A DNA stretch of 64,000 nucleotides, from positions 128,001 through 192,000 of the IMG/VR virus record IMGVR_UViG_3300037067_015211; one strand, given 5' to 3'. Shown here piece after piece: positions 1-64,000 of this stretch (its first letter is position 1; each line of letters starts with the position of its first letter). Source of the DNA: a virus. Taxonomy: Duplodnaviria; Caudoviricetes. The position numbers and the translations under genes are program-made. The notes below the pieces were generated by a model. The model made no database searches, was not told the origin of the DNA, and was given only the letters and a program-made list of their open reading frames with translations.

Positions 1-354
1 AATGATTTCCTGTGAGCCAACTTTGCTCTCACCACCCGCATTTGATACTAAAAGGATACCATTATTTTTAATATCCCTGCCTCGTTTAATGGTAAATCCG
101 TTATCAAATTTTGTTTGCACAAACATTTCTTTTTCTTGGCCGTGAATCAAATCTTTTTCTTTGAGCATGCCGCGACAAATTCCGTGTATACAATATAGAA
201 TGGCGTCCACAAACGATGATTTACCACCCCTGTTGCTTCTCTCCTTATCGGATGCATATTCGCACACAACAGAATACACGGTAGGCTCTAGCTTGATTGT
301 AACTTCACCCTTAAAGGGCATGAAATTGCAGATTGTTATTTCACTTATAAACAT
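1..354 (-). CDS. sbcC: SbcC/Rad50/gp46-like ATPase, N-terminal part (runs off the window)
   Basis: Own translation from ATG at 354: MFISEITICNFMPFKGEVTIKL...RSNRGGKSSFVDAILYCIHG. This is the Rad50-type N-terminus with a Walker A (SNxGGKSS). Not in the ORF track. Confidence 0.85.
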   Translation of the reverse strand, partial: MFISEITICNFMPFKGEVTIKLEPTVYSVVCEYASDKERSNRGGKSSFVDAILYCIHGICRGMLKEKDLIHGQEKEMFVQTKFDNGFTIKRGRDIKNNGILLVSNAGGESKVGSQEII

Positions 355-400
355 TTATGCGCCTTTATTCAGTAGTATACGGTCATAACCGTATAAATGA

Positions 401-1291
401 CTATTTTACTCTATAAGTGGCATCAACAGTATTGCCGTCATCAAAATACTCTGAACTCTTTCTAAGGGCCACATTAATATCGTCCATCAAATCCTGCTTC
501 TGCTGGCCCGACAAATACCCGCAATCCCGTATGACCTCAAGGATTATTATAAGGTGGGATTCAAGGGTTTGTACAGTAATAACCTGTTTTATTTCCTTGG
601 TATATTTATGGTAAAGGTCTTCTGTTTTATTTAAAGTATCTACAGCCTTCATATATTGCGCAATTTTTCCCTCTGATTTTAACTTCTCGGCTAACCCATG
701 TAGCTGGCCGATACGATGAATTACAAAAGAATATTTGTCCACCAACTCCTTTACCGCATCGACAACCTGATGTTTACTGGTAAACAATCTTTGTAGAGTT
801 AAAGATGGTTGACGATATATGACAGTAAAAAAACTCTTGATATCCTCTTCTGTGATATATTCCGGATCCTCTTCGGACCACATTTTGTTTGGATCCATTT
901 GCTTCTGGCGTTTTACCATTAGCTTTCGATATTCGGATACAGGAATGGACTCCCCGTACATCATCCAAGCATGCACCAAATATCTGCTTAGACCTTTCTT
1001 TTCCACATTTGTTACGCTACCCCTGCCATCCTTGTTGGCGAGTACGACTTCAGAAATGCCCTCCAATTCTTCTCCAGTCAAATCGCCTAGATTATTTTCT
1101 CGGATATATTGGAGGGCGATTTCCATCCTCTCCGTATCTTTTTCCTGTACCTTCTGTTCGTACTGTTCCTTCTTCTCCGGCTCTATCAAATCATATTTGC
1201 CGTCAGATTTTGGGGTGATGCCAAAATTGACTTTCTTTTTTTTGGCATTATCTATCTTGTCTAGCGCAGAAGGTTTTTTCTTTCCCATCAC
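401..1291 (-). CDS. hypothetical protein, helical/coiled-coil C-terminus (weakly reminiscent of a small terminase)
   Basis: 296 aa ORF coupled to neighbours; no diagnostic motif. Confidence 0.6.
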   Translation of the reverse strand: MMGKKKPSALDKIDNAKKKKVNFGITPKSDGKYDLIEPEKKEQYEQKVQEKDTERMEIALQYIRENNLGDLTGEELEGISEVVLANKDGRGSVTNVEKKGLSRYLVHAWMMYGESIPVSEYRKLMVKRQKQMDPNKMWSEEDPEYITEEDIKSFFTVIYRQPSLTLQRLFTSKHQVVDAVKELVDKYSFVIHRIGQLHGLAEKLKSEGKIAQYMKAVDTLNKTEDLYHKYTKEIKQVITVQTLESHLIIILEVIRDCGYLSGQQKQDLMDDINVALRKSSEYFDDGNTVDATYRVK

Positions 1292-1737
1292 TCTACCACT
1301 TGTTCCTTACTCTCTTCAAGTAACGGTGCGCAATCTGCTTCCACAAAAATTGCTCTAATTGCTTTTTCTATCGCATCATCCAGCGGAAAATGAGAAACAC
1401 AACTTTGAGCAACAACCAAAATATCTGTCCCCACTAAACTACCATCTTCAATTGCCTTACGAGCCTTTTGAACATCATTACCATAAATTACCGCCAATGA
1501 TGTTTCTCGGGCCGACCTTACTTTTGACATTTTTTCAAATTGTACATCAGTATCTTCTCTATCATATGGAGCATTTTCCGACTCGCCAGTTTCAAATCTT
1601 CCAACCTTCTTCGCCTTGACGCCATATGTTTTTACATATTCTTGATGCTTAAACTTTTTGCTTAGACTATTGAAAATGCCTTTCAAAAACGATTTGTTTT
1701 CTTTTTGAAATTTTTGAATTCTCTCAATGTTGTCCAT
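1288..1737 (-). CDS. hypothetical protein
   Basis: 149 aa, AAGGA RBS, 4-nt overlap with the next gene. Confidence 0.7.
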   Translation of the reverse strand: MDNIERIQKFQKENKSFLKGIFNSLSKKFKHQEYVKTYGVKAKKVGRFETGESENAPYDREDTDVQFEKMSKVRSARETSLAVIYGNDVQKARKAIEDGSLVGTDILVVAQSCVSHFPLDDAIEKAIRAIFVEADCAPLLEESKEQVVE

Positions 1738-1763
1738 GACTTTTTCCTTATTCTACTACCTGT

Positions 1764-2156
1764 CTAGTCATTTAAAAATTCTTTTGTACGACCAGTCGCC
1801 ACCCCTTCCAATAATTCCACTACAGTAGAATCTACTTGGGCAACACAATGGGGGTGACAATTCTGATTAATCCACTGAATTAGTGGCTTGGCCGCCAAGA
1901 GCATAGAATCATGTTGTTTTTTTGTTAAACGTGTATCTTCTTGTTTTCCTTTTGTTTGACTCTCTAAATCCGCACAATGAAAACAAATAACGCCCTCTAA
2001 AATATCAATTGAAATAACTTCATGCATTTCCCCAGAATTATCTGGAAGCTGAAACCAAACTTCTTTGTTTGGTAATTTTTGTAAAATTGCTATTACATCT
2101 TCTTTGTCCATGACTTTTCTCCTTATTCTACAATCCAAACCCTTGCAATACATCAA
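1764..2156 (-). CDS. hypothetical protein (likely true start MDKEDV at ~2111)
   Basis: AAGGAG RBS upstream of the internal ATG. Confidence 0.65.
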   Translation of the reverse strand: MMYCKGLDCRIRRKVMDKEDVIAILQKLPNKEVWFQLPDNSGEMHEVISIDILEGVICFHCADLESQTKGKQEDTRLTKKQHDSMLLAAKPLIQWINQNCHPHCVAQVDSTVVELLEGVATGRTKEFLND

Positions 2157-2499
2157 TAAAACCCAACTCTTTTAATCTATCCTTAGATGCATTAATTTCT
2201 GGCTCAATAAGAGGAAAATGATTGTTTGTGGCAAGAATTCTCATTCCCCACAAATCACCCAAATAACCTTGTTCAAATGTTAAAACATCATTATTTTTTG
2301 CAAAATCATTTTCACCCCAATTGCTAAAAACAGCCTGATCTTCATCGCTTACAATAAAATTAATTGGTTTAATGTTTTTGTTCAATAGACAAACATACTT
2401 TTCTGCGATAAAATCTCTAATGCGCTTATTTCTCGTTTCGCCTTTTTCTAGTTCATTTTTTGTTTCTTCTTTTTGAAAAATTTCTTTTAACGTTGTCAT
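2128..2499 (-). CDS. stand-alone major-capsid A-domain-like protein; paralog of both halves of 14644-15513
   Basis: RNKRIRDFIAEK...NFIVSDED...NWGENDF...QGYLGDLWGMRI...EPEINASKDRLKELG aligns by eye with the C-terminal half of 14644-15513. Confidence 0.7.
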   Translation of the reverse strand: MTTLKEIFQKEETKNELEKGETRNKRIRDFIAEKYVCLLNKNIKPINFIVSDEDQAVFSNWGENDFAKNNDVLTFEQGYLGDLWGMRILATNNHFPLIEPEINASKDRLKELGFIDVLQGFGL

Positions 2500-2518
2500 T
2501 TTTTTCTCCTTTTTTATT

Positions 2519-2965
2519 TTATTCTACAATCCAAATACCTTCGGACTTGCAATTTTGTTTGAACGTTTCCTCAAAATGATCCGCAACAGAAAAGAAATCG
2601 CAACTCGTAATCGGCACATAAATAGTCCGAACATCCTCTCCCAATTCAGCGGTCGAATTATGTTTGATGTTTTCACATGTTTCAACAACAAACATTTTGC
2701 CCATAGCAGTAGGCTGGACAATAATAAGCGGGGGTGCCATGCGGATACATCGTACAGAGTCATTGTCCAGCGCGTTACGAACAGACGGAGATGTGGACCA
2801 TCCATAATACTGGAAGCTACGATTACGGATCATAACCACAAAAGCATTCTTGGGCTTTTTAACTATAATCCCGCCCATCTCCTTAAACTGTTCCATGTCA
2901 TTAATCGCAGAAAAGTCAATCTTCTCGTCCTGCTGGTCTTCCACGGCTTTCTTAAACTTAGGCAT
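2519..2965 (-). CDS. hypothetical protein
   Basis: 148 aa, GGAGG RBS, overlaps the upstream stop. Confidence 0.7.
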   Translation of the reverse strand: MPKFKKAVEDQQDEKIDFSAINDMEQFKEMGGIIVKKPKNAFVVMIRNRSFQYYGWSTSPSVRNALDNDSVRCIRMAPPLIIVQPTAMGKMFVVETCENIKHNSTAELGEDVRTIYVPITSCDFFSVADHFEETFKQNCKSEGIWIVE

Positions 2966-3398
2966 TTAATACCTCCTTTAAAATAATTTCCATCAATTGT
3001 TGTTTGTCTTGTCTACCCGAAGATTCCAAAAACTTCTCTATCGCCTCTTTGTCCGATAGTTCAGCTTTTATTTCCTCATTTCTCTTCGGTCTCTCCTGTA
3101 CAACGATAGGCGTTATTTCATTGCAATGATATGACTCCTTAAAACAACTTTTCAAATAATCGAAATCAATTCCATGTAACTGTTCTCCACTTACCTTAAT
3201 GTTGCATTTTACTATTTTATCCTTAAAATTACCGGCTTTCAAGCTTTTATAGGTTTCTTTTGCTTTCTCGGGATCAATAATAAAATTCAAGTCTACAACT
3301 ACAAATTGTTTGTTCTGCACCGACAAATAAGAATAATCTTTAACTTCTTCAGGTGTTGCATTTCGTAGATTAATGTGTGTCGCCGCTTTTTTAAACAT
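2958..3398 (-). CDS. probable SbcD/Mre11 C-terminal (capping) domain encoded as a separate gene
   Basis: Follows the SbcD catalytic ORF; KDKIVKCNIKVS...LSDKEAIEKFLES resembles gp47/SbcD C-termini; own GAGG RBS. Confidence 0.6.
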   Translation of the reverse strand: MFKKAATHINLRNATPEEVKDYSYLSVQNKQFVVVDLNFIIDPEKAKETYKSLKAGNFKDKIVKCNIKVSGEQLHGIDFDYLKSCFKESYHCNEITPIVVQERPKRNEEIKAELSDKEAIEKFLESSGRQDKQQLMEIILKEVLNA

Positions 3399-4128
3399 TT
3401 AAGACCTCTGCATATTCATACAATATTACACCCTTCTTATCATTCACTTCAGAGGCATCCACGTATACAGGAGCACCTACAATCGTCACCTTGCCAATGT
3501 CCTGATGCTTGTGAATATGGCCGCAAAATACTTTGACCACATTTTTATCGTTAATGATCGCCCTTGGCAATGTAAATCCATGATTTGCCAACATGGTATC
3601 TTCCGTACCGGCTACTGCGCCTTCTATTTCAGTGTGGGCAAATACAATGATTTGCTTGTTTTTATCTCGCTCTTGCCATTTTGCCAACGTTACGTCCGCT
3701 GGTTTTTGCCCATCATATTTGGCTTCGCTAATGTGTGGGACAAAAAAGAAATCACATGTTCTTGTGGGTAAAATCCCCGGTTCATCTACTATACAAACAT
3801 ACTCATACAAAATTTCTTGCACCACCGATAAAGTATGATTATGTTCTTCTTCTTCATCTTTTCTGGAAATCTCGTCATGATTCCCAACCAAGAAGAAAGA
3901 CTGTATTTTAGCATCATCTAATGTATTGCAAAGCGTAATAAACTCCTTCACTCTTTTCTGGTGTGTAATCACATTTCTATGATACACGTCTCCGCAATGA
4001 ATGAAGTAGTCCACTTTATTCTGAATGGCAATGTCTACGATATTATTGCATGTGTCAATAATATCGTTACGCTTCAAATTACCGCTAGTTAAATACCAAT
4101 GCCAGTCAGATGTTATTAGAAGTTTCAT
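3391..4128 (-). CDS. sbcD: SbcD/Mre11/gp47-like metallophosphoesterase nuclease (catalytic domain)
   Basis: All five motifs present: SDWH, GDVYH, GNHD, FAH, GHIH. Confidence 0.88.
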   Translation of the reverse strand: MKLLITSDWHWYLTSGNLKRNDIIDTCNNIVDIAIQNKVDYFIHCGDVYHRNVITHQKRVKEFITLCNTLDDAKIQSFFLVGNHDEISRKDEEEEHNHTLSVVQEILYEYVCIVDEPGILPTRTCDFFFVPHISEAKYDGQKPADVTLAKWQERDKNKQIIVFAHTEIEGAVAGTEDTMLANHGFTLPRAIINDKNVVKVFCGHIHKHQDIGKVTIVGAPVYVDASEVNDKKGVILYEYAEVLNV

Positions 4129-4143
4129 TTACTCTTTCTAATA

Positions 4144-4356
4144 TTATTTTTCAGAAAGCGACTCTTCTTTGAATCTACATTCTTCAAGTCTTAAAAAACA
4201 CATATGCCCATTTTTATTGGCATGCCTTTTCAAGTCTCGCCTAAACAATAAACACATATTATGTTGTCCAAGATTAAATTCACTGGGATAAAAAGTACAC
4301 TTTTTATCACACACAAAAAATTCTTCATTTCGATAATTTACCTTTGCCTCATACAT
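4144..4356 (-). CDS. small Cys-containing hypothetical protein
   Basis: 70 aa, overlaps the upstream gene end. Confidence 0.55.
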   Translation of the reverse strand: MYEAKVNYRNEEFFVCDKKCTFYPSEFNLGQHNMCLLFRRDLKRHANKNGHMCFLRLEECRFKEESLSEK

Positions 4357-4621
4357 CTTTTTTCCTTTCCCGATAATTCTTTTCCAAATTCATCCACATT
4401 TTAGCGGAAACATTTGTCAATTGTTCCAATCGTTCCGCAAATTCTTGCGTAATCAATAACTCGCCACTGACAAACTCGTTTAATTGTTTGCCAGATAAAC
4501 CCAAATATTTGCAAATATATTCTTTTAACCAACCGTATTCTTCCCATATTTCATAGAATGTTTCTCCCGGGGCAACTGCATAATCGGGTTTATATTCAAA
4601 CCTCTTTTTCTTCTTCGGCAT
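4349..4621 (-). CDS. HigA-family HTH antitoxin-like regulator
   Basis: YKPDYAVAPGET...LGLSGKQLNEFVSG...ITQEFAERLE...AKMWMNLEKNY, typical HigA pattern. Confidence 0.8.
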   Translation of the reverse strand: MPKKKKRFEYKPDYAVAPGETFYEIWEEYGWLKEYICKYLGLSGKQLNEFVSGELLITQEFAERLEQLTNVSAKMWMNLEKNYRERKKDV

Positions 4622-5840
4622 CCTTAGTCACTTTCGGCATTCTCTTCTTTTCCTTCAGCGTACCACTCTCGTCTTCTACCAAATCAGGAGGCAATTCATC
4701 GGGGCCAATATCCTTGCCATCGTCCTCTTGAGTATAGCAACTATTTGCGGTCGATTTTTCCCAATACTTTTCGATCTCTTCCGCTATCTTCTGCATAGCC
4801 TCTGGATTTTCGTTCAGCCATTTCCTAAGCCGCTTCTCGCCATCCCACTTTTGATCTTCCCCCAACAGCTTACAAAAATGAGCAGAACCAGAATTGGTAA
4901 TGATACCCTGAATCTTTGCCTCTCTTACAATCGTCCTAGCCGCATCGTAACCAGCTTTAGGCTCATCCTCACCACGACCAGTACAAGTATAGAAGTAGGC
5001 AACCTCATTGTCAACACCAATCTTGCTCTTCATCACAATCATTTGGTGCTCTTTGCCTAGCCGCACTTTATTATCATCACCCTGTTTAATATTGCCACTC
5101 CACGTTACTCGAATTCGCAAAGAATTATCAAACTGCAAAGAATTTCCACCAGCCAGTTTCCATTTAGGCTCGTATAGGCTGGCCCCAATATTTACCACTT
5201 CTTGTTGAAGAACAATAAAAGCAACATTATGTTTGCCAATAAATGGTGTTAGCTTGTCCAGCCATTGAGAAATGAGTCTGGCCTGATTGGCCATTCTCTC
5301 TTCTTTAATCTTCATGTCCCTATCAATACCCTTTTCACACTTTTTGCCAATCACAGACTCTTCTGGAATCAGCTTTTTTAGAGTATCGACAATAACACAA
5401 AGCCAATTGTTCTCCTGCCAATCCGCTGGCATTGCCGCATACTTATTAAATACCTTATCGACCTTTATTGCACAATCTTCTAGCGTATCTGGCCGAATTA
5501 CAAACAACTTCTCAATATCTACGCCAAGAGCAACAGGCCAATCCTGCTCCAAAGTGTGCTCGGCATCCACATAGGCAACCATATGGCCTTGTTGCTGAAA
5601 ATCCTTGGCCAGTATAAGGGCCAATGCAGACTTTCCAGCCGCATTAGGCCCATGAATACATGCCATACGACTAAGGGGAAATCCACACAACGGCCCCAAA
5701 GCCCTATTTAGAGAAGGAACAGAAGTTTTAAGCACCTTGAATTTTGGAATATCGTGCAAAAAGTTTGTGCCCTTAATCTCTTTTACACAATTTGCCAAAA
5801 AATCTACCGTACCAGCAATATCGCGCTTTCGCTTGCCCAT
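4596..5840 (-). CDS. recA: RecA/UvsX recombinase
   Basis: GPNAAGKS Walker A, VAYVDAEH, LGVDIEKL, IVDT, QARLISQWL, GGNSLQF. Confidence 0.93.
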   Translation of the reverse strand: MGKRKRDIAGTVDFLANCVKEIKGTNFLHDIPKFKVLKTSVPSLNRALGPLCGFPLSRMACIHGPNAAGKSALALILAKDFQQQGHMVAYVDAEHTLEQDWPVALGVDIEKLFVIRPDTLEDCAIKVDKVFNKYAAMPADWQENNWLCVIVDTLKKLIPEESVIGKKCEKGIDRDMKIKEERMANQARLISQWLDKLTPFIGKHNVAFIVLQQEVVNIGASLYEPKWKLAGGNSLQFDNSLRIRVTWSGNIKQGDDNKVRLGKEHQMIVMKSKIGVDNEVAYFYTCTGRGEDEPKAGYDAARTIVREAKIQGIITNSGSAHFCKLLGEDQKWDGEKRLRKWLNENPEAMQKIAEEIEKYWEKSTANSCYTQEDDGKDIGPDELPPDLVEDESGTLKEKKRMPKVTKDAEEEKEV

Positions 5841-5853
5841 TTATTTGCATCCT

Positions 5854-7440
5854 TTAGAATGGAATATCAGTAATTTCTGCACCACACGAAGAACACTCGG
5901 TGTCCGTAATCCGATTTTCGGCCCCACATTCTGAACATGTTACAATTTCATCATTTTCTTCTTTTTTCGGTGTTGCCTCAGCCTCTTTTTTCTTGCCAAA
6001 AAGCTTCTTTCCCTCTGCCTTGGCTTCTGTCTTAGCCTCTGGCTGTGCCGCTGCCGCTTCTTGCTTGGCTCCACATTCCGGACAAAACTTTGCGCCCTTT
6101 ACGTCTACTCCACACTTAATACACCCAGTTGCCTGAACTTGCTTTTCTACTCTCTTTGCCCCACACTCTGGACAAAACTTTGCCCCGCCCATGTCCTTAC
6201 CACACTGAACACAAGCATCATCGCTAGACCCCTGTACCGCCTGTTCCTTCTCTACGGCCTTCTCGGCGGGTTTCTCGGCAAACTCATCTGTGTCCTCATC
6301 ATAAGATGCACCACTATCCTTGGCATCTGCCTTAGGTCTCTTGGCAACGCCAATGGCAATTCTAAGTTCTTCGTCACCACCATCAAATACCGTTTTATCG
6401 GTAATGGCAAGAGCGTCCCAAATACCCTTGTCTACAAGAGCATCCTTTACCAGCCGATTCAAATATTTTGGCGCAATCGGACGAATAAACTTAATGGTTT
6501 CCAACTCTTCATCAATGGCTTGCAAAGCCGTAGCAGAAGGCTTTTCCTTTACACGACGTTCCACACCGTACTTCTTTTGTGGATTTCGTTCTGCTTCATT
6601 GTACTTCAAAATATAAAGATGTGGATTCTTATCCGGATCTCCTTCTTCTCCCAACTCGACCTTTCCCTTTTCCACCATCTCAAAAATATCACAGCCCAAC
6701 TTGTAAGGAAGCCTTACAAGTTTAAGCTTAGACTCTTCTCGCAAATCCACCACCGGGAAAAGCCATTCGTGTATTTTATACTCTTCTCCAGACGGTTTAC
6801 CAATATTATGCTTGTAGGAATTCTTCTTGTCATCAGGGTCTACCCATGTGCCAAGAATTTGAACCTTGGTATACCGTTGAAACAACTTCTTATCGCCACT
6901 GTAATAAGGCACTTGCAAAACAACTTCATCATCTGCAATTTCAGAAGAAGACGCCAAATATCTGTATAACTGTGTGTAAGCACAATTAGCACCATCAGGC
7001 ACGTTATACGTGTTTGTCAAATCAGTGCTGGGGTGACAAAATGTTTGCACCATTACGAAATCAAATGTGCCGCCGCCCTTTTCTTTCTTCTTCTCACCAA
7101 ATACACGTACTGGAAATTTTACCGTCCAATACTTTTGGATATCCGAATTTCTTCCAAAGTAAACTCGTAATTCACCCTTGGCCTTAAAATCCGTTATCAT
7201 TCTTCCACCAAGATTCGACTTCACATCATCCTGATAACCATCAACTGCTTGTCCAAACTTTCTGCCCATTACATTTTCTCCTTTATTTTGTTTAGTGTAT
7301 TCTACTATCCAATTTTTACTTTTGCAATAGTTAATTACTTTTTTTTCATCCCAACCAATCATATATTTTATGATCGGAGCCGCTATATTACTTTCTAAAT
7401 CTATCCCAGCTACAAAATGATTTGCAGTTATTCTAAGCAT
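5854..7440 (-). CDS. probable phage ssDNA-binding protein with three C-terminal Zn ribbons and an SSB-like DIPF tail; strong internal start at 7269
   Basis: Between RecA and a UvsY-like gene; C-terminus ...EITDIPF; CxxC...CPEC repeats; AAAGGAG RBS before MGRKFG (7269). Confidence 0.65.
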   Translation of the reverse strand: MLRITANHFVAGIDLESNIAAPIIKYMIGWDEKKVINYCKSKNWIVEYTKQNKGENVMGRKFGQAVDGYQDDVKSNLGGRMITDFKAKGELRVYFGRNSDIQKYWTVKFPVRVFGEKKKEKGGGTFDFVMVQTFCHPSTDLTNTYNVPDGANCAYTQLYRYLASSSEIADDEVVLQVPYYSGDKKLFQRYTKVQILGTWVDPDDKKNSYKHNIGKPSGEEYKIHEWLFPVVDLREESKLKLVRLPYKLGCDIFEMVEKGKVELGEEGDPDKNPHLYILKYNEAERNPQKKYGVERRVKEKPSATALQAIDEELETIKFIRPIAPKYLNRLVKDALVDKGIWDALAITDKTVFDGGDEELRIAIGVAKRPKADAKDSGASYDEDTDEFAEKPAEKAVEKEQAVQGSSDDACVQCGKDMGGAKFCPECGAKRVEKQVQATGCIKCGVDVKGAKFCPECGAKQEAAAAQPEAKTEAKAEGKKLFGKKKEAEATPKKEENDEIVTCSECGAENRITDTECSSCGAEITDIPF

Positions 7441-7985
7441 TATTCAAAATTTCTGATTCGCTCTCGCAAATTAAATTCTCTTGCTGTTAAATTCTTCCAC
7501 AATTCCTCAAATAATCCACGATATTCCTTTAGCCGTATTGTCTTGTTTTCTATCTCCCAATACTCCGTACCCTTCTCCGCGCACAACCATTGAGTAAATT
7601 TTTCCTGATATGCACTCCAATTCTTGCTAGGACTCATGTGCGTTATCTCTTCAAACTCTTTGCCCCAATGCCAAAGCCTCTTATTACACTCGAATCTATG
7701 CTTTTCTCGCTCCCGACAAGCCACTATGTATATCTTGTATGCATCCTGTTTGGCCTTGCTAATATAGGACAATTGTGCCATTACTCCATGCTTATCCAAA
7801 TAAGCAAAATCTACTTCTAGCGCGGATTTTAAAGCCTCAAAATCCACTTGTAGCTGAGCCACTTGTAGTTCACGCTCAACCTGCTCATATGTACAGGAAA
7901 GAAACGGCTTATCCTCTACGGTTTCTTTCCTGACAACACTATCCTTTTCTTTTGAATAGTAGTTTGCCGCTTTTTTGAACTGCAT
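7440..7985 (-). CDS. UvsY-like coiled-coil recombination mediator (tentative)
   Basis: Likely start MQFKKAANYY at 7985; helical; adjacent to SSB and RecA. Confidence 0.4.
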   Translation of the reverse strand: MQFKKAANYYSKEKDSVVRKETVEDKPFLSCTYEQVERELQVAQLQVDFEALKSALEVDFAYLDKHGVMAQLSYISKAKQDAYKIYIVACREREKHRFECNKRLWHWGKEFEEITHMSPSKNWSAYQEKFTQWLCAEKGTEYWEIENKTIRLKEYRGLFEELWKNLTAREFNLRERIRNFE

Positions 7986-8871
7986 TACTATTCCTATAAA
8001 TAAAATCGCCCCTAGCCTGACTGTAGGCTTTCTTGTCCTGCCAATCAATATCATCTCTTAAAAACTCGCTTGCCCTTGCCTCAATTTCATCTGCGTAGGA
8101 TACAATATCAGCTTCAAATGTCTTTGGCGTAGTAACCGCACCCCATTCTGGTTTGTGCATATGAGAAGCAATTACGTGCAACAACTCCAAATATTTGTAT
8201 TTCAATTTCATTTGATAGCTACCAATAATCATACACGCAAACAATGGATGCCCAATTAATTTCTCATGTTCATTGTAGTCTATTGTACCATCTTGGCAAT
8301 CGTATGTAAACATTTTTCCGATATCGTGCAATAAAGAACCCACAATAATCAGGTCCATGCTAAATTTATTGCCGTCCATCAAACCAAATTGTTGCGCCAA
8401 CGAAACAGAAAAGGCACAAACTCTAACAGAATGTTCAAACAACCCGCCTAAATATGCACCATGCATAACCTTTGATGCTGGCCAGTTCATGAATTTTTCG
8501 CCATGATCGGCAATAAAAGCAGACATCAAGTCCACATATTTTTTTACAGTAATTTGAGAAACAAAACCATCAAACATTCCTTTGTACATCACCCTCTTTT
8601 CTTCCGGTAATGAAGGAAGAAATAACGATCTGTCTATTTTTTCTTCGACCAACTTATAGTCAAGCACCACGTATGAAGGTCGTCCATTGTAATCGTCTGC
8701 GATTAAATTCACATCAATTATTTGATGATTTTTTACCGACAAGTCTTTTTTGTCCGTATCCCAAAGCTTTGCATTTATTTTCTTGCGCTCTTCGGTAAAT
8801 AGATCGAGCACCACGTATGGTTTACCATTCTTGGTAGTATTCGATAAAATATTATTAATGATTGCCAGCAT
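7939..8871 (-). CDS. YhaM/Cbf1-like OB-fold + HD-domain 3'-5' exonuclease
   Basis: N-terminal OB (TKNGKPY...AKLWD), HGAYLGGLFEHS, LLHDIGK, GH, IASH, PKTFEA..YAD. Confidence 0.88.
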   Translation of the reverse strand: MLAIINNILSNTTKNGKPYVVLDLFTEERKKINAKLWDTDKKDLSVKNHQIIDVNLIADDYNGRPSYVVLDYKLVEEKIDRSLFLPSLPEEKRVMYKGMFDGFVSQITVKKYVDLMSAFIADHGEKFMNWPASKVMHGAYLGGLFEHSVRVCAFSVSLAQQFGLMDGNKFSMDLIIVGSLLHDIGKMFTYDCQDGTIDYNEHEKLIGHPLFACMIIGSYQMKLKYKYLELLHVIASHMHKPEWGAVTTPKTFEADIVSYADEIEARASEFLRDDIDWQDKKAYSQARGDFIYRNSNAVQKSGKLLFKRKG

Positions 8872-8906
8872 GTCGTTCCTCGACTTATGTGTACAATTCT
8901 ACCAAA

Positions 8907-11900
8907 CTATTTTTGCACTTGCAACACTTTTTCGCCTTTATTTTCCCTATTCTTTTTCCAAATATTTGCCCAACCATTATCCTTTATTTCTACCTTGATT
9001 GCAACAATATTCCCGATTACTAAATCTTTTTCGTGTAATTTCATGCTGTCATTCCAAAGGGGAACCCGCATTGATTCTACACCATCGCCTATCGTAAGCC
9101 AAATAAAATCATCGCCTTTGGATGTTTTTGACCTTTTAATTTCCTCTATCTGGGCCAGCACATACCACTTACCGGCCTCGCCTTTTATTGTACTCGGCAA
9201 CTCCCATTGCTTTTCTGCCACAAGATGCATATATTTTTCTATTGGATGCGGTTTAAGACTATACTCGTATAGTTCTGTTTCAATCTGTCTTTTCTTTTCC
9301 TCCGAATAATCTTCTATTTCTTTTTTCTGAATATCCTTTTCAAAGGCATCTACAAATATTGGCAACATGTCAGATGAAACTGGGGCTTTCCCGCCGTCCT
9401 TAAATACTCTTTTAGCATTTGCCCTATTAATATAAAGGGATTCTAATGCCCCCACATCGATTAATGCTTCAATTACATCACTCGATATCCCAACGCCCCT
9501 TCTGTTTGTGCGCAATAAAAAATCACCAAATGATTTGAAAGGCCGTAGCTTTTCAATCGCATAAAAAGCCGTGTTAACGCCCTTCACAAACCCTAGCCCG
9601 AGTCGTATTTTTCCATCTTCTATTGTATGGCCAAAGCCACTTTTGTTTATATCCAGTGGCAAAAATTCTAGGCCCATCCTCTTGGCTTCAATAAAATATT
9701 TTGCATGATTTTTAATCTCGTTCATGCAACAAACTAAAAATTCCACAGGATAATGCACCTTCAGCCACATACAAAAATAGCTAATAATGGAATATGCCGT
9801 AGCATGAGATTTGTTGAAGATATAAAGACCGCAATTTTCTATACTATCCCAAATTTTTTGCACCAAATCGGGAGCAAATCCATTTGCCAACGCACCATTA
9901 ATAAAATCATTTTTCCTTTTAGATAGCACATTTCCCGCGCCAGTCTTTTTTGCAATATCTTTTCTAACTTGATCGGCCTGAGCCATTGTCATACCGGCAA
10001 TTTCACGGCACAATCTCATCACTTGCTCTTGATAAACTAGAATACCATGAGATTCTTTTAAGGTTTCTTCCGTATTAGGCAGACATTTCATATCGCCAGA
10101 GGTATAATTTTTTACAAATCCATCTACGTCTAATCCCGGACGAATAATACTGATTAGTACAGGGATATCTGTAAATGTTTCTAGCTTCCCTATTTTTTTC
10201 AGGATAGATGTAGTGTTGTGGTTTTCCATCTGAAATACGCCGATTGTATTGCCCTTGCCAAACTCTTCAAATATTTGCTCATCGGCCTCCATATCCAGCT
10301 TGTACAAATCAGTGTATTGTTTTCCAATCATATTGCATGTTTGAATAATGGCCGGTAAATTAGAAAGGCCCAGCACGTCTAGCTTTAAATACCCCATTTT
10401 TTCCAGCCAAGTTCCTTCATATGATGTAATGATTTCATTGGAAACTTTTGCTATGGGCACCGCATCCTTGTCGGGCAAAATAGCTATACCAGAAGCGTGG
10501 GTAGAGTTGCCTCGTATTTTACCACAAATAACCATTGCATAATCGTATGCTTTTTTGAATGTGGAGTCGTTATGATATTTTTTCTTTACCTCTTCGTTTT
10601 CATTTAACTCTTCTTGCAAAGAATCTGTAGAAAAAGACTTGGTAATATTCTGTTCCGACATGGGCAGACCGAAAAACCTAAATGAATCCTTTAGGGCCAT
10701 CCTTGCCGCACACTGAAGAAATGTACCAATTTTGACTACCTTATCGCCATATTTACTGGCCAACAACTCACAGGCTTTTGTTCTATCGGAATAGTCAATA
10801 TCGATATCGGGCAATGATACTCTATCTGGGTTGATAAACCGCTCGAAATAAAGCCCGTATTTAATGGGATCTACCCTTGTGATATCCAAACAATATGATA
10901 CTAAACACCCTACTGCTGACCCTCTGCCCGGCCCCGTCTCTACGCCATTCTCGTGCATATGTTTTACGACATCGGCAACGAGAAGAATATACTCTACAAA
11001 TCCATTTTTTTCGATAACCGACACTTCATTTTTTAGCCTATCTAAATACTGTGCAGATTTATTTTTGTCAATAAAACCATCTGCAATAAGTCTTCTGAAG
11101 CCCTGCATAGTACGACTTTTAAATTCATGCACCGTATCAGAATATTCCATTTGGAACATCTTCAGCTTTTTGTCAAAATCAAAGTTTTCCACCTTCTCGG
11201 CTATCTGGCTAGTGCTTGCAAATAATTTGTCGAGCGTCTTGGCGTCTACCTCGTAACCGTAAATTTTGCTATCTGCTCTAATTTGTCTTTCACCCTTTAC
11301 CCAAAGTTCTTTGCCGCCGTCCCCCATTGTCTCGCCAGTTTGCCGTAAAGCCTCTTCTGCTTTTTCCAAAGTCTTATATTTTCTCAAAGCATAGGTATAG
11401 GCGTAGGTATTAAAATCTTCCTTTGTCCTATAATGAATATCGTTCGTAACGACTGGTTCTATGCCCAACTTTTCTGCCAGCACAAGAAGGGCACGATTTA
11501 TTTTCTTTTGTCTTGGGATTTCGTTAAACTGCAATTCTAAATAGAAGTCGTCTCGAAAGATATTCTTAAACTTCATTGTCTCGGCCAATGCCAAATCAAT
11601 TTTGTCCTCACCTATTAATCTAGGGATATACCCTTGTACACAGGCCGAAAGGCAAATTAGTCCTTCAGAATACTCGGCAAGTTTTTCAAAGGTGACACGA
11701 GGGACATAATAAAAGTTTTCTCTGACCGCCCAGTTATTTAGCTTTACTAGATTCCGATACCCCTGCAAATTTTTGCACAATAGAACAAGGTGGTAGTTAT
11801 CTTTAACCTTATCTCCGCCTACGGTGAAATAAGTTTCTATCCCAAGGATAGGCTTTACGCCATTTTCTTTTGCCTTGGCATGAAATAGTGGTAGGCCGCT

Positions 11901-12032
11901 CATTGAGCCATGATCGGTCAATGCCATAGCGGTAGATTTAGCCAACATACAAGCTTCGATGTATGTTTCTGGCGGCATTAACCCATCAAAAAAGCTATAG
12001 ATTGAATGGGCATGTAATGGGGAAAACATCAC
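8907..12032 (-). CDS. dnaE: DNA polymerase III alpha subunit
   Basis: PHP motifs (LHAHSIYSFFDG, TDHG, HLVLL, NDIHY), GPGRGSAVG, PDIDIDY, THASG, KLDVLGL, FNKSHA, C-terminal OB; no intein. Confidence 0.97.
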   Translation of the reverse strand: MMFSPLHAHSIYSFFDGLMPPETYIEACMLAKSTAMALTDHGSMSGLPLFHAKAKENGVKPILGIETYFTVGGDKVKDNYHLVLLCKNLQGYRNLVKLNNWAVRENFYYVPRVTFEKLAEYSEGLICLSACVQGYIPRLIGEDKIDLALAETMKFKNIFRDDFYLELQFNEIPRQKKINRALLVLAEKLGIEPVVTNDIHYRTKEDFNTYAYTYALRKYKTLEKAEEALRQTGETMGDGGKELWVKGERQIRADSKIYGYEVDAKTLDKLFASTSQIAEKVENFDFDKKLKMFQMEYSDTVHEFKSRTMQGFRRLIADGFIDKNKSAQYLDRLKNEVSVIEKNGFVEYILLVADVVKHMHENGVETGPGRGSAVGCLVSYCLDITRVDPIKYGLYFERFINPDRVSLPDIDIDYSDRTKACELLASKYGDKVVKIGTFLQCAARMALKDSFRFFGLPMSEQNITKSFSTDSLQEELNENEEVKKKYHNDSTFKKAYDYAMVICGKIRGNSTHASGIAILPDKDAVPIAKVSNEIITSYEGTWLEKMGYLKLDVLGLSNLPAIIQTCNMIGKQYTDLYKLDMEADEQIFEEFGKGNTIGVFQMENHNTTSILKKIGKLETFTDIPVLISIIRPGLDVDGFVKNYTSGDMKCLPNTEETLKESHGILVYQEQVMRLCREIAGMTMAQADQVRKDIAKKTGAGNVLSKRKNDFINGALANGFAPDLVQKIWDSIENCGLYIFNKSHATAYSIISYFCMWLKVHYPVEFLVCCMNEIKNHAKYFIEAKRMGLEFLPLDINKSGFGHTIEDGKIRLGLGFVKGVNTAFYAIEKLRPFKSFGDFLLRTNRRGVGISSDVIEALIDVGALESLYINRANAKRVFKDGGKAPVSSDMLPIFVDAFEKDIQKKEIEDYSEEKKRQIETELYEYSLKPHPIEKYMHLVAEKQWELPSTIKGEAGKWYVLAQIEEIKRSKTSKGDDFIWLTIGDGVESMRVPLWNDSMKLHEKDLVIGNIVAIKVEIKDNGWANIWKKNRENKGEKVLQVQK

Positions 12033-12039
12033 TCTCCAG

Positions 12040-13143
12040 CTAGGTCAAACAAACACACACATTAAAACATTTTTCATCTTCCGACATAAACAAAATCTTT
12101 GTTCTGTCTTTTTTCACAAAAAATCTAACACTCTCTTCAGCCTTGTAGTTTCCCACAAGATAACTCAAATGATTTGCCACTACACCAATTTCTATTTCCT
12201 GTACATCGGACACGATGGAACAATCAACCAGTTCCACCACATCGCAGTTTGATTCCGCATTCGTAATTTCCATTTCAGTCGGAGTAATCTTGATTTTAAT
12301 CTTCGCCTTTCCCTCTCCGTCCTTTACTACCTCCAGCCTCGACAGCGCATCCAGTAGAACGTCAGGGGCCACACTTACTTCAATTGTGTTTGTCAATTCC
12401 TTATTAAACTTTACCGCATTTTCTAAATCAATGTATTTCTCGTATTGTGCGGCCAAGCGTATAGCACGTAGCACGAAGTTCCCATAATACACGTAAATGA
12501 ACTTCTCGTCAAGCCCAATCTTGTATGGCTTGACCTTATATTTCTTGATGAATTCAAATAATTGCTTATGAATAGTCAGTTCATCAAAAAATTTGTCATC
12601 CTTGGCGTCAAACTTATATTCAGAGATGATGTAAGTATTTGATGCGTATCCCTTACCGTTTTGCACTCGTATTCCAAGCAAAGATGGTTTGGATGCTTCA
12701 AACACACTTGACGCTCTGGCTCCGTCCAAAAAGTTCAGGCCCGTTATGAAGTCCTCGGGCACCAAACAAAATTGTTCTGGTTCTTTGTATGTCAGGATTG
12801 CCGTTGCTTCGTGCAATGAAAAGCGACTCCGTGTTTTTTCACATACAATTGTAAGGTTGTTCTCATTTAGGGCAAGCTTCATCTTCTCCGCGACCTTCAG
12901 CTTTTTTACCAAAGATGCAAGAAGTTTGCCGTCGATGGAGAAGTTTCTATCGAACAAATTATTTTGGAACGAGAAAATCGCACTAAACGAATCGTCCCCT
13001 GCGATTACTTTATTTTTGTCAAAAAATCGTAAACACTTGTACTCTTCCACATTCGTTCTGGATGGAATGAAAGAAGATAGAACTTCAATCATATTTGTAA
13101 ATTCAGACACAAACACTTCTTTTTCATTTATTTGCTTGAACAT
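12040..13143 (-). CDS. dnaN: DNA polymerase III beta sliding clamp
   Basis: 367 aa, adjacent to dnaE, three-domain clamp pattern (KPSLLGI..., ASNTY, LLDALSRL). Confidence 0.75.
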   Translation of the reverse strand: MFKQINEKEVFVSEFTNMIEVLSSFIPSRTNVEEYKCLRFFDKNKVIAGDDSFSAIFSFQNNLFDRNFSIDGKLLASLVKKLKVAEKMKLALNENNLTIVCEKTRSRFSLHEATAILTYKEPEQFCLVPEDFITGLNFLDGARASSVFEASKPSLLGIRVQNGKGYASNTYIISEYKFDAKDDKFFDELTIHKQLFEFIKKYKVKPYKIGLDEKFIYVYYGNFVLRAIRLAAQYEKYIDLENAVKFNKELTNTIEVSVAPDVLLDALSRLEVVKDGEGKAKIKIKITPTEMEITNAESNCDVVELVDCSIVSDVQEIEIGVVANHLSYLVGNYKAEESVRFFVKKDRTKILFMSEDEKCFNVCVCLT

Positions 13144-13146
13144 GTT

Positions 13147-13551
13147 TTACACTTCCATAATCTTTTCGTCGTTATAAGTGCCGCTTTCATAAACACCATT
13201 TGTTGCATCTTCAAACTCAACTGTAATCGAAAAAGAAATCCCAGTCATAAAATTATTGATCCTAGTATAGAGCGTATTTGCCAACCTCTCGGGGGTGGGG
13301 TTGCCCATAATGGGCATGGCCACGCTCTTATCGGGCGGATTTTGATCCTTTGCATTATGAAGTGTTTTGCCATCCCAACCTCGAATGACGGGCGTTACCC
13401 TCTGCCAAACGTCCTCTTGGACAATTACATCGTTATGGGCCGGTGATGCCGCCTTGGCCGTAACAGAAATTACTGCAATACGAGAAACACCATCTTCATT
13501 GATCTTCTTCGTCTTGCAACTAACGCGAAACCTCTTTGTGCTCAGGTACAT
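13147..13551 (-). CDS. QueD/PTPS-like T-fold protein lacking catalytic His residues
   Basis: MYLSTKRF..., WDGKTL (for LDHxxL), NPTPERLA (for NPTxExLA), terminal VEFED strand. Confidence 0.55.
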   Translation of the reverse strand: MYLSTKRFRVSCKTKKINEDGVSRIAVISVTAKAASPAHNDVIVQEDVWQRVTPVIRGWDGKTLHNAKDQNPPDKSVAMPIMGNPTPERLANTLYTRINNFMTGISFSITVEFEDATNGVYESGTYNDEKIMEV

Positions 13552-13901
13552 TTTAACAACCTCCTAGTTAATTGATTTTTTAAAATAAGATCGACAACCA
13601 CCTTCTTTTTACCGGCCAATGTCCTATCTCTTCGAACAACATCATTTACCAGCCTAAACGTCACACCGTCAACTTCAAATAAATTTGGTGGCGTATCCTT
13701 CAGCGGGGGAATCGCCATTATCATATGATCCTTTACGGATATATAGTACAATAGCGATTCCCAAAACCTAAGCCAGCCATTATTCTCGAACTCACCCATA
13801 ATGGCCCTACAAATATTCAGCCGTCGTTCATCCTTGGAGTTTTCGAGCAGTCCATTGAACGAACGAATAAACCGCCAAACCAGTTTGTTACTTTTCGACA
13901 T
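13542..13901 (-). CDS. hypothetical protein
   Basis: 119 aa, overlaps both neighbours. Confidence 0.6.
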   Translation of the reverse strand: MSKSNKLVWRFIRSFNGLLENSKDERRLNICRAIMGEFENNGWLRFWESLLYYISVKDHMIMAIPPLKDTPPNLFEVDGVTFRLVNDVVRRDRTLAGKKKVVVDLILKNQLTRRLLKCT

Positions 13902-14622
13902 TCAAAAGACTCTTCAGTTGTGCAACCGTAAGCGTGATTGACATATCGTCCGTCAAAACATCCGACAGCCACAATGATTTTCCAGTTTTAACTTCTTCTT
14001 TATCCTCTTTTACCGCCTTTTCCTGCACAACTACTTTTGTGTCATTGGCAAGAACTTGCTTTGCTACATCCTCAGACACTCCAATTGGAGCAGATGATTT
14101 TACTTCCTTAGCAACAGGCTTTTCTGCCGCAAGTTCAGGGATGTCCTTTTGCTTTTCCTTCGCCAATTCCGCCGCCAACCTCTTCTGATCCTCAATGATC
14201 TGTTCCTTTGTGCGCCTTTTACGTCGTTTTTTGGGTTCTTCGGGCTTAGGCGCATCATCCAAATCACCCATAACCTCCATCTGTTCCTTCTGTACTTCTT
14301 CCACAGTAGGTTCTTTCACAGGCTCAGGCTTTTTGTTCATGTTGTTGCCACAAAACACACAAACTATTACTTCTTCCGCCTTGTTTTCTTTCTCTTCTTC
14401 CGGCTCTGGGGAAGGCATTTCTTCAAGACAATGCGGACATTGCACTATGTTGTAAACCTTCGGATCGTAATACGTAAGAGCATCGTGCAATAAAGATGCA
14501 ATATGTTTGTCGTCCATTTCTTCCGGCTTGACAATAATCGCACCCTTTGCCTTTACAAAATCCTCGTCTCCATTAAGATAATCAATTGCCGCCCTCATCT
14601 TTTCTCGGTCATACGTTGCCAT
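13888..14622 (-). CDS. Zn-ribbon protein with a basic KRRKRRTK motif
   Basis: CPHC...CVFC; charged low-complexity C-terminus; AAGGAG RBS. Confidence 0.7.
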   Translation of the reverse strand: MATYDREKMRAAIDYLNGDEDFVKAKGAIIVKPEEMDDKHIASLLHDALTYYDPKVYNIVQCPHCLEEMPSPEPEEEKENKAEEVIVCVFCGNNMNKKPEPVKEPTVEEVQKEQMEVMGDLDDAPKPEEPKKRRKRRTKEQIIEDQKRLAAELAKEKQKDIPELAAEKPVAKEVKSSAPIGVSEDVAKQVLANDTKVVVQEKAVKEDKEEVKTGKSLWLSDVLTDDMSITLTVAQLKSLLNVEK

Positions 14623-14643
14623 AGTTCTTTTCTCCTTCTAAAA

Positions 14644-15513
14644 TTATTTTATACCCAACTGCTGAAGTCGTTCATCTGAAACATTAATTTCCGGCTCTGT
14701 AACCGCGTCATTACTGTAAACCTTCATGCCCCATAGCTCTCCCAAAAACCCTTGATTGTAATATTTTTCTTCGTTGCGGCCAAAATCACCTTCATCCCAA
14801 TTGTCAAACACAATACGGTCACTATCATTTACCACAAAATTATTCGGGGATATGTTTTTATCAATCACTTTAGTAACTTTTTCACAAATATATTCTCTAA
14901 CTCTTGTGTTACGAATTTTATCTTCTTGTTCTTTGGTTAAGCTATATTTTGAAATATATTTGTCAACATCTTCTTTGGAAACCTTAACCCTTTCATATTG
15001 TTCATGAATATCCTTCATTGGCGTTAAAAGCTTTTTATCTTCATCAAGCCTAACGCCCTTCATTCTTTGAGAAAATTCATTGTCACACTGCTCGGCCACC
15101 TCATCTGATGGGTCATCATTATCTATGAAACAACCAAAGCCAAGTTGTTTCATTCTTTCATCCGATGGATTTATTTCCATTTCTTTCATAAGTCTAGTTG
15201 GGACTTGAAAAACTCGTATATCACCAAACAATTTGCCCATATACCCACATCTGATTTGAGATGTTTTTAGGCATCTTTTAAAGTTTGTTAAACCAAAAAC
15301 AGTAAGAAGGTAAGAATAGTCTAACGATGGAATAAAAAGCCTAGTAGCCCTTTCCCCTGTTTTTTGAAAATATTCTTCAAGTTTACCAGAAAGATATTCA
15401 AGAACTTTTGTATCTTTTATATTTGCTGTTTCCCCCTCTAAAAGTGATCTAACATACCCAAACTTTTCTGCATCATTAATTTTTTTGTTGTATAAATCAG
15501 CTAAAATACCCAT
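14644..15513 (-). CDS. tandem two-domain protein of the capsid A-domain-like family (paralog of 2128-2499)
   Basis: Two repeats ending GYMGKLFGDIRV...EMEINPSDERMKQLG and GFLGELWGMKV...EPEINVSDERLQQLG; start MGILADL after the AAGGAG RBS. Confidence 0.7.
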   Translation of the reverse strand: MGILADLYNKKINDAEKFGYVRSLLEGETANIKDTKVLEYLSGKLEEYFQKTGERATRLFIPSLDYSYLLTVFGLTNFKRCLKTSQIRCGYMGKLFGDIRVFQVPTRLMKEMEINPSDERMKQLGFGCFIDNDDPSDEVAEQCDNEFSQRMKGVRLDEDKKLLTPMKDIHEQYERVKVSKEDVDKYISKYSLTKEQEDKIRNTRVREYICEKVTKVIDKNISPNNFVVNDSDRIVFDNWDEGDFGRNEEKYYNQGFLGELWGMKVYSNDAVTEPEINVSDERLQQLGIK

Positions 15514-15537
15514 CTCTTTTCTCCTTCTGTTAATTTT
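15510..15537. repeat. 28-bp exact direct repeat copy 1 (5' leader with RBS and start codon)
   Basis: ccatctcttttctccttctgttaatttt, identical at 16081-16108. Confidence 0.9.
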
Positions 15538-16084
15538 GTGCAAACAACACTTCTTCTAAAACATTATCAACCAACTCGGCCAACAATTTTTCTTTTTGCA
15601 AAACAATAGAATATGGATAAACATAGGACAATTTTATCGCCAAATCAATCTGTTGTTTTGATGAGGCCGTTTTACAATGAAAAGGATCGCCCTTAACGAT
15701 AGTGCCCGTTAAGAAATCTTCCAATGTCCTTATAGCAAGACCCCAATTTGACGTTCTCTCTTCCTCTTCTTTTTCTTGGCCCAAAATAATTAGAGCCAAT
15801 TTATTTTTTGTTTCTCTACTAACCTCATCGGATAAAAAAATATTTTTAATTAACTTGTTAATCAATTCCGATATTATTTTAAATTTACTTAGTGTGCTCG
15901 GCGGGTAATTTTCACAAAGATATTTTACCAAATCAAAACTTGAGTCGTTCCCAGCAGACAATGTTTTTTCCAACACAGCCAATGTTTTTGTGGCAACTGG
16001 CCCATCTGCGCTTATTTTATCAAACGCAAGCCTATTGAAAAAATTTAACACAACAATCATTCCATCTGAATTATTGTTATCCAT
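15530..16084 (-). CDS. hypothetical protein (start MDNNNSDG)
   Basis: AAGGAG RBS inside the duplicated leader. Confidence 0.7.
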   Translation of the reverse strand: MDNNNSDGMIVVLNFFNRLAFDKISADGPVATKTLAVLEKTLSAGNDSSFDLVKYLCENYPPSTLSKFKIISELINKLIKNIFLSDEVSRETKNKLALIILGQEKEEEERTSNWGLAIRTLEDFLTGTIVKGDPFHCKTASSKQQIDLAIKLSYVYPYSIVLQKEKLLAELVDNVLEEVLFAQN

Positions 16085-16108
16085 CTCTTTTCTCCTTCTG
16101 TTAATTTT
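16081..16108. repeat. 28-bp exact direct repeat copy 2
   Basis: Identical to 15510-15537. Confidence 0.9.
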
Positions 16109-16112
16109 ACCC

Positions 16113-16140
16113 ATCATACCACATCTAATTAAACTTGCAA
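16113..16140 (-). promoter_or_regulatory. sigma70-type promoter
   Basis: TTGCAA-16 nt-TATGAT with TGn extension, just after the primase stop. Confidence 0.55.
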
Positions 16141-16148
16141 CAACTTTC

Positions 16149-17234
16149 CTACTTTTTTACCGTCTTCACAAAATATCTTCTCCTTACAAACGTTCCCATT
16201 CTTCTACTCTCTATATATTTCCCAAGATTATCCGTCTCGGCAGGATCCTTACCATCAGGTATTTCAATCAAATAAATTTTCCTGTTCGCCCCCTTATCCT
16301 TTAACTCTTCCCACAAAGCATATCCACTCGCATCGTTCTTATCTGGAATAACCCACAATTCTGGAAAACTATAGTATTTTTTAATGTTAGCATCAGATAC
16401 ATGTGTGCCAAAATTAGCCACTACATTATCGTATCCAGCCCTCTTTACCGCCCAACAATCAAATACGCCCTCTACCACTATCAAAGGCTTGTCCCTATCC
16501 ACATTATCATAGTTATACAAATAATTTGTTACCGAAAACCCCCTCGGATAAAGCACCTTCTTATCTTTACCAGCATGTTCCTTATGCATCTTCTTTTCAT
16601 ATTCGGCTATCAAAGAATTAAAATACTCTCTTGCCTCCGGCCTCTTGTCGTCAAATATCCTTCGGGCTAAAAACCCAACAACACGATTGTTTGACTCCAC
16701 TGGAATAATTGCTCTGCCAGCATAATACCCAAAATCGCAATAGCCAAGCAGATAAAAATCAACCAACTTCTTTGTAAGCCCCCTAGCAGATAGATATTTC
16801 CAGTATAGGTTGTCATTGTCGTAATCTATAAGTTTGTATCCTTTGGGCAAATCTATTTTTATTTCCTGCTTTGGTTTAGGCTTATTTACTTTCTTGGCTA
16901 CATTAAACGTAACGCCATCCAAGTTTCCATCACATCGGGCAAACAATTCTGCAATGGCATCTCCGTATCTTAGTCCCTTTACATGAGCATAAATTTTAAT
17001 AAAACCCTTGCCAGTCTTTTTGCACGATGAACCCCAGCATTTATATATATGGGTGTCTAGTGAGTAAAAGAAGCTGGGCGTTTTCTCATTATGAAATGGG
17101 CAACAGCACAATAATTGCTCACCGTATGATGTGGTGGCGTTTTTGTATTGTATGCCCAGTTCAGAAAAAACATCTTCCACTTTTAACTGGGAGTGGATGA
17201 TATTCCACTTCTTTAAGAATTCTTCATTTACCAA
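16149..17234 (-). CDS. dnaG: DNA primase (CHC2 Zn finger + TOPRIM)
   Basis: CPFHNEKTPSF...YKCWGSSC; GRAIIP; VVEGVFD; PDKND; GKDPAE. Confidence 0.93.
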   Translation of the reverse strand: MVNEEFLKKWNIIHSQLKVEDVFSELGIQYKNATTSYGEQLLCCCPFHNEKTPSFFYSLDTHIYKCWGSSCKKTGKGFIKIYAHVKGLRYGDAIAELFARCDGNLDGVTFNVAKKVNKPKPKQEIKIDLPKGYKLIDYDNDNLYWKYLSARGLTKKLVDFYLLGYCDFGYYAGRAIIPVESNNRVVGFLARRIFDDKRPEAREYFNSLIAEYEKKMHKEHAGKDKKVLYPRGFSVTNYLYNYDNVDRDKPLIVVEGVFDCWAVKRAGYDNVVANFGTHVSDANIKKYYSFPELWVIPDKNDASGYALWEELKDKGANRKIYLIEIPDGKDPAETDNLGKYIESRRMGTFVRRRYFVKTVKK

Positions 17235-17949
17235 CGTCTGCCAATCTCTTCAAAATAATGTCATAATACTTCTGTTCTTTTTCAATCAAAATAAATTGCC
17301 TATTCAAATTTTTGCATGCCACTCCAGTTGTGCCAGAACCAGCCGCATTGTCCAAAACGACATCACCTTCATTGGTATATGTCTTGATTAAATATTCAAA
17401 CAATGCCACTGGTTTTTGAGTAGGGTGTAAACCACCGGCTTCACATAAAATAAAGTCAATTATCAAACGAGGATAATTTGTAGCCTCTTGAAAGTTTTCT
17501 TTTCCAGAAGTGGAATAATTTTTTCCATTATGCCCCCTTCTTACAGTTTTATTATATGGCAAACAACCCTGTGGAAAATATTTATTACATCCGTTGGAAA
17601 ATATGACTATATCCTCATAATTTTTCATTGGCATTCTTTTGGCGTTTAAATGCCCGGTTGGTTTATTTTTTTTCCATACCCAAGAATATTTAAACATCTT
17701 TAAATTACTCATTACAAGCATGCTCGTAAATGGTTGCGATGCAGTTAATACTATCGCCGCCCCATCTTTTGTAACCCTCTTATATTGTTCCCACAATGGC
17801 TCAAATGGAACAATAATGTCCCATTCGCACTTGGTAATCTGATACGGCAAATCACAAAGAACCATATCAATAGATTTGTCTGGAATGTCCTTCATGACCT
17901 CCAGACAATCTCCCAATATTACTTTTTGTATTTTTTTTCTAAACATCAT
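17224..17949 (-). CDS. amino-DNA methyltransferase (N6A/N4C, beta class)
   Basis: GDCLEVM, CDLPY, HPTQKP, LDNAAGSGTT. Confidence 0.93.
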   Translation of the reverse strand: MMFRKKIQKVILGDCLEVMKDIPDKSIDMVLCDLPYQITKCEWDIIVPFEPLWEQYKRVTKDGAAIVLTASQPFTSMLVMSNLKMFKYSWVWKKNKPTGHLNAKRMPMKNYEDIVIFSNGCNKYFPQGCLPYNKTVRRGHNGKNYSTSGKENFQEATNYPRLIIDFILCEAGGLHPTQKPVALFEYLIKTYTNEGDVVLDNAAGSGTTGVACKNLNRQFILIEKEQKYYDIILKRLADVGK

Positions 17950-18383
17950 TTGCCACTCGACCCAAACCCCTTCTCGCCACGCACAGTTTCCGAAAGGGCG
18001 GATACTTCCACAACCTTAGTCGCCGGAATGGGAATGATTACCATCTGGGCAATCTTATCACCCTGAGCAATCTGAGGTAGACCACGATTGTTGGACGTTT
18101 GAAGGACAACACCAATCTCGCCCCTATAACCACAGTCCACTACGCCAGCAGTCACGTTAATACCCCATTTGGCCGACAGGGAAGAACGAGGCTTAATCAG
18201 CCCAAAATACCCCTCCGGTATCTCTACGGCAATGCCGGTCTTAATTGTAGCATGATCCAACGGTAAATCGCTAACCCCGCCAAATGACTCTGCCGCGTAC
18301 AAGTCCCATCCAGCATCCCCGTCATTGGCCCTTGTCGGCAATTTTGAATGGGGATACAGCTTTTTTACCTTGATTTCAATCAT
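17946..18383 (-). CDS. dut: trimeric dUTPase
   Basis: AGWDL, PRSSL, GVVDCGYRGEI, IAQ, RGEKGFGSSG. Confidence 0.96.
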   Translation of the reverse strand: MIEIKVKKLYPHSKLPTRANDGDAGWDLYAAESFGGVSDLPLDHATIKTGIAVEIPEGYFGLIKPRSSLSAKWGINVTAGVVDCGYRGEIGVVLQTSNNRGLPQIAQGDKIAQMVIIPIPATKVVEVSALSETVRGEKGFGSSGK

Positions 18384-18582
18384 CTTTAATCCTTTCGTTA
18401 TATTTATCTACACATTTTTGATAAAGTTCCGAGAATCCAGCATCAAATAAAATATTTTGAATCTCTTCTCTTGTATAGGCATCACCATTAACATAATTAT
18501 CAATAATTTCTGCTTCTAGTTGATCCCACCTTGCAGTATACCTTATAGCATCTAGTTTAAAATTGGCCGCCCAATCTCTCAT
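18376..18582 (-). CDS. hypothetical protein
   Basis: 68 aa, AGGA RBS. Confidence 0.55.
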   Translation of the reverse strand: MRDWAANFKLDAIRYTARWDQLEAEIIDNYVNGDAYTREEIQNILFDAGFSELYQKCVDKYNERIKDD

Positions 18583-18594
18583 TATTTTTTCCTA

Positions 18595-19050
18595 TTATAA
18601 ATTTTCGTATATTAATTTATAATCATTTTCTGGGCCGCTCTTCAAACCAACACTTCTTAAAATATGTGGCCACTCACTATCTTCATTAATATTAAAAAAA
18701 TTAATACTGTCACTCCATTTCCCGGTAATTTTTTCAATAAAGCATGGCCTACACTTGCTTTGTAAAATATTGTTTTTCATAATAATGTCCGCCTGTGTCA
18801 TAACATCAAATTCCCTTGCATTTTCACAATATGAAGTTGATGTTCCAAAATTAATTTTTATACCAAAAATTTCAAGCTTTTCTACAACATCAGGCGACAA
18901 AAAATCTCTAATATTAAACCAAATATCTTCTGCAATCCACAACTCTTCAACTTTAATATCGTTGCTATCATAAAATTTTATAATGTCTTTTATTGTTTCC
19001 AATATAAGATGTTTTGATAATTTAATTGATTGAAATTCTGATAACTTCAT
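18595..19050 (-). CDS. hypothetical protein (possible diverged A-domain-like N-terminus)
   Basis: 151 aa, very AT-rich, ATGA overlap. Confidence 0.6.
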   Translation of the reverse strand: MKLSEFQSIKLSKHLILETIKDIIKFYDSNDIKVEELWIAEDIWFNIRDFLSPDVVEKLEIFGIKINFGTSTSYCENAREFDVMTQADIIMKNNILQSKCRPCFIEKITGKWSDSINFFNINEDSEWPHILRSVGLKSGPENDYKLIYENL

Positions 19051-19811
19051 TTTTGTTTTTCCTCAAATAACCTTCTATTCGCAAGATCGACATATTTCCT
19101 ATTTTTATCGCAACAAATAAATTTGCGCCCCAACTTATGGGCCGCTATGGCAGTTGTTCCTAGTCCACAAAAAGGATCGAATACCAAATCACCTTTGTAG
19201 CTAAACATCTGCATACAACGATAAGGTAATTCTACAGGAAACATAGCAGGATGTCCATACTTTTTCATGTTTGTTTCAGAACTAAATTGCCAAAGGGCCA
19301 TAGCATAACTCTGAAACTCCTTCCCATCTTCCGATAGAGTAATGTTTTCCTTCTCACCTTCCTTGTGCTTTTCCTTATTGTAAAACACAAGAATAAACTC
19401 AAACTGCGTAGGAAAAGACGGACAAGAAGGGCTGTTGTATGACCCCCACGAAAGTCTATTGCCCACCTGATACTTGTCCCATACTATTGTAGTATAGTAA
19501 TTATACCCAACTCTCAATAAATGTTGAGTTAGATGTATGTGAATAGGAATAGAGCCATTCTTGGAATCGGCTATGTTAATACAAATTCTTGCATCATCTT
19601 TAAGCGTAGGCTTAAATATTTCAAAACAACTGCCCAACCATTCGATATAATCGAATAGTTCCATACTGTCCTCGTGGCCATCATAGTCTTGACCGATATT
19701 GTACGGCGGAGAAGTTACAATCAAATCAACAGACTTCTCAGGCATTTTAAATGCAATGTCTTCGCACTGGGAGCAAATTATTTTGTTGGTATAGTCAGGG
19801 TTTTTGAACAT
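19047..19811 (-). CDS. DNA methyltransferase (likely N4-cytosine, beta class)
   Basis: VTSPPYN, HPAMFP, DPFCGLGTT. Confidence 0.93.
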   Translation of the reverse strand: MFKNPDYTNKIICSQCEDIAFKMPEKSVDLIVTSPPYNIGQDYDGHEDSMELFDYIEWLGSCFEIFKPTLKDDARICINIADSKNGSIPIHIHLTQHLLRVGYNYYTTIVWDKYQVGNRLSWGSYNSPSCPSFPTQFEFILVFYNKEKHKEGEKENITLSEDGKEFQSYAMALWQFSSETNMKKYGHPAMFPVELPYRCMQMFSYKGDLVFDPFCGLGTTAIAAHKLGRKFICCDKNRKYVDLANRRLFEEKQK

Positions 19812-19814
19812 CTC

Positions 19815-19949
19815 TCACCACGTCACACAATAAGAAATCACGCCAGCCGCAAACCAGTATGTGGCCATGCGAAAATCCTTGTTAGGCAAATAAAATAAAG
19901 ACGCACAAATATTAAGTACAATTATAATGGTTGGAAAAACTTTTTCCAC
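19815..19949 (-). CDS. small two-TM membrane protein
   Basis: Own translation from GTG: MEKVFPTIIIVLNICASLFYLPNKDFRMATYWFAAGVISYCVTW; fills the gap exactly. Confidence 0.6.
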   Translation of the reverse strand: MEKVFPTIIIVLNICASLFYLPNKDFRMATYWFAAGVISYCVTW

Positions 19950-19951
19950 AA

Positions 19952-20608
19952 CTAAATCTGATCTCCCCAAGAATCCCAACCAGATCGATTATTTCTAGCA
20001 AACAATTCGCAATAGGGGCCGTCAAACAATGCCTCTATCCTATCGTATTGCTCATCCGGCTTTTTGCTGTGTTCACGTATCCGTGAAAGTATAGCAACCG
20101 ATGAACACACATTTCCACTAAAGTATTCCAACTTATCGTTCAAATCAATTGCGCTCTCATCATGACTTATGATTGTCCGTCTTACATTTTTCTTTTTTCT
20201 AACCGGTGGTTTACCACCAACTGGTACACCAAGCAAACAAATTTCTGAATTGGCCCGAGTATAATATCCAAGTCCGATGTGCATGCTGTCTTTGTTTTTG
20301 CAAATCTTACTCCAGTGAAATGCAACCGTCTTGTACTCGAAACCCCATTTTTCCATCAGTTCTATTCCGTCTTTCAAATGCGGATCCGTTACCCAGAGAA
20401 ACAAAACAGCCCTATCTGAAGCCAGCGGCAATACAGGCAAGGACTGTAAATTGTTTGCATCGAGAACATTGTAGTGCTGTTGGGCAGACCTTCCCTTGCC
20501 CTTATTGCTGTACGTGGCAAAATCCCAAGGTGGATCGACCAAGATTACCTGATAATGATTTTTTTTAAGCCTATCAAAATCATTGATCGGATTGTTTTTT
20601 TTGAACAT
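19952..20608 (-). CDS. MT-A70-family adenine methyltransferase
   Basis: VDPPW, LFLWVT, WGFEYKT, EHSKKP, ELFAR..R.GWDSWG. Confidence 0.93.
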   Translation of the reverse strand: MFKKNNPINDFDRLKKNHYQVILVDPPWDFATYSNKGKGRSAQQHYNVLDANNLQSLPVLPLASDRAVLFLWVTDPHLKDGIELMEKWGFEYKTVAFHWSKICKNKDSMHIGLGYYTRANSEICLLGVPVGGKPPVRKKKNVRRTIISHDESAIDLNDKLEYFSGNVCSSVAILSRIREHSKKPDEQYDRIEALFDGPYCELFARNNRSGWDSWGDQI

Positions 20609-20899
20609 TTAGTTTTCCAAAGCCATTACCAAAATGGCCTCAACCTTTTTTTGCAAATTCTCATAACTACTAGAAATATAATACGCCACAGTATAAATAT
20701 CTCTGGCCAAATTAATTTGGCTATTATCTGGCCGTTCGCCGTCTTTCAAGGTTAGTGCATTTTCTAAAACCTTTACAGAACTTTGAAAAATCGGGCTATC
20801 TACCAATGCAGAACAATTACCACGAGACTTAAAAATCTCCAATGCCAAATTCACCTGATACGTGTCCACGGACTTCACAAACTTTGTTTCTTCTGACAT
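20609..20899 (-). CDS. hypothetical protein
   Basis: 96 aa, AAGGA RBS. Confidence 0.65.
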   Translation of the reverse strand: MSEETKFVKSVDTYQVNLALEIFKSRGNCSALVDSPIFQSSVKVLENALTLKDGERPDNSQINLARDIYTVAYYISSSYENLQKKVEAILVMALEN

Positions 20900-20955
20900 T
20901 TTTATTTCCTTTCTAAAAGTTGTTTAATTGATTTTTCCTATGTTTTTTTTCATTT

Positions 20956-20984
20956 ATTTTACCATAAATAATTTGCCAAGTCAA
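20956..20984 (-). promoter_or_regulatory. sigma70-type promoter
   Basis: TTGACT-17 nt-TAAAAT with TGn extension, just after the dnaB stop. Confidence 0.7.
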
Positions 20985-20986
20985 GA

Positions 20987-22360
20987 TTAAAATTCATTTC
21001 CTGCGCCTTGAAAGGTAGATTTTTCTTCTTCCTCTCCCCCGTCGTCCTGTGATACAAACTCTCCTACGCTCAACTTAGGGCCGTTAAACTCATACTTAAA
21101 AATCAAATTTGGTATACCCCGTCTCTGCTTCAAGATACTCATCTCTATCGTATCGTTCAACACAGCGGGGTTAAATATCTTTGGCCTAAACAATCCAATC
21201 ACTAGGTCGGCGACCTCCGCATATTTACCGCTATTCTTCAAATATTCTAGCTGGGGCTTCTTGGCCTTACCCTTAATGTTTCTGGTATCTTTCCTATTCA
21301 ACTGGGCAGTTATGGCAATGTGCGTATCAAACTCCTTTGCCATATCCTGCAATATATCCAAATTCATGGATATATTTTTCTGGTCCAAATCCCTTCTTAC
21401 TTCTTTCAGCTTTTCAAACAAATCCACCACAACAAAATCATAATGATTTTTACTCAATATCGTCCGCAAATCCCCTATTCCAAACCCCGGCCTGTCTACC
21501 AAAAATAATTTGTCGTTCTGTAATAGCTTGGCGACATTCCGATACACTTGTATTTTTCTTTCATGAGAAAGGTTTTTAAAATCCTTAATAACACTCTCGG
21601 CCAACATCTCACACTCAAGACATGCCATACTATCTAGGGCGGTTATCCTGTCCGTCTCTAGCACACAAAACAATATCGACATGTCATTTCTGCGCAACAT
21701 CCTAACAACCATGTTCGTGAGCAGAGTAGTTTTACCACAGCCTGAAAATCCAGCCCATACCGATATCTTCCTTGGTGCAACACCCTCCGTTAAATTCTCG
21801 TCCAATTCATAAAACCCGGTGGAATAAAATTTACGATTTCCCCTCTCCTTCAAATCTTTGTACCAATCCAATAGGGCCGCTTTAGAGTCAATTACACACT
21901 CTACTCCAGATTTTTCCAACAACTTATTAGACATCTTGGAAAGTTTTTCGGAGATAATCCGAATATCTTCCCCGTTGGCCAAAATTTGCTCTACTTCAGT
22001 TACTTCCCGTTCGTACATGTGCGCACGTATCGAATCCTCTTTCAAATCCTTTACATGCTTATCCATGTTCTCGTTATTCGGCACGTAATGAGATTCTATC
22101 TCTCGTAAAAATGCTATCCCTCCGTAATCATTTTCGGAAAAATGCAAATTATTTGCAGTCGTGTAAAAAGTATCTTCATTGTATTCTAAACCCTCTTCGA
22201 CCATTTTCTTGATTACACGAAAAAGGTTTTGATGTTTGGGTTTGAAAAAATCGATAACATCCAGTTCACAGACAAGTCTTTTTCTTAGTTCCTTGTCCAT
22301 GAGCATATTGGCAATTACTATTTGTTCGTTGGTCTGGTCGTAATAAATTTCTTTTTCCAT
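20987..22360 (-). CDS. dnaB: DnaB-like replicative helicase
   Basis: EQIVIANM N-domain, STGFYELD, AGFSGCGKTT, VVDL, TAQLNR, LKNSG..AEVADLVI, KQRRG. Confidence 0.93.
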   Translation of the reverse strand: MEKEIYYDQTNEQIVIANMLMDKELRKRLVCELDVIDFFKPKHQNLFRVIKKMVEEGLEYNEDTFYTTANNLHFSENDYGGIAFLREIESHYVPNNENMDKHVKDLKEDSIRAHMYEREVTEVEQILANGEDIRIISEKLSKMSNKLLEKSGVECVIDSKAALLDWYKDLKERGNRKFYSTGFYELDENLTEGVAPRKISVWAGFSGCGKTTLLTNMVVRMLRRNDMSILFCVLETDRITALDSMACLECEMLAESVIKDFKNLSHERKIQVYRNVAKLLQNDKLFLVDRPGFGIGDLRTILSKNHYDFVVVDLFEKLKEVRRDLDQKNISMNLDILQDMAKEFDTHIAITAQLNRKDTRNIKGKAKKPQLEYLKNSGKYAEVADLVIGLFRPKIFNPAVLNDTIEMSILKQRRGIPNLIFKYEFNGPKLSVGEFVSQDDGGEEEEKSTFQGAGNEF

Positions 22361-22361
22361 A

Positions 22362-22973
22362 TTACTCGCTTGTCATCTTAATGAAGATTGAGTTGGAAAG
22401 AAGCATCTTTTTAGTCTGCTCGGAAAATACAGGATGGTCAAATACTGTCTTAAAAATATTCATGTCGCCATCACCAGCGTCTATAACCGTAACCACATTA
22501 CTATTTTTTCTAAACGTCAAAAGATTTGACATAAGATACACATGATTTTTGTAGTGCAGAGCAAAGTCAATCAATGAATTCATATACACAAATCTAATTG
22601 ACTTCATCGTATCGTAATCTGGGTCTCGGTCAAACTTGGGAAACCATATCGGCGAGTCCACCCATTTTGCAAATGTTTGCACACTATATTCGTCTTCGTC
22701 GTACACATTTGCCGAATTTACGAAAAAGGTATTAAGCAAATAACAAACAATATCGTACTTCCATTGAATGTCGTTAGAGTCCAAGGCAACAAATATATTT
22801 TGCTTTTTCTTGAGCGCATCGATAGCTTCTAACATTGTCTGGGGGATTTCATCGTATCTGTCCAAAAATACTTGTTTATTTATCACAGTTCCGTTTAGGG
22901 GAAAACCTGCGATTTCGTATTGTTGGGACAAATATAATTTGTAGCTTTTTTCTATATCTTCATTCATCGTCAT
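22362..22973 (-). CDS. degenerate DnaC/IstB-like helicase loader (no intact Walker A)
   Basis: Directly upstream of dnaB; AGFP N-terminus; SNLLTFRKNSNVVTVI resembles the IstB-type R..N.KPTII segment. Confidence 0.4.
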   Translation of the reverse strand: MTMNEDIEKSYKLYLSQQYEIAGFPLNGTVINKQVFLDRYDEIPQTMLEAIDALKKKQNIFVALDSNDIQWKYDIVCYLLNTFFVNSANVYDEDEYSVQTFAKWVDSPIWFPKFDRDPDYDTMKSIRFVYMNSLIDFALHYKNHVYLMSNLLTFRKNSNVVTVIDAGDGDMNIFKTVFDHPVFSEQTKKMLLSNSIFIKMTSE

Positions 22974-23112
22974 CGACTGTCTTATCCCAAGAAATTTTTG
23001 TTTCTATTTTTTCTTCTTCCAATAAGAAAATACAATCTCTTAAAAACATTAAATCCAAAATAGTTTTATTGTCTTTTAAAAATTTCAAAAATTTTTCTTC
23101 AGTCGTCGTCAT
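22960..23112 (-). CDS. small hypothetical protein (50 aa)
   Basis: Own translation MTTTEEKFLKFLKDN...TVDDDE; overlaps both neighbours. Confidence 0.45.
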   Translation of the reverse strand: MTTTEEKFLKFLKDNKTILDLMFLRDCIFLLEEEKIETKISWDKTVDDDE

Positions 23113-23377
23113 TCAAGTTATCCCAAGCGGTTTTAATAACGACTTTGTACGGATTTTCTCCGCGATTTACAATTTCGGTTAGTTTTTCTCCATCCCCCAT
23201 AGCCTGATCCAATTCGATTTCATCTACCATTCCATGCCTTACAGCCCATTGTAGGGCACCGTATTTTCTTTGTACATCACCTAGATCGATTCCAAAATCG
23301 ACACATGTTGCAAGACCGGGCATGATATCCAGTGCAATACAATCCAACAAATCTTTTGTATTGGGCCTGATATTCAT
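23099..23377 (-). CDS. hypothetical protein
   Basis: 92 aa, AAGGA RBS. Confidence 0.65.
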   Translation of the reverse strand: MNIRPNTKDLLDCIALDIMPGLATCVDFGIDLGDVQRKYGALQWAVRHGMVDEIELDQAMGDGEKLTEIVNRGENPYKVVIKTAWDNLNDDD

Positions 23378-23394
23378 TTTCCAACATCCTTTAC

Positions 23395-23787
23395 TTAATT
23401 AACCATTCTTGGATTGAAACTATTATTTTTACTTGCCCACTCTTCCAAATCATGCAGAGTTTTCATTGGTTGTGGAAGCGTATAATATTTCCACCCATCA
23501 TCAAATACGGCAAGAGACACACCACCGGAAAAAGATAAAGCAATGGCTGGTTTATCATCAAACGTTCCACACCAATGTGCAGTTCCAAAAAGTTTACAAA
23601 TATTTTTCTTTTTATTTTTCACATCCGGAACCTTTATTTCATCCAATTCTTTTTTCAAACCAAGCAATGATTTTGCCGAAACAGTTATTTTCTCGCACTC
23701 TTCATTTTCGAGATGCAAAATTACACTGTTAACCATTTCGCCACAAAACGGACAACAGTGGTCTTCTGGTCTTGTATATTCATTCAT
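23395..23787 (-). CDS. hypothetical protein with an N-terminal Zn finger
   Basis: CPFC...H...C. Confidence 0.65.
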   Translation of the reverse strand: MNEYTRPEDHCCPFCGEMVNSVILHLENEECEKITVSAKSLLGLKKELDEIKVPDVKNKKKNICKLFGTAHWCGTFDDKPAIALSFSGGVSLAVFDDGWKYYTLPQPMKTLHDLEEWASKNNSFNPRMVN

Positions 23788-25157
23788 GCCTTTTCCTTTC
23801 GGATATACTTTTCAATTTCCTCGTCATGCAAATACGTGATCTTCTTTTTCTTCTTACTCGCCTCGGTAGCCTCATCTATTTCTTTTTGCAAATCGAATTG
23901 TTCCTCTTTTTTGTGATTCAAAAATTTGTTTATATTTTCCTCCGAAATTACTTTATCAAATTCCATTCCGTGTTTTTCGCACCAGTCAATATATTCTTTG
24001 GATTTTGTTTTTTTCGTACCAAACTTTTTGAACGCCCCCTTTCCTTTTGAATGAATCCAACACTTTAGTTTGAATGCATCCTCAACTGAAAGATGATTCA
24101 ATTTTACCATAAGATCGTGTTCTTTCCTAAACAATTCCCGATATTTGTAAAAATAATATCCAAGCATTTCCTTGGCGTTCCACTTTTCGGGTTCAGACAA
24201 TTTCCACTCATCCCAAGTGATATTTTCCATGTATTCTTTTTGCCGTTGCTGGGCATCGTATTTTTGCCTTTGTTTTTTATCGTCAGTGGAATAGTTAACC
24301 TCGTATTCCTCGTTGTCGATATTTTTATTCCCATCCCCTACCGATTTCCTGTAATCCCGAAATCTTCCGCCCATATCGGCCTTTCTAAAACCATCTATCA
24401 ACTCGGCGATAATCAGCTTGTTTTTTAGCTTGTCTTTTTTAGGCAGATAACGCTTTAGATGGTATAATCGCTTAAAATCACACGGCACTCCGTCAAACTT
24501 ATATTTTGAAAGTTTGTCTGAATCCGTCTCTTCCAAACAAAATTTGTCGTTTAAAACAGTAATTTTCAAAGATTTTTTAGACGTAATATTTTGAAGTGTA
24601 CCGCGATATGCCGATAAAGCCAGTTGTAAAAAATATCTTTCGTACTTGACGAACACCCCGTACTTACGGGAAAGTACGAAACAAAGGTCTAAAATTAAAA
24701 TCGCCGACAACGCGATAGAATGGCCTTCTAACGTCGTTTTAAGATCGGTATATGAAATCCCCCACAATTTCAAAAAGAATTGCTCTACGGTCAACTGTGG
24801 GTGGTAATTTGCCAATTTCATGGCTTGGTATAATCGCCGTTCGAGATCAATGATTTCGTGGAAATAAATGCTCTTACCCTTGGTTTTATCCCAAAATCCT
24901 AGTTCAATTCCATTGCCAAATCTACGTAACATGTTTATATTAGCCAAATAATCCAGAGTAGTATAAATTGTTTGACGACTAACTGACAAAACATCAGCTA
25001 GGTATTTTATCTTCTTCTCCCTAGAAAATATCCTCCCGGTTAGTCCGTCTGTGGAATAAATCGTGTGGTTAGACAACAAGTGCCCAATGATATCGGCTTC
25101 TGCCTTACCACAACAATTTGACAAGAAGAATGATTTTCGAGAAATATTGTTTTTCAT
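23784..25157 (-). CDS. putative replication initiator (N-terminal winged HTH)
   Basis: IKYLADVLSVSRQTIYTTLDYL HTH; heads the loader-helicase operon; next to the palindrome cluster. Confidence 0.5.
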   Translation of the reverse strand: MKNNISRKSFFLSNCCGKAEADIIGHLLSNHTIYSTDGLTGRIFSREKKIKYLADVLSVSRQTIYTTLDYLANINMLRRFGNGIELGFWDKTKGKSIYFHEIIDLERRLYQAMKLANYHPQLTVEQFFLKLWGISYTDLKTTLEGHSIALSAILILDLCFVLSRKYGVFVKYERYFLQLALSAYRGTLQNITSKKSLKITVLNDKFCLEETDSDKLSKYKFDGVPCDFKRLYHLKRYLPKKDKLKNKLIIAELIDGFRKADMGGRFRDYRKSVGDGNKNIDNEEYEVNYSTDDKKQRQKYDAQQRQKEYMENITWDEWKLSEPEKWNAKEMLGYYFYKYRELFRKEHDLMVKLNHLSVEDAFKLKCWIHSKGKGAFKKFGTKKTKSKEYIDWCEKHGMEFDKVISEENINKFLNHKKEEQFDLQKEIDEATEASKKKKKITYLHDEEIEKYIRKEKA

Positions 25158-25164
25158 ACAGCCT

Positions 25165-25193
25165 AGTATAAGTCAGTTTAAGAATCGAATCAA
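25165..25193 (-). promoter_or_regulatory. sigma70-type promoter giving a leaderless transcript
   Basis: TTGATT-17 nt-TATACT, 7 nt before ATG 25157, no SD. Confidence 0.7.
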
Positions 25194-25313
25194 GTGTTTT
25201 CTTATTTTATCTTAGCCCGGGCCGGTTTTATCTTCCGGGGGTTAACTTTTTGTCCCCTTTTCTCGGAAAAAAGACTCTTTAATAGTGTTTGTCTATTCTA
25301 ATATAAACTCAAG

Positions 25314-25426
25314 AAGTTCATATATAATATACTATGAACTTTAAACATGGTCAAAGTACTTTGACACTTTCGACCCTTTTTGTAAGAATGAGTTTACAAA
25401 AAGTGTCAAAGTACTTTGACACTTTT
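25314..25426. repeat. palindrome / inverted-repeat cluster (putative origin or operator array)
   Basis: Perfect 28-bp palindrome 25399-25426; its 16-bp core GTCAAAGTACTTTGAC repeated at 25350-25365; IRs 25314-25341 and 25376-25403. Confidence 0.85.
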
Positions 25427-25733
25427 ACAACCCTTTTTTAACAGAAAGATAAGTAACTCTGGCTTCGGCTACCGCATTTTCGACCAGCATTTTATCTTTA
25501 TCGGAAAGATCGGCCTCAAACTGGGCGTCGTTATCACCCCAGTAGCAGGATACGTAATCACGACCATTAAACTCGGGAGTTACAAATCCGTGTCCACAAT
25601 CTCGGGTAAACCAACGAGAGATTTGAGTGATACCCATGCCCACAAGATGTTCAGCCAGAGCACTAAAATCCTGCCCAAACTCCTCATAGGTGCCGTTTTC
25701 GCCCAGCCTAATCCAAATATATTTGTTGCTCAT
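25425..25733 (-). CDS. hypothetical early-type protein
   Basis: 102 aa, ATGA overlap. Confidence 0.65.
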   Translation of the reverse strand: MSNKYIWIRLGENGTYEEFGQDFSALAEHLVGMGITQISRWFTRDCGHGFVTPEFNGRDYVSCYWGDNDAQFEADLSDKDKMLVENAVAEARVTYLSVKKGL

Positions 25734-26116
25734 GATCCAATTTCCTTTTTAAAATGTTGGTTAAAAATCCGATATGTTTTGTCCGAGTCGAGCAACCTAT
25801 CCAATTCGCCGTGAAAGCATTGTGCTCGCACACCGTATGGGGTCAGATAATTGTCTCTCCAATATTCCATAAACTGTACGCGGTTTAGGCTGTCCGGTTC
25901 ACTCAAAACTTCAATTACAGCATCATCGCCAAACTCATTGAGTAGTTGCAACACCTTAAAAGAAAGGTTTCTATTAGCCATATATTTTTTATTTTCTTTC
26001 GGACGTTCTTTCAAATAATTATCACAATCTTTGCAACGATGATTTGAAAGAGGTTTAATTTCGGCGGCAATGCCGCATTTTTCGCAAATCATTGTCAGCA
26101 CCCTCCAAGCATACAA
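25730..26116 (-). CDS. hypothetical protein with a Zn ribbon (likely start MICEKC at ~26092)
   Basis: CEKC...CKDC; GGAGG RBS. Confidence 0.65.
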   Translation of the reverse strand: MYAWRVLTMICEKCGIAAEIKPLSNHRCKDCDNYLKERPKENKKYMANRNLSFKVLQLLNEFGDDAVIEVLSEPDSLNRVQFMEYWRDNYLTPYGVRAQCFHGELDRLLDSDKTYRIFNQHFKKEIGS

Positions 26117-26184
26117 AGAATGACATAAATCACAATCCAGACCAACACGTTAGAGCAACCATTACCATTTGCATTTTCAGACAT
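26095..26184 (-). CDS. tiny membrane peptide (29 aa)
   Basis: Own translation MSENANGNGCSNVLVWIVIYVILCMLGGC with AAGGAG RBS. Confidence 0.5.
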   Translation of the reverse strand: MSENANGNGCSNVLVWIVIYVILCMLGGC

Positions 26185-26488
26185 TTTGTTCTCCTTCCCA
26201 AGTAAAAGGTGCATCAGTTTCACACTTAAACGCATATTCTTCACTCTTGGGATAATCATCATCCCAATAACACACTACCTCATAATACCCATAAACAGAA
26301 AAGTCATGAGCAAATTGTTTGACGGCCAGTTCAGCCCCCTTTGGTTCTGGGCCTACGGTTTCTCGGATCAACTCAATAAATCGTTTGCATTCTAGGGGTA
26401 CCCGTTCGTAGTAATCGGCATCGCCAACCTGAGCACAATCTTCATCAGCCGGGACAGGCCCGAGACATACATAATCGTATCTGTTCAT
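26177..26488 (-). CDS. hypothetical phage protein
   Basis: 103 aa, LGPVPADEDCAQVG...HDF...YYEVVC. Confidence 0.75.
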   Translation of the reverse strand: MNRYDYVCLGPVPADEDCAQVGDADYYERVPLECKRFIELIRETVGPEPKGAELAVKQFAHDFSVYGYYEVVCYWDDDYPKSEEYAFKCETDAPFTWEGEQNV

Positions 26489-26625
26489 GATTTAATCTCC
26501 TTACACGAATCGAGATATTCTTTAGAAAATGGCCAAACAGGACTAAACTTAGGATATTTCTGTTCATATTTCCTTGCACACTCATAACAAGGGAACTCCC
26601 AATATCCATTAAAATCTAGTTCTCC
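26485..26625 (-). pseudogene. headless 3' gene fragment abutting the IS right end
   Basis: GELDFNGYWEFPCYECARKYEQKYP...WPFSKEYLDSCKEIKS*, open to the IS boundary, stop coupled (ATGA) to the next gene. Confidence 0.55.
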
Positions 26626-26637
26626 GTTCCACAAAAC

Positions 26638-27852
26638 TTATAGAAATCTTAGCTTCTTGTTTGTTTCCTGCTTCTCAGAGACAACTTGCTTAGACTCTTT
26701 CAAACCTAAGTATTGGTTATTCTCTCCACAGGCTTTAATTCCCGTAGAACTTACGGTACTGTATTTTTCTAGGTTAATAGCCGCGCTTAAATCCCGGTCT
26801 ATTTCTAATCCACACGATTCACACTTGTAGATTCTATCAGCTAGTGTTAGCCCCTTTTTTATATTGCCACATCTGCTACACTTCTTGCTAGATGGATAGA
26901 ATCTATCTACTACGACAATCTTACAATTATACCACTCAGCCTTGTATTCAAGCTGTCTCCTAAATTCAGCCCACCCCACATCAGAAATAGCCTGAGCTAG
27001 GCAGTGGTTTTTCATCATATTAGAAGGAGATAAATCTTCTATGACAACTCTTGACTTGGTTTTCGTCAAATATGTTGTTAGTTTATGAAGAGTATCTTTT
27101 CTAATACACGATATCTTATAGTGTAACTTGGCCAATCGTTTTCTAAATTTTTCTTTATTCTTGCTTCCTTTCTGTTTCTTACTATGTTTTTTTTGCAGTC
27201 TCTTTAGCTTTTTCAAATTCTTTTTAAGAGGTCTAGGATTTTCCACCACCACGCCGTCTGAACAAACCGCTAGTTCTTTTAACCCCAAGTCAACTCCTAC
27301 TGTGCCTTCTCTTGATTTAAAAGAAATTCTCTTGGATATATCGAACGAAATTGCAATAAACCACCTACCAGCCCTTTCTGATATAGTGGCTTGGGTTATT
27401 CTTAGATTAGTTGGTATGTATGACTTTTCTTTTAATCTTACTCTGCCAATTCTAGGTAGCTGAATATACTTGTTATAGGCATATATTGAACCATCTAGTG
27501 TAAAACTTCCTAGTGCATTTTTCCGAGATTTAAATCTCGGAAAGCCCTTTTTACCCTTCTTTTTCTTCTTACAATTTCTAAAGAAATTCTTATAGGCTTT
27601 TTCAAGATTTATTAAAGCAATTTGAGGGGCACATTTTGAAGCTTCATACATCCACGGAAAGTCTGTTTTCTTAAGTTTAACTAACTCTTTATGTAGATCA
27701 TAGGCAGTTAGAAACTTATTGCCATTCTTTTTATTTTCTACTTGTCTACCTAATCCCCAATTGTAAGCAAACCTAGCTATCCCACTGTGCTTGACCAGAA
27801 GTGTTCTTTGCTTATTGTTAGGCTTTAGCTCTATCTTAAAACTTTTTCTCAT
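26638..27852 (-). CDS. tnpB: TnpB RNA-guided endonuclease
   Basis: N-terminal HTH (ARFAYNWGL), RuvC GVDLG / VIEDL / DRDLSAAINL, Zn finger CSRC..CESC. Confidence 0.95.
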   Translation of the reverse strand: MRKSFKIELKPNNKQRTLLVKHSGIARFAYNWGLGRQVENKKNGNKFLTAYDLHKELVKLKKTDFPWMYEASKCAPQIALINLEKAYKNFFRNCKKKKKGKKGFPRFKSRKNALGSFTLDGSIYAYNKYIQLPRIGRVRLKEKSYIPTNLRITQATISERAGRWFIAISFDISKRISFKSREGTVGVDLGLKELAVCSDGVVVENPRPLKKNLKKLKRLQKKHSKKQKGSKNKEKFRKRLAKLHYKISCIRKDTLHKLTTYLTKTKSRVVIEDLSPSNMMKNHCLAQAISDVGWAEFRRQLEYKAEWYNCKIVVVDRFYPSSKKCSRCGNIKKGLTLADRIYKCESCGLEIDRDLSAAINLEKYSTVSSTGIKACGENNQYLGLKESKQVVSEKQETNKKLRFL

Positions 27853-28460
27853 GTTTTGGCTTTTCGCCTATTTTCTGCACCACGTCTTCCATATATTCTA
27901 GCCGAAAATGATGTCATTAATGAAATCATATCTTGTGTCAATTCCTCTTCATACGATTTAGGGAAAGTCTCTTCTACAATTTCCACAACCACACCGTATG
28001 AATTAAAGAAAAATTCAAATATTTTGAACATAAATCTACATAGCCTATCTTTGTGTTCTATAACAACTCTATTTATCTTTTTATCAATAATAAGAAAAAA
28101 AAGTTTATTTAGTTTTGGTCTAACATCCAACATACCAGAAGATATTTCTTCCAAAATATATTCAACTTGATATTTATTCTTAATACAATATTCAAAAATT
28201 CTTGCTTTTTGTCTATCTAGGTCGCCCTTTTGTTTTTGGTCATGACTAGACACACGACAATAAATTGCCGTGAGGTTATTTTCTGTTTTATCTAATTGTT
28301 TTTCTCCACAAAAATTTGCTAAATCGTCGATCTTAAAGCGTCTATGTCCGCCGACAGTTCTAATGGAAAATATTTTATTGGCATTACACCATTCGCGTAA
28401 TGTAGTTGTGCTAATACCAAGAATTTCTGCTGCTTTTTTTATGTTTATAAGTTTATCCAT
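27849..28460 (-). CDS. tnpA: IS607 TnpA (MerR-like HTH + serine recombinase)
   Basis: AAEILGISTTTLREW...RTVGGHRRF; YCRVSSHDQ; DLDRQ; SSG; EHKDRLCRF; SFSARIYGRR. Confidence 0.95.
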   Translation of the reverse strand: MDKLINIKKAAEILGISTTTLREWCNANKIFSIRTVGGHRRFKIDDLANFCGEKQLDKTENNLTAIYCRVSSHDQKQKGDLDRQKARIFEYCIKNKYQVEYILEEISSGMLDVRPKLNKLFFLIIDKKINRVVIEHKDRLCRFMFKIFEFFFNSYGVVVEIVEETFPKSYEEELTQDMISLMTSFSARIYGRRGAENRRKAKT

Positions 28461-28605
28461 CTTTTTTAACCAACATGTTAAACCACTTGTCGTATATTTC
28501 TTGAAATTCTTCTAACGAAGGAATATCTTTTAGTGGTATGGTGTGTTTATAAATATTGCCATCCTCCGTCTCAAATTCATCTGCTGTAATTCTAACTATT
28601 TTCAT
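28453..28605 (-). CDS. small (50 aa) ORF inside the IS607 element, upstream of tnpA
   Basis: MKIVRITADEFETEDGNIYKHTIPLKDIPSLEEFQEIYDKW; overlaps the tnpA start. Confidence 0.6.
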   Translation of the reverse strand: MKIVRITADEFETEDGNIYKHTIPLKDIPSLEEFQEIYDKWFNMLVKKDG

Positions 28606-28718
28606 TTTTTTCACATATTCCCTTCTAATACTATAAACACTGATTTTTAGCACAAGTTTCTATAAAAATCAATAAATTTTTATAATTTTTTTATCAACTA
28701 TTCAAAACCCTTTTCATT

Positions 28719-28988
28719 TTATTTCTCCCAAACTGCCCAAATCTGATAACCGCTGCCTTTACCATCCGTGCTTGTCGAGCCAATGCGCTCACACCGACCT
28801 TTACGACATTGCCTGTTTCCATATCGATAACCAGTTATTTCATTTTTGCAACATTCGAGTTTTGCGCCGGGGTGATTGGACAATACATCAGACAATCGGC
28901 TAACTCTATGGTGCCAATTTTCCGTATACCGATATCCATACGGTTGCAACTCGGTCAACATTTTTTTAGCGATTTCTTTGGTGTTCAT
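28719..28988 (-). CDS. hypothetical protein (start MNTKEI)
   Basis: AAGGA RBS before ATG 28988. Confidence 0.65.
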   Translation of the reverse strand: MNTKEIAKKMLTELQPYGYRYTENWHHRVSRLSDVLSNHPGAKLECCKNEITGYRYGNRQCRKGRCERIGSTSTDGKGSGYQIWAVWEK

Positions 28989-28998
28989 GATTTTTTCC

Positions 28999-29376
28999 TT
29001 AACCAACAAGTTCTTTGATACGGTTAATCTTTTTGATTTCATAATTCCTGTGATTAATTATGGCATCTTTGCTTTGAACGGTCATGGGCCACTTGGTGCA
29101 AAAAGAGCCAAATCCACTTGCCCCACAAACCGTGCAACGATAATCACGGCTACACCCAGTGTTTTTATTGATGGCAATAATTTCTTCGGCACGGGATTTG
29201 GGATTAGCCACACGATAGAGAATATGTGCCATTCTCTCAGGGTCCAAATTAAACAAATGGCAAAAGTGGGCGGCAAGAATCCTGTGGTCCTGCACAGATT
29301 CCAAAACTGCATCACACATGTCCTTAGTAAGTGCTCTTTTGAGATAATTGGCAATTTCTCGTTCTTTTCTGTTCAT
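28999..29376 (-). CDS. hypothetical protein
   Basis: 125 aa, AAGGAG RBS, CTVC motif. Confidence 0.7.
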   Translation of the reverse strand: MNRKEREIANYLKRALTKDMCDAVLESVQDHRILAAHFCHLFNLDPERMAHILYRVANPKSRAEEIIAINKNTGCSRDYRCTVCGASGFGSFCTKWPMTVQSKDAIINHRNYEIKKINRIKELVG

Positions 29377-29380
29377 GATT

Positions 29381-29566
29381 TTACTCCTTCACCGGCATAT
29401 TGGTAATCTCAACCGTTTCATTAGTAAACCGACCATCACGGCCATACAATAATACCTGCACAAACGCACAACAATCATTGTCTGGCCCCACACGATCCCA
29501 CGCGCCAACCTCTGCGCGTCCCTCATCAACTTTTTTCATGAGGGTTTTATGCGTCATTCTTTTCAT
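29381..29566 (-). CDS. hypothetical protein
   Basis: 61 aa, AGGGGG RBS. Confidence 0.6.
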   Translation of the reverse strand: MKRMTHKTLMKKVDEGRAEVGAWDRVGPDNDCCAFVQVLLYGRDGRFTNETVEITNMPVKE

Positions 29567-29578
29567 GGTTTCCCCCTT

Positions 29579-29797
29579 TCAATTGTTGTTGATGTTTTGG
29601 TAGTGCTGGGAAATTTCAAATCTCATTGTTTTGGCGGCATCCCAGTTGTTTAGAATTGCATAAGGAAGCCCAACCACATTGTTTACAACCACAAATCTTC
29701 CATCAGTGGTGGTTTCAATAGAGGCATAAGGGGATTCTTGATAATAGACCTTTTTTACTGCATAACCAACTTCAACCTCTTCAAATCCTACTCTCAT
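29579..29797 (-). CDS. hypothetical protein, first gene of the leftward operon
   Basis: 72 aa, AAAGGAG RBS. Confidence 0.65.
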   Translation of the reverse strand: MRVGFEEVEVGYAVKKVYYQESPYASIETTTDGRFVVVNNVVGLPYAILNNWDAAKTMRFEISQHYQNINNN

Positions 29798-29823
29798 GAT
29801 CTTCTCCTTTCACAGTTATTGAG

Positions 29824-29851
29824 ATTGTATGGATAATTCTCGATTTGTCAA
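29824..29851 (-). promoter_or_regulatory. strong sigma70-type early promoter
   Basis: TTGACA-16 nt-TACAAT. Confidence 0.7.
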
Positions 29852-29896
29852 GGGACGAAATAAAAATTATTTTTCTCTTCCATAATGCAATGAGTT

Positions 29897-29905
29897 TGTT
29901 ATAAT
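29897..29905 (+). promoter_or_regulatory. extended -10 promoter for the helicase (near-leaderless)
   Basis: TGtTATAAT 8 nt before ATG 29914, no SD. Confidence 0.55.
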
Positions 29906-29913
29906 AAACAATC

Positions 29914-31347
29914 ATGTTTAGCAAAAAAATAACGGGATATATCTCGGATCGGGTTTACTTAAACTTAAGCCAGATTCCACAAGATGTCCATAAACAACTG
30001 CATATGTTGTTTGAGCGGTCAAATCCAGACTTTTTTAATAACAAAAGGCTAGGTTTTTCCAACTATAATACCCCGGCGAAGCTTGTCTTCCACTTTTCTG
30101 AATATATGGACCTTAAATTCACAGGAGATACGTTTTGCTTCCCCGTAGGCGCATTGGAAGATGTAAGAGATACTCTGGCAGGGTATACGCTAAAACTTGA
30201 CGACAGAAGGCTTTCTATCGCCGCTCAGCTAAAGGACAACATTAATCTATTGTCTCACCAAATTGGTGCCGTCAACGAAATGGTCAAACATGATACCGGC
30301 ATATTGGTGGCCCGATGTGGCAGTGGAAAAAGTATATTAGCACTTAAATTGGCCACTATCAAGCAACAAAGAACACTAATTTGTGTGCATACAAAGAAAT
30401 TATTAGAACAATGGATGGAGCGGGTGGAAGAGTTTGTGGGCGTGGTGCCCGGCCAATATGGGGCGGGAAAGAAGGAAATAAAAGACATCACAATAGGAAT
30501 GATACAGACGATCACGAGGAATATAGATAGCTTAAAAGATAAGTTTGGTATGGTCGTGTTCGACGAGTGCCATCACGTATCGGCGAATACATTTTACGAT
30601 ATTGCCACTAAAATGCAGTGTAAATATCGGTATGGAATATCCGCGACTCCTTCTCGGAAGGACCAGAAACAGTTTCTTTTCAAGGCCGCTCTCGGGCCAG
30701 TAAGGCACAAAATACAAAAGGCAGAAGTCGAAAAGGCGGGAATTATTATTCCGGCCAGCATTAAAATAGTGAAAACAAATTTCGAATGCCCCGAATATTT
30801 GGACGAGCAAGGAGACTATTTCAAAAACTACCATTATTTACTAGATAAACTGATAAAGGATGTGGAAAGAATAAAGCTTATTTTCAAACACCTTGAGCCA
30901 GAGTTAAAGGCAGGGCACAAGGTACTAATGTTGTTTGACCGCTTCAATATCAAGTTAAAAGACAAATTTGGGGAAGTAATCGCCGTTAGCAATATTGTCA
31001 AGAAGTGGGAAAAATGGCTTTGTGACAAAGGATACAAGGCTCTGGCGTGTACTGGTGGAAGCAAGGACAACCTAAACGATATTGATGCTATGTTCAAGGA
31101 TGGTAGACTCCAAATATTAATTGCATCTACCGTGGCCGATGAGGGGCTAGATATCAAGATCATCGACAGGCTTTTTATGTGCCTACCCTGTAAAAATAAT
31201 GAAGGCTTGTTGGAACAAAGAGTGGGGAGAATAGAGAGAAAATATCCCGACAAGGAAGATGCCATAGCCTATTATTTTTTAGATACAAATATATTTGGCG
31301 AGAATATCTATCGGCTTAAGAAAAAATACAAGGTGGAAGAAACATGA
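29914..31347 (+). CDS. SF2 DEAD/DEAH-like helicase (UvsW/ResIII-like)
   Basis: CGSGKS, FDECHH, GISATP, EGLDI, EQRVGRIER. Confidence 0.93.
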   Translation: MFSKKITGYISDRVYLNLSQIPQDVHKQLHMLFERSNPDFFNNKRLGFSNYNTPAKLVFHFSEYMDLKFTGDTFCFPVGALEDVRDTLAGYTLKLDDRRLSIAAQLKDNINLLSHQIGAVNEMVKHDTGILVARCGSGKSILALKLATIKQQRTLICVHTKKLLEQWMERVEEFVGVVPGQYGAGKKEIKDITIGMIQTITRNIDSLKDKFGMVVFDECHHVSANTFYDIATKMQCKYRYGISATPSRKDQKQFLFKAALGPVRHKIQKAEVEKAGIIIPASIKIVKTNFECPEYLDEQGDYFKNYHYLLDKLIKDVERIKLIFKHLEPELKAGHKVLMLFDRFNIKLKDKFGEVIAVSNIVKKWEKWLCDKGYKALACTGGSKDNLNDIDAMFKDGRLQILIASTVADEGLDIKIIDRLFMCLPCKNNEGLLEQRVGRIERKYPDKEDAIAYYFLDTNIFGENIYRLKKKYKVEET

Positions 31348-31649
31348 AGCTTCGATATTCAGATAGAGTATGTCTTGAGTGTGGGAAGGCGTTAGAAACA
31401 CTGGATTGGCTATATATTGACGCTGTTTATTCTTTTTGTTCCATGAAGTGCAAGAATGTTTTTTATAAGTGTGATGGTGAAAAGACAAAAGAATTTATTG
31501 CTAAATCATTGGAGAACAAAATGGCTAACGACAAACATGTTTGGATTGTTCGAGGCAAGTTGATTGTGTGTAAGAAGTGTGGTGTTGTTCGCCGTGAGGA
31601 CGGGCAGAATGGGCCGTGTAGGGGAAAGGCCAAAATATCGCTTAGATAG
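31344..31649 (+). CDS. Cys-rich hypothetical protein (two Zn-finger-like units)
   Basis: CLECG..FCSMKC; HVW..CKKCG..C. Confidence 0.6.
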   Translation: MKLRYSDRVCLECGKALETLDWLYIDAVYSFCSMKCKNVFYKCDGEKTKEFIAKSLENKMANDKHVWIVRGKLIVCKKCGVVRREDGQNGPCRGKAKISLR

Positions 31650-31919
31650 GTTTGTTTTCCACAATGACCCTGTGGCCAGCATCATAAACTATTTGTTCGT
31701 TGTTTTCAGAAAGAACATATAGTTTTTCTTTCAACATTCTGATAAAATCTTTTATTGACATAACGCTATTATTGTCCAAAAGTACGGCCGGTAATTTTTT
31801 TGATAGAATGGGAGAAATTTTTTTACCATAATAATTTGTGATTGTTATGGTTCTGTCATAGTCTTTTAAAAACTTTATCCCCTCAATATTTTCCAAACAA
31901 CATTTTTCATTGGCCAATA
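31642..31919 (-). CDS. hypothetical protein at the end of the late operon (start uncertain; track ORF 31642-31947)
   Basis: Open frame converging with the helicase operon. Confidence 0.4.
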
Positions 31920-31931
31920 TTTTTTTTATTT

Positions 31932-34900
31932 TTATATGTCTGGCCATATATAATCTTTCTGGTTGCCATCGGTATCGTCTCTCATATCTGGGAAAGGTTT
32001 GTCGTCCTTTTTTTCATAAGGAAATACAGCATAAGTAATTTGTCCGTCCCTTTCACCACCCCTATTTCTATTTGTATAATAAACGGATACAAGATGTGAA
32101 TCTGAAGATTCCGTATAATCTGTTTCTGATGTTGGATTTATTGGCCACCCTATACGTTTCCAATCACTTTTATATTCAACTTTAGACCACATTTGCCGAT
32201 AACCCTGAGTTATTTTTTTTGCAAATTCTTGTAAATCACTAATAAGTTCTCCAATTAATGGCATACAATAATATTCCATTTTTAAATTTTGATTTCTTTT
32301 GGTGTCATCAAAATAACTATGAGCAATATCAAAATCTGTTTCTTCGTTATAAACTGTTTTTGTTGTTGTTTTTAGTTTAAATGTAACAACATTGTTTGTC
32401 CTGTATTCAAAGTATGTTATATTATACAGCTTTATTCTTATTTGATATGGATAATAAGAAACTATACGTAATATTTTTTCAACACCACCAGTGTTAATAT
32501 TGTCGTATGTTCTGTAAAGTTTTAACCCATCCCCTTGTTCTCTTTCAATATATAATTCCATTTTTTCTGCGGCTACATTAACTTTAAGCGCGGTAATTTG
32601 TGTTCTTGTATCGTCGCCGGGCGAATGTGTGCGCATAATAATATTAAGCGTTTTGTCCCCGCCAGTATAAACATATGGGCCAGTAGGTGTGGCAACTTCA
32701 ACGCTTATTGTCCCCCCCAGTGTTTCTCTCAACAAATAACAATTTTTTTCAGACATAATATTTGGACAAGGGCATTGTTCATTCATTATTTCCCTATTAG
32801 AAAATCCATATGGAGAAAACAACGATTTTCTACAATATGTTTTCCCATCTTTATTATAAGCATAAAGACATCTAAGTTTAAATTGTTGATTAAAATCAAA
32901 AATATCTATATCTACATTAGTTTTTTCTCTCAAATATTCATAAACAACATTAGAAGAATTTAAAAAAGCTGCGTATCTTCTTAATGGCAAGTGAAATGTT
33001 TCCCATCCATATGTAGGGTGCGGCACTGTAGAAGAAACAGCACCTCCCTTTGAAATTAAACCATTGCCAACAACGGTACAATCAGACTCTTTCGTAGTGC
33101 TTCCGGGTACATTTCCAACAACATAAGCACACACAACTTCTGCCGTAATTCCAGCACCACTCAATGTTCTTATTTTATATAAATCTTTATGTGAAATGGT
33201 TAGTGTAGCATATGAATGCCAATCCGATCCGCCATAAGAAAAGTCACCAGATCCAGCTTCATATGGATAGTGGAGCCGTAATATTTTAAATGTCCAAGTA
33301 AGATCACCGTTGTATTTTGAATACAATATAAAAGCTGAGGGAGGAATTACAAAAGTACCACCTGTAATGTATTCACCAGTTGCTCCAGCAGTTTTTGAAA
33401 AAGAAAATAAAACACCAACAGTATGGTATGTCCCCTGTATGCCACCTATTCCACTATAAATTGCTGTTCTCGTTAAATCTGTGCCACCAAAAATATATTG
33501 CGGTGCATAAGGGCCAATCCAGCGATCAAACCCAAAACCTGTTATAGAATCTCCACTTCTTGCCTTTGACATATGTGATGTGCTAAACATAACCGTTCCA
33601 TCGTATTCCCACTCTTGATAGCTACTCGAATACTTTGTACCATATGTCATTGCTATATTGGGAATATTAAACATTGAATTTTCTATGTATCTTCGTAACC
33701 ACATAATCATTTTATAAATATCTGAATTGTTGTGTTTTTGCATTCTACCATATGCATCAAGCCTCCTTGAATACATTGTAAAATCATCACCAATCCAAAC
33801 AAGCGGCTCAAACGGAATATTTACATTTGTATTTAAAACATCAACACTGGTTACATTGTTAAACTCAATTTTATGTTGATAAGTTTTTGCACTACTTGAT
33901 ATATTTGCCGCCCAATCATTTGACAAAACATTTTGGATATACTGTGGGTATTCATATATTAGGGAATCAAGCCCATAATTATATACTTGATTTGTATGCC
34001 CATAAGGATGAGATGAAAAATAAAAATGTCCCCAAGAATATTTTTCTTGATAATAATTTTCTGTACATTGACCATGAGGACATGCATTTATTTTATATCT
34101 AACATATAAATCATAGTCTGTTGTGCCAATATCCGCTTGTGTTCTTTTAAACTCGCCATTGTTGCCATCAAGATAATAATTTTCTTTATCAATTAACGGC
34201 ATATTAATAAGCCCCGTATATTTATTGTATGTAAAATCAGAAATTTCAATTTCGGCAGGAAATCCCAATTGTATTTTTGCAGTATCATTTATTTTTAAAT
34301 ACAACTTTTGTATTGAAAATGTTCTTGGATTTTTTATTATCGCCCTAGCCATTACACCATTTGGTATTTTATATGAATGGATGTCCCAATTATTAAAATC
34401 TGGTCCATGAAAATATATATGTTCTTTGTCTTTGTTGCCACCCAAATCAGTTTTTTCTGAATAATAAACAAGTTGTTTTGTTTGTGGTATAGTTAAATCA
34501 GAAATGGCCCAACATGGAGAATAATTTATAAAGCCAAATGGATTTGGTGTGGTGGCATAACTACTAAAAATATTAGGAACAGTATGGCCTAAAAATAATC
34601 TTGGTCCGCCCCCGATTGTCATGTCATCTGTATCAGAGTTGTCCGAACCAACATTATGATGTGCATTACTTGTAACAGTATAATAATTATTAGTTAAATA
34701 ATCTTCAACAGTATATGTTGTACTTTCCGAATAGCCGGGAATTATCATTTCTGGTGGAATTGTAACAGTTTTTGTTATATCTCTAGTTGATGAATACGTT
34801 TCACTTGTAGTTATTGTTTCTGTATGAGGCTGGCCATCTCCCGGAGAAATTGTTGTAATTTCTCTTGTTGAATCACTTGTAAATGTGTCTGTAACGGTTT

Positions 34901-36590
34901 GTGTTATTATTTGCTCGCCCGGAGGCCCATAGATTGTTGGATATTCTGTAGTCGTTGTGTTTGATGTTGAATTATCTTCATAATCTTCTTCCGTCCAATA
35001 AAGTGGGCCAGCATTAAACCTTATTCCATAAATTGGAAGCCAAGATATTTTTACATTTTCTATTTCTTCCTCTTCGCCATCTTGTCTTATGAAGGTGGTG
35101 GTTAATGCTTCTTCTGGAAAATCCATTGAATTTTTTACAACTTCACCACTTTCATCTTCTCCAATAAATTCAGAACCATTTAAAAATACATTGTCAAACT
35201 GTCTGTAAAAAACAACATCTCTCATATTTAATGGATCTCGGGCTATATAATATGGCAATGTGCTTATTCCAAAATTTTCTTCTAGCATCATCGTATGCCA
35301 ATTGGCAACAAAAAGACCTTTTATGTTTAAAAGACCAGTTTGAATTGCAACAATATTGTTTGATGTTGCTTTATTGTCTTTTAGAGATAAATTTTGTAGA
35401 GGGTAGTTTGGAAAGAAAAAAGGACCGCCCCCACCCCCCGGTCTGCGCCCAGAGCTACATATTAATTTATCTTTTAAGTTATCATTTGTTGAAAATGGGG
35501 TGCCATACAAAAATGGAACAGATGAGCCGTCATTATAATTTGTGGAAAAATATGGCGTTGTTTCCGATGGTTGTGTTGCGGAATAAGAAACTGGGTCTAC
35601 TGTTAAAGGGCTAAACAAGGCCGTTGGTTGGTATAAATAAACATTTTTTATTTTTACACCATCAAAAACTATTCTAATATCATTAACGGTAGTTGATTTT
35701 GATGCAGAATATATTTCTATGGTTATTTGGTCTATGTTTGTTGTTGAAATAGGAAGTTCAATTGTTTCTAAATTTGTTTTAGGGGTATAATCAGTATCAT
35801 AACCGCTATATATAGCAGATGCACAATTTGTTGATATTTTTACATATCCATTTACATGAATTTTTTCAAAAGTTATTTTTACCGAAGATGCATAATATTG
35901 TTTTATTTGATTCTGATAATTATAATTCAAATCACCGGCATATGGTATTTCTATAATAGTTAAGTCTTCTTCATTAGGTGGAACATATTCTTTTGTATAA
36001 TATGGTTTTCCATATGTGGACCCCACATTTGGATCCGTTTCCGGCAATTCTGTCCAATCATATTGTGACTCGTCATATCTAAATGGAGGAAAAAAACAAA
36101 TTCCTTGCTTCGGCTCAATTTTTTCTTCTACTATTTCTCCACCAGAACCAAACGTTCCGATACCCCCTACAACATCATCTGCACTTTGCCCCCGAGTACA
36201 CACATTATTTACTGGATCGGCAAATTCGCAAATATTTGCCCTTGTGCCCCACTGTGGTAACATTATTGCCGAGACCTGTTCTCCATCTTCATATGTGCCT
36301 TCTCCATATGGTCTCCAAGGAAAATAATGTGCCGCTTGAATTGCATTTAATATTTGACAAATATGTTTTCTGTTTACAGTTGTTCCTGCAACAAAATTTT
36401 TGCAAACTACATTGTCGGTGCTTGTAGCTTCATATGGAAACCCTTCAATACAGGGGCCATTAGGGCACTTGTTGGTATAAACTGTTCCGGGAACAGTGGC
36501 ATTGCATTTAGCCGAAGTTATTTCATGAAATGAATAGTTTTCGCCATATGTTTCCGTCGCCCATGTTGGCAAACCACTAACTGTTTCCAT
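31932..36590 (-). CDS. very large (1552 aa) virion tail-tip / central-fibre-like protein
   Basis: Downstream end of the tail operon; Cys-rich N-terminus, beta/Tyr/Thr-rich composition. Confidence 0.6.
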   Translation of the reverse strand: METVSGLPTWATETYGENYSFHEITSAKCNATVPGTVYTNKCPNGPCIEGFPYEATSTDNVVCKNFVAGTTVNRKHICQILNAIQAAHYFPWRPYGEGTYEDGEQVSAIMLPQWGTRANICEFADPVNNVCTRGQSADDVVGGIGTFGSGGEIVEEKIEPKQGICFFPPFRYDESQYDWTELPETDPNVGSTYGKPYYTKEYVPPNEEDLTIIEIPYAGDLNYNYQNQIKQYYASSVKITFEKIHVNGYVKISTNCASAIYSGYDTDYTPKTNLETIELPISTTNIDQITIEIYSASKSTTVNDIRIVFDGVKIKNVYLYQPTALFSPLTVDPVSYSATQPSETTPYFSTNYNDGSSVPFLYGTPFSTNDNLKDKLICSSGRRPGGGGGPFFFPNYPLQNLSLKDNKATSNNIVAIQTGLLNIKGLFVANWHTMMLEENFGISTLPYYIARDPLNMRDVVFYRQFDNVFLNGSEFIGEDESGEVVKNSMDFPEEALTTTFIRQDGEEEEIENVKISWLPIYGIRFNAGPLYWTEEDYEDNSTSNTTTTEYPTIYGPPGEQIITQTVTDTFTSDSTREITTISPGDGQPHTETITTSETYSSTRDITKTVTIPPEMIIPGYSESTTYTVEDYLTNNYYTVTSNAHHNVGSDNSDTDDMTIGGGPRLFLGHTVPNIFSSYATTPNPFGFINYSPCWAISDLTIPQTKQLVYYSEKTDLGGNKDKEHIYFHGPDFNNWDIHSYKIPNGVMARAIIKNPRTFSIQKLYLKINDTAKIQLGFPAEIEISDFTYNKYTGLINMPLIDKENYYLDGNNGEFKRTQADIGTTDYDLYVRYKINACPHGQCTENYYQEKYSWGHFYFSSHPYGHTNQVYNYGLDSLIYEYPQYIQNVLSNDWAANISSSAKTYQHKIEFNNVTSVDVLNTNVNIPFEPLVWIGDDFTMYSRRLDAYGRMQKHNNSDIYKMIMWLRRYIENSMFNIPNIAMTYGTKYSSSYQEWEYDGTVMFSTSHMSKARSGDSITGFGFDRWIGPYAPQYIFGGTDLTRTAIYSGIGGIQGTYHTVGVLFSFSKTAGATGEYITGGTFVIPPSAFILYSKYNGDLTWTFKILRLHYPYEAGSGDFSYGGSDWHSYATLTISHKDLYKIRTLSGAGITAEVVCAYVVGNVPGSTTKESDCTVVGNGLISKGGAVSSTVPHPTYGWETFHLPLRRYAAFLNSSNVVYEYLREKTNVDIDIFDFNQQFKLRCLYAYNKDGKTYCRKSLFSPYGFSNREIMNEQCPCPNIMSEKNCYLLRETLGGTISVEVATPTGPYVYTGGDKTLNIIMRTHSPGDDTRTQITALKVNVAAEKMELYIEREQGDGLKLYRTYDNINTGGVEKILRIVSYYPYQIRIKLYNITYFEYRTNNVVTFKLKTTTKTVYNEETDFDIAHSYFDDTKRNQNLKMEYYCMPLIGELISDLQEFAKKITQGYRQMWSKVEYKSDWKRIGWPINPTSETDYTESSDSHLVSVYYTNRNRGGERDGQITYAVFPYEKKDDKPFPDMRDDTDGNQKDYIWPDI

Positions 36591-36597
36591 TATTGTC

Positions 36598-38577
36598 CTA
36601 ATATTTTATTTTTATGTCGCCAGATGCAGTTTGAATGCCAGAATTTGTTTGATATGACAGGTCAATAAAAAATTTTTCATTAGATGCCCAAACTCCATTT
36701 GATAGTCCTGATGCTCCAGAGTACGCAAATTCATGTAATCTATTAGGATAATTATACCCATAAACAGTTTCGTTTACAACAGAAATCCCCTGCGTATCCT
36801 TTATTTTTATATAAGCATTAGATGTTTCATGTGCAACGGTTTCATATTTTGTAGAAAAACTCGGATATTCATATTGGGTTGGCAAGGATGTGGTAATGTT
36901 TTCCCACACATCTGTATCAACATAATACTTCCAATGGTGTTGATTTGTGTAAAGCCCTCCAATAAGGTGTATTGTTCTATTTTCCGGATCCCAAAAGGTT
37001 GCCCCGCCACGATACTGCTGTCCATTTGCCGTGCCCTGTGTTGTTCCGCGCTTTGTCCAAATATTTGTTTCAATGTCATAAACATACGTTACGTATTTTG
37101 TTCCAGTGTCGTCGAGAGTGCCAAACACATATATTTTCCCCTCTATTCCTATTCCCGGCCTAAAAATATATGTATTTAATCCAGTAGAAATTGGAGTATC
37201 CCACGTATTTGCAAATGGATCATAAACCAAAATGTATGGATATGCAGAAATGTCTATCCCAATTACATATATTTTGTCTCCATAAAAATAACATGGTCCA
37301 GATTGAATATCATAGCTAGAAGATACACTTGTTTTATTCGTTAGTGTCTGAGAAAAAATATTGTATGCCCAACAATAATAACCTTGAAAAATGAAAATAT
37401 TGCCCAAACAATAAGCCGATACTGTTCTTTTACTTGCAGATGGTTGTGGTGCGGTTGTGCCTAAATCAATAGTTTGCCAAGAATCGCCTTCTGTGTCATA
37501 AATTAACATTAATGTATCGTTTGGAGGGCTTTCCTGTCTATCAAAAACATAAACATTGTTATTATAATATCCGCACCATGCAATATAATCTATCTTCTCG
37601 CTTGGGCCTGTAAGGCCACTCCAAACACTTGTTTGTGGACTAAACTTATTCCAAACTGTTGAATCCTCTTGACCAATAAAAAAATCAAGGCTATAGTTGC
37701 TTTGTAGTTTTAAGGAAATATCGATTTCCTTTATTGTTCCCCTACATTGTAAATTAAATTCTTGATTGTACATTGTATTCAAGCCAGAGCCAACGGCAAC
37801 AGACAAATTGTTTGCCCCGGTATATATGTTTGATTTTTCCTGATATACGCCAGAAACATAAGAATGTTTATATGTTGGCGATAAAAATTCTATATATCTT
37901 CCGCTATATAAATCGTGGCTATGCTTTTCCCCCGGCAATAACTCCGTTCCATTTTTCAAATCATTAAAACCTGAAACATCAATTTCATCTATTGTAACAC
38001 CAGAGTCTACGTTAAGGTCTCCATTAAGTGTTCCGCTACAAACGCTAATGCCGCCCGTTTGTTCTGGTGTAACAAGATGTGGATTATTGGCAATGCCCGA
38101 GAGCATATGAGATATCATAGAATTTGCTTCGGCAGATAGATCAATACCATTAAAAAGGCCGTCGATAGTTGTAATCGTGCTTCCACCATAAACCCCGGCC
38201 AAACCGCTTACATATAAATTATCCAGACCAGAGATATGATTTACCGCAACATCTTTTACAATAATTTGGTTAAATATACCAATATTTGCCTTTAGACCAG
38301 AGTGATATGAGAATACATATCCATTTTCATTAATAAGGTCTTGAACTTCCATTTCATTGGTCGTTATTCCAGAGACAAAAGCATCTCCAAATATATTGAT
38401 ATCATTTGCTACAGCACAGCTTAGGCCAGAAAACATCTCTTTAATAACAATGCCAGAAGAAAATTGTAAAATTGTTCCATGTGGATCAATATTGTTATCG
38501 TAGTGATCGCTCAAAATAACAACATATTTTTTTTCGCCCGGAGACTGTGTAATGCCATCAGTTACTACTGTCGCCAT
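36598..38577 (-). CDS. tail fibre-like protein with an inserted Kelch beta-propeller
   Basis: NNPHLVT fibre motif; Kelch blades (IYDTEGDSW, YDPFANTW, IYVFG, YDIETNIW, LIGG) at ~36860-37650. Confidence 0.75.
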   Translation of the reverse strand: MATVVTDGITQSPGEKKYVVILSDHYDNNIDPHGTILQFSSGIVIKEMFSGLSCAVANDINIFGDAFVSGITTNEMEVQDLINENGYVFSYHSGLKANIGIFNQIIVKDVAVNHISGLDNLYVSGLAGVYGGSTITTIDGLFNGIDLSAEANSMISHMLSGIANNPHLVTPEQTGGISVCSGTLNGDLNVDSGVTIDEIDVSGFNDLKNGTELLPGEKHSHDLYSGRYIEFLSPTYKHSYVSGVYQEKSNIYTGANNLSVAVGSGLNTMYNQEFNLQCRGTIKEIDISLKLQSNYSLDFFIGQEDSTVWNKFSPQTSVWSGLTGPSEKIDYIAWCGYYNNNVYVFDRQESPPNDTLMLIYDTEGDSWQTIDLGTTAPQPSASKRTVSAYCLGNIFIFQGYYCWAYNIFSQTLTNKTSVSSSYDIQSGPCYFYGDKIYVIGIDISAYPYILVYDPFANTWDTPISTGLNTYIFRPGIGIEGKIYVFGTLDDTGTKYVTYVYDIETNIWTKRGTTQGTANGQQYRGGATFWDPENRTIHLIGGLYTNQHHWKYYVDTDVWENITTSLPTQYEYPSFSTKYETVAHETSNAYIKIKDTQGISVVNETVYGYNYPNRLHEFAYSGASGLSNGVWASNEKFFIDLSYQTNSGIQTASGDIKIKY

Positions 38578-38580
38578 CTT

Positions 38581-40104
38581 TTATCCTAAATCAAAGTCTA
38601 TGCCGTATAGACGAACTGCATTATTGTTGCTTGTATATAGTTCTGTTTTTAGAACTAGCGCATCTCCAGCTTGCCAGTTAGACCCTATGTTTGAAAGCTT
38701 CGTGGACGGAGCAGATACACCATAAAATCTACCTATACCCGCATTAAATAAATTTTCAATATCTGTATCAGATTTATAGGCATTCCAATAACTCGCTTCA
38801 TCCATTAAACCATCAAATGAATTTGTTGTAAATATAGATTTCACTAATTCCATATCCCAAGCATACCTTGCGCCAATAATAAAATCAGTGCCAATTGCCT
38901 GTGTGGTTTCAACCGTAGCTTCTGAAGTGGAATATAATGTTCCTGTCGAACAATCTCCAACATCTAATTTAAATACATTTCCAGCACCATAAAATCTTCC
39001 TGCAATCATCCACCATTTGCCACTAATATCATCGCCAACAATTTGAGTGCAACTATTTGGCCCCATACCATCTTTAAAAAGAAATACAAATTTTCGTCCA
39101 AAACCATCTCTTGTTATAGTAAGTGCCCAACATTCTGTGTCCATATCGGCAGTAACTTGTTTAAAGGCAATATCCCTAGTGGTAGAGAGGGCTATGTCAC
39201 TTTCTGGTTTAATAAATACTGCATATGTGAAATCGCCCGTATTGGGGATAATAAAATTTGTAGGATATGGAAGGGCATGGGTAAGATAATCCCCATCACC
39301 ATTTTCAAAATCTAAACAATGATTGTAAATTCCACTGGAAGATTCTACCGTGCCCGTATTTGTCAAATCAAATGCACCAACCGCGTCTTCGGCTGAAGTG
39401 TTTTCCATGTGCCAAACATGTTTTAAATCAGAATTCAAATTATCTGTATAGCTTTGATCCGCCGAATATGTGAACATTTCAGGTGTTTGGCCCGTTCCGT
39501 TTTGGAAAACTGTAGTCACAACCTTGGCATCTGTGGCTACCGTACTGTCGGCATCAAAATTCAGTTCAATTGTATTGGCTCCAAATGCCGCACTGGGCGG
39601 GAACTTTTTGGCAAAATACATGTCCAAATGCTCTTGATATGCCTGACTAGAAACAGCCTGTACAAATAAATTTGTACCGTTAAACCCTTCCGTAACCGTC
39701 AAGCCAGACTGTACGCCCAGCCCTGAACTATATTCTAGTCTAATTGCATGGAAGGGGGGAAGTTCATTATTGGGACTAAAATATGGATAAACCTTAGCCT
39801 CTGTACCAGAAGCGTAGTTTATCACGCTGGAAATGCTAGATGTGTTCGTGCTCGTCTGTGCGCCCACTCCAGACGCATAGCCCGTAACGGCAGTGATTTG
39901 GGTAGTATGGGTGCCTACCGTGCTCGCTGTGGCCACCGCAAGCGTTCCTACGCCCGATCCGTATAGCTCTTCCTTGTACATCTGGTCATCTACGATGTCT
40001 AAACCAGAGTTTACATATGTTCCCCAGTTATCGGACTCTGTGTAGACCTGATTGGGAACTGGTTTTTGTATTGAATAATGACTTGTCGGTGTCGGATCTG
40101 CCAT
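38581..40104 (-). CDS. tail fibre-like protein with an inserted LamG/ConA-like domain
   Basis: TSHYSIQKP..WG..VN...D.VD N-terminus; LamG (VWHME, DFTYAVFIKP, WWMIAG, FDGLMDEASYWN) at ~38720-39450. Confidence 0.75.
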   Translation of the reverse strand: MADPTPTSHYSIQKPVPNQVYTESDNWGTYVNSGLDIVDDQMYKEELYGSGVGTLAVATASTVGTHTTQITAVTGYASGVGAQTSTNTSSISSVINYASGTEAKVYPYFSPNNELPPFHAIRLEYSSGLGVQSGLTVTEGFNGTNLFVQAVSSQAYQEHLDMYFAKKFPPSAAFGANTIELNFDADSTVATDAKVVTTVFQNGTGQTPEMFTYSADQSYTDNLNSDLKHVWHMENTSAEDAVGAFDLTNTGTVESSSGIYNHCLDFENGDGDYLTHALPYPTNFIIPNTGDFTYAVFIKPESDIALSTTRDIAFKQVTADMDTECWALTITRDGFGRKFVFLFKDGMGPNSCTQIVGDDISGKWWMIAGRFYGAGNVFKLDVGDCSTGTLYSTSEATVETTQAIGTDFIIGARYAWDMELVKSIFTTNSFDGLMDEASYWNAYKSDTDIENLFNAGIGRFYGVSAPSTKLSNIGSNWQAGDALVLKTELYTSNNNAVRLYGIDFDLG

Positions 40105-40116
40105 AGTTATTTTCCT

Positions 40117-40677
40117 TTAACTTCCGTAAGAACCTTGCCCAAAATACCCTTGACCATAAATGCCAGTCAAAGATGGAGGCGTTACCATTCCCATATATAA
40201 CTCGATATTTGTTGTTGTAAGTCCATTTTTTGTAATTGCCAAAAGGTTTGCAAACTCCCTTGAACTCAAATAACTAGATACACTTTCATTTGTTCTATCT
40301 TCCTCAACAAGCTTAAGAAACAAATAATATGTTTGTCCTGCAATAAGATCATTCCACCGCACATTAAAAATTTCAATATATACACCATTAATTATACATT
40401 CAAGTTCATCACAAATACATGCAATATTGCCATTGTCTTCATAAAGAAGATAAAAATCGCTTTCTCTAATAACACCGTTTGCCCGAGTCATATAGTCGTT
40501 TATGGACAATGCTCTTGCAGTTCCATATACATTATTTTCAATAATGTCGGCATATCTTTTTTCAAGCTTGGCACTAAACTGGGTATCCCAAACCCCATCT
40601 TCATCTGCATCGTTTGGGTCAATAATTGGAAGCACATAATGGGTGCTTACTCCACCAACATATGATGTTATGGTCAT
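40117..40677 (-). CDS. tail-associated protein, paralog of the N-terminus of 40682-42244
   Basis: KRYADIIENNVYG vs RRAANIIDNQLYG; TYYLFL vs TYYLYV. Confidence 0.65.
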   Translation of the reverse strand: MTITSYVGGVSTHYVLPIIDPNDADEDGVWDTQFSAKLEKRYADIIENNVYGTARALSINDYMTRANGVIRESDFYLLYEDNGNIACICDELECIINGVYIEIFNVRWNDLIAGQTYYLFLKLVEEDRTNESVSSYLSSREFANLLAITKNGLTTTNIELYMGMVTPPSLTGIYGQGYFGQGSYGS

Positions 40678-40681
40678 ACAG

Positions 40682-42244
40682 CTATCCTATATACTTTAAA
40701 GTATAATCAGAAACAGATGTAGTTAAACCAGAATCAGTTTTTAGCTCTAAAATAACAGTATACGCATCTCCAATATTCCATGTTCCAGAATCTATTCCTG
40801 ATATTGAGAATGAAGATACGGCCAGTCCGCTTGTATATCTTGTTGCGTTTTCTAAAACTATATCGTTATTTTCTGTGTCTTTTATATAAGCAGTTAATGA
40901 CCCATCTGTGATATCGGCAGTTTCTTCTACATGTCGCACAAATAAAAATGGAGACACCCATTGCAAAAAGTTTGTTGGAATTATGTTTCTGCAAACAACG
41001 CTTGCCCTGCTATCAGATGCATCACCAGTTAGTTTATATAAAATATCATTGTTGCTATATTCTGTAACAATGTATGACGAATACACCCCGCTAACGACAG
41101 TGTTTGAATATGTTGGATATTCTGTTGTTGTTCTTAACCCACTTGAATATTGATGGCTGTGCCAAATATTTGTCAATTCAGAGCCATTAAATAATGGCGA
41201 CATTGTGCTTAAATCAATTCCCGCAATTGTTACGCCAGAAGAAACAATTAATGGGCCGTGCAGTGTATCGCCACTGCTCATTAGAGCACCAATTCCAGAA
41301 GCATGCGTTTGATGGGGGTTATTATAATTTGCAATATGGGCAGTAAATGCATCGTAATCGGATTCAATATTTCTATCATTTACTAAAACGCCAGAATCTA
41401 AATCAAGACTTCCCATTATAATTGCACTATCTTCTACGTTCAGTCCGCCATGAACATTTATTGCCCCCGTCACATCTATGGTTTGTGCTACAAGACCACT
41501 TGAAAAATCTCCGATTCCATTAATCACCATTAGCCCACTTTGAACAAGAAGGCCGTGATTTATTATATTATTATAAACAGTAAGATTTTTGCATGCTACT
41601 GTATCTGCGGTCAACCCGCTTGCCGTCATCGAACCAAATATCCCAATGCCGCTTAATGTTACTTGATTTGTAATCAATTCTGTTTGATACAGCACAGACG
41701 TATGTGGATCTACATTAATGGCAATATGATCTATCAATCTTGGTGTTCTTATTTTATCTGGGGGAACGCTATCTATTGAAATTGCAGAACCAGTTGTTGT
41801 AACAATTGCAATAAGCAATCTTGTGTCCTGTTCTCTTTCTGTAGAATAGGCGGAAACGGTAAAATTTCCATATTGATATGTTGAATAATTTTCTGTTTCA
41901 TCAACTGGGCTTATCGGTTCAACGTAAAGATAATATGTTGTGTTGTCCAAAAGCCCCGTTACTTCAACCAAACCATTTGAAAAGAAGTATACTTGATTTA
42001 TAAAACCCTCTAGCGTAGGGTGTGGTTTGTTTTCTCTAATTGATACGGTAGAATTATTTGTGGCAAAAGTGCCAGTATAGGTTCCATCGTCAATAATTCC
42101 GTGGCCATAACAATGAACGCGAATTGCCCCGTATAATTGATTGTCAATTATATTAGCGGCTCGTCTCTCTTCCGCCCCATCGATAACGTCACCAGATTTG
42201 ACCGCCGGTATTAAATATCTTTTTGTTTGATAGCCGTATGTCAT
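40682..42244 (-). CDS. tail fibre-like protein (insert-free member of the paralog family)
   Basis: DPH and NNPH motifs; C-terminal domain shared with 36598-38577 and 38581-40104. Confidence 0.7.
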   Translation of the reverse strand: MTYGYQTKRYLIPAVKSGDVIDGAEERRAANIIDNQLYGAIRVHCYGHGIIDDGTYTGTFATNNSTVSIRENKPHPTLEGFINQVYFFSNGLVEVTGLLDNTTYYLYVEPISPVDETENYSTYQYGNFTVSAYSTEREQDTRLLIAIVTTTGSAISIDSVPPDKIRTPRLIDHIAINVDPHTSVLYQTELITNQVTLSGIGIFGSMTASGLTADTVACKNLTVYNNIINHGLLVQSGLMVINGIGDFSSGLVAQTIDVTGAINVHGGLNVEDSAIIMGSLDLDSGVLVNDRNIESDYDAFTAHIANYNNPHQTHASGIGALMSSGDTLHGPLIVSSGVTIAGIDLSTMSPLFNGSELTNIWHSHQYSSGLRTTTEYPTYSNTVVSGVYSSYIVTEYSNNDILYKLTGDASDSRASVVCRNIIPTNFLQWVSPFLFVRHVEETADITDGSLTAYIKDTENNDIVLENATRYTSGLAVSSFSISGIDSGTWNIGDAYTVILELKTDSGLTTSVSDYTLKYIG

Positions 42245-42246
42245 TT

Positions 42247-42450
42247 TTAATCTCCAGCAGTGGCATCGCCAGCAATTAATTCATCCGTCAAATCGTCTAT
42301 ATTGGTATAGTTTTGTGTAGCCGAATAATTAGACGATCTAAACGTTGAAGAAAGTTGTATTTGTAGCCAAGATCGTCTAATGGTATCTTGTACCAAAGAC
42401 GATCTTAACGACCCCGTTTCATTTCTAATTTTGTTTATTGGAACAGCCAT
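42247..42450 (-). CDS. small tail-region protein
   Basis: 67 aa, tight spacing in the operon. Confidence 0.6.
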   Translation of the reverse strand: MAVPINKIRNETGSLRSSLVQDTIRRSWLQIQLSSTFRSSNYSATQNYTNIDDLTDELIAGDATAGD

Positions 42451-42452
42451 AA

Positions 42453-44972
42453 TTAAACATCCACAAAATCAGGGACGGTATCCCCGGACAATAAAAATGC
42501 AGATGGGTCGTATAGTTCACATTCTAAAGAAGTGTCCCAAACACACCCATTGCTAAATGAATGATTAACCGCCGTAACAATATATTTTTCTGCCGAATTT
42601 TTTGCATCAATGTTAATAAAGGTTTCGGACTTTATGTTTTCTTCGACTTGTATAATTTCATATGGAATTACCTTTTTACCCCAACACGAAAAACCTATAT
42701 TTCTTCTCTCCCTGCTATTTCTCTTGGCCGCAATAATAGCCGCTCTATTAACGGAATCCGCGCTATTCATCGATGGATCATGTGCGGCGTCCCATCTTAG
42801 CCAAGGCACAAATGTTTTGCCCTCTATAACGCTAGACGGCCACCCCTTTTGTTTTAATATTACAACAAATGGTTCTGTATCTACATTATCTTTTTCGTAG
42901 TCTTTTACTATAATTCCTGACCGATAAATAGCATTTCTAAATGTTCCAAAAGTAACATCTAGTCTCAAATTTCTGCGTATTTCATCAAAATCACCAACTA
43001 CGGTCGGCGTTTCTTTAAATAAATTTCCCCTATATTTGAAAAGTTTATAATGTGGCGCATATGTTAATTTACCGTCATATTGGCCAAATAAATACCATTC
43101 CGAAATTCCACGAATTGTTTGCATACAATCCCAAAGTGGGGTACCCATTTGGAACATATAGCCGGGCGTTTCAAACAAATGAAATGGTACAAGAAAATGC
43201 CATTTTTCATTTGGCAAAAAATCTGTATGTCCCTCATAGCATGTATCCGTATATGGTTCTACGGGCAATATTTGGCTATCGGACGTTGTATAGCCAGCCT
43301 CCATCATAAGGTTTCTCATTGCGGCCAAGTGACACCAACCATCATAAATAGGCAAATTTATTCCAAATGTTTCTTTAGCCCTAATACTAACATCAATACA
43401 CGACAGAGATATTGTTGCCGTATCCTTTGTTTTTTCTATCTTAGGCTCTCCGTTCGTATATCCCTTAAAAATTAATTCTAAATTTTGTGTGTCATAGCCA
43501 GCATAAATAGATATTGGTCTTATTCCCCAAATTAAATATTCGTTTTCGAACACACTTGTTGAAAAATTTTCCGTTGGCATATCTCTATTTGTTAGCGTTA
43601 TAGATGCAGTAGATTGCTCTACGGTTAAACTAACAGATGCGCTTAAGACATAGCTAGTTATGTCTAGTAGCTTTTGTCCAACAGAGCGAATATACGGTTC
43701 CATATACATTTCGCATCTGCATATTGCGGGGCTGTAATATCCATATCCGCTACTCATTAGACTAACACCATAATGCCACTTTTTCTTAGATTTTTTTCCG
43801 CTCGCACTTGTTACTGTAAAATTATACGACACCTCATCTACTAAATAAGTAAAGTCTCTCCCTTCTTCGTAATAAAATATACCATCACCTTTTTCGTATG
43901 GTATTTCGACAGACGTTGTACTTACATTTTTCAGTTCGGAAAGAAGAAGTTTCTTTTGTCCAAGCATTACCGCTTTTAATGTTGTAGAATTTGGATTGTT
44001 TACACTAATGTCTGGCCTAATAAATGTGCCTAAATCTTCATGTATAAGATAGTTTAATGTAAATGCCGCCGTCCCACCATATACCATAACGCCTATATTG
44101 CTCGCTGGCATATTAACATAAGAGCTAAACGACACAAAATCATTTCCTGCCTTCCAAGGGTCAATTGTTCCGTCTCCAATATATAATTTTGACCCCAATG
44201 GATAAAACATAAGTGTAAATAGTTTGTTGTTTTTTGTGCCCGTTTTTTCGTTCGCCTGTTCTTTTTTTCCTTCTACAGTAGAGTATGTTGTTGTAATAGT
44301 TTTTAGCAGTACAAACTTAGTTGTTTCTTCATCACCATCCTTTGTTGTTATCTTTTTGTAAAAAAAGATTTTTCTGGAATTTCTATCAAACACGTAATAA
44401 TAACTATCGACTACAAATATTATTTTAGGAGACGTTGGGTCTGTATCTGTCAATATTTTTGTAAATACTGTTTCACCTATTCCATATTTTGCGACTACGG
44501 CATTTGCAATTTCTTCTTTTGTTAATGCTTCGCCTTCTTCATTTTTTGATAGATTTTGTATTTCTTTAATAAACTTTCCATTCATGGGGCCGATATTAAA
44601 ATCTACGCTCCAAGGTTGATTTTTTAGAATCGGATAAACATTTGTGCTTGGTTTCATTATAACAGTTTCGCTTGCGCTAATAGTTATGTTGTCCTTTGCG
44701 TCTGGAAAATCCGACGGTGAAGATGAAGATACTTTTTCCAATACTGGCTCGGCATTATATTTTAAGATAACCCAGTTATCTAACATGGCCAATGTATCTT
44801 GAAAATACCAATCACCTTTTGCTTGCGCGTCTTCGTATGTTTTATACTTTGAGTTTTGGTTAAAAATCTGTCTATATAAATCTTTTGTGCCAACAGACGG
44901 CCACTCACATACATCGACACTGCCACCAAGCAAAACCTTTAATTGTGCTATATCTCTAGGTCTTGTGCCCAC
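42453..44972 (-). CDS. tail hub / baseplate-like protein
   Basis: DITSYVLSASV..., ELIFKGY, ISLSCID, YDGKL, YIVTAVNHSF..WDTSLEC hub-type pattern; downstream of the TMP. Confidence 0.6.
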   Translation of the reverse strand: MGTRPRDIAQLKVLLGGSVDVCEWPSVGTKDLYRQIFNQNSKYKTYEDAQAKGDWYFQDTLAMLDNWVILKYNAEPVLEKVSSSSPSDFPDAKDNITISASETVIMKPSTNVYPILKNQPWSVDFNIGPMNGKFIKEIQNLSKNEEGEALTKEEIANAVVAKYGIGETVFTKILTDTDPTSPKIIFVVDSYYYVFDRNSRKIFFYKKITTKDGDEETTKFVLLKTITTTYSTVEGKKEQANEKTGTKNNKLFTLMFYPLGSKLYIGDGTIDPWKAGNDFVSFSSYVNMPASNIGVMVYGGTAAFTLNYLIHEDLGTFIRPDISVNNPNSTTLKAVMLGQKKLLLSELKNVSTTSVEIPYEKGDGIFYYEEGRDFTYLVDEVSYNFTVTSASGKKSKKKWHYGVSLMSSGYGYYSPAICRCEMYMEPYIRSVGQKLLDITSYVLSASVSLTVEQSTASITLTNRDMPTENFSTSVFENEYLIWGIRPISIYAGYDTQNLELIFKGYTNGEPKIEKTKDTATISLSCIDVSIRAKETFGINLPIYDGWCHLAAMRNLMMEAGYTTSDSQILPVEPYTDTCYEGHTDFLPNEKWHFLVPFHLFETPGYMFQMGTPLWDCMQTIRGISEWYLFGQYDGKLTYAPHYKLFKYRGNLFKETPTVVGDFDEIRRNLRLDVTFGTFRNAIYRSGIIVKDYEKDNVDTEPFVVILKQKGWPSSVIEGKTFVPWLRWDAAHDPSMNSADSVNRAAIIAAKRNSRERRNIGFSCWGKKVIPYEIIQVEENIKSETFINIDAKNSAEKYIVTAVNHSFSNGCVWDTSLECELYDPSAFLLSGDTVPDFVDV

Positions 44973-44974
44973 AA

Positions 44975-45679
44975 TTACTCCACATAATAAGGTATTCTAC
45001 AGTCTGTTCCACCGCCACCAGCACCGCCAATAAAAACATCAATAACAGCCTCTCCAGTTCCAATTTCCAAAACTACCGGCGGCGAGAAAATAGGATAGGA
45101 AACAACTGTATTTTCTTCTTCTCCAACTTTATTAAATGTAACAATTTGCCCAACAGAATACAATGTTGCGACTATCAGATTATCTTTTAGTTCTTCAGTG
45201 TCGGGGTCAAATGGATATACAATTGAATATCTTGTGCCAGTGCCGGTTCCTCCAAAATTAACACTACCACCAATAGTATACACAGATCCACCCGCATTAA
45301 CAAGCAAATTCGCATGACATGTTAAAACATATCTATCAGATTCTTTGAAGTATGTTAGTTTAGGATAAAAGCACCATTCAAATGGATACAAATTATTGCC
45401 AATAATATAATAAATTGGCCCAGTATAATCTTGTAATATAGTGCTTGCTTGTCCTCTATACAGCTTTAGTATTTGGGTTTCATTGCTTCCATCAGATGTG
45501 CCATTAACGGTTAGAGAAGTTGTGGTGTCCACTATAATCGCATCTGAATTAACTGCTTCTGTTTGTTTGTTGTCAAATTCAGAAACGACAATATTTGCAG
45601 ACCAGTCTGATGAAAAAACTGGTTTTGCCACCCTGTCACATGCAGAATGTTTGGCTGCAAATTGTTTTATTGTTGTCAT
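44975..45679 (-). CDS. tail-region hypothetical protein (start MTTIKQ)
   Basis: ATGA-coupled to the upstream small ORF. Confidence 0.55.
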   Translation of the reverse strand: MTTIKQFAAKHSACDRVAKPVFSSDWSANIVVSEFDNKQTEAVNSDAIIVDTTTSLTVNGTSDGSNETQILKLYRGQASTILQDYTGPIYYIIGNNLYPFEWCFYPKLTYFKESDRYVLTCHANLLVNAGGSVYTIGGSVNFGGTGTGTRYSIVYPFDPDTEELKDNLIVATLYSVGQIVTFNKVGEEENTVVSYPIFSPPVVLEIGTGEAVIDVFIGGAGGGGTDCRIPYYVE

Positions 45680-45810
45680 GAATTTTTCATTTCTATAAAT
45701 AAATCGATTCCCCACTCTGTTCTTACTACATGTACCGCCCCATCGGACGATAAAACAGGATGGCAAGAACCATCGGCTGGGGCAAAACTATATCTGGTGT
45801 CATTGGCCAT
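45676..45810 (-). CDS. small ORF after the TMP (44 aa)
   Basis: Own translation MANDTRYSFAPADGSCHPVLSSDGAVHVVRTEWGIDLFIEMKNS; starts 3 nt after the TMP stop. Confidence 0.5.
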   Translation of the reverse strand: MANDTRYSFAPADGSCHPVLSSDGAVHVVRTEWGIDLFIEMKNS

Positions 45811-45813
45811 TTT

Positions 45814-48800
45814 TTATGCCTGAATAATTTTATATGCCTGTGTTTGAGCAACACCCTCTATTTGTGTTTGCAAGTCAAATGAATTGTCCATTTTTACAAC
45901 AATGGTCACAACGCTTGAACCCGCCATTGCAGTTGGACCAACATATCCGCCAGAATTAATCCCGGCTTTAAAATAATCTTGTGGTTGAGATGGTTGATAT
46001 TTTGGCACAGATTGCATTTGACGATATTTTGCCTCATCTCTCTTTATTTTAGCATCATCTCTAGCTTTTTGTCTTTCTCTTGCACCCTTTGTACTGTTTT
46101 GTAATGTTTCGTCTAAGGTTGGGGCACCAAGGTCTTTTCGAACAGCATCTTCAGCTTCTCTTTTTTGTTTCTTTTTGTCTCTTTCAAATTGTTCTGCTTC
46201 TGCCTTTCGCTTTTGTTCATCAGCCGCATATGGATTTACTTCTTGCCCCGGCTTTACATCTTGTTGACGCAACGGCATTGGCTGGGCATGCCGATCTCTT
46301 GTTGATTCTTGTCTTTCTGTGGCAGAAAATTTTCCGCCTGTTTCCGCATGCTTTTTTAATGCTTCTTTTTGTCCTGCCCTTGCCTTTGCTTTTAAACGAG
46401 CGGCTTCTTCTGGCGAGACCATTCCGACACCACCCGGAACATATACTTTTCTTTTTTTCTGCTCATATTCTTCATAGCCAAGTTCAGTGACGCCATTTCC
46501 CATATATCTCGGTTTATCATGAAAAACTTGACGCCTACCCTTGCTATATGGAGAATCATAACCAATTTTATCAGATAACCCCTCAAAACGTTTTTGTTTT
46601 GCTATATCTTCCGGTGTTGCATTTTTTTCACCCGCCCCCCATGCTTTAAGCTGTTCTTCCGAAAGCGGCTGATATCTTCCACGTTCAATTTCCTTCATTC
46701 TTTCTTCAGATATTGGTTTTCCAGTAGTAAAGCCTTTTGGTTTTTGCTGTGGCTTTGTTGGAATTTGTGGTTTGGGTACATCCGGCATTGTTGATGCTTT
46801 TTGGCCATAACCCATCATGTTGCCAAGATTTTTCATTCCTTTAATTGCAGGATCAACCATCCAGCCAAATTTGTCCTTCCAAATTTTTGGTGCGATATCT
46901 CCCGGTCGCATTCCTTCTTCTTCTTTGACATCGAGCAATGCTTCTTCAGATGGTTTTCTGCCTTCTTCTTCTTTGACATCGAGCAATGCTTCTTCAGGCG
47001 GTTTTTGTGATTTTAGTTTCATTGCATCGCGCATAACCGCTTTGCGCATTACATCGCCATATTTTGCAGTATTAAAATATGCATGCATTCTTTGCGCCGC
47101 TTGTTCTGATGTTATTTTCCCAGATTTAACATCATCTCTAATGCTTGCCATTTTCTTAACAAGAACCTCTCTCTTTTTAAACCAATCATCGGGAAGGGCA
47201 AGGTCTTCCTGTTTTTCTATTGTAGATTTATGTTCTTCCCATCTACCACTATGATATTTTGACCTACGGTCAATATCAACGTCTCTCATTTTCATTACTT
47301 TTTCAGATAAAATATCTTCTAACGATTTACCCTTTTCTTTAACCCCCATATCTGAATCGTGTACATCAAATTCACCACCACGACGAATGGGGGGCAATGG
47401 ATCGGCATATTGAGGTTTACGATACATTTTAGCCTGTAGTTTACGCAAATTGCCCTTTTGTCCTAACATAGTCGCTAATAAAGTCGCTCGCCAATTATCT
47501 GGATCTGGCGTTAATGCACGGCCCAAGCCCTCTCTTTCTATGTCTGAGCCAAGCTTGGCCACTGACCCAATTCCTCCTGTCATAAGTTTTTCTGCCCTAT
47601 TCATGCGCCAAGCTTCGGCAGAACCGGGTAAATCTTTTGGTACGCCCTGCATTCTATAATATAATCCGGGCGTTTTTTTGCCGCCATCTGGTTTGTCTAA
47701 TAAATATTTTTTAACACCATTAACATATCCGCCATCTGCATATTCTTGTAAACCTCTTATTTCTTGCAATAATTTGTAATTATTTGCATTTTTCAAAAAT
47801 TTTTGAATTTCTACATTACCTTTCATTAGGTCGCTAACCGAATCGCGACTCATGGGAATTCCACCAGAATCCTTTTTAAAATTAGAAAGCCTTAATTTTT
47901 CATCGGCCAATTTTTCTAAATATTCTGGACTTTCCTTTCTCTTGTAACCGGGCAGTCTAAGCATTTTGTCGGCAAGGTTTTCTAAATATTCTTTGTCTTG
48001 TTCACTATTCCAAAATGTAGATTCCCCATTATTAATTTTATCGAGTAGCCCACGATATTTTGATGTTGCTTTCGCATTAACAACATATTCGCCTTTGTGA
48101 ACAATGCCAGCGGGTTCAGTGGTGGTGCCCTGTCCAGTATATCCACCAGATGCGAAACCCTTATCTTTTTGTGTGTTTTCTGCTATAGATTTAAGATAAT
48201 TATTCGCTTGTTTTTCCATCTCAAGACGACTATCATCAAGGCCAGTCATCCTTCTCCAAAAATCTTCATGCGTTCCTATGCCTCTTTCACCACTGGTTGT
48301 CATGCCAGTATCACCACGCTTTACTTGTGCTCTACCCTTAATGTCAATCATTGACATATTGGCAGAGCCGCCTAAAGTATAACTACCGCTTGTTTGACCG
48401 AACGCAAATTGCGTGAATTGTTGTTGCCATGTTTGACGAATATAGTGTTGCTTTTTTATCACATCTAATTTTTTATTTTCGGCATCAATTTCATATTTTT
48501 TTAAGTCTTGAGCAGACATTAAGTTTTCAGCAGCCTGTTGTCTCGCTATCTCTAATTGTTTTAAAGAAAGGCCGTATTCTGTTTTTGCTATATCTAATCC
48601 TTCTTTCGCTTTTTCTACAATAAGGCTGGCCGGAGCGTACATGTTTTCATACATCTCTTTTTGTATGGCATTTCTTTGTTTATCAATATCAAGAAAAAAT
48701 TTAGCATTATTCGTTTCTAAAAATGCCGCTCGCCTTTTTGCGTCATTAATTTTTTGTTGTTGTTGCAATTCTTGAGTCATTTGTTTTTGTTTTGTTACAT

Positions 48801-51072
48801 CTTTGTCAAGAATTGCCGCAATTCTTTCGGAAGTTTCCTTAATATTATTTTGTGTTTTATCTCTTTCTTTTTCGGCTACTGCAATTTTTTCATCCAATTG
48901 TTTTGTTGATGTCATCCAAATAGTAAGATCATTAAGATTCGTGGGCATATCCATTTCAGCGCGTTCTTTTCTAAGCTTTTCTAGCTTTTCTATTTCAACT
49001 TTTTGATTTTCAAGGGATGCAGTCTGTTCATCTACATGCTTTTTAAATTTAGGTAAATCTTTTTCGTCTTTTTCCGTTGCCTCCATAATTGCTTTATTTT
49101 TTTCTCTCATTACTTTTAAAACTTCTTCTTGTGCAGCAACCTCATCCTTTATTGCCGCCAATCTCGCATCAACATTTTTGCCACCAGTATATTTTTCCTC
49201 CATTTCAAATCGTTCACGAGCCAAATCTACAGCAATTTGATTTAGCTCCTTTACCCTTTTCATGTGTTGTTCTACAATTTCGTATAGCCTAATAGACCTC
49301 AACAACAAATCATTTTCTTCTTTTTTCTTTCGATTTATTTCTTCTTGTTTTTCTGGTTGAAGTCTAGGTCTTGTTTTTTTATATTCATCTTCTAATTTCT
49401 TAATTTCTACCCTTGTTGCTTTTATTTTCTCCAGATTTTCATTCAATGCACCCAAACTACTTTTAAATAATTTTACGCTTCCTTGAGCAACTCCGCCCTC
49501 CAATTTTTCACCAGACAAAACCTTTTTTATCTCTTCGTCACTAATATCTATTTTAAAGGCTTTAAATTCTATGGCGTTCATCTCTCTTGCAAATTTTCTT
49601 GCTTGTTGTACTCCCCAATCTTCTGTGTGGTCTAAAAAATATTCGCTAAATTTTTCTCCAAGAGTTTCCCCAAGATTTGAGCCAGCAATACTGCCAACCA
49701 TTGCACCAACGGCAGTGCCAATCCCCGGGGCGATTAAAGACCCAATTGCCCCCCCAGCAAGGGCACCGGACATGCCCCCTCCAATGCGTCCGCCGCCCTT
49801 TGAGTATGCATCTTGTTTTGCTTCGGCCCTTTCACGCGGAGACAAATCTTTTGCATTATCAATTTCAGATGTTGTTTGAATTAACGAAATGCCTTCCAGC
49901 AATGCATCGAGCACTGCTATACTACCCGCTATTTTTAAAGTTTTTCCAATTGGAAAGCCGCCAAGTCCGCCCCCAGCAGCACCTTGTTTGCTGGAACTTA
50001 CTTGAGCATTTGTATTTTTATCAATTGATATTCTGTTTCTGTCGGTAGATATAATATGTTTGTTCGTAGAAACAATTTGTTTTTCGGAAGTCAAATAACT
50101 TCTTTTAATATCAATTGTGTTTTTTTCTGTTGCTATAGCACCCTTACTATTTATTGCCTTACTAGCATTTAAAGCGGCAATCAACTTATCGTTTGAAAGT
50201 ATTAATTTGTTTACAGAAGAAGATAGTGCCATTGTAGATTTATCAGCACTAAATGAGCCTATACTATGTTTTTCTTGAAAAGATTTTGGCGTAAAAAGTG
50301 TTGCCAACCCACGACCTGCTACTGGTAATCCTTTTAAAATACCAGCTATTCCCGTAATATTAACAAGTGTTTCTCCAAGGCTTGAGTTAAAGTTATCTAT
50401 AGGTTTAAGATTAAAAGCATTAAGAACGGTAGAGTTTAAAGATGAAAAAGTTCTTCCTAAAACGAGTGATCTATCCGTAACGCTTTTTGTGGCGGCATCA
50501 AATTTCTCTGCCATTGTATTTGTTTGCCTAGTGGCATTGCCCATAGCCTGAATATATATTTTTAGATTATCTGCGCCGCCTCTTTCTAAAATCTCAAAGA
50601 AGTGCTTCATGCTTACAGCACCCTCTTCAAAATTCATGTTCAATGTTGGTATTGTTTGCTTTAATTGTAGTAGTGCCCTATTTGCCTGATCTGTTGCGTG
50701 TGGAAATGCTTTTGATAGTTGTTGTATATATTTTTCCTGAGCCGCCATGCTAAAAGACAATGAGGTTGTATATTTATTGATTTCATTTTGTAGGTTTAGT
50801 ATTTCTGTTCTGGTTTTATTTTTTATTGTTGTTGCCAACAATTCATTTGATTTTGCCAAAGAGTTTAACTGTGTAGCGGTTAACCCAGACGTTGTACCTA
50901 AATTTTTTAACGATTTTTCAAAATTGACAACAGCAGCAATTGGAATATACCTAGAAAGAGACGACATCCCTTCGCCAAGGGCTTCTATTTTACCAGTTAA
51001 AGAAAAAGCCGCTGCCGCTGCCGCACCACCAACGCCAACTCCACCGGCATCAGGAACAAAATCACCCGCCAT
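45814..51072 (-). CDS. tail tape measure protein
   Basis: 1752 aa; coiled coils; Gly-rich GGAIGSLIAPGIGTAVGAMVG; GFASGGYTG...PAGIVHKGEYVV; follows the tail chaperone. Confidence 0.88.
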   Translation of the reverse strand: MAGDFVPDAGGVGVGGAAAAAAFSLTGKIEALGEGMSSLSRYIPIAAVVNFEKSLKNLGTTSGLTATQLNSLAKSNELLATTIKNKTRTEILNLQNEINKYTTSLSFSMAAQEKYIQQLSKAFPHATDQANRALLQLKQTIPTLNMNFEEGAVSMKHFFEILERGGADNLKIYIQAMGNATRQTNTMAEKFDAATKSVTDRSLVLGRTFSSLNSTVLNAFNLKPIDNFNSSLGETLVNITGIAGILKGLPVAGRGLATLFTPKSFQEKHSIGSFSADKSTMALSSSVNKLILSNDKLIAALNASKAINSKGAIATEKNTIDIKRSYLTSEKQIVSTNKHIISTDRNRISIDKNTNAQVSSSKQGAAGGGLGGFPIGKTLKIAGSIAVLDALLEGISLIQTTSEIDNAKDLSPRERAEAKQDAYSKGGGRIGGGMSGALAGGAIGSLIAPGIGTAVGAMVGSIAGSNLGETLGEKFSEYFLDHTEDWGVQQARKFAREMNAIEFKAFKIDISDEEIKKVLSGEKLEGGVAQGSVKLFKSSLGALNENLEKIKATRVEIKKLEDEYKKTRPRLQPEKQEEINRKKKEENDLLLRSIRLYEIVEQHMKRVKELNQIAVDLARERFEMEEKYTGGKNVDARLAAIKDEVAAQEEVLKVMREKNKAIMEATEKDEKDLPKFKKHVDEQTASLENQKVEIEKLEKLRKERAEMDMPTNLNDLTIWMTSTKQLDEKIAVAEKERDKTQNNIKETSERIAAILDKDVTKQKQMTQELQQQQKINDAKRRAAFLETNNAKFFLDIDKQRNAIQKEMYENMYAPASLIVEKAKEGLDIAKTEYGLSLKQLEIARQQAAENLMSAQDLKKYEIDAENKKLDVIKKQHYIRQTWQQQFTQFAFGQTSGSYTLGGSANMSMIDIKGRAQVKRGDTGMTTSGERGIGTHEDFWRRMTGLDDSRLEMEKQANNYLKSIAENTQKDKGFASGGYTGQGTTTEPAGIVHKGEYVVNAKATSKYRGLLDKINNGESTFWNSEQDKEYLENLADKMLRLPGYKRKESPEYLEKLADEKLRLSNFKKDSGGIPMSRDSVSDLMKGNVEIQKFLKNANNYKLLQEIRGLQEYADGGYVNGVKKYLLDKPDGGKKTPGLYYRMQGVPKDLPGSAEAWRMNRAEKLMTGGIGSVAKLGSDIEREGLGRALTPDPDNWRATLLATMLGQKGNLRKLQAKMYRKPQYADPLPPIRRGGEFDVHDSDMGVKEKGKSLEDILSEKVMKMRDVDIDRRSKYHSGRWEEHKSTIEKQEDLALPDDWFKKREVLVKKMASIRDDVKSGKITSEQAAQRMHAYFNTAKYGDVMRKAVMRDAMKLKSQKPPEEALLDVKEEEGRKPSEEALLDVKEEEGMRPGDIAPKIWKDKFGWMVDPAIKGMKNLGNMMGYGQKASTMPDVPKPQIPTKPQQKPKGFTTGKPISEERMKEIERGRYQPLSEEQLKAWGAGEKNATPEDIAKQKRFEGLSDKIGYDSPYSKGRRQVFHDKPRYMGNGVTELGYEEYEQKKRKVYVPGGVGMVSPEEAARLKAKARAGQKEALKKHAETGGKFSATERQESTRDRHAQPMPLRQQDVKPGQEVNPYAADEQKRKAEAEQFERDKKKQKREAEDAVRKDLGAPTLDETLQNSTKGARERQKARDDAKIKRDEAKYRQMQSVPKYQPSQPQDYFKAGINSGGYVGPTAMAGSSVVTIVVKMDNSFDLQTQIEGVAQTQAYKIIQA
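46913..46997. repeat. 37-bp exact direct repeat x2 (48-bp period) in the TMP
   Basis: 46913-46949 = 46961-46997; encodes EEALLDVKEEEG twice. Confidence 0.9.
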
Positions 51073-51074
51073 CT

Positions 51075-51638
51075 TTATCCCCTATAGAATGTTTTTATAC
51101 AATCTATAATTGCAAATAAAATATTGTCGTTTTTCGCTTTTTCTTCATTTGGCGACAAATTAAAAATTTCTCCAATATTACTTATTAATTTTATTCCACT
51201 ATATATTTCACTAAACTTTAAGTCTAATTTTATTGAACTGTCTTTTAGTAAAAACATTACTTGCGCCAAAACAAAAGAAAATGGATTTATAACAACATCT
51301 CCGTTTATAGTTGTTAGAGAATTTGCCTGTATCAACTCTTTTAACATCCATGTATCTCGATTAAACTCAAACCATTCTTCCTCAAACTTTTTGCCGCTAA
51401 CAACAGCTTTATCTAAAGTATATTTCAATTCACCATTTTCTTCATAAAAGTATACATAAACCCTTATTGGTTTATTGGATACAGTATATTTACTTTTAAT
51501 GTCATCTACTATAATAGGCTTTTCTTCCGTCTTTATTTCCTTTTTAAATGGTGCTGCGGCGAATTTGACGCCGCTTGCAGTTTGTTGTTCTCCGCCTCTA
51601 TTTTGATGTTGTGGATTAAAAGCATTTTTCTTAGCCAT
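51075..51638 (-). CDS. hypothetical protein, possibly a second tail-chaperone-like paralog
   Basis: 187 aa between chaperone and TMP; loosely similar layout to 51784-52362. Confidence 0.6.
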   Translation of the reverse strand: MAKKNAFNPQHQNRGGEQQTASGVKFAAAPFKKEIKTEEKPIIVDDIKSKYTVSNKPIRVYVYFYEENGELKYTLDKAVVSGKKFEEEWFEFNRDTWMLKELIQANSLTTINGDVVINPFSFVLAQVMFLLKDSSIKLDLKFSEIYSGIKLISNIGEIFNLSPNEEKAKNDNILFAIIDCIKTFYRG

Positions 51639-51787
51639 GTTGGGTCAGCCCTTTCTACCATATCTGGCGTCATGCCAAATTCACGCCAGTAAAATGTCAT
51701 ATTGTTGTATTCAATTATCGCCGGGTCTATACCGCCTAAAAATGCGCCGCCAGATGAATTAAAATATGCACTGGCGGCAATGGTTAG
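51533..51787 (-). CDS. gpT-like -1 frameshift extension of the tail assembly chaperone
   Basis: -1 frame after A AAA AAC: LTIAASAYF...FYWREFGMTPDMVERADPTWLRKMLLIHN...KRK*. Confidence 0.75.
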   Translation of the reverse strand, partial: LTIAASAYFNSSGGAFLGGIDPAIIEYNNMTFYWREFGMTPDMVERADPTWLRKMLLIHNIKIEAENNKLQAASNSPQHHLKRK

Positions 51788-52362
51788 TTTTTTTCTTCTT
51801 CCTCACTCATCCCCTGACCAATATCAATGATCCGCAATACACCATCAATGATCTGCGGCATTGCCCTCAAAATTCTTTGCATACAAGGACCAGATATAAT
51901 ACGAATCCCCAACTCTGCATGATTCTCGTACTCAAGCTTCAGAATGGGATCTTCCTTTTCAAATGTCCACGACATGAGCAGACAGCGCAGTGTAAGGGCT
52001 TCATACTTGACAAAATTTCTGATCCGAGTCATTGTCTGCTGATTTAACTCGAATGATCCATTGTCAATCCACTTGTCAAGTGCATATGATTTACGTCTAA
52101 AGCCAACGACATTCTTTTCTAAACTTACGTCAATGCCAGTGGTTTCAATCTTCTTGACCTTTTCGGTCAGGGTCTTTATCTGCTCTGCATGCTCCGGATT
52201 TTTTACATCCAAATTATTTAATGCCCCCTTGTGGATTTCCAACAAATCCTGACTATACTTTTTTGCCCCATCTTCGTCAAATAAAGATAGTCCGTCCTTG
52301 TCAAATAGAACATAAACATTCTTCTTTAACTCTTTGTCTGGATCAACCGTGTACTTTCCCAT
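51784..52362 (-). CDS. tail assembly chaperone (gpG-like)
   Basis: Ends EEEEKN* on the slippery heptamer A AAA AAC (51793-51787); lies between tube and TMP. Confidence 0.75.
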   Translation of the reverse strand: MGKYTVDPDKELKKNVYVLFDKDGLSLFDEDGAKKYSQDLLEIHKGALNNLDVKNPEHAEQIKTLTEKVKKIETTGIDVSLEKNVVGFRRKSYALDKWIDNGSFELNQQTMTRIRNFVKYEALTLRCLLMSWTFEKEDPILKLEYENHAELGIRIISGPCMQRILRAMPQIIDGVLRIIDIGQGMSEEEEKN

Positions 52363-52378
52363 GTTTGAATGCCTTTCA

Positions 52379-52684
52379 TTATAATGGGTTATTTTCTCTC
52401 AAAGCCACATCTACGTAGGCTATGCTCCAATTCTTGATAATAAACGTTATAATACAGTTATCTAGTTTATATTCTTCTTTTCGTTTTTCAAGCCAATCTT
52501 CAATTTTCCAAATATTTGTATACTTGATACTCTTGGTTGCCACTGGCTTGTCTGGTCTGATTTCTGTAGTATAAGTTAACTGTTCAATCTTTCTATCAAT
52601 GATCTTAACGGCAATACTGCCATGATGTATTTTTTCCAAATCATTTGCATAGTCTTTTAGAAATGCAAGAATTTTTTCTTTCAT
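52379..52684 (-). CDS. hypothetical protein (start MKEKILAF)
   Basis: GAGGA RBS; starts just after the upstream stop. Confidence 0.6.
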   Translation of the reverse strand: MKEKILAFLKDYANDLEKIHHGSIAVKIIDRKIEQLTYTTEIRPDKPVATKSIKYTNIWKIEDWLEKRKEEYKLDNCIITFIIKNWSIAYVDVALRENNPL

Positions 52685-52685
52685 T

Positions 52686-53606
52686 TTAGTCCTCGTAAAT
52701 AGATGGTGAACCATCATCACCGGCGAACATAACCAGATTGGCGGTTCTGCCCAACATGCCATTAATATTCCCGCCGTTAACCGGATCTGTTATGATATGA
52801 CAATGTGGCATAACGACTCGTTTATTGCCATAGGTAACTCGTAATTCAAATGGCCCTGCCCCTAAGATTGAATTTTCTGCACCAATTTGAATATAGTATC
52901 CCAAAGTGGCTGTCACTTGCATTCTACTTTGGCTAACCCTATGGGCATTTACATTGTCACCAAAGGTATATTCTACATACGTGCCATTATCGATTGCCAG
53001 ATTAAATTGAAATATTGCTTTGGGGTCAATAATGGACGATGAAATACCATCAATTTCAAAATCACACTTCCACCAAGCCAGAGGCGAATAATTATCGTTT
53101 CCACTCGTTAAAGGATCATATGGAATGTATGGTTCAAAATGATATTTGGGGGTGCCGGTAATTTCTTCGTTCAGAATGGCCCCAGTGGCCTTAAATGAAG
53201 CCGTAAATGCAACAGCCTGCCCAGCGGTATAGTTCATGCCCAAATTCGATACAAGGCACTTCCCGCCCTCATTAGGGAGTGTTGCCCTGCCCGAATAATG
53301 GGCAACTACAATGTTTTCCCTTCTCGTTGTTGCATCTATTGTGTGGTTAAATATTTCCTCAAAGCCTTTGGCAAAATTATCGCTCGTACCGGTAAAAATA
53401 TTTCCGCTTAAATCAGCGGCATTGTATTCAGTTTTTGTGCTCTGGTAATTTACTTCAAAATGTTTTTGTGCCGATGGGTCGCCCCCATAGCCATGTACTG
53501 CTTCCGAAAATACAATATTATCGTATGCTTTGATACCGCCAGATGCTTGTAGCGAATATCCATTAATAAGATAATAATCTCGCCAACCGAGTGAATAATC
53601 AGCCAT
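52686..53606 (-). CDS. tail tube protein paralog (minor)
   Basis: INGYSL..EAVHGYG..FEPY.PY..NDNYSPLAWW shared with 53710-54741. Confidence 0.65.
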   Translation of the reverse strand: MADYSLGWRDYYLINGYSLQASGGIKAYDNIVFSEAVHGYGGDPSAQKHFEVNYQSTKTEYNAADLSGNIFTGTSDNFAKGFEEIFNHTIDATTRRENIVVAHYSGRATLPNEGGKCLVSNLGMNYTAGQAVAFTASFKATGAILNEEITGTPKYHFEPYIPYDPLTSGNDNYSPLAWWKCDFEIDGISSSIIDPKAIFQFNLAIDNGTYVEYTFGDNVNAHRVSQSRMQVTATLGYYIQIGAENSILGAGPFELRVTYGNKRVVMPHCHIITDPVNGGNINGMLGRTANLVMFAGDDGSPSIYED

Positions 53607-53618
53607 TTTTTAATCCAA

Positions 53619-53652
53619 TAAAAAAGCGAGATGATTTATGGTCATCTCGCTT
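53619..53652 (-). terminator. intrinsic terminator after the major tube gene
   Basis: AAGCGAGATGA-7 nt-TCATCTCGCTT stem followed by a U-tract on the minus strand. Confidence 0.8.
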
Positions 53653-53709
53653 GTGTGGTTGTTTCTCATTTCGCGGTTCCTCCGCTTAATTTTATTGCAT
53701 TAATTTAAT

Positions 53710-54741
53710 TTACAGACCATCCGATACGATAGATGCATCGTGTTCGGCTGATGTATACGTGTATCCAGAAATTGGGTCTGTAACCGATTTGCCAGCACCC
53801 GGAGCGAACGCCTCAAAGTTAACTGTACGAGTTACAGTTGTGTTTGCACCCGGCATAGGCACTGGAGCGTTATTGATGTAAATGTGGCCAAGCACTAATT
53901 TGATTCCACCGAAGGGAATAATAACTGTTGAAGACTGTTTCAAGTTACCGCCGTAATCCGCATCAGGCATAAAATACGTAAATGAACCAGTAATTGCCAT
54001 CTGCCCGATATCCACGATGGACGGGAAGTTCTGACCGCTAGAAGCATGTTCAAGGACAACGTTGTTTGTGATTGTCAGCGTCCATGCCGTGATTGTTGCA
54101 CCCGAATTAAGATATGTCTCTTCTGTACCCGTCGAGGCTCCGAAGACGCGGAAGGGGGCTTGGAACCAGTTCAGGGGGTTAGAATCGTCGTTTGCCACAA
54201 CAGATGTATACGGAGTTGAAGGTTCAAAAGAGTATGAGCCGTCGCCGGGTACGTCTGTAACACGAGAACGACCTACCGCCTTGTAGTTAGCAGTATAGGT
54301 TACGATTCCACCAGCGGTGAATGTAATTGTTAAAGAGTCGCAAAGACACTTTAACAGCGAAGAATCAATTGAAGGATAGTCGGCGGCTAAGCCGGGATAG
54401 CGATAGGTATAAGCACCACCACCGGGAGAACCAATGATATAAATACCATTTCTTCGGCAAGTGCCGCTTGTTCCGCCAATAATGGCAGACCGCAACATCT
54501 CTTTGAAAGCCGTAGCCGCATTTCCTGTACCAGTGAATACCGACCCACCGATAGAGCCTTCGTGAGTTACGGCACCGATACAGTAATTTAGTCGGCTATA
54601 CGCATCGCCATGTGTTGACGTGTTGCCATAACCGTGAACGCCTTCGTCCACCAATGGGGTAATGGTCTCATCAAGAGAGTTGCTTGTAACGGGTATCGAG
54701 TACCCGTTAACAATGGTATAACCGTATAGACCTAGAGCCAT
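53710..54741 (-). CDS. major tail tube protein
   Basis: Beta-rich; WTLTITNNV...G.MAITGSFTY tube pattern; strong RBS, terminator, position before chaperone and TMP. Confidence 0.7.
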   Translation of the reverse strand: MALGLYGYTIVNGYSIPVTSNSLDETITPLVDEGVHGYGNTSTHGDAYSRLNYCIGAVTHEGSIGGSVFTGTGNAATAFKEMLRSAIIGGTSGTCRRNGIYIIGSPGGGAYTYRYPGLAADYPSIDSSLLKCLCDSLTITFTAGGIVTYTANYKAVGRSRVTDVPGDGSYSFEPSTPYTSVVANDDSNPLNWFQAPFRVFGASTGTEETYLNSGATITAWTLTITNNVVLEHASSGQNFPSIVDIGQMAITGSFTYFMPDADYGGNLKQSSTVIIPFGGIKLVLGHIYINNAPVPMPGANTTVTRTVNFEAFAPGAGKSVTDPISGYTYTSAEHDASIVSDGL

Positions 54742-54756
54742 GTCATATCTCCTTTA

Positions 54757-55527
54757 TTAGAACGCAGGCGTTCGTTCCGGAATATTTACAATATTAACTT
54801 CGTCCGTTGCATCGCCACCAGTCGTTTGAATGTTGGTAACATCGATAAATGTATCAGCAGTTGTTCCAACATTAACTTCCGAGTCAAGAGTCGTAATTGT
54901 AACGTCAATTGTAGTCTCGGTGCCATCTTCCTGTGTGGCATAAATTTTCATATCCACATCGGAAGTAAGCCCAGAAATTACTACGCACTTTAATTGAGAT
55001 GCACAATAATTTCCAACTCCAGCATTGCCAGTGCCCGTCCCGAGAGCAACACCATCCGTAAAGGTACAGCCAGTTCCTGAACCAACAATTGTTGCGGTGC
55101 CCATAACGTGTATGTATTGGTCAAACACATTGTTGGCTGAAAGGTGACGGCCATTTACGTAGTAATACACTTCTTCGTATTTGGAGTTTACGTTGATACC
55201 GGAGTTTGTGAGAAGTGTATTGAGATTCGCCGATCCACCAACCACGTTCTGCACATGTGTATCGTGTGCTCGCACAACATTAGAAAAAACTGTAGATGCA
55301 ATTGTGCTTTGTGTAATACCATTGATATCAAGGGTCTTACACGAAGATGCCAGATCGCCCTCAGACCAAGCGTTATTGTCAATCGTAATATGGCGATATG
55401 CTTCTTCTCCATCAGCGGGTGAAGCATTTACAATACCGCTCTGAATCTGTTCCCACATATATGCATAGTGGTCCGTTACATTCTCGATACCACTATTGCT
55501 AATAACCTGTTTTGTTACAGTGGACAT
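54757..55527 (-). CDS. virion structural protein
   Basis: Thr/Gly/Asn-rich 256 aa, GGGAG RBS. Confidence 0.6.
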   Translation of the reverse strand: MSTVTKQVISNSGIENVTDHYAYMWEQIQSGIVNASPADGEEAYRHITIDNNAWSEGDLASSCKTLDINGITQSTIASTVFSNVVRAHDTHVQNVVGGSANLNTLLTNSGINVNSKYEEVYYYVNGRHLSANNVFDQYIHVMGTATIVGSGTGCTFTDGVALGTGTGNAGVGNYCASQLKCVVISGLTSDVDMKIYATQEDGTETTIDVTITTLDSEVNVGTTADTFIDVTNIQTTGGDATDEVNIVNIPERTPAF

Positions 55528-55598
55528 GTTTTTATCTCCCGTCTAAACGTTTTACCATTACAATAATATCCACTTCTTTCAACAATATATTTTTTATT

Positions 55599-56393
55599 TT
55601 ACTTGATTGCTTTTTCTTTTTCCTTGGCGACTCTCGCATTTTCCGCGTCAGTTACTTTCTTTTCCACTTCTGTCAATGACGCAGAAATTGTCCTATCCTT
55701 CTTCCCATCATAGTATTCTACAAGATCATTATTTGAATCAATTCCAAGAATTTCAATTACCGAATTATCGACAACATATTTGCCGCCCTGTTTGAGAGAT
55801 GATGCTACACGATGAGCAACCTTTTTCTTGGGAGCAAGCGAAGAGCGGGACATAACTTCATTATAATCCGTGCCCATACGCATAGTCTCAAGTCGTTTAC
55901 CGAGATTGACCTTTCTGGCCGCTTCTCTCTCTTCAGAGTATTTTCTAAAACCATCACACTTTGCCTCTACCTCTTGCATGGGGCTTTCTATGATTTCTTC
56001 TTCTTCCTCTGTCTCTTCTACTTCGTCGCCCTCTTCCTTTTCCTCTTCGGCCACTTCTTCTGCCTCTTCCTCTTCATAGACAGTGCTTGTGGCATCAAAA
56101 GAAAAGTCCACATTAGCGTCCTCAAGGGCATCCTTAATGGCTTCTTTCGCCAATTCAAGATCATCGGCATTAGTTACTTTAAGAGAAATTTGAGAAACAC
56201 CTTCTTCGGGAGTCTCAACAGTTTCTTCTATCTCTTCGGCAACCGGGGCTTCGGCAGGAACTTCATCCACAGAAACTTCCTGTACTTCGCCGGGAACTTC
56301 TACTGTTTCCAGATTGTCTTCTTTAATTTCTTCCTGAGCAGTTTTCTTGGAAGCAGTTCTCTTCTGTTTCCAGCTTTCAAAACAATTAGCCAT
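55599..56393 (-). CDS. acidic low-complexity protein (possible internal head / scaffold-like)
   Basis: Glu-rich; AAGGAG RBS; N-terminus FESWKQKRTASKKTAQ. Confidence 0.6.
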   Translation of the reverse strand: MANCFESWKQKRTASKKTAQEEIKEDNLETVEVPGEVQEVSVDEVPAEAPVAEEIEETVETPEEGVSQISLKVTNADDLELAKEAIKDALEDANVDFSFDATSTVYEEEEAEEVAEEEKEEGDEVEETEEEEEIIESPMQEVEAKCDGFRKYSEEREAARKVNLGKRLETMRMGTDYNEVMSRSSLAPKKKVAHRVASSLKQGGKYVVDNSVIEILGIDSNNDLVEYYDGKKDRTISASLTEVEKKVTDAENARVAKEKEKAIK

Positions 56394-56404
56394 TATATCT
56401 CTCC

Positions 56405-56893
56405 TTAGTAGTAAAAGTTATAGACCTTGCAAAACCAAGGGATACGTGCCGTTCGTACAGCCTTATCCCGCCTAAATCCAAATTGTTTGCTCCCAGCCCA
56501 ACTGTGATACCATTTCCAGTCGTAGCCAGATATTGTTTGTTGCAAACTAGCGGTATCATTTAGCAAATAATTTATTACCGCGCTACTTGCAACCTCTAAC
56601 AATGCATCATCAACTTCTGGCTTTTTTGAAACAATCATAATATCAATATTAAAATTATATGTATCGTCTCTCGCGCCAGTAGCTATCGGTTCATGTCCCG
56701 TACCCGCATAGCTAACTTGCAATGATGCATTTGTGCCGGGGTTTAAAACAACATCCGATTTATCAAATCTGCCAAATCTGGTTTCGAAATTCGCATCGGC
56801 TAAAGCTTGGTCAAAAGATGACCTTCCAAATTCTAGGAAGGAAATCAATTGTTCCATGATTTTCTCTGTAATTGTGTTTCTATTTGCCGACAA
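56405..56893 (-). CDS. tail terminator / completion-like protein
   Basis: ~160 aa alpha/beta; position between neck and tube genes. Confidence 0.45.
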   Translation of the reverse strand: MSANRNTITEKIMEQLISFLEFGRSSFDQALADANFETRFGRFDKSDVVLNPGTNASLQVSYAGTGHEPIATGARDDTYNFNIDIMIVSKKPEVDDALLEVASSAVINYLLNDTASLQQTISGYDWKWYHSWAGSKQFGFRRDKAVRTARIPWFCKVYNFYY

Positions 56894-57009
56894 GTTTCAA
56901 CACCCTTCTTATAGATTTGAAAATCAGTTTTATTGTTTTTTTTCTTTCAAGTTTTAAAAGAACTTGTATATCGTCTAATTTTTCAAACTTTTTGCCGTCA
57001 GGAACAAAA

Positions 57010-57173
57010 TCATCCATTAACTCTGCTCATAGAACAATTAGGACATTCCGCATATGTCTGTGCATCAAATTCACAGCCACACTTACAACGGCGCAAATTT
57101 TTTTGCCCATAAACATTGTGCTTTTTATCCACCGCACAATTTACCACAGCGGCTATTCTACGTCTCATGGCCA
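57010..57173 (-). CDS. small Cys-rich protein
   Basis: CKCG...CPNC; start uncertain. Confidence 0.45.
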
Positions 57174-57211
57174 TGATTTTCGTTTCCTCTCCAACATTAA
57201 TATTAATAATA

Positions 57212-57629
57212 TTATTTTTTATACATTTTTGATGGTACTTTCCCATCTTTTATGCCCTGTATAGCTTTATCAAACAATGCGTCCTCTATTCCCTCAAGAA
57301 TCTTTGGATGTACCATACTCTTACCATTAGGGTACCACGGATATCCAGCTTCAGTTAACATATCTGATAATTTTTGTAATTTATTTGGTGTATATTTCCA
57401 CGCTTTACCATCCTTGCCAAAATACAATAAGTCACTTATTGCTACGGCCACATCATTAAACAATAATCCTTCTTTTTCAGTGGAATTCATAACACCACCA
57501 TAACCCATACCATATAATTCATCTTCACTTAAATTTAATAATTTTTTAATTTTTGTATTTTTTTCCTCTATATCATCATTTTGTTCTTGTCCAGATCGCT
57601 TTCTTTTCCAATCTTCAAATGTAGCCATG
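57212..57629 (-). CDS. hypothetical protein (start MATFEDWKRKR)
   Basis: AAGGAG RBS before ATG 57629. Confidence 0.65.
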
Positions 57630-57706
57630 ATTTTCTCCTTATTATTTTTTATATTCTTTATAAATAATAGCAATAACAATAGACATTATTTATTTTTTTT
57701 TATATG

Positions 57707-58174
57707 CTACGCTTGCCCCTGTGTGGTGTCCTGCTGTATTGTCCCCGGTACAGCACTTTGAATTATATTCGGATTACAAAATCTAGTTCTGGCCTTTTTC
57801 TGCTGCCCCGGCAAAGTAGTTGCACCTATGATTACATTTCTCAAAAGATTTTTGGCAATCGAATCCACTTGATTCGCATTTGCAATTACAACATCTTCTT
57901 TTTCGGTAAAATAATTTGCTATCATATCCGCCACACAAATTCTTGTGGCTATATAAGGGATAGGATATGGATATACCAGTTGGTCGTGCTGGTCCGTGAC
58001 CTTGTTTAGTGGAAGAATATAAACTGGTGCTAACATTGAGTTTATATAGTTATCCGCGTCGATGATAAACTTTAGTACATCATCTGCTGTGAGGTCAGAC
58101 TCTCGGGAAGTCCCAATATGCAATGATTTGAGCACCCTCTGAACTTCCGTTACACTTGTGTAATATTCAGCCAT
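57707..58174 (-). CDS. head-tail connector (Mu gp36/DUF1320-like)
   Basis: YTSVTEV...IIDADNYINSML...Y.LPL...IATRICV...AKNLLRNV..G...L. Confidence 0.75.
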   Translation of the reverse strand: MAEYYTSVTEVQRVLKSLHIGTSRESDLTADDVLKFIIDADNYINSMLAPVYILPLNKVTDQHDQLVYPYPIPYIATRICVADMIANYFTEKEDVVIANANQVDSIAKNLLRNVIIGATTLPGQQKKARTRFCNPNIIQSAVPGTIQQDTTQGQA

Positions 58175-58875
58175 TAAATGTACCTTCCGACAAATTTAAG
58201 GTCTCCAACCGTGGCAGGAATTCTTGTTGTAGAAATATTGTAATCCATAATGATCCGCGCTTTGAGATTCCCCCTACGCTTCCGCATAATATCTCTTAGA
58301 GAGATATAATCCGCATACGCCTGAGAATACGCACTCTGAATGCTCTGTTGCATCGTCAAAGTGCCGTCACCAAAAATATATCTGTTCTTCCAAATTATTT
58401 GATCCAGTACCAATTTTCTTAGCATTTTCACGTATGTACCGAGAGAAAGCAAATAATCCATTTCAGTCGGCATATCCGCCAGTGCATATTGATTTGCAGA
58501 TTTGATTGCATTTAGCTCTGCATTTGTTTGGTTGATGTACGCGGTTATAGCGGCATTGGTAAAATATCGGAAAGAATATCTGCCCATAACCACGTCTGCA
58601 AATGTAAGTGTTTTCCACCCCGGATTAAATGTTACAATGCCTTCTGTTCCATCAACCACATAATTAGTATCGGCAATTTGCGCTTGGCCAGCCGATCCTT
58701 CTAGCTTGAATGACATAAGGGGATAATCGCTTAGCCAATTTTTAAATTCGAAATATACCCTATTGTTGGGGATTAAAACGCCCCGCTCGTCAAATACTTG
58801 CAGATGTTGGAATTCGTAGATATCCCACTGAAGCATGTCGTTGTAGATATCAGAATATCTGCCTTCTAGTGCCAT
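58174..58875 (-). CDS. neck / head-completion-like protein
   Basis: YVVDGTEGIVTF...YSFRYFT helical C-terminus; TAATG-coupled to the connector. Confidence 0.5.
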   Translation of the reverse strand: MALEGRYSDIYNDMLQWDIYEFQHLQVFDERGVLIPNNRVYFEFKNWLSDYPLMSFKLEGSAGQAQIADTNYVVDGTEGIVTFNPGWKTLTFADVVMGRYSFRYFTNAAITAYINQTNAELNAIKSANQYALADMPTEMDYLLSLGTYVKMLRKLVLDQIIWKNRYIFGDGTLTMQQSIQSAYSQAYADYISLRDIMRKRRGNLKARIIMDYNISTTRIPATVGDLKFVGRYI

Positions 58876-58920
58876 ATTTTTTCCTCTGTTATTTATAATA
58901 GGAAAAAAGTATATCTTTAC

Positions 58921-60795
58921 CTATTCGTCAAATATGTCTTGTATTCCGTTATACCATCCAGAATCATGTGAATCTTCTGGATCATAACTACCATTATCGC
59001 CCCAATTATTTGTAATACCCGAATACCATCCTCCAGAATGATCTGTAGTTTCTCCACTGGCTGGGATTCTTGAAACCACGATTGTTTCTGATACTACTGC
59101 ATCGGAATAACTATCACCCACTTTTGAAGCCGCAAAGAATGTATAATGTTTTCCTCGTTCAAGTCCACTTGAAGCAATAATGCCGTCTCCATCTCTCGAT
59201 CCAGCGGGATTGTAATTATTTATAGTGCTAGACTCATTTCTGATGTGCAAATAATTTGTTGCCCCGGGATAGGTGTCGGAGAATGTGGTTGTATTTGTTG
59301 TTTGGTTTAATGCTATGGTTATTATAGGTGGAGAAACTTGGATTGTGGTGCCGATGAATTCTCCCGTATATTCCTCATTATAGCCATATTTGACATTCAA
59401 TTGAGTTTGGGCTATTGTGGGGACTACAAATTTTCCTTCACTGTTACCATCATTGTAAATAACGCCAGATACCACTCTGGATATAGACGGTTGTGTAGGC
59501 GGTACATATGTTCCTGCACTTACTCCAGAAAGAACTGAAGCGAGAGAGACTAACCCCTGTACTCCGCTTGTAGTATCGTTGGCAAGCGTGTTAATTGGCT
59601 CTGAGTAATCGGGGATAAATGTTCCTACCCCCACACCAGACAATAAGGCAGATGGGGGAAGCAGACCAGTTACACCACTAGAAGTATCAATGTTCAAAAG
59701 ATTTGCCGGATCCGCGTAGTCGGGAATTAAGGTTCCCGCGCTTATGCCTGATAGTACAGATGAAAGAGAAATTAACCCTTGTACACCACTTGTGGTATCA
59801 TTTGCCAGCGTATTGATTGGCTCAGAATAATCAAGCACTAAAGTTCCATAGGAAATTCCAGACAATACGGCTGAATTTGGAATTGCTCCGCTATATTGAA
59901 TACTATTAAAATAATAATTTTTATTTTCAATTACATTTAAAAAAATTGGATCTGAAAAATAATCGCCCTCGAAACACCCGATACTCGGGGTTGTCTCATG
60001 TCGCGCTTGCCCAAAAATGTCAGTCGCGATCCCCACAATCGGCGTACCGGCGTGATACAGTTCGGACGTATTCAATATTCCCATCGGCAACGACAATACG
60101 CCGATATATTTCCCAGTCGTCAACTCCTTGCTCGTGAGATTGTTTCCGCCCGCCGCCGTTGCGCCGCTCGTGGCGTTGTATCCGCTCGAAGCGTTCAGCG
60201 TTCCCGTAATCGCGCCAAACGGATCGGAGCCGCCGATACAATCGCAATTCTGAATCAGCACGTCATCGATATTCGTGCCGATAACTAATGTAAAATGTTC
60301 GGCGTCGAAGTTTTTGAACGTACAATTTTGGACAATCAGGTTTCCGCCCGATCCTTGCGTGGCGCGAATTCCGTAATCGTACCCATTCAAAAAAAGGCAG
60401 TTTCGGAAAGTTACGGTCCCGGTTCTCGTGTAGTTTCCAAATGCTATCTGCGTTCCTTGTAGCAAATCCAGTATGCAACGGTCAAAAACTACATTTCCGC
60501 CTGTCTGGTTTAGTGCAATGCCGGAGCGCGCAAGGTTTATTTTTGAAAAGGTGAGCGTCTCAGTAATTGATCCACCGTTCCCGATAATCAGATTGCCATT
60601 TCTCGTGGTGCCTATACGAATATCATCGTATTGCCCGACAATATTTAGCCCTTTTGTAACGGTTGTATTTCCCTCGGCGAAAGCCGCATCTCCGGCATTG
60701 CGATACCATTCAATTGTATCGCCATCGCTTGCTGCTGAGTTAGCCGTAGCAAACGTAGAATATGTCTTTCCGTCACCTAGCGTAAGCGTAGCCAT
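58921..60795 (-). CDS. virion protein with a pectin-lyase-like beta-helix and 37-aa repeats
   Basis: GDGKTYST..A...A..GDTI, FDRCI/FRNCLF/VQNCTF/IQNC rungs, PSIGCFE; DYSEPINTLANDTTSGVQG repeats. Confidence 0.7.
   Translation of the reverse strand: MATLTLGDGKTYSTFATANSAASDGDTIEWYRNAGDAAFAEGNTTVTKGLNIVGQYDDIRIGTTRNGNLIIGNGGSITETLTFSKINLARSGIALNQTGGNVVFDRCILDLLQGTQIAFGNYTRTGTVTFRNCLFLNGYDYGIRATQGSGGNLIVQNCTFKNFDAEHFTLVIGTNIDDVLIQNCDCIGGSDPFGAITGTLNASSGYNATSGATAAGGNNLTSKELTTGKYIGVLSLPMGILNTSELYHAGTPIVGIATDIFGQARHETTPSIGCFEGDYFSDPIFLNVIENKNYYFNSIQYSGAIPNSAVLSGISYGTLVLDYSEPINTLANDTTSGVQGLISLSSVLSGISAGTLIPDYADPANLLNIDTSSGVTGLLPPSALLSGVGVGTFIPDYSEPINTLANDTTSGVQGLVSLASVLSGVSAGTYVPPTQPSISRVVSGVIYNDGNSEGKFVVPTIAQTQLNVKYGYNEEYTGEFIGTTIQVSPPIITIALNQTTNTTTFSDTYPGATNYLHIRNESSTINNYNPAGSRDGDGIIASSGLERGKHYTFFAASKVGDSYSDAVVSETIVVSRIPASGETTDHSGGWYSGITNNWGDNGSYDPEDSHDSGWYNGIQDIFDE
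59500..59860 (-). repeat. three ~111-nt (37-aa) coding repeats
   Basis: DYSEPINTLANDTTSGVQGL..SVLSG.SAGT units; coordinates approximate. Confidence 0.8.
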
Positions 60796-60992
60796 TAGAC
60801 GGCCTCCACGTTGCCATCGACAAGTTGCAACGAGACACCATTAACTACTATAGGATCATCACCAAAATAAATATCGCGAACCAATTCGAACCTAGCATCG
60901 GGGATTGTACCATCCTCGCCTGGTCCCCATTGCCAGCCGGTTTTTTTTGCAAGAAGGAATTTATTTTCAAAAAATAAAACATCAAATTTCAT
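60795..60992 (-). CDS. small hypothetical protein
   Basis: 65 aa, TAATG-coupled to the beta-helix gene. Confidence 0.6.
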   Translation of the reverse strand: MKFDVLFFENKFLLAKKTGWQWGPGEDGTIPDARFELVRDIYFGDDPIVVNGVSLQLVDGNVEAV

Positions 60993-61003
60993 GCTTTTCC
61001 TAT

Positions 61004-61046
61004 CAATAAATATGGCGTCAATATTATAGTGATATTGACGCCATAT
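61004..61046 (-). terminator. 15-bp-stem hairpin, probable terminator
   Basis: ATATGGCGTCAATAT (61010-61024) / ATATTGACGCCATAT (61032-61046), followed by TTATTG on the minus strand. Confidence 0.7.
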
Positions 61047-61066
61047 AGTCTCCTAGAAAATAGCAA

Positions 61067-61411
61067 TTACGAATTCTTGGTAAATGTAACCGATCCACTG
61101 GAAACCGCCCAGCTTGTTACGTCATTGTATACCACATCCTTGAACTTGTTGATCCATGCATCCGTCATCGTAGCACGAGCCGGAATAGCATCCGTCTTTG
61201 TCGCACTTGTATACGAGGTTTCTGTAAAGGTAAAAGCCGTTCCAGCATCAGCATTGGACACAATGTACTTCAAACATTTTGTGAGTCTGGGCATCTTGTT
61301 GAAAAATGCCGTAATGGTAATAGCCGTATAGCCCTTCCATTTGCGTCCAGTAATTTCCGCGTCATGAACTTTGTAAAGGTCGTCTGAAAAATCGAGTGTA
61401 AGAGTTGCCAT
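61067..61411 (-). CDS. hypothetical (probable virion) protein
   Basis: 114 aa Thr-rich, AGGAG RBS. Confidence 0.7.
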   Translation of the reverse strand: MATLTLDFSDDLYKVHDAEITGRKWKGYTAITITAFFNKMPRLTKCLKYIVSNADAGTAFTFTETSYTSATKTDAIPARATMTDAWINKFKDVVYNDVTSWAVSSGSVTFTKNS

Positions 61412-61414
61412 TTT

Positions 61415-62368
61415 CTATCTCCTAAAATTTTTCTTTTTGTATGCTCTACTAAACTTAAAGTCTTTTAATCCCTGCTTATGATCTTCAAAAAATTCTGATG
61501 TGGCATTTACGCCACTCATATAAAGCAGTTCCTTTTCCTGCTTCGTAATGCCAAAATTTGTAGAACTAATATTAAACGTATCTATTACAACTATCCTATT
61601 TTTCCAATCTTCCGGTTCTATGTACAAATAATCTGCACCGCCGGAAATAAAATCTATAAGCCCACATATATAATCATAGGGTCCGGTGACTTCTTTATAT
61701 TTTTTATTTTTATCCAAATCTCGTAAAATAAATCCAACTGTTTTTATGCCACTATTTTTGAAGAGATAGATGGGCAACATACAGGACATTCCACCATCTA
61801 CAAAATAAACCTTGCGGCCTAAACTATCCTTGATATTATATTGTTTGAAAAAGAATGGGATTGACATAGATGCCCTAATTGCATCTGCCACTGGAAATTT
61901 ATCTGCATCAAGGCCATACATGTCTTCAAGATCGTCGGGCAATACAACTCCATGTGAATTAGACAAATCAGACGCTATTACATGTAATTTGTAACCATCC
62001 TTTGTTTTTAAGTCTCCGAATGTCGTAATTCCCTTATCCTGCAATAGTTTAGCAATCCATTCCCTAAAAAATTTACCCTTATAAAGCCCATCTTCCCACA
62101 ATGCCGTAATTAGACTGCCAATAAATGGTATATTGTTAGTCCACCATTTATCACAAAATTTATTGTAATCAGTATCTTCAAGGATTTGCTTACATTCGTA
62201 AGCCGTATACCCAGCGGCCACCAGAGCCGCCATAATGGCCCCTGCGCTCGTTCCAGCAGTTTGGTTGACCAAATACCCTTCTGTCTCACAAACTGAAATA
62301 GCACCCGTATACGCGCTTCCTCGAACGCCGCCACCCTGAAATACCATATTTAGTAATTTTTTAGCCAT
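61415..62368 (-). CDS. patatin-like phospholipase
   Basis: GGGVRG, GTSAG (catalytic Ser), ASMSIPFFF, DGG (catalytic Asp). Confidence 0.95.
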   Translation of the reverse strand: MAKKLLNMVFQGGGVRGSAYTGAISVCETEGYLVNQTAGTSAGAIMAALVAAGYTAYECKQILEDTDYNKFCDKWWTNNIPFIGSLITALWEDGLYKGKFFREWIAKLLQDKGITTFGDLKTKDGYKLHVIASDLSNSHGVVLPDDLEDMYGLDADKFPVADAIRASMSIPFFFKQYNIKDSLGRKVYFVDGGMSCMLPIYLFKNSGIKTVGFILRDLDKNKKYKEVTGPYDYICGLIDFISGGADYLYIEPEDWKNRIVVIDTFNISSTNFGITKQEKELLYMSGVNATSEFFEDHKQGLKDFKFSRAYKKKNFRR

Positions 62369-62375
62369 TTTGTTT

Positions 62376-62837
62376 CTACTTTAATAGTTTAGTTATGATT
62401 TCTTTGGCAAATTGATAAATTTTGTCAGACATCATAAAACTAACCAAAAGAGAAACTATTAGAAATATTCTCCAAATTATTGCAAAAATATTGTCTTTAA
62501 TTCTTTTTAACAATCCCCAAGTATGTTCGTTGTTTAAGTGATATATATTGTGTTCTTTTTTGAAAGAGCAGTTTTCATCATGCTCATCTACCATCTTTTT
62601 TACACGATCACCCAATAGATTGGCCACTTCTTCCCGAAATGTTATCCTGTCACAAATTTCGACAACCAATGCTTTAATAAAATCAGAATCGCTAGGCATT
62701 TTTCTTGTGTATTCGGAAAACAATGATTTGATTCCATCTCTGGTTAGTCTTTCATCCCTAAGAATTTTATTAATTCTATTTTCGATTTCCAAATCAATGT
62801 ATTTTTTTGTTTCATCGCTTAGATTTCCATTCGACAT
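62376..62837 (-). CDS. protein with a single C-terminal TM helix (holin-like, tentative)
   Basis: IFAIIWRIFLIVSLLVSFMM near the C-terminus. Confidence 0.55.
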   Translation of the reverse strand: MSNGNLSDETKKYIDLEIENRINKILRDERLTRDGIKSLFSEYTRKMPSDSDFIKALVVEICDRITFREEVANLLGDRVKKMVDEHDENCSFKKEHNIYHLNNEHTWGLLKRIKDNIFAIIWRIFLIVSLLVSFMMSDKIYQFAKEIITKLLK

Positions 62838-63259
62838 TTTTTCTCGCTTTTTCTTGTTTGGAGCAAGCTGACAACCATGTCTAATTTGAAGCCTCGTTTC
62901 AACGCATCTGATGATAGCTTTTTAACTCGATTTTCTATATTTTTTGCAAAATTATTTAAATCCTTAAATGGTTTTGATATACATATTTCGCTATCCTCTT
63001 TTTCTTCATTTGACATTAGGAGAATAATTGCATTTGGGTTTATTTTTTCTACCCCGTAAATAATTTTAAGGGCATTGCCATTTAATGTATCAAAATCCAA
63101 CAAAACAATATCTTCTACGGTTTCTTCATATGTTTTAAGAAAGGCATCGGCATCGTCATATGTCGATACATCTACATTTGCGCTTTCATCGTAAAAAAAA
63201 TGTCTCACCGTTTCTTGTATCGCTCTATTATTGTCTACGACTGCCAATTGCCTTAACAT
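62819..63259 (-). CDS. single-domain response-regulator receiver
   Basis: AVVDNN, DIVLLD (phospho-Asp), IILLMS, SKPF. Confidence 0.85.
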   Translation of the reverse strand: MLRQLAVVDNNRAIQETVRHFFYDESANVDVSTYDDADAFLKTYEETVEDIVLLDFDTLNGNALKIIYGVEKINPNAIILLMSNEEKEDSEICISKPFKDLNNFAKNIENRVKKLSSDALKRGFKLDMVVSLLQTRKSEKKCRMEI

Positions 63260-63271
63260 ACTATATCTCCA

Positions 63272-63676
63272 TTAAGAAAAAATTGGACCGGGTAAATAGT
63301 TGTCTGCCGCCGCTTGATTAGTATCTAGTTGTTCTTGTGGAGAAAATTCGATATAATCTTTAAGTCCTTTAAGAATCTTGGGCTGTTCTGGGTCTGGATT
63401 GGAAATACCGTTTACCCACTGTATAAGATTTTCGTAGGAACGTTTATCGAGTGCCCCACGAATTTCGGCGGCTAAAAATGCAGGGACGGCAGTAGATGCG
63501 GCACACTGTAAAAAAATACCTGTCTTTAACCACTCGCGAAAATTATCCCAGTTCAAGGAATCGTGAAACATTTGCTCAAACTCTTGGCGAGTCCATCCTA
63601 ACGAGGCCAATACGGCCGGATCAGGATTTGCATCATCAATTTCTATCGGTCCATTTGGTGTATATACTGTGGTCAT
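63272..63676 (-). CDS. hypothetical protein (possible fibre-assembly type)
   Basis: 134 aa, TAATG-coupled. Confidence 0.6.
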   Translation of the reverse strand: MTTVYTPNGPIEIDDANPDPAVLASLGWTRQEFEQMFHDSLNWDNFREWLKTGIFLQCAASTAVPAFLAAEIRGALDKRSYENLIQWVNGISNPDPEQPKILKGLKDYIEFSPQEQLDTNQAAADNYLPGPIFS

Positions 63677-63999
63677 TATGCTGTCCTTTCAAAAGATATC
63701 ATTTCGAAATATGTCGCATATCCCGTTCCCGTTTTTGTATCACACAGTAAAGTTACTGTATGTGAACCAGCCGATATTTCGATATTTGCGGTGCTAAAAT
63801 CTGGAAGATAAGTGGCGGCTATATTCGTATCATATCCACTATCGTTAACAGTGACTCCGTCGATCTGAATTTTCAAAATCCCACGGTTTGCGGCAGTAAT
63901 ACAAAATGCTCGTAATGTATAAGTACCTTTTGCAAAATAAAAATTCCACGAATGGTTGTCCCCACTATCAGCAGAACTTTGCCCATATCCACTATTCAG
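63676..63999 (-). CDS. C-terminal part of a protein with a CBM6/35-like jelly-roll (begins beyond the window)
   Basis: Open frame to the edge: ...FAKGTYTLR...RGILKIQIDG...ISAGSHTVTL. Confidence 0.65.
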   Translation of the reverse strand: MNSGYGQSSADSGDNHSWNFYFAKGTYTLRAFCITAANRGILKIQIDGVTVNDSGYDTNIAATYLPDFSTANIEISAGSHTVTLLCDTKTGTGYATYFEMISFERTA

Positions 64000-64000
64000 A

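Follow-up and report, generated by a model that had tools for sequence, protein, structure and literature searches.

Sequence comparisons give good support to the view that two accessory genes of an uncultured phage, whose genome spans 212 kb (212,568 bp), go back to the partial duplication of a capsid gene of the phage's own type. Both genes lie in the window, the whole 64,000-nt stretch of this genome that was analysed, and they carry three modules of ~90-105 aa each, as compared to 294 aa for the major capsid protein (MCP). By the same comparisons, the module proteins are derivatives of a capsid protein, and not capsid proteins. Since the same segment is cut out in other giant phages, the module proteins probably mimic the shell protein.

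Module genes and their kinship with the major capsid protein

The two genes and their parts are laid out as follows, in window coordinates.

2128..2499, (-): single-module gene, 123 aa (P0001), with the ribosome-binding site AAAGGAGAAAAAAATG
2197..2421, (-): single-module core (residues 27-101), with homology to the phage's own MCP at residues 164-244 (BLASTP E 2e-12, 33% identity; own-lineage capsid profile E 2e-8)
2161..2205, (-): family-specific tail E-P-E-I-N-x-S-x-x-R-L-x-x-L-G, better conserved than any other part of the family
14644..15513, (-): two-module gene, 289 aa (P0003), with orthologues 80% and 92% identical in two metagenomic relatives; dN/dS 0.09-0.23
15124..15438, (-): N-terminal module, more diverged, retaining the Q-[IV]-P-T-R stretch of the MCP and its two-residue insertion
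14932..15123, (-): acidic inter-module linker, whose terminal KEDVDKY may match the invariant ED that ends the capsid spine helix (hhalign 58%)
14647..14931, (-): C-terminal module, 34% identity to capsid residues 164-224

The two-module gene starts at an ATG downstream of a strong ribosome-binding site, and its frame is open further, to a TTG at 15543. The preliminary description of this DNA had recognized two open reading frames that share a ~90-aa domain in three copies, the N-terminal copy being the more diverged, and had placed them among replication genes, far from the morphogenesis genes. Our comparisons bear this out. In BLASTP against the 299-aa frame, the 123-aa protein is 46% identical to the C-terminal module over 91 aa (E 2e-28) and 31% identical to the N-terminal module over 68 aa (E 7e-7), and the lower identity marks the latter as the more diverged copy. 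The consensus quoted in that description is also present, including an invariant G..G.L.G and a tail of the form E-[PM]-E-I-N-x-S-x-x-R-[LM]-x-x-L-G. Both genes are neighboured by RecA, an HD protein, Pol III alpha, the sliding clamp, DnaG primase and ORFans; they are located outside the head-morphogenesis block, 54-67 kb from the portal-protease-MCP block with the capsid gene.

When the 1362 ORFs of the whole genome were searched with a profile of the modules, exactly four places were found, namely the modules themselves and a single stretch of the MCP (E 1e-10), while everything else had E > 0.5. Fifteen positions are invariant across paralogues with just 25-48% identity, and the tail E-P-E-I-N-x-S-x-x-R-L-x-x-L-G is common to all eight known modules. 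The capsid counterpart of this tail is ambiguous: MAFFT, BLAST and hhalign give three different placements relative to the MCP after residue 244.

The MCP gene itself is located just outside the window, in portal-protease-MCP gene order.

Genome 197512-198396, (-): the phage's own MCP, 294 aa, of the phage-G gp27 type, 5.5 kb beyond the window

Its identity is given by matches to gp27 in PDB 6wkk (E 1e-22), to phrog_2522 and to NCBIfam NF042927. The AlphaFold model of the MCP (pTM 0.79) matched HK97 and encapsulin chains at Z 15-18 and has the HK97 fold, and residues about 164-244 are predicted in this model to form the helices and strands of the A-domain.

It is with this segment that the modules align. 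The resemblance to the A-domain of a large-phage HK97-fold capsid protein, to which the preliminary description had pointed, became explicit in the alignment to the own MCP that it had proposed: over MCP residues ~164-244, BLASTP gave E 2e-12 for the single module and 5e-11 and 5e-4 for the other two, at an identity of ~33%, and hhalign gave 87% and E 4e-6. Likewise, a profile of 66 capsid proteins matched the modules at E 2e-5 and 1e-4, at about positions 156-237 of its 290 only. The retained slice corresponds to a helix, a strand, two helices and two strands (capsid residues about 164-244). In sequence comparison with the own MCP, the N-arm, E-loop, spine helix and P-domain strands have no counterpart in the modules. 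Given that the N-arm, E-loop and P-domain are missing, these proteins cannot form a shell, as had been proposed from the missing P-domain and E-loop.

The match to the A-domain, in place of which no unrelated fold appeared, is one of sequence homology. The AlphaFold model of the 123-aa protein, calculated with an 8-row alignment of stand-alone modules, was unusable (pLDDT 43), so that it provides no independent fold match for the stand-alone protein. A sequence search of the PDB with the module profile returned a chance stretch of myosin as its sole match.

Lineage origin, selection and genetic context

The assignment of the modules to the phage's own lineage is based on profile scores and shared residues. 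The module profile scored 34-39 bits on own-lineage capsid proteins, 23 bits on the next relative and <=17 bits on 61 others. Furthermore, DFGR, IDRN/IDKN and Q-x-P-T-R are lineage-specific residues common to the modules and the own MCP, and a two-residue insertion is shared as well. In a tree, the modules grouped with the own-lineage capsid proteins (SH-aLRT 97). An AU test did not reject a tree in which the modules are outside the capsid clade of the own lineage plus its nearest relative, L014 (p 0.46), and in a tree including the fragments of other phages, the grouping of the modules with the own lineage dissolved, the long branches attracted each other and nothing was resolved. Since the AU test and the all-fragment tree are indecisive, the origin rests on the profile scores and the shared lineage-specific residues, and not on the tree.

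The module family is confined to this phage lineage, and very few of its sequences are known. In a library of 1.84 billion proteins, the only real match outside the family was to a near relative's capsid protein, over its residues 157-228, and word-based searches of 5.8 billion proteins returned only the module proteins themselves and one orthologue. The module genes had no match in 50,697 phage records searched by tblastn and megablast, no close relative turned up in IMG/VR when the module profile, the capsid protein and Pol III alpha were used as queries, and scans of both proteins against Pfam, PHROGs and NCBIfam gave nothing meaningful.

A family restricted to one lineage, with so few known sequences, could consist of decaying, functionless leftovers of a partial capsid-gene duplication. 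This explanation is already disfavoured, and we regard it as extremely improbable. The frames are intact and their ribosome-binding sites are good, and the position of the two-module gene is kept in three relatives. The module genes are under purifying selection, with dN/dS of 0.09-0.23 at dS 0.4-0.6, similar to the neighbouring genes, and decay would hardly leave 15 positions invariant among paralogues of such low identity.

The copy number of the modules differs between near relatives, and repeats and a promoter-like site surround the genes.

15507..15537 and 16078-16108, unstranded: 31-nt repeat, two copies flanking a 184-aa ORFan cassette
2123..2139 and 2519-2535, unstranded: 17-nt perfect direct repeat flanking the single-module gene, within a recurring stop/RBS junction
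16113..16140, (-): sigma-70-type promoter with an extended -10 (TTGCAA-16-TGgTATGAT), upstream of the two-module gene and, in relative L005, directly before it

The 184-aa ORFan cassette is missing in L005, and the same site in relative L010 is occupied by an extra module-bearing gene. The extra copy in L010 and the insertion hot-spot with its flanking repeats are traits of conflict genes. The promoter scan found no more sites than in shuffled sequence (within about 2 sd), one good extended -10 site being retained, and the terminator scan gave a count at the mean of shuffled sequence. We infer early expression of the module genes from just their position and this one sigma-70-type promoter-like site.

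Candidate functions of the modules

Stand-alone copies of the same slice are present in other phage-G-type giant phages, which is a new observation. G016, G005, G015 and G013/G014 each have their own stand-alone copy of this MCP slice (profile positions about 150-240), and the slice protein of G016 is also a tandem, with two copies in 302 aa. Each of these slices is nearer to mainstream capsid proteins than to this module family. Their contexts are varied and unrelated to replication, with an actin-like gene, a helicase with a sigma-like gene, or a lectin-like gene, and they do not have the E-P-E-I-N-x-S-x-x-R-L-x-x-L-G tail. This distribution would fit several origins, a matter on which the tree is not decisive. 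That the slice recurs alone in several giant phages, once again as a tandem pair and each time nearer to ordinary capsid proteins than to the module family, suggests that some property of the slice as such is under selection, and the varied contexts and the missing tail point to the same.

Capsid proteins rank among the principal signals that set off the immune sensors of bacteria. The two A-domain helices of HK97-fold proteins form the subunit contacts within pentamers and hexamers (PMC8346489), and Avs7, Avs8 and Avs10 bind the penton- and hexon-forming face of the A-domain (bioRxiv 10.64898/2026.01.04.697583). A mimic-type inhibitor is known in DSAD1, which occupies the tail-tube pocket of DSR2 with no activation (PMC10973363). 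Our best explanation overall, held tentatively, is that the partial duplicates of the MCP gene act as a non-assembling mimic, as an antagonist or decoy of capsid-sensing host factors. Assuming that the capsomer-forming face is intact on the stand-alone modules, a module would expose this A-domain face as a soluble protein that cannot assemble, and would occupy the host factors recognizing the MCP before or during the synthesis of the real MCP, while the two-module protein would present two such faces per chain. The slices in other phages, the cassette-like variation, the binding of Avs7, Avs8 and Avs10 to the same face and the precedent of DSAD1 add plausibility to the candidate functions of the preliminary description, namely a decoy for capsid-sensing immunity, a poison of a competitor's assembly or an oligomeric scaffold. 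On the other hand, a module that copies an activating ligand faithfully might set the sensor off instead of blocking it, identity to the MCP is just ~33%, and the best-conserved part of the modules, the family-specific tail without a clear capsid counterpart, hints at a new partner.

In its broader form, the proposal is that giant phages repeatedly excise the A-domain, and in some genomes the N-arm as well, from their own capsid gene, giving selected, swappable, non-structural genes directed against Avs7, Avs8, Avs10 or CapRel-type sensors; we consider this possible, if somewhat doubtful. In the searchable literature, we did not find a counter-defence class made of self-derived virion-protein fragments, nor, in the available literature, a description of a phage-made non-assembling A-domain copy in tailed phages.

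The helices retained in the modules, as mapped on the MCP model, are those that make the subunit contacts of pentamers and hexamers (PMC8346489), and a module might therefore bind the MCP itself through the native intra-capsomer interface. Such an assembly modulator could cap monomers, delaying or steering assembly of the phage's own head, or could be an inter-phage weapon that poisons the closing of capsomers, the target being a co-infecting relative or a satellite that steals capsids. Two modules per chain could imitate two adjacent subunits, and the stand-alone occurrence of the same slice in several phages is in agreement with this function. However, the genes belong to a replication operon 54-67 kb from the head module, both proteins are devoid of the head-loading leader tag, a binder of the own MCP risks self-poisoning, and the interface may not have come intact through a divergence to 33% identity. 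In our judgement, an assembly modulator or inter-phage weapon is unlikely.

The genes have primase, the sliding clamp and Pol III alpha around them, a location that would instead suit a scaffold or chaperone unrelated to capsid mimicry, in which a self-associating A-domain, of the kind proposed for Family 4 encapsulins that complex with enzymes, organizes or stabilizes a replication protein and the tail serves as a new binding peptide. The tail is invariant in all eight known modules with no clear MCP counterpart, and a complex with GAPDH is known for A-domain proteins of Family 4 (PMC8346489). We nevertheless consider an exapted scaffold quite improbable, given that the slices of other phages are tail-less and found in varied non-replication contexts, and that a scan for clamp-binding-like motifs gave nothing specific. 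That scan included the idea that a Q-L-G-F tail binds the clamp, which was dropped.

Structures show that several sensors grip the A-domain face retained in these genes, and a phage-made copy of this face that does not assemble would give the phage an easy answer to them, or a means of attack on its competitors. Regardless of function, the genes offer a sequence-level view of an A-domain-only protein arising from a full capsid gene, a route that had been suggested for Family 4 encapsulins on structural grounds only, and they provide testable small proteins, each paired with its cognate capsid protein.

Comparison with known systems

With the phage's own MCP, the modules share the A-domain helices and strands (~164-244), the G-x-x-G-x-L-W-G motif, the P-E before the P-domain strand and the lineage-specific residues. 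They differ in having no N-arm, E-loop, spine helix or P-domain strands, in their ~33% identity, in their location in a replication operon and in their new conserved tail. The vertex protein of T4, gp24, is a full-length capsid paralogue, likewise the product of a duplicated capsid gene of the phage itself. It has the whole fold and becomes part of the shell, whereas the modules keep about a quarter of the fold.

DSAD1 of phage SPbeta (PMC10973363) is similar as a working model only, being a small phage protein in the pocket where a defence protein senses a virion protein; we claim no homology. DSAD1 imitates the tail-tube protein only in its binding and is no copy of it, and its activity has been demonstrated, whereas the modules are known from their sequences.

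A parallel may lie in the Family 4 A-domain encapsulins (PF08967, DUF1884; PDB 2PK8), free-standing proteins of ~100 aa that consist of the HK97 A-domain only, a small sheet flanked by two helices (Andreas and Giessen 2021, PMC8346489). The Family 4 proteins are cellular, occur in hyperthermophilic archaea and two Bacteroidetes genera, are paired with enzymes and possibly have an oligomeric role (PMC8346489). The likeness would lie in the module sequence, which maps onto the A-domain elements of the MCP model, the stand-alone model having a pLDDT of 43; PF08967 was not matched by either module protein in a Pfam scan at E <= 1. Family 4 genes form two-gene operons with a hydrogenase, OsmC, GAPDH or DeoC in thermophile genomes, whereas the module genes are found in a phage genome, beside primase, clamp, Pol III alpha and ORFans. 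Unlike the Family 4 proteins, the modules are encoded by phage genes, recognizably derive from the phage's capsid gene and occur in both single- and two-module forms.

The shared module and the capsid protein of the phage

Two genes lying among the replication genes carry the modules, in a source record of 212,568 bp whose completeness is estimated at 95% (the window covers its positions 128001–192000); the gene of the phage's own major capsid protein lies outside the window.

window 2128–2499, minus strand: gene of P0001, the single-module protein, 123 aa
window 14644–15513, minus strand: gene of P0003, the two-module protein, 289 aa
genome 197512–198396 (starting 5.5 kb past the window end), minus strand: gene of P0005, the major capsid protein, 294 aa

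The P0003 gene starts with an ATG preceded by AGAAGGAGAAAAGAG, and its frame is open as far as a TTG at 15543. By BLASTP, P0001 is 46% identical to the C-terminal part of P0003 over 91 aa (E 2e-28) and 31% identical to the N-terminal part over 68 aa (E 7e-7). The alignment of the eight known modules contains 15 invariant positions, including those of G..G.L.G and of the tail E-x-E-I-N-x-S-x-x-R-x-x-x-L-G. When the genome's 1362 ORFs were all searched with the module profile, four places matched, namely the three modules and a stretch of P0005 (E 1e-10); the next-best ORF reached an E-value of 0.5. These results therefore confirm, far beyond chance, the domain that the preliminary description had noticed in both genes.

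P0005 matches the major capsid protein gp27 of phage G (PDB 6wkk, E 1e-22), phrog_2522 'major head protein' (E 5e-26) and NCBIfam NF042927 'HK97-fold major capsid protein' (E 5e-22; its 78.2 bits narrowly miss the curated cut-off of 80). In gene order, it follows the portal and head-protease genes. Its AlphaFold model (pLDDT 78, pTM 0.79; 66 homologues in the alignment) superposes on HK97 gp5, encapsulins and other HK97-fold shells with Z scores of 15–18 over 210–239 aligned residues. The capsid string IVMN....DI..WG..., which the preliminary description had quoted, proved to be phage G gp27 sequence. Upstream of the P0005 gene, a 1162-aa ORF (genome 198982–202470, minus strand; L094:6982-10470:-) lies outside the window, with a head-maturation protease match confined to residues 68–212; its long remainder may be a fused scaffold.

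Correspondence to the A-domain and origin of the modules

In BLASTP comparisons with P0005, P0001 is 33% identical over 81 aa (capsid residues 164–244, E 2e-12), and the C-terminal and N-terminal modules of P0003 give E-values of 5e-11 and 5e-4, respectively. When the profile of the eight modules was compared with that of 66 capsid proteins, the match had a probability of 87% (E 4e-6). The module profile, when searched against 1.84 billion representative proteins, found its own family and residues 157–228 of a near relative's capsid protein; an EGF-like repeat that it also matched was judged spurious.

In the P0005 model, the matched stretch comprises three helices (164–175, 190–196 and 204–213) and three strands (181–187, 222–227 and 236–241), and is placed between the spine helix (112–139) and the two long P-domain strands. 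Residues 39–294 of the model are collinear with residues 129–382 of HK97 gp5, which places the stretch at about residues 253–330 of gp5, within the HK97 A-domain (242–331). Capsid profiles match the stand-alone proteins at positions of about 156–237 of 290 only, and the modules thus lack the N-arm, the E-loop and the P-domain. Judging from homology, the free module would adopt an A-domain-like fold; the AlphaFold model of P0001 itself, at a pLDDT of 43, shows no usable fold. For the tail following the conserved P-E, three programs gave three different alignments to the capsid sequence. That the modules were exapted to scaffold a replication protein, using the new tail as a handle, seems rather improbable.

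With the module profile, the four capsid proteins of the phage's own lineage scored 34–39 bits. The closest of the remainder, which is 37% identical to P0005, scored 23 bits and 61 others no more than 17 bits, in the same register throughout. In the reverse test, the own-lineage capsid profile found the modules with E-values of 2e-11 and 2e-8, as compared to about 0.01 for a profile of 62 other capsid proteins. The modules and the own-lineage capsid proteins have DFGR and IDRN/IDKN in common, and the N-terminal module retains the two-residue insertion with Q-x-P-T-R of these capsid proteins. A maximum-likelihood tree joined the modules with them (SH-aLRT 97). The tree evidence is soft: the AU test did not reject a clade of the own-lineage capsid proteins and that of their nearest outside relative, L014, excluding the modules (p 0.46), and the grouping dissolved when other long branches were added. 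We conclude that the modules derive from a capsid gene of the phage's own lineage, diverging fast and then settling.

Selection and plasticity at the module locus

Orthologues of the two-module gene were found on three short metagenome contigs of near relatives: L005 and L006 encode one and the same 288-aa protein, which has 80% identity to P0003, and L010 encodes a second, 92% identical. At dS of 0.4–0.6, dN/dS was 0.17 and 0.09, respectively, and 0.23 between the two orthologues; neighbouring genes gave 0.11–0.18. Each P0003 module is itself constrained (dN/dS 0.14), and it is scarcely credible that the modules are a dead remnant. For P0001, no orthologue was recovered.

The arrangement of this locus is plastic. 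The two-module gene of L005 comes straight after the primase gene and a sigma-70-type promoter that has an extended -10. The present genome has a cassette between promoter and gene:

window 15530–16084, minus strand: 184-aa ORFan

Repeats of 31 nt, which include the ribosome-binding site and the first codons, lie on both sides of it. The ORFan is missing from L005, and L010 has at this site another module-bearing gene, 74–79% identical to the C-terminal module; the site just behind the primase gene is therefore an insertion hot-spot. P0001 is flanked by perfect 17-nt repeats, part of a recurring stop/RBS junction. Three consecutive genes share the end junction GTAGAATAA followed by GGAGAAA (window 1741–1756, 2116–2139 and 2519–2535), which may provide microhomology for cassette exchange.

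Directly downstream of the two-module gene, a 244-aa acidic, lysine-rich protein with a CxxC...CxxC ribbon (window 13888–14622, minus strand) is conserved in L010 (84% identity) and gave no family match. Between RecA and an HD protein, a 528-aa protein (window 5854–7440, minus strand) has several zinc-ribbon motifs in its final 120 residues, preceded by nothing recognisable.

Capsid slices in other phages and comparison with known systems

Searches of 5.8 billion proteins and 1.84 billion representatives, and scans of IMG/VR and of JGI metagenomes, found the module family nowhere else. In phage G, Tunturi_5, LR745208 and G001, the large contig closest to this genome, the capsid gene stands without any extra slice. 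When the full capsid profile was searched against 21 large IMG/VR contigs with the phage-G capsid type, several gave additional partial matches at the same positions, about 150–240. G005 encodes a 175-aa slice protein, G015 has slice proteins of 100 and 159 aa, and G014 and G013 share an orthologous one of 280/296 aa; slices of the N-arm occur in G016, G011 and G015. In the 235-kb phage G016, a 302-aa protein (L110:4876-5781:+) consists of two such slices in tandem, matched with E-values of 8e-17 and 1e-19. The latter slice shares as much as 60% identity with mainstream capsid proteins. This second two-module architecture is far from the P0001/P0003 family by profile score. Excision of the A-domain slice is thus recurrent, tandem pair included, which argues that selection favours the slice itself.

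With mainstream capsid proteins these fragments share up to 60% identity, and with the P0001/P0003-family profile they score at most 13 bits. This fits an independent derivation from capsid genes of their respective types better than inclusion in the family; a tree including them does not confirm this. Different genes lie next to them: an actin-like gene, a lectin-like gene, or a helicase gene together with a sigma-like one. In G005 (381 kb), an actin-like 'Volactin' gene (PF25216, E 4e-70; L111:3195-4235:+) lies directly upstream of the stand-alone A-domain gene. G015 (436 kb) has a cluster of small ORFs with different slices (L112 and L113, 421000–430000 and 263000–274000), covering the N-arm (2–60), the A-domain (164–236) and a P-strand (223–256). 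Most finish with a common Cys-rich tag, ...C..C.V.xVMES, absent from the 100-aa A-domain ORF.

Two A-domain helices form the main subunit contacts of the pentameric facet (Andreas and Giessen, PMC8346489). It is unlikely, but conceivable, that the modules bind the capsid protein and modulate or poison assembly. In DSAD1, a phage protein occupies the sensor pocket that reads a virion protein, and the sensor stays off (PMC10973363). We tentatively favor a role of the modules as decoys or antagonists against host factors that recognise the face of the A-domain; the probability left over belongs to something we have not thought of. What is established is the homology of the modules to the capsid protein, their truncation and position, the selection on them and the recurrence of the slice, whereas the mechanism is inferred throughout. 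As such a decoy, P0001 and P0003 would resemble DSAD1 in working mode at most.

An A-domain can also make up a protein by itself, as in the Family 4 encapsulins (2PK8; PMC8346489). P0001 and P0003 are not Family 4 encapsulins, because they have no PF08967 match and their setting differs; nor are they capsid proteins, since their fold is incomplete. The literature searched gave no account of a tailed phage that encodes free-standing copies of the A-domain of its own capsid protein. We class P0001 and P0003 as kin to the known truncated HK97 A-domain proteins, or as mimic-type accessory genes.
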